Positions 1 to 32,000 of a DNA stretch of 32,000 nucleotides are shown in pieces. The position numbers were made by a program, and so were the translations under genes. How positions within the stretch are numbered: the stretch's first letter is position 1; the number at the start of each line of letters is the position of its first letter. Under the pieces are notes generated by a model, which ran no database searches, was not told the origin of the DNA, and was given only the letters and a program-made list of their open reading frames with translations. Source of the DNA: Halomicronema hongdechloris C2206 (GTDB lineage: Bacteria > Cyanobacteriota > Cyanobacteriia > Phormidesmidales > Phormidesmidaceae); assembly GCF_002075285.3 (NCBI RefSeq), contig NZ_CP021983.2, forward strand, positions 1,620,001 to 1,652,000, in the 5' to 3' direction.

Positions 1-1
1 G

Positions 2-1099
2 CGGCTGTTTACAGAAGCAGATCTGATTGAGATAGCGGGTCAAATCTTAGAGATTTTGATCTATCTGCATGGGCAAAACCCACCAGTTATCCACCGCGAT
101 ATTAAACCCAGCAATATTCTGCTGGCCAATCGCTCTGGCCATAGCGTTGGCACTCTCTATCTGGTTGATTTTGGTTCGGTCCAGACCGCCATAAATCAAA
201 ACAGCGGCACCATTACTATCGTTGGTAGCTATGGCTATATTCCCCTAGAACAATTTGCTGGCAAAACCACGACCGCATCAGATTTATACGGCCTGGGGAT
301 GACGTTAATTTATCTGATAACCGGTGTTCATCCCGCTGATCTTCCCCAGATCAATGGCCAAGTTGATTTTAGCGGTGATCGGATTAGCTATAGGTTCTCA
401 AGATGGCTAAAACAGATGACTAATCCCCATCTAGATCGACGATTTGATTCCACTACCGCAGCACTCAAGGCACTTCACGTTGACGCAGAAAGCGATGGCT
501 GTAATTCCCACCTCAAGCCTGCCAGTAGCCAGGTTGAGCTGTATCGAGATTGCGATCGCATTGAGATAATCACCCAAAAAACACCTGTTGCAGATTCCTG
601 CGCAGGTTGTATCGTTCTTGCATTTTTCTCCATCATACTTTCTCTATCTACAGGCTCTTTAGTGATAGGAACTTCATTGTTTCTATCGATCATTCTCATA
701 AGTGGAATTTACGCCAGAAACCTAGTGACTACTAAAGAAGTACTATGTATCGAGAGAAATACGAAAATTAGTATATTTTATCGCAGAGGCTCAACTCAGC
801 GGGAGCATCATTCGTCTCCATTTCAAGCAATTAATTTACTGGCTTATAATCCAGGCTATACCTTCGACCGCTACATCAATGAGCAAGGCAGAACAATTAC
901 GGGTGGGACAGTCACCATTTCTCCGAATCTCTCTGTTTATGCTGGCAGTCTTGAATATCAAGTGGGTGGCGGGCACCTTTCTCAAGCAGAGCTGTGGTGG
1001 CTGGGACAGGAACTGAGTGACTTTCTGAATCTGGAAATGAAAATCATTTATCCCACCCCTAAAGTCCCTGCAGAGCAAACCTGTGGATGTGGCTGTTAA
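2..1099 (+). CDS. Ser/Thr protein kinase, 5' end outside the window; C-terminal hydrophobic segments plus an unknown domain
   Basis: The frame is open from nt 2 (RLFTEADLIEIAGQILEIL precedes the listed Met). Hanks kinase motifs are present: HRDIKPSNILL, DFG, GSYGYIPLEQ. Hydrophobic stretches follow (CIVLAFFSIILSL, SLFLSIILISGIY), then about 130 aa of unknown domain ending CGCGC. Confidence 0.85.
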   Translation, partial: RLFTEADLIEIAGQILEILIYLHGQNPPVIHRDIKPSNILLANRSGHSVGTLYLVDFGSVQTAINQNSGTITIVGSYGYIPLEQFAGKTTTASDLYGLGMTLIYLITGVHPADLPQINGQVDFSGDRISYRFSRWLKQMTNPHLDRRFDSTTAALKALHVDAESDGCNSHLKPASSQVELYRDCDRIEIITQKTPVADSCAGCIVLAFFSIILSLSTGSLVIGTSLFLSIILISGIYARNLVTTKEVLCIERNTKISIFYRRGSTQREHHSSPFQAINLLAYNPGYTFDRYINEQGRTITGGTVTISPNLSVYAGSLEYQVGGGHLSQAELWWLGQELSDFLNLEMKIIYPTPKVPAEQTCGCGC

Positions 1100-1122
1100 G
1101 TTTAGCTACAAGGACATTGATC

Positions 1123-1821
1123 ATGACACCAGACCAAAAAGCCTTGTATGCTCGCATCTGCCGATTTGAGCTAGACGACCCATCGGCAAGCTTTCCCTTT
1201 TCTGCCAAACTCGCCTGGGAATATCAGTGGTCAGAAATCTATACCTACCGAGCCATTCAGGAATACAAGAAATTCATGTTCCTGGCAACGATCAGCGATA
1301 TAGATCTCTCGCCCTCTACTGTCGTTGATCGGGTCTGGCATCTGCATCTACTATATACCCGTTCCTACTGGGATGAGTTTTGCGGCAAGGTTTTGAATAA
1401 ACCACTCCACCATTTTCCGGGATCAGGAGGAGTAGATGAAGGTCTAAAATATTATCACCAATACTGTCGAACAGTAGACATGTATTTTAACTATTTTGGC
1501 GCGCCACCGAATGATATTTGGAATCGACCCAAGTTCAAGAGTGAAGGAACATTGTTCCAATGGGTGGATCGTCGCCGCTGCTGGATTATTTCGAAGCCAA
1601 CTATAGTATTCTGGTTTCAGAAACTGTTTGGAAAGGAGACATGCAAGCTTTGGACAAGGACTTTAGCCGTTTCGCCTAAACTTTTGGTGAAAAAACAGTC
1701 TGATCGAAATCTAGTGCCATTTGGTGATAAAGGAACCTTTTCTGAGGCTCATATCAAAGAGGCTAAGTACTCAAATGGCAGCAACAGTAATTTTATTGGA
1801 TCGGTCGCTGACTACCATTAG
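1123..1821 (+). CDS. Conserved hypothetical protein, GRDP/DUF1399-like N-terminal region
   Basis: The ORF is 1087..1821; the likely start is the ATG at 1123 (MTPDQKALYARI). FPFSAKLAWEYQWS, YRAIQEYKKFMFLA and VWHLHLLYTRSYWDEFCG match, from memory, the cyanobacterial/plant glycine-rich-domain-protein family. The longest ORF overlaps the kinase stop. Confidence 0.5.
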   Translation: MTPDQKALYARICRFELDDPSASFPFSAKLAWEYQWSEIYTYRAIQEYKKFMFLATISDIDLSPSTVVDRVWHLHLLYTRSYWDEFCGKVLNKPLHHFPGSGGVDEGLKYYHQYCRTVDMYFNYFGAPPNDIWNRPKFKSEGTLFQWVDRRRCWIISKPTIVFWFQKLFGKETCKLWTRTLAVSPKLLVKKQSDRNLVPFGDKGTFSEAHIKEAKYSNGSNSNFIGSVADYH

Positions 1822-1981
1822 AATTCCACTGAAGTTTGAGCGTAAACTAGAAAGAAATCAGGAGCTCTAGTGCATCTACGGGGTGACGCTATACTCGGTC
1901 ATTCATTAATGGAAGTCGATTAGGATCTAATGATGAATTAGGGTGTTGGCTAACTTGATGGCAGTTATTTAGGGCAAACCC

Positions 1982-4900
1982 ATGAAGGTGCGGATCTATG
2001 TTCTAGCTTGGGGGGGTGTGATACTGTCCTGGCTCGAAGTACCTACTCAGGTATCGATGGGTTTCGGGGCAACAGGGTTAGCCGCTGCCGAGATTTCCCA
2101 GCCTGCTGATAGCGGCGAGGAGGTGGAAGCTCTCAGTGAAGCCGAGATGGGGCTTTCTGATCAGGGCGCATCTCTCCATTTCGCCCTCACCTGGGCCAGC
2201 CAGCATCCCGCGGCCACTGCCACAATCCCCCAAACAGAAGCCAGTCAGCATTTAGAGACTTTACAGACGTACCGGCGTGAGGCCAGTCAGTATATCGCCC
2301 AAGCCACCGCGCTGTTAACCACTGGCGAGATTGACGCCGCCCTTGACTCCTATGACCGGGCCATCCAGCTATGGCAACAAGGGCTGGAGCTACTGCAGTC
2401 GCAGGCTGCCCCTGATCTGCAGCGGGAATTTCTGCTGGGACTGTCCCTTGCCTTCGGAGTGGTGGGGGAGCAGCACCGTCAGGTCCAACGCTACGATCAG
2501 GCCCTAGCGACGACGGAGCAGGGACTACGCTATGGTCAACGGCTCTTGGCTTTGACTGATGCTGCCGATGGTTCAGAGGATGCTTTCTATCCGGAGGCGC
2601 TCAATGCGCTGCAACTGCTCTACAGCAATCTTGGCTTCATTTACGCCGGGCAGCATCTCTATCCGGAGGCGCTGGCGGCCCAGCAGCAGGCGTTGGCGAT
2701 GGCTGCGCAGCTGGATGATCCGGCCCTGATGTTCCGGAGTCTGACGGCCATCTATGCCACCCATGTAGCCCTGAGCGACTACCGGCAAGCGCTGACGATA
2801 AATGAACGGCGGCTTGCGATCGCAACTACCCTAGAAGACCCGGATGGGCAGCTATCTGCCCTGATAGGCCTGGGCAGAACCTACCACGACCTGGGCCGCT
2901 ATCCAGAGGCATTAGCCCACCATCAGCGGGCCTTGTTCCTGGCCAGAGAGCACAGCCGTCTCAGAGATGAAATCTCCAGCCTCAACAATCTGGGGCTGAC
3001 TCACAGCGTGTTAGGACGGTATGACGAGGCCCTAACGGCCCTAAATACTGCCCTCAGCCTCACCCGAGAGCTGCGCCAGCGTCTCCAAACAGCCGATACC
3101 CTGGAGCTTGATCGAGCCTGCTTCCCGCTGCTCAGCCAGGAGTTCAGCCGCACCGACGTCTCCCGACAATTCTGCCTGGAGGGCACCTGGCTCTCCGAGA
3201 GCAAGATTCTCAACACCATGGCGAGCGTCTATGAAGCCCAGGGCCGCTACTCAGAGGCCCTGGAGCGCTACCAACAATCCCTTGCGATCGCAAAAGAGCA
3301 CCTCCAGGGGAGTCCGCTCTACAGCAAACAGGACGAAGCGACGTTTCTGAATAATATTGGCGGGCTTCACGGAAATCGAGGCGACTACGATCAGGCCCGG
3401 GAGTATTACCAGCAGGCCTTCGCCCTGCAAACCGCTATCGCAGACCGGCAAGGCATGGCCGTCAGCCTCAATAATATCGGCGCTCTCTATGAGACCCAGG
3501 GACGATACCCCGAGGCACTGAATCAGCTCAACCGGGCCTTGGAACTCGCTGAAGCCCTTGGGCTGCAAACCTTAAAAGGCAGTGTCCTGAGTAATTTGGG
3601 GTCAATATATCGGCAACAAGGCGAGTTTGAGCGGGCCGCAGCCCTCTACCAAGCGTCCCTGGAACTCGATCGCAGCTTGGGACGCCGAGACGACGTGGCC
3701 GTGAGCTTCAATAATCTCGGCCTGCTCAAATTTGAACAGGGCCAGTACGGCCAAGCCATCGACTACGTGCAGCAAGCCCTGGCCATTCATCGGGCCATTG
3801 GTCAGCGCCCCCACCAAATTATCGATCTCAACAACCTCGGCAGCTATTACCGGGCCCAAGGTCGTTATGCCGATTCCCTAGGGAGGCTGCAGCAGGCGTT
3901 AGGGATTGCCCAAGAGATTGGCAACCGTAGCGGTCAAGCCTATGCCCTATTGCAGTTGGGCAAAACCCACAGACAGCTGGGCCAGTATGAGCCCGCCCTC
4001 GCCTTCAGCCAGCCAGCCCTGTCCCTGTTTCAGGCCATGGGCGATCGCACCGGTGAGGCGGCAACCTTAGCCGACCAGGGGCTCATCTACGCCCAACAAA
4101 ACCGCCACGAGTTAGCCCTGCAGAGCTTCGAAGCAGCCCTGGCCATCTATCGCACCACAGGAGATGTAGCAGGGGAAAGTATCACCCTGCAACAGGTGGG
4201 CTTCCTGCACGAGAAGGCAGGCGACTATCCAGCTGCCGAGACCGCCTTCCAGCAGACATTAGCCATCCAGCAACAAATTGGGGCACGAGGCTTTGAGGGC
4301 ATCAGCTTACAAGGGTTGGGCACCGTCTATGCCGCCCAAGGCCATCCCCGAGCCCTGGAGACCTTACAACGGGCTATCGCCCGCCATCGAGACGTGGGTA
4401 ATCGCCCCAGGGAAGCCGATGCCCTGAACAATCAAGGGGCAGCGCTGATTCGCGCGGGCAAATTTTCCCAGGCTGAGGCCGTCCTCCGTCAGTCCCTTGA
4501 CCTGTTTGAATCCCTGCGCACGGATCTCCTCGATGACCAGTTGATTGCGATTCTCGACAGTCAGGCCAGCGCCTATGCCAACCTGGAGCGGGCGTTGATC
4601 GCTCAAGACAAACCCACCGAGGCCCTAGCTATTACCGAACGAGGGCGGGCTCGGGCCTTTGTGCTGCAACTTGCCGGGCGCCTGTCCAAAAGCGCCAAGC
4701 CGAACTGGCGATTCATCCCACGGCTCAGGCCCCGACAATTGCTGAAATCCGGCAGATTGCCCGCGACAACAACACAACCCTGGTGGCCTACTCCCTGATC
4801 TTCGATCAAGCCCTCTATATCTGGGTGGTTCAGCCCTCGGGCAACATCGAGTTTCGCGCCATCGACTGGGAGGCGTCACTCTGGCAATGCCGATTTGAGC

Positions 4901-5924
4901 GTCAATCCCCTTGCGGCTATTGACGGTCCCCTCTATCGCCATGGGTCGGCGCTGACAACACGAGTTGCCACTGTCAGAGCCAGGATTACCATTGAGCGGC
5001 ACGACTCGTCGACCCAACTACAAGCCCTGCATCAGCTCTTAATCGAGCCCATTGCCGACCTATTGCCCCCAGATCCCGAGCAGACCGTCGTTTTTATTCC
5101 CCAGGGCAGCCTTTTCCTGGTACCGTTCCCCGCCTTACAAGACCCAGACGGCACCTATCTGATTGACAACCATACCGTTCTCACCGCCCCATCGATTCAG
5201 GTGTTTGGTCTGGCCAGTGCCATGAGACGGCAACGAGGTGGGGAGCCGACCCTGAGCCCGGTCGCAGGGGAGGGTTTGCGATCCGAGCAGACTGCCTTGG
5301 TCGTGGGGGATCCGGTGATGCCCTCTGTTTGGTTGCCAGAGGTGGGTCAACAGGTGCAGCTAGCCCCTCTCCCCGGGGCCAGGACTGAAGCTGAGACAAT
5401 TGGTCGTTTTCTGGGCGTCCCCGCCCTCACCGGCACTCAGGCCAGCGAGGCCCATGTCAAGCAGCGACTGCCCTCAGCCCGACTGATTCACTTAGCCACC
5501 CATGGCCTGCTCGACCACGGCCATCCTCAAGCCTCCGGCGCTCCGGATGTGCCGGGAGCGCTGGCGCTAGCTCCCGGAGACGGTGAAGACGGCTTGCTCA
5601 CCACTGCCGAAATTTTGGCGATGGAGCTGCAGGCCGAACTCGCTATTCTCAGTGCCTGTGATACCGGGCCGGGGCCGCATTACTGGCGATGGCGTAGTGG
5701 GACTATCCCGCTCTTTGATTACGGCTGGGGTGCCCAGTGTGATCGTGTCGTTGTGGGCCGTGCCGGATGCTCCTACCGCGGACCTGATGACGGAGTTTTA
5801 CCGCCAGCTTCAGCAGGGACAATCCCCGGCCCAGGCGTTACGGCAGGCGATGTTAACGATCCAGCAGAAACACCCAAATCCTAGAGACTGGGCCGGGTTT
5901 ACGCTCCTGGGGGCAGCGGAGTAA
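1982..5924 (+). pseudogene. TPR-repeat / CHAT-domain (caspase-like) protein, broken by at least three frameshifts
   Basis: ORF 1982..4798 is about 20 TPR-like repeats (LNNLG..Y..QGRY.EAL). The CHAT region continues in frame 1 (PTIAEIRQIARDNNTTLVAYSLIFDQALYIWVVQPSG, stop at 4921). It returns to frame 2 (ORF 4895..5884, with LIHLATHG and ILSACDTG), then moves to frame 0 (RGRITGDGVVGLSRSLITAGVPSVIVSLWAVPD, ending at 5924). Confidence 0.8.
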
Positions 5925-5927
5925 CCC

Positions 5928-8816
5928 CTAGAATTGCTTGGCCAGGGCCTGGAGGCAGCGATCGCAAATGGTGGGGTCTGCGGTGGATTCGCCCACGCGG
6001 GTGGAGTAGTTCCAGCAGCGATCGCATTTTTGGCCGTCGGCGTCGATGACCCCGACGCCGATAGTCTCGGAGTTGCCGCTGTATTTCAAGCCCTTCAGCG
6101 CGTCGGGGGACTCCAGCAACTCCACCTGGGAGACTAAGAACAGATAGCGCAGTTCATCCACATGGGCACTACCGGGGGCGACCGCATCGCTGGGGTTCAT
6201 GGCCGCCAGGGTCTGCCGCAGATCGGGAGCGGCCACATAGAGCAGGAGCTTGGCCTCCAGGGAGGAGCCAATATCCTTGCTGGCGCGGGCCTTCTCCAGC
6301 ACCTTGTTGACCTCTTGCCGGATCTGCCGCAGCCGCTGCCAGTTAGTTGCCAAGGCAGGCTGCTGCCATTGCGGATCTAGCGTGATCCACCCCGCTTCAA
6401 ATACTGATTTCTGGGGTACTGGATAGGGCAGATTTTGCCAGATGTCTTCGGCCATGTGGCAGAGTACTGGGGCCATGGCCCGGGCTAGGTTCTCAATGGC
6501 CACCGCCAGCACCGTCTGACAGCTGCGACGGCGGGGTGACTCGGCATCGCTGATGTAAAGCCGATCTTTGGCGATATCTAAATAGAAGTTGGAGAGATCG
6601 ACCACACAGAAATTCTGCACCGTCTGAAAGACGCGGAAGAATTGATAGCTATCGAAGGCGTCTTTGATCTCGGCGAAGACCTCTGTAATCCGATGCAGCA
6701 TGTAGCGATCGAGCTCGGGCAATTGCTCGTAGGGCACGGTATGTTGCGTCGGGTCGAAGTCATAGAGATTGCCCAGCAGGAAGCGAGCCGTATTGCGGAT
6801 CTTGCGGTAGACATCCGCCATCTGCTTCAAAATCGTTTTTCCTAGGGGCACATCGGCGGCATAGTCCACCGACGATACCCATAACCGCAACACATCAGCC
6901 CCGTAGGGCGGGTCAACTTTCTGGTTGTTGCCCCCTGCAATCACCACTTGCGGGTCAACGCCGTTGCCCAGGGACTTGCTCATCTTGCGGCCCTGTTCAT
7001 CGACGATGTAGCCGTGGGTGAGCACGGCTCGGTAGGGAGCCTGGTTACGGGTGGCCACGCTGGTCAGCAGGCTAGATTGAAACCAGCCGCGATGCTGGTC
7101 TGAGCCTTCCAGATAGAGATCAGCGGGATACTGCAGCTCCGGACGCTGTTCTACCACCGCCGACCAGGACGAGCCCGAATCAAACCACACATCCATGGTG
7201 TCGGTGCCTTTGCGGTAGCTACGGCCGTTGTTGCGATAGGCTTCTGGCAGTAGCTCCTGCTCAGACAGTTCCCACCAGGCATCGGAGCCCTTTTCACTGA
7301 AAATTGTCTGGATGTGGTTGATGGTGGCTTCATTCAGCAGGGGTTCGTCGGTCTCGGTATCATAAAACACCGGAATTGGGACGCCCCAGGTGCGTTGCCG
7401 AGAGATACACCAATCGGTGCGGTCTCCCACCATGGCCGTGATCCGATTCTGGCCTTGGGCCGGGATCCACTGTACCTGGTCGATGGCTGCGAGGGCCGCT
7501 TCCCGGAAACCAGCCACAGAGGCAAACCACTGCTCTGTCGCCCGAAAGATCGTCGGCTGTTTGGTGCGCCAATCGTAGGGATATTTATGGACGTAGGGTT
7601 CTTGCTTCAGCAGGGCGTTGGCCTCTTCTAGGGCGGTGATGATGGCGGGGTTGGCGTCCTTGAGCACGTTTAATCCGGCAAAGGGGCCGGCTGCCTCGGT
7701 CATGATGCCCTGCTCGTCCACGGGGCAGAGCACTGGCAGCCCGTAGCGTTGGCCCACTTTGAAGTCTTCTTGGCCATGGCCGGGAGCCGTATGGACCAAT
7801 CCTGTGCCGGATTCTGTGGTGACGTAGTCACCGCCGATCAGCACCGGACTCTCGCGGTCATAGAGGGGATGGCGATAGGTGCAGTGCTCTAGGGCCAGGC
7901 CCTTGATCTCGGCCTTGACCACTAGGTCCTGCCCCAACACCTGTTCCATCCGCTCCACCAAGTCTTTGGCGATGAGCAAATACCGCTCTGGCTGAGCTGA
8001 GGAGCCGACTACCACGGCATAGGTCAAGGTGGGATTGACGGCCACGGCTAGATTGGCTGGAATCGTCCAGGGGGTCGTGGTCCAGATGGCCAGACTCAGG
8101 CTGTCTAAATAGGGAGTCAGAGCCTCGGCGCTGGGGGCCAGGCTGACCACCGGCAAGGCCGCATAGATACTAGGGGAGGTGTGGCCCTCGGGATATTCCA
8201 ACTCGGCTTCGGCCAGAGCCGTCTGGGAGGTGGGGCTCCAATGGACGGCCTTTAGCCCTCGGTAGATATAGCCTTTCAAGTACATCTGGCCGAAGACGCC
8301 GATTTGAGCCGCTTCGTAGTCGGGGGTGAGGGTGGCGTAGGGATGGTCCCAGTCGCCCCAGACGCCGTAGCGCTTAAACCCTTGCCGTTGCTGATCGATG
8401 GTTTTGAGGGCAAAGTCTTTAGCCTTGCGGCGGAGCTTGACCGGGCTCAGCTGAGCCCGGGCCTCGGCGGGCATCTTCTGCAGCACCTTGAGCTCGATGG
8501 GCAGGCCATGACAATCCCAGCCAGGAACGTACCGGACCTTCCGCCCTTGCAGCATCTGATATTTGTTGACGATGTCCTTGAGGATTTTGTTTAAGGCATG
8601 GCCCATGTGCAAGTCGCCGTTGGCGTAGGGAGGACCGTCGTGGAGCACAAAGGGCTGGCCAGGATTCTCGGCGGCTAGGCGCTGGTAGAGGTGCTGCTCT
8701 GCCCAAAACGCTTGAATTTCAGGCTCCCGCTTCACGGCGTTAGCCCGCATTTGAAAACTTGTTTGGGGAAGTAGGACGGTATCTTTGTAGCTTTTGGAGT
8801 CTGTCACGGCTTGCAC
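5928..8816 (-). CDS. ileS: Isoleucine--tRNA ligase
   Basis: 962 aa with the class I signatures HMGHALNK (HIGH) and KMSKSLGN (KMSKS). The N-terminus (SYKDTVLLPQTSFQMRAN) is IleRS-typical, and the C-terminus has a CDRCWNY...CDRC zinc-binding tail. The start appears to be GTG at 8816. Confidence 0.97.
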   Translation of the reverse strand: MQAVTDSKSYKDTVLLPQTSFQMRANAVKREPEIQAFWAEQHLYQRLAAENPGQPFVLHDGPPYANGDLHMGHALNKILKDIVNKYQMLQGRKVRYVPGWDCHGLPIELKVLQKMPAEARAQLSPVKLRRKAKDFALKTIDQQRQGFKRYGVWGDWDHPYATLTPDYEAAQIGVFGQMYLKGYIYRGLKAVHWSPTSQTALAEAELEYPEGHTSPSIYAALPVVSLAPSAEALTPYLDSLSLAIWTTTPWTIPANLAVAVNPTLTYAVVVGSSAQPERYLLIAKDLVERMEQVLGQDLVVKAEIKGLALEHCTYRHPLYDRESPVLIGGDYVTTESGTGLVHTAPGHGQEDFKVGQRYGLPVLCPVDEQGIMTEAAGPFAGLNVLKDANPAIITALEEANALLKQEPYVHKYPYDWRTKQPTIFRATEQWFASVAGFREAALAAIDQVQWIPAQGQNRITAMVGDRTDWCISRQRTWGVPIPVFYDTETDEPLLNEATINHIQTIFSEKGSDAWWELSEQELLPEAYRNNGRSYRKGTDTMDVWFDSGSSWSAVVEQRPELQYPADLYLEGSDQHRGWFQSSLLTSVATRNQAPYRAVLTHGYIVDEQGRKMSKSLGNGVDPQVVIAGGNNQKVDPPYGADVLRLWVSSVDYAADVPLGKTILKQMADVYRKIRNTARFLLGNLYDFDPTQHTVPYEQLPELDRYMLHRITEVFAEIKDAFDSYQFFRVFQTVQNFCVVDLSNFYLDIAKDRLYISDAESPRRRSCQTVLAVAIENLARAMAPVLCHMAEDIWQNLPYPVPQKSVFEAGWITLDPQWQQPALATNWQRLRQIRQEVNKVLEKARASKDIGSSLEAKLLLYVAAPDLRQTLAAMNPSDAVAPGSAHVDELRYLFLVSQVELLESPDALKGLKYSGNSETIGVGVIDADGQKCDRCWNYSTRVGESTADPTICDRCLQALAKQF

Positions 8817-8968
8817 ATCGGCTTTATCAGGTCATTATCAGCCACAGCTTAGCGGGCTTCAAGGGGCTGTAGGTGACAGATCTCGATTGTATAGCAACTG
8901 CCAGTCGCGGGGGCAATCGGGGGGCATTGACCACTCTACACAGGGCGATTTACTGCAAACCCTTCACG

Positions 8969-9003
8969 GCCAGAGCCCCCAGGATAGGACTGAGGGCTCT
9001 GGC
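8969..9003 (-). terminator. Possible stem-loop downstream of the HCP gene
   Basis: GCCAGAGCCC (8969-8978) pairs with GGGCTCTGGC (8994-9003) around a 15-nt loop. It lies between the HCP stop and the ileS start. No clean U-tract follows on the minus strand. Confidence 0.3.
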
Positions 9004-9043
9004 GGCGATGAATGATCAGGAGTGAATTGGGGTTATCAGTGAG

Positions 9044-9499
9044 CTAAAGGCCGAAGGATTCGACAGCCCGGCGCAGGAAGTAGATCTGCTGATTCAGATC
9101 CATACTGTCGAGGGCCTGCAGGATGGGGTCGGCTTCTAGTAGGGGTAGGGGATATCGGGGAGTGCCGCCGGGATCGTGGGCTAAACAATACCAGAAGGCC
9201 AGTTTCATGTTGGTGTCTAGGCCAGTGTAGGCTTCGCTGAACCGAGTGGGAGAGCCGACGACGATGTCCCGTAGGGCCTGAAAGCGTTCATGGCGGCTGA
9301 GTTGGTGCAGTTGACGAATCAGACTGTGCACCACTTGGGAAAACTTGGCGACCGGTGTTGCAGAGGCGATCGCATGGCCCAAGCGATCGTAGATGAGCCA
9401 AAGGATACCCAATTGGCTCTCCGCAGTCATGGCCCTGAATTGTGCAATGGTTTGCTCGAAGGTCTGCTCAAATCCGGTTTGTAAATGCAAGGTGGCCAT
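9044..9499 (-). CDS. Helical carotenoid protein (homologue of the orange carotenoid protein N-terminal domain)
   Basis: The 151-aa protein aligns by eye to the OCP NTD. FRAMTAESQLGILWLIYDRLG matches FSQLNAEDQLALIWFAYLEMG, NMKLAFWYCLAH matches NIKLGFWYRLGE, and QQIYFLRRAVESFG matches QQITVLRNAVVDMGF. There is no C-terminal NTF2-like domain. Confidence 0.85.
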   Translation of the reverse strand: MATLHLQTGFEQTFEQTIAQFRAMTAESQLGILWLIYDRLGHAIASATPVAKFSQVVHSLIRQLHQLSRHERFQALRDIVVGSPTRFSEAYTGLDTNMKLAFWYCLAHDPGGTPRYPLPLLEADPILQALDSMDLNQQIYFLRRAVESFGL

Positions 9500-10180
9500 A
9501 TTAAACCTCGGGTTTTATGTCACAAATAAACCTTGTCCTGGTTCCAGTCCTAGGTATTTCCCGGGAGAGAACTCAAGACTCGAGCCGAACTTGGAATATT
9601 ACTCCCCACCCACCGGATTGCGATCGCAACTCTCTTGTAGCTTCAGTCACATTGTTTTTTATCTACTCACATGATTCTTCATTGGATCGCAGTCTGTTTT
9701 TATTGATCCCTTAACCTTTCGAGTCAGTCTGGATTTCTTCCAATTTTCTTCCATTTTATCTATCCAGACAGGAACCTGACAGAAGCCCCGGCTATCTTGT
9801 CCCCTAAAAATATGAATTCTCAATACAGCATTTTGACGCTAGCGAGATACATGGATGACCCTGAAATCCTTGCTATCAGGAGGTGGCTGTACCTCACCTA
9901 GCCAGGCAATGCCGTAAGCTCATAGGGCAAGCCTCAAACCCCCTAGGGGCAGAAATAATGTGATCTCCTGGCCGCAGAGGACATTTGAAAACTCGGCTGA
10001 AAGGCCTGTAAGGTAGGCATTTTAGAGCGTATGGTTCTGTTGGCCAGACTCCAGTCTGGAGCAAGGTTGCAGAGAACCCAGACTATCCAAAGGGTCAGGG
10101 AACCTGCCCCCTACAGCATCCGAAATCTGGTAAGGGCGCGGTTTCCGCGCCCAATGCAGAATCTTTTGTCAGTCAACCAG

Positions 10181-10210
10181 GGCTAAACGGTTTAGTGGCT
10201 AAACGGTTTA
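10181..10210. repeat. Tandem direct repeat of GGCTAAACGGTTTA (2 copies, 16-bp period), each containing the palindrome TAAAC-G-GTTTA
   Basis: Read directly from the sequence: 10181-10194 and 10197-10210 are identical, separated by GT. The site is about 310 bp upstream of the bactofilin start. Confidence 0.9.
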
Positions 10211-10520
10211 ACGTCAGGGGCCTGGGTCCACTATTCTATTGAGGGAGTATTTTATGGGGGTCGCCAGCAACTCCCCGACTACCTGAATCGGCGCGTGTCC
10301 AGGGCAAAAATCCTGCAGCCAATGGGCCGTGCCGATGGCCACAGCGGTCGGCTCTTGTAGCCAGGTCGCGGTTGGTCAGTCACTGAGGGCAGTGGGAATC
10401 GCTCACCGCCTTCCACGCAGGCACGGCTTCAGGGCAGGAATCTTCACCTGGCTTGGCGTCGTCAACGGTGTCAGGGTGCTGCTCGACTAGGTTGTTGCTG
10501 CCGATGGGGAAAGCCAGTCT

Positions 10521-10919
10521 ATGCTATTCAAACGAAAACCGGCTCCGCTGTTGACTTATCTGAGTCAGAAGACTGAATTTGAAGGCATCCTCCACGCTGA
10601 GGGGATGCTACGGGTCGATGGCATCGTCCATGGCACCATTGAGGTGGATGGTGACCTAGAGATTTCCGCGACTGGCTTGGTTGAGGGCCCGGACGTGAAG
10701 GCAACCAATATCGTGGTCCATGGGGTCTTAAAAGCCCGCGTGTCTGCGGCAGGCAAGTTGACCCTCAGCCGCAGCGCCCGTCTGGAGGGTGATGTGGTCG
10801 CCGGGTCCTTGGAAATGGAAGCCGGGGCCTACTATGCCGGCTATATCGAGACCCGCGATGCCAAGACCTTACCGCCCTCCCGCAACTTGCCGGAGCTATA
10901 TGGCTCCAACGAACTCTAG
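10521..10919 (+). CDS. Bactofilin-family (DUF583) polymer-forming cytoskeletal protein
   Basis: The 132-aa protein has the beta-helical repeat pattern typical of bactofilins: EGILHAEGMLRVDGIVHGTIEVDGDLEISATGLVEGPDVKATNIVVHGVLKARVSAAGKLTLSRSARLEGDVVAGSLEMEAGA. Confidence 0.85.
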   Translation: MLFKRKPAPLLTYLSQKTEFEGILHAEGMLRVDGIVHGTIEVDGDLEISATGLVEGPDVKATNIVVHGVLKARVSAAGKLTLSRSARLEGDVVAGSLEMEAGAYYAGYIETRDAKTLPPSRNLPELYGSNEL

Positions 10920-11025
10920 GACGCCAAAAGGCAGACGACAGAAGACAGACGGCAGCCAGCAGACAGGGACATCCCCATGAATGCAGCCTTTCCCCACGCT
11001 AGTCAATAGAGGCGTTAGGTCTGGA

Positions 11026-11595
11026 TTAAATTTGCAAGCTTTCCCCAGGGGTAACCGGTTGAGTTGGGGCGGAGCCGCCGGTATCGAAAATGAGGGCATC
11101 GCTGGAATAAGTGCTGCCGAAATTGGCGGCCAGACTGGCGACCTGCTGCAGGGCCGAACGCAGATCATCCGCCTGCAGCGACGACAGGGGATGCACATAG
11201 ACGGACACTAGGGTGCCATCGGTCACGGCGTAGCGGGCATCGAGGGCGGTGTGAAAATTGGCCACCAGCACATTGCGAACTTGAGCGGGGGTGAGTTGCT
11301 GCGCCGGCATAATCGGTGTGACGATGCGCATGCGGTCCCTCGCTTCATCGGCCAGGACGACTATAGACTGTTGGTCTAGGGTAAATTGCCACTGGCCAGC
11401 TTCCCCTTGCAGCCCAGCCACACTGTCCTGCAAAATCGCTTCCAGGCGCTCCAGCGTCATCACTGCTGCGGCCGTCTCTTGCACCTGAAGAGCTGGGGCC
11501 GAATCATGGGGAGGGGATGTCTGGGCCATGGCCACTCCGCTCACCCCGGTCCAGAGGGCAATCCCGGTAAGGGCACTGACATATAAGCGAGTCAT
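11026..11595 (-). CDS. Secreted protein of unknown function, possibly YbjN/CesT (type III chaperone-like) fold
   Basis: The N-terminal signal peptide is MTRLYVSALTGIALWTGVSGVAMAQ. The core (DRMRIVTPI...LVANFHTALDARYAV.DGTLVSVYVHPL) resembles the putative-sensory-transduction/chaperone-like family from memory only. Confidence 0.45.
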   Translation of the reverse strand: MTRLYVSALTGIALWTGVSGVAMAQTSPPHDSAPALQVQETAAAVMTLERLEAILQDSVAGLQGEAGQWQFTLDQQSIVVLADEARDRMRIVTPIMPAQQLTPAQVRNVLVANFHTALDARYAVTDGTLVSVYVHPLSSLQADDLRSALQQVASLAANFGSTYSSDALIFDTGGSAPTQPVTPGESLQI

Positions 11596-11699
11596 AACAC
11601 GGGTTTGTGAAAAGGTCTGCCCTCACCCTAGACAGGCTGGCTGAATCTTCTCTGAGAGATCGCTGAAAGGCCATTCATGATCTAAGCGTCGGCCGGTCA

Positions 11700-13580
11700 C
11701 TAGAGACAGTTTGAGGGAGCATGACTGAGGTCGTACAGATAAACAAAGGCGCCCACCGTGGCAAAGCTATCTAGCCGGTCGCCTAAGCAGTTCAAATGGG
11801 ACAGCATCAGCTGATTTTCTGCCTCCACCCAGGCATGGGAGAAGAGCACCCACACCCGGGACCGTCCCCGCAGTTGATTCAGATCGTTGATATAGCGGGT
11901 GCGCTCCTGGGCCGAGACTTGGTGGCCGTCTAGATCATCGAGGGAATCCACCCCGGCAATATACTCGCCGGCTTCATAGCCGTAGCGGTCGGCGTAGAAT
12001 TCAAACTGGCGAATGCCCCGCTGAAACACATACAAGGTATCCCCTGGTTGTTGATGGGCCTGCACATACGCCATCACCGGTTTGATTTCTTCTCGCAGAT
12101 GGGGCCGATAGAGTAGGGGCAAGGTATTGTACAGGGGCTGGCTCAACAGGATGACCGTCATTACCAGGCCAATGCCCCTGCCATGACCGGAGCCGGCGTT
12201 AACCAGGTGGTAGAGCCCCGCGGCCATGGCAATGATGAAGCAGGGAGCCAAAAACAGCACTAATCGGCCGGCAAAGGGATATTGCTGCAGGTAGGCCGCC
12301 ACGACAGTGACAATTACCGGCGATAGCAGCGTCAGCAGGGCCGCCCCACGATGTCTAGCCAGGGACACACACCCGACCACAAATGCTCCCAGGGCCAGCA
12401 CCCCCCTGATGATTGGCAGCAAAATTCCGGGCCAGGACACGTCCTCCCAGGGACTAGCAAAGCCCAGGGGTGAGTGGAAGAACAACCCCAACCGCTCAAT
12501 CAGCCAGACCAGGGTGGCAATGGGATGATAGGCCTCTGGAAATGCCCCCTTCGACTGCCAGGATGCCTGCAAGACTTCATTGCTGCCTAACTCTTGAATT
12601 GAGACCAGATAGAAGACCAAGAAGCTCACCAACCAGCTTAGATAAATGATGCGATTGGAGGGTGATAGCAATTGATAGGTGAGGGCGCGCCGGAGAGCGG
12701 TAAGGTGACGCCTGCGGGGCCGAGCCTGAGTCAGGCTAGTGCTCGTTTGACGCCAGTGCCTGGCAATGAGACTAATCGTCACCCCGGCCAGCACCAAAAC
12801 AGCGGGATGGGAGCACCAAATTGCGATCGCACCGGCAGCGGCGATAAAGATGGCCCTGGGTGTTGATAGCTTCAATTGGGTCTGTTGGGCCAGCCAAAAA
12901 CTTATCAAGGCGATGGCGACATCGGTTGAATACTGCTTGACTTCCGTCGAGAAGTAGACAAACGTATCGATGCAGCCAATGAAGATGAGTGCGATCAAAA
13001 TGCCATAGCCCTGCAGGTATTGACGAGCCATGGCATAAAACAAGACCAGCGTTAACAGCCCTGCCAGCAAGGGAAACAGCCGCAGGGCATATTCATTCAG
13101 ACCCAAGATCTGAGTGGCAAGCTTTTCGAGAAACAGGAAGCCAAACGGTGCCCCTTGGTCATAGTCAAGTGGCTTTAGTAACTCGGTGTAAGTGCGATTG
13201 CCGATGTTCAAGGCCAAGACGGCTTCATCGGCCCATAGGGAGCGATTGAACCCATATTGAATCACTCGAACCGCACCGCTGACGCCAATAATCAACCAGG
13301 CGATGCGCTCCAGGGCGACAGTCCCATAGCGCTTGCCGCCGCCCTGGCCCCCCGAGGCCGATACTGCTGGCGAACTGTTTTGCCATGCAGTTGCCCCGAG
13401 TTGGCCCCCTAAATCCCCCGATTCTGGAGGACTTTGATGCGCTTGCTCCCCCATTTTGGGGGGCTGGGAGGCCTGCGCCAACCACTTTCTCACCAGTGTG
13501 TTGCCAATTATGAATTTCGCCATTGGTATCAGAGCCGTGTGGCTATGGATTCGCCCACCAGAGCAAGGGATTGTATTCAC
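11700..13580 (-). CDS. Polytopic membrane glycosyltransferase, GT39/ArnT-PMT-like
   Basis: There are more than 10 predicted hydrophobic helices, an LWADEA (DE) motif after the first helix, and a C-terminal soluble domain. The true start is uncertain: Met at 13580, 13523 or 13454. Confidence 0.65.
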   Translation of the reverse strand: MNTIPCSGGRIHSHTALIPMAKFIIGNTLVRKWLAQASQPPKMGEQAHQSPPESGDLGGQLGATAWQNSSPAVSASGGQGGGKRYGTVALERIAWLIIGVSGAVRVIQYGFNRSLWADEAVLALNIGNRTYTELLKPLDYDQGAPFGFLFLEKLATQILGLNEYALRLFPLLAGLLTLVLFYAMARQYLQGYGILIALIFIGCIDTFVYFSTEVKQYSTDVAIALISFWLAQQTQLKLSTPRAIFIAAAGAIAIWCSHPAVLVLAGVTISLIARHWRQTSTSLTQARPRRRHLTALRRALTYQLLSPSNRIIYLSWLVSFLVFYLVSIQELGSNEVLQASWQSKGAFPEAYHPIATLVWLIERLGLFFHSPLGFASPWEDVSWPGILLPIIRGVLALGAFVVGCVSLARHRGAALLTLLSPVIVTVVAAYLQQYPFAGRLVLFLAPCFIIAMAAGLYHLVNAGSGHGRGIGLVMTVILLSQPLYNTLPLLYRPHLREEIKPVMAYVQAHQQPGDTLYVFQRGIRQFEFYADRYGYEAGEYIAGVDSLDDLDGHQVSAQERTRYINDLNQLRGRSRVWVLFSHAWVEAENQLMLSHLNCLGDRLDSFATVGAFVYLYDLSHAPSNCL

Positions 13581-13917
13581 TGCTGCAGAAAAAGAGTGGG
13601 AACAGTTTTAACCCCGGGGTCAGCAGCGGTTTAAGATGCGCGCGTCGGTATCGTGGGCCAAGGTTATTTTGCGGCATGCGGCGGATGAATGGGCGGGGGT
13701 TGAGTTGTTTTTGCAGCGATGGGCTGAGTTTGTCAGCCAGCAACACCATGACCGCTCAAGTGCCTGTGAGCAGGTGCTGGCCTAGAGAGGTCGGTTGCCT
13801 GGCCAACCTAACCCCCCACCCTAACCACAGTCATAACCTGTGGTGATGGGCGCAGAGCCCGGGACTCACCCGAGGGCAACGGCAAGCACCGTGGTTGATT
13901 CTCGCTAAGTCCCATGG

Positions 13918-14280
13918 ATGCGATCGCATCTTGCAACTGGGCAGCCGTCCCTTGATTTCCGGGAAAAGATTATTGACGTCTACTTTACAGAGCGGCTGTC
14001 GGTTCGCAAGTTAGCTAAGCGATTTGGCGTGTCGAAGAGTTTTATTGAAACTCTGTTGAAGCGCCTGCGAGAAACGGGTGATATTCAGCCTAAGCCTCAT
14101 GGGGGTGGCGCTCAGCCTAAACTCAATGCAGAACAACTAAAACTTGTGAAAGCCTTGGTGGATGCGGACAATGATGCGACCTTAGACGAACTCCGTGATC
14201 GCCTAGCTGCCGAGACCTCGATTTTGATCAGTCGGTCGTCCATGGGACGAATCGTGCAACAGCTTGAACTCACCCGTTAA
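13918..14280 (+). CDS. IS630-family transposase, N-terminal HTH part (orfA)
   Basis: LDFREKIIDVY..RLSVRKLAKRFGVSKSFIETLLKRLRETGDIQPKPHGGG is the classic IS630 N-terminus. It ends at a TAA that opens an A8 run. Confidence 0.8.
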   Translation: MRSHLATGQPSLDFREKIIDVYFTERLSVRKLAKRFGVSKSFIETLLKRLRETGDIQPKPHGGGAQPKLNAEQLKLVKALVDADNDATLDELRDRLAAETSILISRSSMGRIVQQLELTR

Positions 14281-14318
14281 AAAAAACGCTGCACGCTACT
14301 GAAGCAGGGAGTCTACGG

Positions 14319-14894
14319 GTGCGACAAGCCCGAGTCGAGTATTGGCAACAGATCCGAGACATAGCCCCGGAGAACCTGGTGTTTATAGATGAGGCGGGCG
14401 TTAACTTAGCCATGATCCGATTATATGCCCGAGCTCTCAAGGGCCAGCGTGCGATTGGGGAGCGTCCGGCCAAACGGGGGCAGAATGTGCCGCTGGTCAA
14501 TGCGCTCAGTTTGCGTGGTCCGATTGCTCCGCTGACGATTCTCGCTGCGATGGATGGCTTGACATTTGAAGCGTACATCATTCGTCGAGTAGCACCTAAC
14601 CTATGGCCTGGAGCCGTACTTATTGTGGATAATAGCTCTAGCCATAAAGCCACAGAAGAGGTCACAGTTGCGCTTGAGGCGGTAGGTGCCGAGATCAGAT
14701 TTTTACCACCCTATTCCCCAGACTTCTCACCGATAGAACCATTTTGGTCGAAGGTGAAGAATATTTTGAAATCAGTCGGCGCACGGACTTATCAAGCACT
14801 AGAAGAAGCGATTGAGTCTGCCTATTCTCAAGTCACGTTGGAAGATATTCGTAACTGGTTTACAAACGACTGTTACTGTACCTCACTCAAATGA
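14319..14894 (+). CDS. IS630-family transposase, DDE catalytic part (orfB)
   Basis: Catalytic-region motifs are FIDEAGVNL, LIVDNSSSHK and PPYSPDFSPIEPFWSKVK. The frame is already open from 14268 (THPLKKTLHATE), giving the usual ...KKTLHA.E junction of single-ORF IS630 transposases. Confidence 0.8.
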   Translation: MRQARVEYWQQIRDIAPENLVFIDEAGVNLAMIRLYARALKGQRAIGERPAKRGQNVPLVNALSLRGPIAPLTILAAMDGLTFEAYIIRRVAPNLWPGAVLIVDNSSSHKATEEVTVALEAVGAEIRFLPPYSPDFSPIEPFWSKVKNILKSVGARTYQALEEAIESAYSQVTLEDIRNWFTNDCYCTSLK

Positions 14895-15071
14895 GAACCG
14901 CTATATTGGAAAAACTGAACGAAATGTATGTAAACTCCCTCATTGAGGTTGCTCCATATCTTGATCAAGGAACTTTACAAAAAGTTTTCACCCCTCAAAA
15001 ATCCCAAAAGGTTCTGCTTTCATAAGCTAGCATTATAGTGTTGATGGAAAATTAATATTCTCCTAAGTGCT

Positions 15072-15287
15072 ATGACAGCAGCAGAGCTATTTCCAACTCT
15101 AAGAAGCCTACCTCGCGTAGACAAGTTAAAGGTGATGCAGTTTCTTATCGCTGAATTAGCAAGGGAAGAGGAACCCGTCTTGCAACCAGGAGCAACTTAT
15201 TCACTCTGGTCGCCTTTGGACTCACATGAAGCTGCTCACAAACTTGCTCAACTTCTAGAATCGGAGCAACCGACGCAAAATGCGTAA
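15072..15287 (+). CDS. Small acidic protein (71 aa), antitoxin-like partner of the downstream protease
   Basis: ORF MTAAELFPTLRSLPRVDKLKVMQFLIAELAREEE... Its stop overlaps the next start by 8 nt (ATGCGTAA). I do not recognise the family with confidence. Confidence 0.55.
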   Translation: MTAAELFPTLRSLPRVDKLKVMQFLIAELAREEEPVLQPGATYSLWSPLDSHEAAHKLAQLLESEQPTQNA

Positions 15288-15708
15288 AGCTCAGAGATTC
15301 AATTTTATAGAGGGATTTGATGCCTTTGGTGTTCCGGATGCTCTACCTCAGCTACCTCTAGCTCTGACATATCGAGGTGTGTCGGCGGAAGTTTCAGCAT
15401 TGCTAGATACAGGGGCAAGTGTTAATGTCTTGCCCTACAGTATTGGACTTCAACTTGGTGCAGTTTGGGAAGAGCAGACAACTTCCGTTACATTGGCTGG
15501 TAACTTAGCTTCTCTGGAAGCGCGAGGACTGTTGGTTTCTGCCAAGATCGGCGATTTCGATCCCGTCCGCTTAGTCTTCGCATGGAGTGTATCTGATGAT
15601 GCTCCACTGCTGTTGGGTCGGATGAATTTCTTTTTAGAGTTTGATGTCTGCTTCTACCGTTCTCAACTTGTATTTGAGGTTCGCCCCAAATCTCAAGATA
15701 CCGTATAA
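15280..15708 (+). CDS. Retropepsin-like (clan AA) aspartic protease domain protein
   Basis: The 142-aa protein has the LLDTGASVNVLP active-site motif (D-T-G-A) and the size of a single retropepsin lobe. Its start overlaps the upstream ORF. Confidence 0.7.
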   Translation: MRKAQRFNFIEGFDAFGVPDALPQLPLALTYRGVSAEVSALLDTGASVNVLPYSIGLQLGAVWEEQTTSVTLAGNLASLEARGLLVSAKIGDFDPVRLVFAWSVSDDAPLLLGRMNFFLEFDVCFYRSQLVFEVRPKSQDTV

Positions 15709-15771
15709 TCGGGATAGGGAGAATCCTCACCAATCTCCCCCTCCCACACCATCCGGCAAGCGAGTCCGCAC
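15708..15771 (-). ncRNA. Group II intron, 3' segment (3' half of domain V plus domain VI); 3' end approximate
   Basis: The minus strand reads GUGCGGAC UCGCUUGCCGGAUGGU GUGGGAGGGGGAGAUUGGUGAGGAUUCUCCCUAUCCCGAU. GGGAGA/UCUCCC extended by GGGAGG/UAUCCC forms a helix with an unpaired A 7 nt before a GAU end, as expected for a domain VI branch site. Confidence 0.5.
15764..15771. repeat. Target-site duplication GTCCGCAC (left copy) of the ISAs1-type element
   Basis: The identical 8-mer occurs at 17002-17009, immediately outside the two inverted repeats. Confidence 0.85.
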
Positions 15772-17001
15772 CAGGGCTATTTCATTCTAAAAATGGCCTT
15801 GAGGGTATCTAGACCAAACTTGCAGAGTCGTTCAGCCTGAGCCATATTGGCGAACTCGTTGGAGCGATAGAGGTTGAGCGCGAAGTTTCGAGCGACGGCG
15901 AAGATTTGCGGCAACTGGTGCATACGAATGCGCGAAGCATCTTCTCCCTGGGTCACATCCCGGATATGATGTACCTTATTTTCAACGCCCCAATAGCCCC
16001 GAATGCGCCGAGCCAAGGATTCCGCTGATTCTAAAAACGAGGCGACATAGTAGCGGGTCTCAGTTTCTAAGTGAGGCTGCCCGCCCTTCTTGAAGTGTCG
16101 CTCACTCTCCACTCGAATGAGCGTCTTCAGCCCTGGCCAGGGCTTGATGTTATCGAGGGTGGTGCATAGGCTAACGACCCGCTTCTCCAGTCGCCCATGC
16201 CCTTTACTGACCTCGGTGTAGCTGTCCTCAGCGATAAAGTTGGCCTGAACGCTTTTGTGCAAGTTACCCTGATTGCCTTTGAGGGCACCCAAGTAATGAT
16301 TGTCGGTGTCAAGGATGAGCTGACAGTTTTTTTTGGGTGCTAATCGCATCAAAGGCTATCACCACCCCCTTCAGCGCCAGTTGCTTAATGAACTCGGGCA
16401 GGGCTTTGATTTCGTTGGTCTTGTGCTCTACCTGATAGGGCTCCAGAATCAACCCCCGCTCCACCAGATAAGCACTGACCAATAGAATGGCGGGATGAGG
16501 GGGAGAGTCAGGATTGTCAGTCTCCAGTTGATACGACCCGCGTAAGACTTTGCCATCCACCGCTAAGGTTTCACCGGCTAACGGTTCAATGCCAAAGAAC
16601 CGAGCCAAGGCCGCCGAATACTGTCCATAGTCTAGCTTTAGCAGCACCCGGCGAATCGTGCTGTAGGAGGGAAGACGGCCCTTGGGCGGGTTGAAGAGGT
16701 CAATCAACTCGCTGCGGTAGCTTTTGAGCCAGTCGCCAATGGCCAGAAATCCACGATTACCGGCCGTCACCGCCAGGGTGAAGAGCGCCAGGCATAAGGC
16801 CATCTGATGTCGTTTGCCAGAGGCCTGACGGACATCTGGCAGGGCAACGAAGGCTTCGAGGATCTCGATGCGCTCTACAGCAGGCTCATGCCTCGAGTCG
16901 AGGGTAGTAGGGGTAGGGGGCAGACGCATAGACGCTAGGACCATTGGGATTAGCCTGAAACTCTAGCATCTTTAGGTCCCCTTGAGAATGAAATGGCCCT
17001 G
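15772..17001 (-). mobile_element. ISAs1-family insertion sequence (1230 bp)
   Basis: The terminal inverted repeats are CAGGGCTATTTCATTCT (15772-) and the reverse complement of 16985-17001, CAGGGCCATTTCATTCT (16/17 identical). They start with CAGGG, as I recall for the ISAs1 family. The element is flanked by an 8-bp direct repeat. Confidence 0.85.
15777..16944 (-). pseudogene. ISAs1-family (H-repeat-associated) transposase, split by a frameshift in a homopolymer
   Basis: The N-terminal ORF 16309..16944 (LPDVRQASGKRHQM..., LAVDGKVLRGSY, AFDAISTQKK) and the C-terminal ORF 15777..16352 (NHYLGALKGNQGNL..., IRGYWGVENKVHHIRDVTQGEDASR) overlap at T8 (16327-16334). Removing one base gives the contiguous reading STQKNCQLILDTDNHYLGALKGNQ. 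Confidence 0.8.
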
Positions 17002-17009
17002 GTCCGCAC
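17002..17009. repeat. Target-site duplication GTCCGCAC (right copy) of the ISAs1-type element
   Basis: Identical to 15764-15771. Confidence 0.85.
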
Positions 17010-17565
17010 AGGGCGGTTCCTCGGAAAGGTTTAGATATCAGGACAATGTCTGACTCCCAGGGCTGGCTACATAGTTAAGCGCTGTTCGATTAGTTCCCCC
17101 GGTCGGGTTCATCGCTCCCCTTCGCCGATTGTTGCCAACCGTCGGGCCGTCCCGATTGCCTTAGGGGTCTGTGGCTACCTGGCCGTTTCCCGCCAGACCT
17201 CAGTCAGACTCCCCTCGCGCTCTAGACTGCCACAGGGGCAGACCTCCCCAGATAAGACCGTGAACGTCGCCTGAGCGTGAGTCGAAGGCTGTCGCTGCAA
17301 CCGCACCATTTACCGCGTTCCCTGAACCAGTGGGCTTTGTCTTGTGTGGCAGACTCGCCCCAGGAATCTCGGCCTTCTATGATGTTTCTGTCCGTCGGCT
17401 CGCAGCTTTGCCGTTGGCTTCCTCCAGACCCTCCCTCGCGGGAACGCCCTTGCCTTAAGCTAGTCGTTGGTGTCTCTCGGCTCCAATTAGTTTCGAGCAT
17501 TTGGACACTGGTTCTCCTGCAGGGGACTTTCACCCCATTGATTCATGCCCGTGCCGGGCGTACAC
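17002..17565 (-). ncRNA. Group II intron, 5' segment (5' end, domains I-IV and 5' half of domain V); ORF-less
   Basis: The minus strand begins GUGUACGCCCGGCACGGGCAUGA..GGGGUGAAAGUCCCC. It continues with GCUUAAGGCAAGGGCG..GGUCUGGAGGAAGCCAACGGCAAAGC, ACAAAGCCC, GCGGUAAAUGGUGCGG, CUGGGGAGGUCUG and GAACCGCCCUGUGCGGAC. These blocks occur in the same order as in my recollection of the Oceanobacillus iheyensis group II intron (GUGUGCCCGGCAUGGGUGCAG..GGGUGAGAGUCCC..GAAGGAAGCGGACGGCAAACC..GAACCGCCGUAUACC). No reverse-transcriptase ORF is present. Confidence 0.75.
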
Positions 17566-17701
17566 AATTGCGTGAACCGGAGCGGCGAATTGGGCGGAAT
17601 CTGAAATCAACGCGTAACGTCGCCGCCTGGTTACGCTAAACGTTAAAGCGAACAGATTCAGAGTAAGCGAGTATTCATCTTAATAACAGGGGAAGATTGA
17701 C

Positions 17702-18553
17702 ATGGAAACCATCAATCAACAAAACGAAAATTCCAATCCCAGCTTGGGTTACTATCCCAACCCTGGCTGGGAATGGCAGAAACCCGAACCCAAAACCTAT
17801 CTCAAAGAGCATAACTTAGCTCAATATGCTCGCGTTTGGATCTTGAATCTAGTTGAGATTGTTCACTGGATTCTGCTAGTGCCCTCTTTCATTTTATCCT
17901 TCATCATTTTTCAACATGGGGATGCTCTGGCTGAAAGGCTTGGGACAGATATACAGGTCTATCTACTCTCCGTTGCCCCTTTGATTCAGGCTTTTGCTGG
18001 CTTAGTCGCTGTTGTTATGCATGAATATGAAGGCTGGCAGGTTGCGTACTTTAAAAATCCGCTCGACACCGATTTTGATATCAAGAATTTCAATAATGAG
18101 TGGTTGCGTGAAGTAGCATACAAGATGCTATTTTTCCTTCAAATAGTTGGACTGCTTGCTTTCTCTCTTGGTGTGTTTGGCATTAACAAAGTTTCGATCG
18201 CCTTTGCCGTTGCTAGTATCGTTCTTGCTTTTCTTGCCCCTCAAAATCCCAAAGCCACATTTACCTTTAACAATCAACCTGTCTTCCCTATTGCCACAGC
18301 ATTAGTAGTGATCTTTATCGTTAATGCAATCGTCAATTTCATTGCCTACTATTATCTTTTCTCTCCAGCCCTTCAACTTGCACAACTACCTAGAATTCTA
18401 GCTGGATTGGCTCCACTCCTTTTCATGATGGGAGGCGTGATTGAAGGAGTGTTTGCTGAGTCCACATTTAATCAATGGATTCACTTTGGGGCTGTTATCT
18501 TTCTCAATCTTGGACTACTGGTACAGATATACTTCTTCAATCTGCTCTGGTAG
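17702..18553 (+). CDS. Polytopic membrane protein of unknown function (about 6-7 TM)
   Basis: 283 aa with a purine-rich stretch upstream (caggggaag) and multiple long hydrophobic segments. The local sequence is low-GC. I recognise no family. Confidence 0.6.
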   Translation: METINQQNENSNPSLGYYPNPGWEWQKPEPKTYLKEHNLAQYARVWILNLVEIVHWILLVPSFILSFIIFQHGDALAERLGTDIQVYLLSVAPLIQAFAGLVAVVMHEYEGWQVAYFKNPLDTDFDIKNFNNEWLREVAYKMLFFLQIVGLLAFSLGVFGINKVSIAFAVASIVLAFLAPQNPKATFTFNNQPVFPIATALVVIFIVNAIVNFIAYYYLFSPALQLAQLPRILAGLAPLLFMMGGVIEGVFAESTFNQWIHFGAVIFLNLGLLVQIYFFNLLW

Positions 18554-18678
18554 GTTTCTCTATCAGAGTTTGGCTTGTCAAGACCGTTTATGATCTAGCT
18601 CTTGAATTTTGAATTCCACGGTACTAGAAATCGCTCAAAACTTACTTTCTTCAAGATTCAACGGAGGATTTTCTATCT

Positions 18679-19116
18679 ATGCTTAGTCATGAACCAGTAA
18701 AACTAGCCCGAGGCTACTGGATATTAGGGCTCGCTCAAGTTGTTCACAGTACAGAAGAGACGCTCTCCCAGCTTTACGTTCAGCTCAATTCGATGATTGA
18801 GGCATTGCATCAACACTTTCCTTGGTTTCCTTTAGTGGAACTTAGTGCAGATGTTTTTGCAGCAATCAATTATTTCATGCTTGCTTTGATCTTGGCTTCA
18901 GTTCCTGTTGCTGAGAAGGGTAATCGAACTGGCTTCTTCTTCATGTGGCTTTGGGCGATCGTCGAACTGTTCAATGGAGCGTTTCATATAGGGACATGGG
19001 TGTACTTTAAACACTATTTCCCTGGCGGAATCTCCGGTCCTATCCTCTTTGTTTTGAGTATTTTCTTGATTCAGCGGCTGCGAGCTACTTCAATTCAAGC
19101 GGCACAGGCTACTTAG
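18679..19116 (+). CDS. HXXEE-motif integral membrane protein
   Basis: 145 aa with a GGAGG about 12 nt upstream of the ATG. It has the VHSTEE (H-x-x-E-E) motif near the N-terminus and 3-4 hydrophobic helices. The family assignment is from memory of the Pfam HXXEE domain. Confidence 0.55.
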   Translation: MLSHEPVKLARGYWILGLAQVVHSTEETLSQLYVQLNSMIEALHQHFPWFPLVELSADVFAAINYFMLALILASVPVAEKGNRTGFFFMWLWAIVELFNGAFHIGTWVYFKHYFPGGISGPILFVLSIFLIQRLRATSIQAAQAT

Positions 19117-19141
19117 CAAACCTTAACCACAAGATGCAAAG

Positions 19142-21043
19142 ATGTCTTCAAAAAAATTTTTTTTAGATTTACTTTGGCTGGGCAAGAGTTTGACCATCCT
19201 CTTGGCTACCATTTTTGCTGCCCTGGCGATCGCCACTTTCATCCTCGTTTTGCGGGGGAATTCACCACCAAGTTTGGTTTGGATTGTGCTTGTCCTAATA
19301 GGATCGCTGCTTTTATTTGTAGTGGCGATTCAACTCATCTATGCCAATAGTTGGGCTGGAACCCCTATCATTCTGAAGCCTACCCATACAGGTACAGTCA
19401 TTAGCCTCATTTTTGTGCAAGGAGAGGGTATCCCAATTGAGCGATATCGCCAGATAGCAGAGGCAATTCAATCGACAGCCTCCGACTTAGCAATTTGGGT
19501 GGGCATTCCGCAGTTTATTGGAGATTCTCCGATTCCGCGGGAAACTGGATTAGCAATTAATAAGGTACTCCAGCAGATGAAGCAGGAAGGAATGCCGGAG
19601 ACTGAAAACCAATTCTTTATTGCCCACTCTGTTGGTGGGATTGCTCTGCAAAAGTATCTCAAGGCTTTTCCCAAGCGTGTTAAAGGGCAAATATTGATGG
19701 GGTCCTTCCTAGGAAAGTGGAATCTCTCAAAGCTGGATGAGGCAGGGAAAACAATCATTGATTATCCTGTTCCGACTTTGACCATTGGTGGAACATTGGA
19801 TGGCTTGGCTCGAATTACTCGGATTGCAGCAGCCTTTTGGTATCAACAGATCAATTCATCCCAACCGACCGACCAGCAGAACTTTCCGGTGGTCACTATT
19901 GATGGTGCCAGCCATATGCAGTTCGCCTCCGGACCACCGACTTCTTTTGTGGCTGATTTTGACCTTAAACCTGGTGATGGGGTCGAAGATACTGACGTTC
20001 ATCAGCAGGTCGGTCAGTTGGTGTACAACTTTATGGGTACAAGGTTATCTACTTCCCAGTCTGAAGGTAGTTTGAAGTTTTTGAGTGCCGAACGAGAAAA
20101 GACCCATCAGGACGTAAAGCCTATTATCGACGCACTCAAATTAGAGGGATACAACGGCTTTAAACCGGCTTGTTACAACAGTCAGTTGGATAATACTCGA
20201 ACAGATCCGAAATGCACGCCATATTCCCCGTGGATTCAAGATAAGGCGAATGAGATTATGGCTGGCAATGACTTATCTCCTGTCTCATTCAGTTTAGAGG
20301 TCAAGGATAGTTTTCATCGTTCTTACTCCATCAATCCCGTTCATCTCCCAAATATCAAGAATTATTGTGGAGGCAAAGAACCTTGTACTTTGCAGGTTAA
20401 TAGCGTTACCCAAGCTCTCTATAATCTATTTGATTTTTTTGATGCAGGCTTTTTCCCAATCTCAGCCTTCTCGTTGCGAACAAAGCTCAATTCCCGACAG
20501 AGATTTTGGTACCATGCTGCTAGCGCTAGTGGAGATGAGCGTCCCTATCCGGATTTCCAGAAGACTGATGGAGCTTCTATCGGGGCTGAAATCAATCAAC
20601 AGGTTTATAAATGGGCTTTAGATCATGCAGGGGATAAGCCGCGTGACTATTTCAATAAAGTTGGTGTGCCAATGGAGATGGGAAAAGATGTGGTACCGTT
20701 CGTTTCAGCGGGACCCGTCTTTCTTTTGAATTACCCTAAATACAATTATGTATCCAATTATGTATCCAAAGACGGATTGCAGTCTTTTCAGGTTAGAGCA
20801 GGAGCGATGAAAACCTCTCTTAGCTATCCACTCAAGGTTTCAAGTGGTTTTCATTATTGCCAGCTTCTTTCTCCTGCTGCTGCTATGGAGTGGATCTATG
20901 TTGATGGCTTACGGCCTAAAGCTTCTATTTCTGGTGACACGGTTGTTTACGGTCCTTTTGGAGGTATTATAAGAACCCTCAGGTTTGTTTTACGGGGATT
21001 ACTCCGTCAAACCAGAACCAAGGGCCTATTCAAGCGGGTGTGA
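19142..21043 (+). CDS. Membrane-anchored alpha/beta-hydrolase (lipase/esterase-like) with a large C-terminal domain of unknown function
   Basis: 633 aa with two N-terminal TM helices. It has the nucleophile elbow FIAHSVGG, a candidate acid in TIGGTLDG, and a candidate His in DGASHMQF. The remaining roughly 330 aa are unassigned. Confidence 0.65.
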   Translation: MSSKKFFLDLLWLGKSLTILLATIFAALAIATFILVLRGNSPPSLVWIVLVLIGSLLLFVVAIQLIYANSWAGTPIILKPTHTGTVISLIFVQGEGIPIERYRQIAEAIQSTASDLAIWVGIPQFIGDSPIPRETGLAINKVLQQMKQEGMPETENQFFIAHSVGGIALQKYLKAFPKRVKGQILMGSFLGKWNLSKLDEAGKTIIDYPVPTLTIGGTLDGLARITRIAAAFWYQQINSSQPTDQQNFPVVTIDGASHMQFASGPPTSFVADFDLKPGDGVEDTDVHQQVGQLVYNFMGTRLSTSQSEGSLKFLSAEREKTHQDVKPIIDALKLEGYNGFKPACYNSQLDNTRTDPKCTPYSPWIQDKANEIMAGNDLSPVSFSLEVKDSFHRSYSINPVHLPNIKNYCGGKEPCTLQVNSVTQALYNLFDFFDAGFFPISAFSLRTKLNSRQRFWYHAASASGDERPYPDFQKTDGASIGAEINQQVYKWALDHAGDKPRDYFNKVGVPMEMGKDVVPFVSAGPVFLLNYPKYNYVSNYVSKDGLQSFQVRAGAMKTSLSYPLKVSSGFHYCQLLSPAAAMEWIYVDGLRPKASISGDTVVYGPFGGIIRTLRFVLRGLLRQTRTKGLFKRV

Positions 21044-21460
21044 GTTCGATCGGACGATCTCGTAGGATGGGTTGAAATATAAAACCTATCATCCACAGAC
21101 GTTTGCGGGTCTAACCATTCAATGAAGCGGATGCTACGAGGATCACGGGCGCCTATTTTGCCTCGAAGGTGTTGTCGCACCGCTTATCTCATAGTTAGGC
21201 AGCTACGCCCCCGGCAATTGATCCTAACCACGAAAGAGTGATTGAACCGAAAGCCTGAAAGTCTTGATTAGCAGAGTGTATCATCCTAGAAATTTCCTGT
21301 TTGATTACCGCATAATTATTGATGTCCAACTCGCAATCTTTAAGGACATGATCGATGATCGCGAGTGTGGAAACCCCAATCTCTGCATAGTCAGAAAAAC
21401 CTCTGAATTCAACCTATCCGCCATTTTGCAAGAGGTCTCTTAAAGCATGAAAACGTATCT

Positions 21461-24274
21461 ATGACTGTCTCGGCGAGACCGATTACTTCAGAACTCCCTT
21501 TCCTGGAGACCAAGCTCTACCTCCCCAAATGGTCTGCTGACTTGGTCTCGCGCTCGAGACTGATCGATCGCATTCACCCGCAGCGCAAATTAACACTGGT
21601 CTCAGCCCCAGCCGGTTTTGGCAAAACGACGCTGCTAGCAGAATGGGTAGCTGCCGTACCAACGAGACCCGTTGCCTGGGTTTCCTTAGACCAGAGTGAC
21701 AATGATCCTGGTGTTTTCTGGACCTATCTGATCACCGCTCTGCATAAAATTCAACCCAGCCTCGGTGAGCGATCGCTCTCGTTACTGCAATCACCACAGC
21801 CCCCCTCAATTGAGTCGGTCTTGATGACGTTGCTCAATGAGCTGACTGCCGTTGAAGCGGAGTTTGTTCTGATCCTTGATGATTATCATGCGATCGCAAC
21901 CCAGGCCATTCATGATGGGATCGGCTTTTTGCTCAGCCATTTGCCGCCCCAAATGCATTTAATGATTGCCAGCCGTGCTGACCCGCCCTTATCTCTGGCG
22001 CGGTTAAGGTCTCACGGAGAATTGACCGAGCTCAGGGTGAGCGACCTGCGGTTCACGCCGGAGGAAGCGGCGGCTTTTCTTAACCAGGTGATGGGGTTAG
22101 AGGTTTCGGCGGCGGACGTGGCCGCTTTAGAGAAGCGGACCGAAGGCTGGATCGCCGGGCTACAGCTCGCGGCGCTATCCCTGCAAGGGCGCGAGGATAT
22201 CCCTGATTTTGTGGCGGCTTTTTCGGGGGACGATCGCTACATTGTGGACTATCTGATGGAAGAAGTCCTACAGCGGCAAAGCGATCGGGTCCGTCACTTT
22301 TTGCTGCAAACAGCCATTTTGGAACGGTTGAACGGTTCTCTTTGTGATGCCGTCACCGACCAAAACGATGGCCAGGACATGCTGGAAACGCTGGAGCGTG
22401 GCAACCTGTTCATCATCCCACTGGATAACAAGCGCCAATGGTACCGTTACCATCACCTATTTGCCGATGTGCTCCTGGCTCATGCTCGGATAGAGTGGCC
22501 AGACCGCCTGCCCAGCCTGCATGGACGAGCCAGTGAATGGTATGAGCGGCGTGAGCTGATCTCTGAGGCGATTCGTCATGCCCTGGCCGCTCAAGATTTT
22601 GAACGAGCGGCTGATCTGATCGAGCCGGTGTGGCCCACCCTGCGCAATCGCCAGCAGGAAGCCACGGTGCTGAGCTGGATGAAGGTGCTGCCTGACTCGC
22701 TGATTCGGGCTCGCCCCATTCTGAGCGTGGCCTATGCGCTGGTATTGCTGAACGCTGGCCAGCTAGAGGGGATTGAAACTTATTTACAAGATGCTGAACG
22801 AGCGTTAGCACAGTTGGCCGACAGTCCTGCCGCCGTCCAGGCACAACGGATCGCGGTAAATGAAGCGCAGTATCGGTTTTTACCCGCTTCCATTGCCAAT
22901 ACCCGGGCCTTTCGAGCCCAAGCGCTGGGTGATTTCGCCAGCACCATCACCTATGCCCAACAAGCGATGACGCTGTTACCTCCCGATGAGGGGTATGAAT
23001 GGGGCACGACCGCTGCCTTCCTCGGTTTGGCTTACTGGTCTAGCGGCAATGTAAAGACCGCGCACCGATCCTTCGCTGAGGGATTGATGGTATTTCAAAA
23101 GCTAGGCGGCATCCAAATTGCAGTCTGTGGCACCTTAGTTCTTGCAAATATGGGGATGGCGCAGGGGTGGCTACGGGCAACAGCCAAAACCTGCGAGCAG
23201 GCCTTACAACTGGCAGCGCAACAGCGTGTGCCAATTCTGCAGGGGACAGCAGATCTGCATTTGGCGTTAAGCGAGATTCACTACGAACAGGGGGATCTAG
23301 AGGCCGCTAGCCAGCTACTACAAAGGGGTGAGGCCCTGCGTGAGCGGGTACCAGGCGCTGACGGCGCTGACTATCTATGGTGGCTAGTCAAGGCTCAATT
23401 AAAAGCAGCTCAGGGAGACCTAAACACTGCCCTTGACCAACTGCACGAGTCCGCGCGGCTGTATCGACGATCGCCCGTGCCGAATGTGCGCCCAGTCGAG
23501 GCCCTGCAGGTGCGGTGGTGGTTGCGGCAGGGCCGGTTGGCTGAAGCCCTAGACTGGGTGCGGCAGTGCGGTTTGTCGGTAGACGATTCGCCAAGCTACC
23601 TGCGGGAATACGAACACCTGACCCTGGCCAGAGTTGCGATCGCTCAGTACAAACGTGACAACACTGATGAGTTGATCCATCCGACAATTAGCCTCCTGAC
23701 TCGACTGCTGGCCGCCGCCGAAGCCCAGGAGCGCCCTGGCAGCATCATCAAAATTTTAGTAATTCTGGCTTTAGCTCATGAGGCTCAGGGGGATGTTTCG
23801 GCTGCGATTTCATCCCTAGAACGGGCCTTGCTCCTGGCCCAACCAGAGGGCTACGTCCGCATCTTCGCAGAATGTGGAACCCCGATGGGACAACTGCTAC
23901 AGGAGGCCATGACTCGCGGCATCACCCCCACCTACACCCAACGGCTATTGACCGCCTCAGCAACCTGGGGCCAGCAGCCCAAAGCGCCATCCGTATCCTT
24001 TGACAAAGCACAGAACGAACTCAGGGCAGGCTCCGCCTCACCCCCTCACCCCCTCTCCCCCTCATCTCCTCATCTCCTCATAGAACCCCTCAGCCAACGA
24101 GAACTGGAGGTGCTGCGACTACTCAATACCGAACTCTCTGGCCCAGAAATCGCCCGTGAACTAGTCGTGGCCTTGAGTACCGTGCGCACCCATACCAAGC
24201 GGATTTACAGCAAACTCAATGTCACTAATCGGCGGGCTGCTGTGAAACGAGCGATAGAGCTAGAGCTGATTTAG
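21461..24274 (+). CDS. MalT-like STAND ATPase / LuxR-family transcriptional regulator
   Basis: 937 aa with Walker A (SAPAGFGKTTLL) and Walker B (FVLILDDYH), a long helical/TPR-like sensor region, and a C-terminal LuxR HTH (LSQRELEVLRLLNTELSGPEIARELVVALSTVRTHTKRIYSKLNV). Confidence 0.9.
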   Translation: MTVSARPITSELPFLETKLYLPKWSADLVSRSRLIDRIHPQRKLTLVSAPAGFGKTTLLAEWVAAVPTRPVAWVSLDQSDNDPGVFWTYLITALHKIQPSLGERSLSLLQSPQPPSIESVLMTLLNELTAVEAEFVLILDDYHAIATQAIHDGIGFLLSHLPPQMHLMIASRADPPLSLARLRSHGELTELRVSDLRFTPEEAAAFLNQVMGLEVSAADVAALEKRTEGWIAGLQLAALSLQGREDIPDFVAAFSGDDRYIVDYLMEEVLQRQSDRVRHFLLQTAILERLNGSLCDAVTDQNDGQDMLETLERGNLFIIPLDNKRQWYRYHHLFADVLLAHARIEWPDRLPSLHGRASEWYERRELISEAIRHALAAQDFERAADLIEPVWPTLRNRQQEATVLSWMKVLPDSLIRARPILSVAYALVLLNAGQLEGIETYLQDAERALAQLADSPAAVQAQRIAVNEAQYRFLPASIANTRAFRAQALGDFASTITYAQQAMTLLPPDEGYEWGTTAAFLGLAYWSSGNVKTAHRSFAEGLMVFQKLGGIQIAVCGTLVLANMGMAQGWLRATAKTCEQALQLAAQQRVPILQGTADLHLALSEIHYEQGDLEAASQLLQRGEALRERVPGADGADYLWWLVKAQLKAAQGDLNTALDQLHESARLYRRSPVPNVRPVEALQVRWWLRQGRLAEALDWVRQCGLSVDDSPSYLREYEHLTLARVAIAQYKRDNTDELIHPTISLLTRLLAAAEAQERPGSIIKILVILALAHEAQGDVSAAISSLERALLLAQPEGYVRIFAECGTPMGQLLQEAMTRGITPTYTQRLLTASATWGQQPKAPSVSFDKAQNELRAGSASPPHPLSPSSPHLLIEPLSQRELEVLRLLNTELSGPEIARELVVALSTVRTHTKRIYSKLNVTNRRAAVKRAIELELI

Positions 24275-24282
24275 GCGTTTGT

Positions 24283-24347
24283 CCCCACAAGCCCCATCCA
24301 TAAATCCCCACATTTAACCCCCACATGTGGGGACACCGGCTCCCCAT
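24283..24347. promoter_or_regulatory. Cluster of CCCCA(C/T) motifs including the perfect 14-bp palindrome CCCCACATGTGGGG
   Basis: CCCCACA occurs at 24283 and 24306, and CCCCAT at 24292 and 24342. The palindrome is at 24319-24332. All lie between the regulator stop (24274) and the next start (24433). Confidence 0.5.
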
Positions 24348-24432
24348 ATCCGTTCGTACTTTTGAGTTGTAAACGGCAGTCGTGATTAGAGCAGGCGATC
24401 GCGAAGCGCTGACGTGTCAGTTCGCAACTCCC

Positions 24433-24717
24433 ATGAACCAACCAAACCGTTCAACCAACGATCATCTCCCCCTTGAACAGTATGAAATTTGTGTCAGGGG
24501 CCATCTTGATCCTCGTTGGAGCAATTGGTTTGAGGGATTCGAGATCGCCCTCAAAGACAACGGTGAAACGCGGTTATCTGGCCCGGTTGTTGACCAGGCT
24601 GCGCTTTTTGGACTGCTGATGAAAGTACGCGATTTGGGACTACCGCTGGTCTCGGTGAATTCGACTCAGGCTGAACGAACAGAACTCTCAGACAGGCAAA
24701 CAGGAGAACACCCATGA
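24433..24717 (+). CDS. Small conserved hypothetical protein
   Basis: The likely ATG is at 24433 within ORF 24382..24717. YEICVRGHLDPRWSNWFEGFEI...LSGPVVDQAALFGLLMKVRDLGLPLVSV matches a widespread uncharacterised family that I recall next to LuxR-type regulators. Its stop overlaps the next start (ATGA). Confidence 0.6.
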   Translation: MNQPNRSTNDHLPLEQYEICVRGHLDPRWSNWFEGFEIALKDNGETRLSGPVVDQAALFGLLMKVRDLGLPLVSVNSTQAERTELSDRQTGEHP

Positions 24718-25148
24718 ATTTGCAGAAGCAGATATTGACGATAGAGATGAAAGCGATGCTCTCGACCCTGTGGATGTTTTATCTCTTCAACGTCATCTTT
24801 CGAGATATCCACGAATTTATTGAACCGGGTTTCATTGAACAGGTGATGACCGGGACCATTGATGGCTTTCAAATTACCGAACCGCTGCTGCTGTTTGGGG
24901 GGTTTGTGGCCGAAGTGCCGATCTCGATGGTGCTGTTTTCCCGGCTCTTACCCTACGGCCCCAACCGCTGGGCCAACATCATCGCCGCCGTGATTACCCT
25001 CGGGTTTGAAATCAACAACGGCACCAGCGATATGGACGATACGTTTCACATGGTCATCGAAATGGCCGCTTTGTGCTTCATCATTTGGTCGGCCTGGCGG
25101 TGGCGAAATCCATTTCCCAAATCCTACTCCACTACCCAGGAGACATAA
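24714..25148 (+). CDS. Small integral membrane protein, DUF6326-like
   Basis: 144 aa with four hydrophobic helices and an N-terminal LSTLWMFYLFNVIFRDIHEF motif. The family name is from memory. Confidence 0.55.
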   Translation: MNLQKQILTIEMKAMLSTLWMFYLFNVIFRDIHEFIEPGFIEQVMTGTIDGFQITEPLLLFGGFVAEVPISMVLFSRLLPYGPNRWANIIAAVITLGFEINNGTSDMDDTFHMVIEMAALCFIIWSAWRWRNPFPKSYSTTQET

Positions 25149-25151
25149 GTC

Positions 25152-25802
25152 ATGAACGCATCAGCTAAATTTTGGAACAAAGTTGCCGACGGTTATGTCA
25201 AACAGCCGATCGCGGATGAAGCCGCCTACCAAAAGAAATTGCAGGTTACGCGAGACTATTTTCAGCCCAGTATGAATGTGCTGGAATTTGGCTGCGGCAC
25301 TGGCTCAACCGCCCTGGTCCATGCCCCTTATGTGCACCATATTCGAGCGATTGATTTCTCAGTCAACATGATTGCGATCGCTCAAGCAAAAGCCGCTGAA
25401 CAGAACATTCAAAACGTCACCTTTGAGCAAGCCAGCATTGACGAATTGAGCGTCCCGGACGGCACTTACGATGCTGTCTTGGGCCTGAATGTGTTGCACC
25501 TGCTCGCTGATAAGGAAACCGCGATCGCCAAGGTTTATAAAATGCTCCAACCAAGCGGAGCTTTCATCACCAGCACCATCTGCATGGGGGATACGATGGC
25601 TTGGTTCAAGCTGATTGCCCCCATCGGTAAAGCCTTGGGACTGTTTCCGCTCGTCAAGGTCTTCACCGTCAAAGACTTAGAGACCAGTTTGACCGATGCG
25701 GGGTTTGAGATCGACTACCAGTGGCAAGCGGGAGATTACCAATCGCCTATTGGTAACGCCAAGATCGTATTCATCGTGGCCAAGAAACCTGAGCCGCGTT
25801 AA
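25152..25802 (+). CDS. Class I SAM-dependent methyltransferase
   Basis: Motif I is VLEFGCGTG. A post-I acidic residue (IRAIDFS) and LKPSG-like motif (MLQPSGAF) are also present. Confidence 0.85.
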   Translation: MNASAKFWNKVADGYVKQPIADEAAYQKKLQVTRDYFQPSMNVLEFGCGTGSTALVHAPYVHHIRAIDFSVNMIAIAQAKAAEQNIQNVTFEQASIDELSVPDGTYDAVLGLNVLHLLADKETAIAKVYKMLQPSGAFITSTICMGDTMAWFKLIAPIGKALGLFPLVKVFTVKDLETSLTDAGFEIDYQWQAGDYQSPIGNAKIVFIVAKKPEPR

Positions 25803-25815
25803 GGAAGGAATTCCG

Positions 25816-26336
25816 ATGAAAAAAGTGCTGTATTTGGCAATACGGGGGCCGGAAAATCCACCCTCAGCCGACGTCTAGGGGACATAACCGGACTCCCCTG
25901 GGTGCCCCTCGATTCGATCCAATACCGGCCCGGCGGCGACGAAGTGCCCCATGCCGAGTTCAAGGCCGCGCATGAGGCGCTGTTGCAACAAGACCAGTGG
26001 ATCGTCGATGGCTTTGGGTCAATGGATACCGTTTGGGAACGACTGAACGTGGCCGATACCCTGGTGTATCTCGATATGCCCGTATGGCGGCATTACTGGT
26101 GGGTGACAAAGCGATTTTTGACCGGCCTTTGGGTGCATCCTGCCGGTTGGCCGGAGGGGAGTTCATTGCTAAAAGGGACGCTAAAGTCTTACCCCACCGT
26201 CCGGCTGTGCCATGCCAAACTGACCCCCAAATATCGAGAGTATGTGGCGCAAGCGAAGGCAACCCAGCAGGTCTATCACTTGCGATCGCGCTCAGATATC
26301 GAGCAGTTCTTTCAAACGGTAGCAGCCGAGTTCTAG
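25816..26336 (+). pseudogene. P-loop NTPase/kinase (adenylate-kinase / topology-modulation-protein-like), frameshifted after the start codon
   Basis: The AAGGAAGG RBS and ATG at 25816 give MKKVLYLAIRGPENPPSADV*. Frame 0 from 25836 reads GNTGAGKSTLSRRLGDITGLPWVPLDSIQY... and continues into ORF 25902..26336. Adding one A to the A6 run (25819-25824) gives MKKSAVFGNTGAGKSTLSRRLG. Confidence 0.75.
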
Positions 26337-26409
26337 CCATAAGTGCTGGGGCAGTCGCTAAGGAATATGGCAGACGGCCCCGTTCAACCATCATTTTTGA
26401 AAACTAGCC

Positions 26410-27336
26410 ATGAAGATCTTTATTGCTGGTGCCTCAGGCACCATCGGTCACGCGTTGATTCCTCAATTAGTCCAGGCTGGCTATGGGGTTACAGCGTTAT
26501 CTCGCACACCGCAAAAGCTCCACACCCTGAAACAGATGGGGGCAACGCCAGTGTTAGGCGATGTGTTTGACCGCCCACATCTCAACCAGCTGATCGCTGA
26601 CGCGGCACCGAATGTGGTGATTCATCAGCTCACCCGTCTGGGAAGTCAGGCCCAAGATCCCTTCACTGAAACCAATCGCCTTCGCACCGAGGGCACAGCG
26701 AATCTGATTCATGCTGCCCAGCGTGCCCAAGTTCAACGGTTCATTGCCCAAAGCGTGGCGTTTCTGAGTCATTCACCCAGGGGTGAACTCACCCATGAAG
26801 CGACGCCTCTCTATCTGAATGCCCCACCTCCTTTAACGTCTGTGGTCGAGGCTGTTGGGAGTTTAGAACAGCAAGTGTTGTCGTTAACTGAAATGACGGG
26901 GGTGGTGTTGCGGTACGGTCACTTCTACGGACCGGGTACCTACTACGCCAACGATGGCGCGATCGCGATCGCGGTTCGCCAAGGGCAATATCCCATCGTT
27001 GACCAGGGAACCGGAACGTGCTCCTTTGTTCACATTGAAGACGCCGCCACGGCAACGGTACAGGCGATTACCCAAGGTGCATCGGGTATTTATACCATCG
27101 TTGATGATGAGCCGGTGTTGCTGCGGCAATGGCTCTCAGCCTATGGTCGCTTACTCCAAGCCCCTGCTCCGCCTGTGCTCACAGCGGCAATGGCCCGTAC
27201 TCAGCTCGATCCCATTTCGCTCTACTTTGCCACGCAACAACAAGGAGCCGTCAATCAAAAAGCTCGGCAAATTTTAGGCTGGCAGCCTCGTTACGCAAAC
27301 TGGCACGCTGGGTTTCAAACCATGCTGGCCGCCTAA
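26410..27336 (+). CDS. NAD(P)-dependent epimerase/dehydratase-family (extended SDR) protein
   Basis: The N-terminal Rossmann motif is MKIFIAGASGTIGHALIPQL. At 308 aa the length is typical. Confidence 0.85.
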   Translation: MKIFIAGASGTIGHALIPQLVQAGYGVTALSRTPQKLHTLKQMGATPVLGDVFDRPHLNQLIADAAPNVVIHQLTRLGSQAQDPFTETNRLRTEGTANLIHAAQRAQVQRFIAQSVAFLSHSPRGELTHEATPLYLNAPPPLTSVVEAVGSLEQQVLSLTEMTGVVLRYGHFYGPGTYYANDGAIAIAVRQGQYPIVDQGTGTCSFVHIEDAATATVQAITQGASGIYTIVDDEPVLLRQWLSAYGRLLQAPAPPVLTAAMARTQLDPISLYFATQQQGAVNQKARQILGWQPRYANWHAGFQTMLAA

Positions 27337-27435
27337 CCAAACCATGCAGGGGCGCGGCGCTCTGATGTGGACGTTGCCGCCCTGTTGTTGAAGACCTGTG
27401 AGGAAATCGTGGCCCAAAAATCGAGGTAAATCGCC

Positions 27436-28080
27436 ATGAATCTGCAACTGGATCACGTTTTTATTCTGGTGGAACCGGAAGCTGAGGTGGCAGACCGACT
27501 GCTGGAATCGGGGTTTCAAGAAGGGCCGAGCAACACCCACCCTGGTCAGGGCACGGCTAACCGTCGGTTTTATTTTGCCAATGGCATGCTGGAGTTCATT
27601 TGGGTGCGCGATGCCCATGAGGCCAAAACTGGCCCTGGTCGAGATTTACAGTTTCCGAAACGCTCTGAAGACCCAGCCGCCTCACCGTTTGGCATCATCT
27701 TCGTGCCTCGCCAAAACGCGACCAGTGGCGATCGCCCCTTCCCCGGCTGGCATTATCAACCGGCCTACTTTCCACCGCCCCGAGGCTTCCATGTAGGGGC
27801 CAACTCCCACAACCTGACCGAACCGCTTTGTTTCTACTTCCCGTTTTACGATCCGGGGGTACCCAAGCCGCAGCCCCAGCGGAACCCCCAGACGATCAGT
27901 GACATCGTGATTGCGACTCCCGCAACCGATACCACAGGGGTGTTAGCCCTGGCGTCCCAATGCGATCGCCTCTCCATCTGTTTCGGTCCTGCCCATCTCA
28001 TGGAAATCACGTTGGACAATCACGCCGCCGGACGTACGGAAGATTATCGTCCTGCCCTGCCGCTCATCCTGCGTTGGTAG
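27436..28080 (+). CDS. Glyoxalase-like / VOC-superfamily domain protein
   Basis: LDHVFILVEPEAEVADRLLESGFQEGPSNTHPGQGTANRRFYFANGMLEFIWV fits the glyoxalase-like domain pattern from memory. Confidence 0.6.
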   Translation: MNLQLDHVFILVEPEAEVADRLLESGFQEGPSNTHPGQGTANRRFYFANGMLEFIWVRDAHEAKTGPGRDLQFPKRSEDPAASPFGIIFVPRQNATSGDRPFPGWHYQPAYFPPPRGFHVGANSHNLTEPLCFYFPFYDPGVPKPQPQRNPQTISDIVIATPATDTTGVLALASQCDRLSICFGPAHLMEITLDNHAAGRTEDYRPALPLILRW

Positions 28081-28171
28081 ACGAGCCTGGTTTTTTCAGC
28101 CCTTACAGCCATTGAACTGAACTAACTCGACGACCTGTATCGCCCTCTGGAATCAGAGGGTCAATTTCATC

Positions 28172-28885
28172 ATGCTTTTGAAAACAACCCTCCCCCTATT
28201 CATGCCCTGGACCACTGCGCCCAGTATCGATACCCTGAGATCGCTTTACGATGCCTCTGCCGATCTCTGGGACGACTATCTGGCCCGTTTGGGGCAACTC
28301 CAAGATTATCAACTGCTGTTCAAAAGTCGGGCTGTTCACAACTGCTTGAGCCATCTTGACCAGACCTCTAAAATTCTCGACTGTGGCGTGGGCACCGGAG
28401 CCTTCAGTCTGGCGCTTTTAGACAGTATCGCTCACCCAGTTCATGTCTCTGGTGTCGATATTTCCTACCCCATGTTGACCCATGCTCAACAGAATTTGAA
28501 AAATCGGAGCCCGGCTCTCGATTTGCGATGGGGAGATATCAGGCGTTTGCCCTTTGCCGATGCAGCTTTCGACGCGGTTATCTTTGCCCATGTGTTGGAG
28601 CATCTGGCCGACCCCGTTGCAGCCTTGCATGAGCTGGTGCGAGTCCTGAAACCGGGTGCCCCGCTGATTGGCTCCGTGACTCGCAAAGGACTGGGTCAAG
28701 TTCTCATGTCCCTGCGCTGGAAAAATCGAGGATATACCTTTAACCAGCTGAGCGCTTTCCTGCAAGCCGCCGGACTTGAGACTGTGAGGTCGTTTGACTA
28801 TGACACCGGCTGGTCGAAATGGATGTGCATCGCGGCGATCGGGGTTAAACCCGGAAGAGCGATCGCGGTATCCTCTCAACATTGA
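28172..28885 (+). CDS. Class I SAM-dependent methyltransferase (UbiE/COQ5-like)
   Basis: Motif I is ILDCGVGTG. It also has VDISYPML, FDAVIFAHVLEHL and LKPGAPL. Confidence 0.85.
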   Translation: MLLKTTLPLFMPWTTAPSIDTLRSLYDASADLWDDYLARLGQLQDYQLLFKSRAVHNCLSHLDQTSKILDCGVGTGAFSLALLDSIAHPVHVSGVDISYPMLTHAQQNLKNRSPALDLRWGDIRRLPFADAAFDAVIFAHVLEHLADPVAALHELVRVLKPGAPLIGSVTRKGLGQVLMSLRWKNRGYTFNQLSAFLQAAGLETVRSFDYDTGWSKWMCIAAIGVKPGRAIAVSSQH

Positions 28886-29260
28886 TAAGCGCAATCGCCC
28901 AAACATCATCCCGATAATTCTCAGCATTTGGGAGGGTGATTATACTGGATACGTCTACCTAATCACCTATATCGGGGTATTGGGCTGACGAATTTCTATC
29001 TAATCAACCGTATGAGGGGATTAGACCGAAATTTTTCTGCCTAAACGCTCGTATAGGGGAGTTATGTGGAATCATTCTCTCCAATAAATTTTTATGCCGC
29101 GAGTCTCGGTTGGGACGGTAACCGCAAGGCTATCTGTTGATGTTCAACCGCAAGAAAGCTCGAAATAACCTACGGAGCTGTGTTTCGAGCTTATTACCAA
29201 AACGATTATTCCGTATATCTAAGTTACGATCGTTGTGTACATGAGCAGGAAGGTTTATCC

Positions 29261-29590
29261 ATGAGCCTTGCTTTAGAGCGTGAGACCCCGCCTCTTCGTG
29301 AAGACGAAACCGGAGCGATTCGGGTTGGAAATTCAAGGGTTTTACTAGAGACTGTGATCCGAGCTTTTCAAGATGGTGCGCCTCCTGAATCTATCGTTCA
29401 TCGTTACTCGACTCTATCCTTGTCTGATGTCTACAACACAATTGGCTACTACCTTCGGCATCAAGATGCTGTAGAGGTGTACTTGAGTCAAAGAGAGCAG
29501 TTGGCTGATGCTGTACAACAACGTTTATTGGATATTCAGCCTGATTTGAGTTCCATCCGTGCTCGGTTACTGTTTCAACGGAATGCTTAG
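29261..29590 (+). CDS. DUF433-domain protein (antitoxin-like)
   Basis: The likely ATG is at 29261, in frame with ORF 29180..29590, with AGGAAGG upstream. IRVGNSRVLLETVIRAFQDG..PESIVHRYSTLSLSDVYNTIGYYLRH is the DUF433 pattern. Confidence 0.7.
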   Translation: MSLALERETPPLREDETGAIRVGNSRVLLETVIRAFQDGAPPESIVHRYSTLSLSDVYNTIGYYLRHQDAVEVYLSQREQLADAVQQRLLDIQPDLSSIRARLLFQRNA

Positions 29591-29714
29591 CAGCGGATGT
29601 GTTGAGCTTGTTGAGTGATGAGAATTTTAATGGTGACATTGTTCGGGGATTGATGCTGTGTCAGCCCAATCTTGATTTGCTTCGAGTTCAAGATGTTGGT
29701 TTGCGAGAGGTAGA

Positions 29715-29723
29715 CGACCCAGC
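29715..29723. repeat. Target-site duplication CGACCCAGC (left copy) of the IS4-family element
   Basis: The identical 9-mer occurs at 31024-31032, directly outside the inverted repeats. Confidence 0.85.
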
Positions 29724-31023
29724 CTGACTGCCTGACACATCTTTTACTCTAGTCGGCAGGATAGAGAGCGGATGCGAGAGAACCAGATTTGGTCGTAATA
29801 GTCGTGCTCCGCTTTTTTGGAGGCAAAACAAGGCTCTGGGTCACGGACTAACAGCGCTATCGGCTCTAGAAGCTGTCGTCCTTTGTGAACGACTCCCTTA
29901 AGCCAGCGCAATCCAATCTTGAGGTAGCTGAGTCCGCGCCGCCAATGAGGGTCTACCTGCTGCCTAAGGCCTTCAATCTGAACCGCCATGCCAGTGGTTG
30001 TTCCATAAAGCAGTGCAATAGCGGCCACTAGATAAAGTCGCTCAAGGGCTACCGCTGAGCGGATTCGGGAGTCTTCAATCTCGAAAGCTCCTGATTTGCT
30101 ATCCAAAAACAGCTCCTCTACTCTGAAACGCAACGCGTAGCGCCAGAGCGTCTGCAAGGTAGGCGGTTCATCGGTGATGACGGCCCAAGGCTCTTTGACG
30201 CCTTTAAGCGTCGCCAGCACGATGTTGCACTGGTGGGAGCCATCCTGCCACAGCCTGACATTTCGATAGAAAATCGCCTCGCCTTTTGGCGGCCACAGAT
30301 ATCTCACTTCAGTCGGATAACGCCTTGGCCCGTGCAGCAGGACATCGCAGGGCACTCGCAAGCAGTAGTGCCAACTGCTCGCTTGCAACCAACTCATCAA
30401 GTCGTGGTTGGCAAAGCCTCGGTCGGCCAGCAGCATTAGGTTCGGGTACTGCCTCAAAAGCCACCGGGCACGGCGCAGCAAAGGGCGGTATTCTTCAAAA
30501 GCCACCGTTGCACTGCCATGCTCAAGCACTCGCCACAGTAGCGGGACTGCTCGTCCGCAGCACACCACTGACAGGTGAATCATGCAGTATTGGTTCCACA
30601 GCACCGTTGTATCGAGTGCCAGATACAGCCGCTTGCCCTCCCACTGCCTCAGCGTCAGCAGCACCAGCGGTAGGTAGAGCTGATTTATCTCAACGAGCCG
30701 GTTGCCGAAAAATCGATGCCACCGCCGCTCGAAGCTTTGCGCTTTGTTGGCACGGCTTATCACGTAGGACTCCCAAGCAGGTGGGCTCAGCTCACCACTA
30801 CAAATCAGGGCGGTGACCATCCAAGATAGGGCTTTGATATGGCGCAAGTCCCGGTAGTGGCTGTATTGACGCAGATAGTGCAGCAGTTGATCATAGAGCT
30901 GGGTAGAGCTTGGCATGTCGCTTTGGCCGTCAGTGTGGTAACTACAGCCTCGCACACGAGCTCTGCCTATTTCCTCTTTGTCCTGATATGACTACCTTTC
31001 AGCTACTTCTGTCAGGCACTCAG
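29724..31023 (-). mobile_element. IS4-family insertion sequence (1300 bp)
   Basis: The terminal inverted repeats are CTGACTGCCTGACA (29724-29737) and the reverse complement of 31010-31023, CTGAGTGCCTGACA (13/14). It has a 9-bp duplication and a single DDE transposase ORF. Confidence 0.85.
29744..30916 (-). CDS. IS4-family DDE transposase
   Basis: The likely start is MPSSTQLYDQ (ATG at 30916). Candidate catalytic residues lie in LALDTT and LLADRGF. YALRFRVEELFLDSK fits the Y-(2)-R-(3)-E-(6)-K signature of IS4-family enzymes. Confidence 0.85.
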   Translation of the reverse strand: MPSSTQLYDQLLHYLRQYSHYRDLRHIKALSWMVTALICSGELSPPAWESYVISRANKAQSFERRWHRFFGNRLVEINQLYLPLVLLTLRQWEGKRLYLALDTTVLWNQYCMIHLSVVCCGRAVPLLWRVLEHGSATVAFEEYRPLLRRARWLLRQYPNLMLLADRGFANHDLMSWLQASSWHYCLRVPCDVLLHGPRRYPTEVRYLWPPKGEAIFYRNVRLWQDGSHQCNIVLATLKGVKEPWAVITDEPPTLQTLWRYALRFRVEELFLDSKSGAFEIEDSRIRSAVALERLYLVAAIALLYGTTTGMAVQIEGLRQQVDPHWRRGLSYLKIGLRWLKGVVHKGRQLLEPIALLVRDPEPCFASKKAEHDYYDQIWFSRIRSLSCRLE

Positions 31024-31032
31024 CGACCCAGC
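31024..31032. repeat. Target-site duplication CGACCCAGC (right copy)
   Basis: Identical to 29715-29723. Confidence 0.85.
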
Positions 31033-31315
31033 TATCTTGGCTTGGGCAGCAAGCAATGGGCGTATTCTGCTCACTCATGATCGAGCAACGATGCCGGATT
31101 TTGCTTACAACCGTCTGGTTAGAGGAGAGCTGATGGCAGGGATGTTTGTGGTCAATGATCGAATGCCTATTCGGCAGGCGATTGATGATTTGATACTGCT
31201 GGTAGATTGTAGCGAGCAAGCAGAATGGCAAGATGTCGTATTGGGCACCTCGAAAAATAGCCAGAGCGATCTCAGTATGAGATCATAAGGTCGGTTTTGT
31301 TGAAGCACGCAGGCC

Positions 31316-32000
31316 ATGGGACAGCAGGGATTCTGGGATATCGAAGAGCGCCAGCAAAAACTGGAGCAAAAGAAGGCGGTACTGAATCGGTTGAATCAAC
31401 TGGTGCCGTGGGAGACCTTTCGTCCGATTCTGATGCAGATTCGAGAGAAACCGCGCAAAAGCCAGGCCGGTCGTAACCCCACCGATGTCCTGTTACTCTT
31501 CAAGATGCTGGTGCTGCAAAAGCTATACAACATCAGCGATGACGAACTGGAATATCAGGTCAACGACCGACTGTCCTTCATGCAATTTCTCGGTTTGGGG
31601 CTTGAGGATAGAGTCCCGGATGCAACGACGGTGTGGCTCTTCCGAGAACAGTTGCAGCAGCACGGCTTGGTGGAGGCGTTGTTCGAGCAGTTTGGAGCCT
31701 ATCTGCAAGGGGCAGGCTATGCCGCCAAGGATGGGCAAATTGTGGATGCGACCTTGATTCCAGTTCCCAAACAACGCAACACCCGTGAGGAGAACCAAAC
31801 CCTCAAGCAGGGTGAGGTTCCCGTTGAGTGGCAAGAGACCCCTCATCAGCTCGCGCAAAAAGATGTTGACGCCCGATGGACGAAGAAAAATGGAACGTCC
31901 CACTACGGCTACAAAAACCACATCAATAGTGATGCCGGCTTTAAGCTCATTCGCCGTTACAGCGTCACCGATGCGTCGGTCCATGACTCGCAGGTCTTGG
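31316..32000 (+). CDS. IS5-family transposase, 3' end outside the window (not in the supplied ORF track)
   Basis: Hand translation from the ATG at 31316 runs to the window end without a stop. It reads MGQQGFWDIEERQQKLEQKKAVLNRLNQLVPWETFRPILMQIREKPRKSQAGRNPTDVLLLFKMLVLQKLYNISDDELEYQVNDRLSFMQFLGL...DATLIPVPKQRN...DARWTKKNGTSHYGYKNHI, which is the typical IS5/InsH-like N-terminal half. Confidence 0.85.
   Translation, partial: MGQQGFWDIEERQQKLEQKKAVLNRLNQLVPWETFRPILMQIREKPRKSQAGRNPTDVLLLFKMLVLQKLYNISDDELEYQVNDRLSFMQFLGLGLEDRVPDATTVWLFREQLQQHGLVEALFEQFGAYLQGAGYAAKDGQIVDATLIPVPKQRNTREENQTLKQGEVPVEWQETPHQLAQKDVDARWTKKNGTSHYGYKNHINSDAGFKLIRRYSVTDASVHDSQVL

Follow-up and report, generated by a model that had tools for sequence, protein, structure and literature searches.

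An ISAs1-split remnant of a protein-less group II intron at an attC-like hairpin in Halomicronema hongdechloris

The stretch of the Halomicronema hongdechloris C2206 chromosome analysed here covers 32,000 nucleotides (contig NZ_CP021983.2, positions 1,620,001–1,652,000) and is referred to below as the window, with coordinates counted from its first base. On the plus strand, a cassette-like gene (15280–15708) encodes a retropepsin-type aspartyl protease of 142 aa. The minus strand from 15708 to 17565 carries what is left of a small group II intron that encodes no protein and is of the kind found in attC sites, the recombination hairpins of integrons. It is interrupted by an ISAs1-family insertion sequence of 1,230 bp (15772–17001, minus strand) and has an attC-like hairpin of approximately 85 nt as its 5’ exon (17564–17649, minus strand). 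The intron, the insertion sequence and the attC site together form an ordinary relic of known mobile elements. No second copy of the intron or of the insertion sequence was found in the window, nor was an integron integrase. Furthermore, a tblastn search of the window with the intron-encoded protein of a relative returned a best E value of 0.48, in agreement with an earlier note, made from the sequence by itself, that had found no maturase or reverse transcriptase there.

The 5’ segment of the intron (17002–17563, minus strand) comprises domains I and II, the remnant of a domain IV stub, and the 5’ strand and loop of domain V, and it ends with one copy of a duplication, GUGCGGAC, at 17009–17002. 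An Rfam scan of the window gave a full-model match to RF02001 (group-II-D1D4-3) at 17281–17445 on the minus strand, the conserved domain I core, with 122.7 bits (E=5e-25), far above the gathering score of 32 for this model of the domain I–IV core. This match bears out the proposal of an ORF-less group II intron on the minus strand, and the ribozyme motif blocks that had been quoted in its favour were all found, in the order claimed. The start had been placed at a GUGUACG at 17565. The intron does begin there, but not at that exact base, as the comparison of empty and occupied attC sites, with their TTGT/T consensus, sets the 5’ end at GUACG at 17563, 2 nt further inside. Positions 1–449 of the 5’ segment are 83% identical to ORF-less relatives in the alignment, and positions 449–620 are homologous only to ORF-less copies of approximately 705 nt. 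The window intron descends from this ORF-less lineage.

The 3’ segment (15708–15771, minus strand) consists of the other copy of the duplication (15764–15771), the 3’ strand of domain V, and domain VI. The intron terminates in ...CCCGAU at 15708, and the fold of domain VI puts the branch-point A at a distance of 8 nt from this 3’ end. In the window as it stands, RF00029 scores 16.1 bits at 15708–15778, below its gathering score of 40; this partial match corresponds to the 3’ half of domain V together with domain VI, and its terminus lies exactly at 15708.

The insertion sequence that parts the two segments is seated in the terminal loop of domain V, between identical 8-bp direct repeats, GTCCGCAC, at 15764–15771 and 17002–17009, and has terminal inverted repeats that read CAGGGC[T/C]ATTTCATTCT. 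Its transposase gene (15777–16944, minus strand) is split into two ORFs, 16309–16944 and 15777–16352, which match the N- and C-terminal halves of the NCBIfam profile NF033564 (ISAs1 family transposase) at 87.7 and 123 bits, both above the cut-off of 70 bits, over profile positions 3–152 and 151–313, and which carry the Pfam domains DDE_Tnp_1_assoc and DDE_Tnp_1. The NF033564 transposase, the terminal inverted repeats and the 8-bp target duplication are shared with the ISAs1 family and support the placement of such an element at 15772–17001 within domain V, as the earlier note had it. The window element differs from the family in that its transposase frame is broken by a 1-nt frameshift in a run of eight A (A8, approximately 16333–16340), which is one A too long; removal of one A yields a 388-aa ORF.

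Deletion in silico of the insertion sequence and of one repeat copy produces a contiguous domain V–VI which, with the junction spanned, is 91.9% identical over 74 nt to the relatives L017, L043 and L033, themselves above the RF00029 gathering score (41–43 bits). As had been expected, removing the element rejoins domain V, with 92% identity to relatives that pass RF00029, and the removal is probably the correct reconstruction of domain V–VI. In genome_contigs, a collection whose representatives do not include the genome of the window, an exact 22-nt pattern across the rejoined halves of domain V had 0 matches, which means that no identical intact copy is present there.

The structure of domain V was defined from 20 distinct sequences and consists of 13 pairs. 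Across these sequences 97.3% of the cells are paired and three pairs show compensatory changes, a degree of pairing that none of 500 shuffles reached. The CGC that had been read at the triad position is genuine and is conserved, with its G.U wobble, in all 20 sequences. The window intron, with a putative IIC-type domain V, presumably resembles O.i.I1. In the nearest relatives (L059, L018 and L046) the bulge of domain V is UU instead of the usual AY. Two of the 13 pairs, 7–30 and 10–27, are broken in the window alone among the 20 sequences; both lie in the lower helix and neither is compensated, and one of the substitutions faces the final C of the catalytic triad, CGC. The two mismatches that the earlier note had seen in the rebuilt lower helix are thus present, and they are not found in relatives. 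With regard to folding energy, domain V of the window reaches -10.0 kcal/mol, versus -21.7 kcal/mol for L059 and L018.

Alignment A1, with seven ORF-less relatives, contains two further changes on the minus strand, both of which the earlier note had overlooked. A deletion of 110 nt at 17117–17118, a gap seen in none of the seven, takes out J2/3 (AGAAGUCA), domain III in its entirety and, from the domain IV stub, the 5’ half. RF01998 has no match in the window and scores 44–61 bits in relatives. Group II introns require the J2/3 linker and domain III to form their catalytic triple helix and to catalyse efficiently. A pattern over the deletion junction had 0 matches in metagenome_contigs. The second change is a 22-nt insertion in domain I (17274–17295), absent from all seven relatives, which looks like a local imperfect duplication.

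Without J2/3 and domain III the intron would be dead even if nothing else were damaged, and the two uncompensated mismatches in domain V might also have been enough. The description of the intron as decaying or dead consequently has stronger support than it first had. Its supposed killing by a later insertion sequence stands only in part: the element does lie in domain V, but it is only one possible killer, since the deletion would and the mismatches might have sufficed, and either could have come first. The best full-length relative is 86% identical and no closely related intact copy was found, so that some of these "lesions" could be older features of the lineage. The window copy descends from the group II family without being a working member of it, and we infer that the relic is now inactive.

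The 3’ end of the intron abuts the stop codon of the protease gene on the other strand, as had been observed earlier. The TAA stop lies inside an attC core, and its last base, 15708, is complementary to the base with which the intron ends; with the intron removed, this base would equally be supplied by the 5’ exon. This contact arises because a IIC-attC intron sits in the attC, antisense to the cassette gene. An exact look-up of both flanking proteins for the locus without the insertion sequence or the intron returned nothing on record.

The 5’ exon was delimited by the hairpin model R1, by its fold and by alignment with the 5’ exons of approximately 45 other copies. It reads TTTAACG...GCGTAACCAGGCGGCGA...TCGCCGCTCCGGTTCACGCAATTGT, and its terminus is the IBS1 consensus TTGT. 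It is the best match to R1 in the window (17566–17649, 17 bits, E=0.013), with a score that is low beside the 23–90 bits of hairpins in other loci. The 5’ exons of 43 copies form one hairpin with compensatory changes in 10 of its 12 pairs, and approximately 50 related copies in other genomes all occupy one position of this covarying hairpin with attC-type cores. The hairpins have two single-base bulges, confined to one arm, and no U-tract; they are unusually conserved across genera, and the Rfam scan returned no family for them. In many loci R1 finds same-strand arrays of the hairpin with a spacing of 0.3–2.5 kb. The conserved 5’ exon was also considered as the end of a protein-coding target, a reading that was rejected; reading frames that cross the spliced junction are short and not consistently in one frame, so the exon is taken as a structured DNA or RNA element.

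Empty copies of the hairpin start with RYYYAAC and end with TT-GTTAGGC or TT-GTTATGC, and empty sites in the loci end with GTTAGGC, GTTATGC or GTTATAC. Occupied copies read TTGT/GTACG...CCCGAT/TAGNC, where the slashes mark the ends of the intron. In the window, the 5’ exon ends with ...AATTGT and the 3’ exon, placed by comparison with empty sites, starts with T (T/ATACGG, 15701–15707, minus strand); the start of the 3’ exon and the GT at 17565–17564 rebuild the attC core GTTATAC. A domain I loop contains ACAA, complementary to TTGT and a candidate EBS1 as read from the sequence. Group IIC-attC introns insert at TTGT/T in the bottom strand, opposite to cassette transcription, and part the gene from its attC (PMC7923331; PMC3001079). 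The window intron is most probably of this type, lying within an attC-like hairpin at TTGT/T.

A second, unoccupied attC-like site, GCCTAAC ... CATCCGCTTCATTGAATG GTTAGAC, is suggested at 21109–21200 on the minus strand, downstream of the ORF 19142–21043, by a weak R1 match (13.9 bits, E=0.08). It is also the top hairpin in a generic RYYYAAC...GTTRRRY core-plus-fold scan, which is unspecific, since shuffled sequence gives 0–5 hits. The window hence has two candidate attC-like sites on the same strand, 3.5 kb apart, both with weak scores. A cassette array or CALIN is defined by at least two attC sites on one strand within 4 kb, and a complete integron by intI in the vicinity as well. As the window lacks an integrase, the label "attC" rests on structure and core motifs and does not denote a demonstrated integron.

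With regard to the relatives, 11 of the 20 complete copies recovered are 700–733 nt long, have no ORF and lie at different attC sites. The ORF-less copies share a small structured domain IV stub, and in several of them the three Rfam ribozyme modules are all still present. The 97% identity between copies from three different genomes suggests that they were mobilised in trans, and spread horizontally, in recent times. In Nodosilinea LEGE 07088, a copy without an ORF (L003) and one with an ORF (L047) are found in one genome. In one relative the intron-encoded protein is a group II reverse transcriptase/maturase (TIGR04416, 383 bits) that lacks an endonuclease domain. A Citrobacter IncP plasmid carries an intron with an identical 5’ end and a similar target (...CCTTGT/ and CCCGAT/TAAGC), and the protein encoded by this intron shares 51% identity with its counterpart in a cyanobacterial relative. 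A metagenome search with the 5’-end pattern of the sub-lineage gave 8 loci, with relatives that are only approximately 73% identical. The window copy belongs to the ORF-less lineage of approximately 705 nt that is found at many attC sites of Leptolyngbya-like cyanobacteria. We lean, by a little, towards the view that ORF-less group IIC-attC introns of this length form a family that has apparently not been described before and of which the window copy is a dead member. They would behave as non-autonomous retroelements that colonise attC arrays in cyanobacteria similar to Leptolyngbya, Nodosilinea and Kovacikia.

We consider it highly probable that the locus contains a non-autonomous, ORF-less intron of the group IIC-attC type at an attC-like hairpin 3’ of a cassette-like gene, since degraded and split by an insertion sequence. 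Such an intron would have reverse-spliced into single-stranded DNA at the hairpin in a cyanobacterial chromosome, with a reverse transcriptase provided in trans by an ORF-containing relative elsewhere in the genome, as we infer from the known mechanism of the family. The hairpin would stand in for the IBS2 contact, as it does generally in the lineage, while TTGT would be read by a short EBS1/IBS1 pairing and the next T by EBS3. The intron would hence have come to lie within the attC core, in the opposite orientation to the cassette gene, parting the gene from its attC. Its function would have been lost through four changes, namely the 110-nt deletion, the 22-nt insertion, the two domain V substitutions and the insertion of the ISAs1 element.

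A generic ORF-less group II intron that landed between genes by chance, with no attC targeting, and was inactivated by the insertion sequence alone would also account for an intron and an insertion sequence that are both real, and it would fit a window with no integrase gene and with a hairpin of just 17 bits. However, it is scarcely credible given the approximately 50 copies elsewhere at one position of a covarying hairpin with attC cores, the window exons that end with TTGT and begin with T as in the published consensus (PMC7923331), and the presence of several lesions of which the insertion sequence is one. The hairpins themselves could be other repeated stem-loops targeted by IIC introns, for instance terminators or members of a repeat family of cyanobacteria, rather than integron attC sites. 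Terminator stem-loops are the main targets of group IIC introns (PMC4424553), and the window without intI, the unusual conservation of the hairpins across genera and the lack of an Rfam family could be read in the same way. This is nevertheless unlikely, as the elements have RYYYAAC and GTTRRRY cores at their ends, two single-base bulges on one arm only and no U-tract, and form same-strand arrays with cassette-like spacing; moreover, integrons are known in cyanobacteria (PMC4889954) and the design is repeated in the proteobacterial plasmid relative.

It could also be argued that the relic has been kept for the benefit of the host, either as an outward promoter (Pout) for the cassette genes from 17702 onward or because splitting the attC fixes the protease cassette. 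Group IIC-attC introns can have outward promoters near their 5’ end (PMC3001079), and in S.ma.I2 a Pout for the following cassette genes has been shown. The good preservation of domain I (122.7 bits) and the separation of the protease gene from most of its attC by the intron would be compatible with such a role. However, an outward promoter scan found no sigma-70-like site on the plus strand in 15000–17750, the preservation of domain I is equally expected of a young relic, and the uncompensated domain V changes, the deletion and the frameshifted insertion sequence give no sign of selection, which makes retention for host benefit very unlikely.

Group IIC-attC introns are exemplified by S.ma.I2 of Serratia marcescens (Quiroga 2008; Leon and Roy 2009; Leon et al. 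2010). The window intron is like them in its insertion at TTGT/T of an attC core, its orientation opposite to the cassette gene, the separation of this gene from its attC, the CGC triad and, probably, the replacement of IBS2 by a stem-loop. The intron-encoded proteins of its relatives likewise have no endonuclease domain, and its ribozyme 5’ region is 70–72% identical to those of enterobacterial plasmid introns. In contrast to group IIC-attC introns, the window copy has no ORF, lies in a cyanobacterial chromosome with no integrase in view and is nonfunctional, with J2/3 and domain III deleted and domain V mispaired and split. The lack of an intron-encoded protein is shared with bacterial group II introns that have no ORF and move or splice in trans (Simon et al. 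2008; for cyanobacteria, a case cited in PMC4424553), and here too ORF-containing copies occur in the same genomes as ORF-less relatives. Nonetheless, those described are mostly of the IIB/CL type at homing sites, whereas the window lineage is probably of the IIC type and targets attC sites, and the window copy is more degraded. UHB.F1 is another degenerate IIC-attC intron that lies antisense in a cassette array; it is 5’-truncated and keeps a frameshifted ORF, while the window copy keeps both ends and has no ORF, an internal deletion and an insertion sequence.

The region is a three-layer scar of mobile DNA, made up of an attC site, an intron and an insertion sequence, and should be annotated as a pseudo-intron rather than as a gene or as a new RNA. 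Group IIC introns that target attC sites have been described chiefly from the resistance integrons of proteobacteria; they are also abundant in filamentous cyanobacteria, where they mostly have a short form that encodes no protein. Bacterial group II introns that lack an ORF are regarded as rare (PMC4424553), so that a mobile family of ORF-less IIC introns, if sizeable, would be a handy natural system, useful for the study of trans-mobilisation and of the effect of introns on cassette excision or formation. If such a family exists, cyanobacterial integron cassette arrays are host to miniature parasitic introns that part genes from their attC sites and could influence how cassettes move or form.

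A scan of the entire window against Rfam at curated thresholds gave a single match, to the group II intron model RF02001 (group-II-D1D4-3), covering the full model at 17281-17445 on the minus strand (122.7 bits, E=5e-25). The ribozyme motifs cited in the earlier note were all found on the minus strand of 17002-17565 in the same order, and together with the RF02001 match they bear out its assignment of a group II intron to this strand. On the unedited window the group II intron model RF00029 scores 16.1 bits; its match is confined to domain VI and the 3' half of domain V, with its end exactly at 15708. Removal in silico of the insertion sequence (IS) and of one copy of its flanking repeat leaves an intron sequence of 620 nt, whose last 74 nt, across the repaired junction, are 91.9% identical to domain V-VI of L017, L043 and L033 (L handles designate loci retrieved from other genomes with a domain I pattern), which themselves score 42.9 bits with RF00029, above its gathering score.

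The IS, at 15772-17001, is of the ISAs1 family. CAGGGC(T/C)ATTTCATTCT forms its terminal inverted repeats, and an 8-bp direct repeat without mismatches, GTCCGCAC, borders it on either side (15764-15771 and 17002-17009). It carries two overlapping ORFs that match the NCBIfam ISAs1 transposase profile at positions 3-152 (87.7 bits) and 151-313 (123 bits), with Pfam in agreement. The proposal that an ISAs1 element lies inside domain V is upheld by the inverted repeats, the direct repeat, the transposase matches and the identity of the rejoined domain V-VI to its relatives, and the observation of an IS-split group II intron is thereby confirmed as real. The transposase is split at an A8 run (16333-16340), and since dropping one A gives a single intact ORF of 388 aa, the split represents either a genuine inactivating frameshift or a homopolymer sequencing error.

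The structure of domain V was defined from 20 distinct sequences of the lineage, including that of the window, and comprises a lower helix of 10 bp that includes a CGC triad with a G.U wobble, a bulge of 2 nt, an upper helix of 3 bp and a loop of 4 nt. In this set 97.3% of the domain V cells are paired and 3 pairs covary, while none of 500 shuffles came near the observed pairing and slid registers were likewise not close. IIC introns, O.i.I1 among them, typically carry a CGC triad. The CGC noticed earlier in place of AGC is present in the domain V of the lineage, and is a known triad variant (PMC4424553). The bulge at domain V positions 23-24 is UU in a sub-lineage made up of L059, L018, L046, L003 and the window, and AC or AU in the other relatives. 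An AY bulge, which binds a catalytic metal, is usual in domain V. The loop of L003 is short by 2 nt, and in L046 the central triad base is changed from G to U.

Plasmid records yielded a Kovacikia minuta relative with 77% identity and approximately 190 weaker matches on proteobacterial plasmids, every one of them starting from query position 1. The 20-nt domain I pattern identified 73 loci in a collection of species-representative genomes, mostly from Leptolyngbya, Nodosilinea and allied cyanobacteria. The pattern is also present in six contigs of one Verrucomicrobia MAG (L004, L011, L020, L021, L035 and L071), so the lineage extends beyond cyanobacteria and proteobacteria.

All of the approximately 50 aligned copies share one and the same element of approximately 80 nt directly 5' of the intron, which forms a long hairpin with compensatory changes in 10 of its 12 predicted pairs (43 sequences). 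R1, a covariance model of this hairpin, detected additional unoccupied hairpins on the same strand of these loci, 0.3-2.5 kb apart (for example four hairpins each in L003 and L067, three in L013). Unoccupied copies have a 5' end of the form RYYYAAC (GCCTAAC, GCATAAC or similar) and a 3' end of the form ...TT-GTTAGGC, GTTATGC or GTTAGAC, and these ends correspond in sequence to the conserved cores of integron attC sites. In occupied copies the sequence is ...TTGT/GTACG...intron...CCCGAT/TAGNC, and comparison of the two states therefore places the intron at TTGT/T within the attC core. Same-strand arrays of the covarying hairpin, with RYYYAAC/GTTRRRY ends, were seen in L003, L013, L067, L055, L047, L030, L023, L002, L010 and L033, and resemble integron cassette arrays, here in filamentous cyanobacteria. 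L033 (1547-5193) has two intron 5' halves, with RF02001 matches at 1664-1852 and 3944-4137 and an attC-like hairpin before each, and a single domain V-VI at 5122-5193, an arrangement that may represent first a truncated and then a full copy; a T-box leader is located at 111-376.

The 5' exon of the window copy has AATTGT at its end (17569-17564) and the 3' exon begins with the T at 15707. The attC core comparison moves the intron start from 17565 (GUGUACG), as first proposed, to GUACG at 17563, the GU at 17565-17564 being part of the core and outside the intron. The best R1 match in the window lies at 17566-17649 (17 bits, E=0.013), and the rejoined exons are predicted to fold into the expected long hairpin. 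Cassettes normally have stop codons within the attC core. Here the rejoined core GT/TATAC reads GTATAAC on the plus strand and includes the stop codon (TAA) of the gene at 15280-15708 for an aspartyl-protease-like protein, which is why the intron adjoins this stop codon; its antisense orientation to the neighbouring gene is by design of the insertion and not an accident. The small genes directly upstream of the site, 15072-15287 (+; 71 aa, without family match) and 15280-15708 (+; a 142-aa retropepsin-like aspartyl protease), overlap, and their layout resembles a two-gene cassette. A marginal R1 match on the minus strand (21109-21200, with the canonical ends GCCTAAC...GTTAGAC; 13.9 bits, E=0.08) marks an unoccupied attC-like hairpin approximately 65 nt downstream of the ORF at 19142-21043 and on the same strand as the occupied site. 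No integron integrase was found within the window, which is at most a small integrase-less attC cluster; its remainder is ordinary cyanobacterial chromosome (for example genes for IleRS and for a helical carotenoid protein domain). At 13918-14894 (+), approximately 200 nt upstream of the two small genes, there is a second mobile element, whose IS630/Tc1-like transposase is divided between an HTH_32 ORF and a DDE_3 ORF, in that order. A further transposase gene, the third, at 29744-30955 (-) (403 aa, DDE_Tnp_1) makes the window IS-rich. Cyanobacteria are known to carry integrons, and IS elements are frequent within cassette arrays (PMC4889954).

Group IIC-attC introns insert at a TTGT/T consensus (IBS1/IBS3) in the attC bottom strand, with a hairpin replacing IBS2 and in an orientation opposite to cassette transcription (PMC7923331). 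Like them, the window intron lies at TTGT/T inside an attC-like core and, like S.ma.I2, which splits aadB from its attC (PMC3001079), it stands between a gene and an attC-like site. This layout is shared by an intron of a Citrobacter IncP plasmid: its 5' sequence is the same, a hairpin ending ...CCTTGT/ precedes it, CCCGAT/TAAGC follows it, and it is antisense to small flanking genes. The protein it encodes is 51% identical to that of the cyanobacterial relative L017, a 445-aa group II RT/maturase that lacks an endonuclease domain. By the mechanism established for group IIC-attC introns (PMC7923331, PMC4424553), an ORF-less IIC-attC RNA in complex with an RT/maturase supplied in trans would recognise the folded attC strand, with EBS1 pairing to TTGT and EBS3 to T, and would reverse-splice into single-stranded DNA; as these proteins have no endonuclease, the inserted intron would be copied from a replication-fork primer.

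The subsequent decay of the window copy is shown directly by comparison with seven relatives that likewise lack an ORF (74-86% identity). At 17118/17117 the copy is short of 110 nt, a gap that has removed the J2/3 linker (AGAAGUCA), domain III in its entirety and half of the small domain IV stub, on its 5' side, and explains the absence from the window of a match to the group II intron model RF01998, which scores 44-61 bits in relatives. Since J2/3 and the domain V triad form the catalytic triple helix (PMC4424553), this deletion should by itself abolish catalysis, and because reverse splicing requires an intact ribozyme, it must be later than the insertion of the intron at this site. Domain I has 22 additional nt at 17274-17295. 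Both mismatches reported in the rebuilt domain V lower helix were recovered, as a C.A where the triad's last C pairs and a U.C three pairs higher. Within the 20-sequence set only the window breaks pairing at these positions, and changes at the U.C position are always compensated in relatives (C-G, A-U, U-A and G-C were seen). The predicted stability of domain V is -10.0 kcal/mol, compared with -21.7 in the nearest relative, and its loop is interrupted by the IS. As the earlier note had stated, no maturase/RT gene is present within the 32 kb. A further intron copy is likewise absent, no promoter-like site toward downstream genes was seen, and no sign of retained function of the relic was found. 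The window copy has the target site of the IIC-attC group but no functional ribozyme, as it has lost J2/3 and domain III and its domain V is interrupted. The earlier interpretation of a decaying or dead intron stands on the deletion, the two mismatches and the IS, with refinements to the intron class and target, the 2-nt boundary and the additional lethal lesions. Judged from its sequence, the element is a dead copy whose parts all belong to known categories, namely group IIC-attC introns, ORF-less bacterial introns and ISAs1 elements. A second internally deleted relic of the lineage, of 415 nt, is found in L058 at 714-1128(-), where domains II to V are gone and domain I is fused directly to the domain VI end.

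Of 20 copies recovered complete, eleven are ORF-less and measure 700-733 nt. Homology to positions 449-620 of the window intron is limited to these copies, and the window copy therefore derives from their ORF-less lineage and did not lose an ORF in situ. The ORF-less form of approximately 705 nt occurs in many genomes and at different attC sites, including L059 3349-4057, L046 6004-6713, L003 2023-2731, L065 4894-5626 and L001 4001-4700, on the minus strand L018 83-792(-) and L038 467-1177(-), and also L022, L032, L048 and L052; its hosts are Leptolyngbya-, Nodosilinea- and Kovacikia-like genomes. Several copies (L059, L018, L038 and L065) keep all three Rfam modules, copies across three genomes are 97% identical, and Nodosilinea LEGE 07088 harbours both forms, ORF-less in L003 and with an ORF in L047. 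ORF-less bacterial group II introns have been described as rare (PMC4424553), and no description of such an ORF-less IIC-attC family was found in searches of open-access text. Although a by-product of the analysis, this family, which looks like an active, trans-mobilised and non-autonomous group of introns, is of more interest than the window copy itself.
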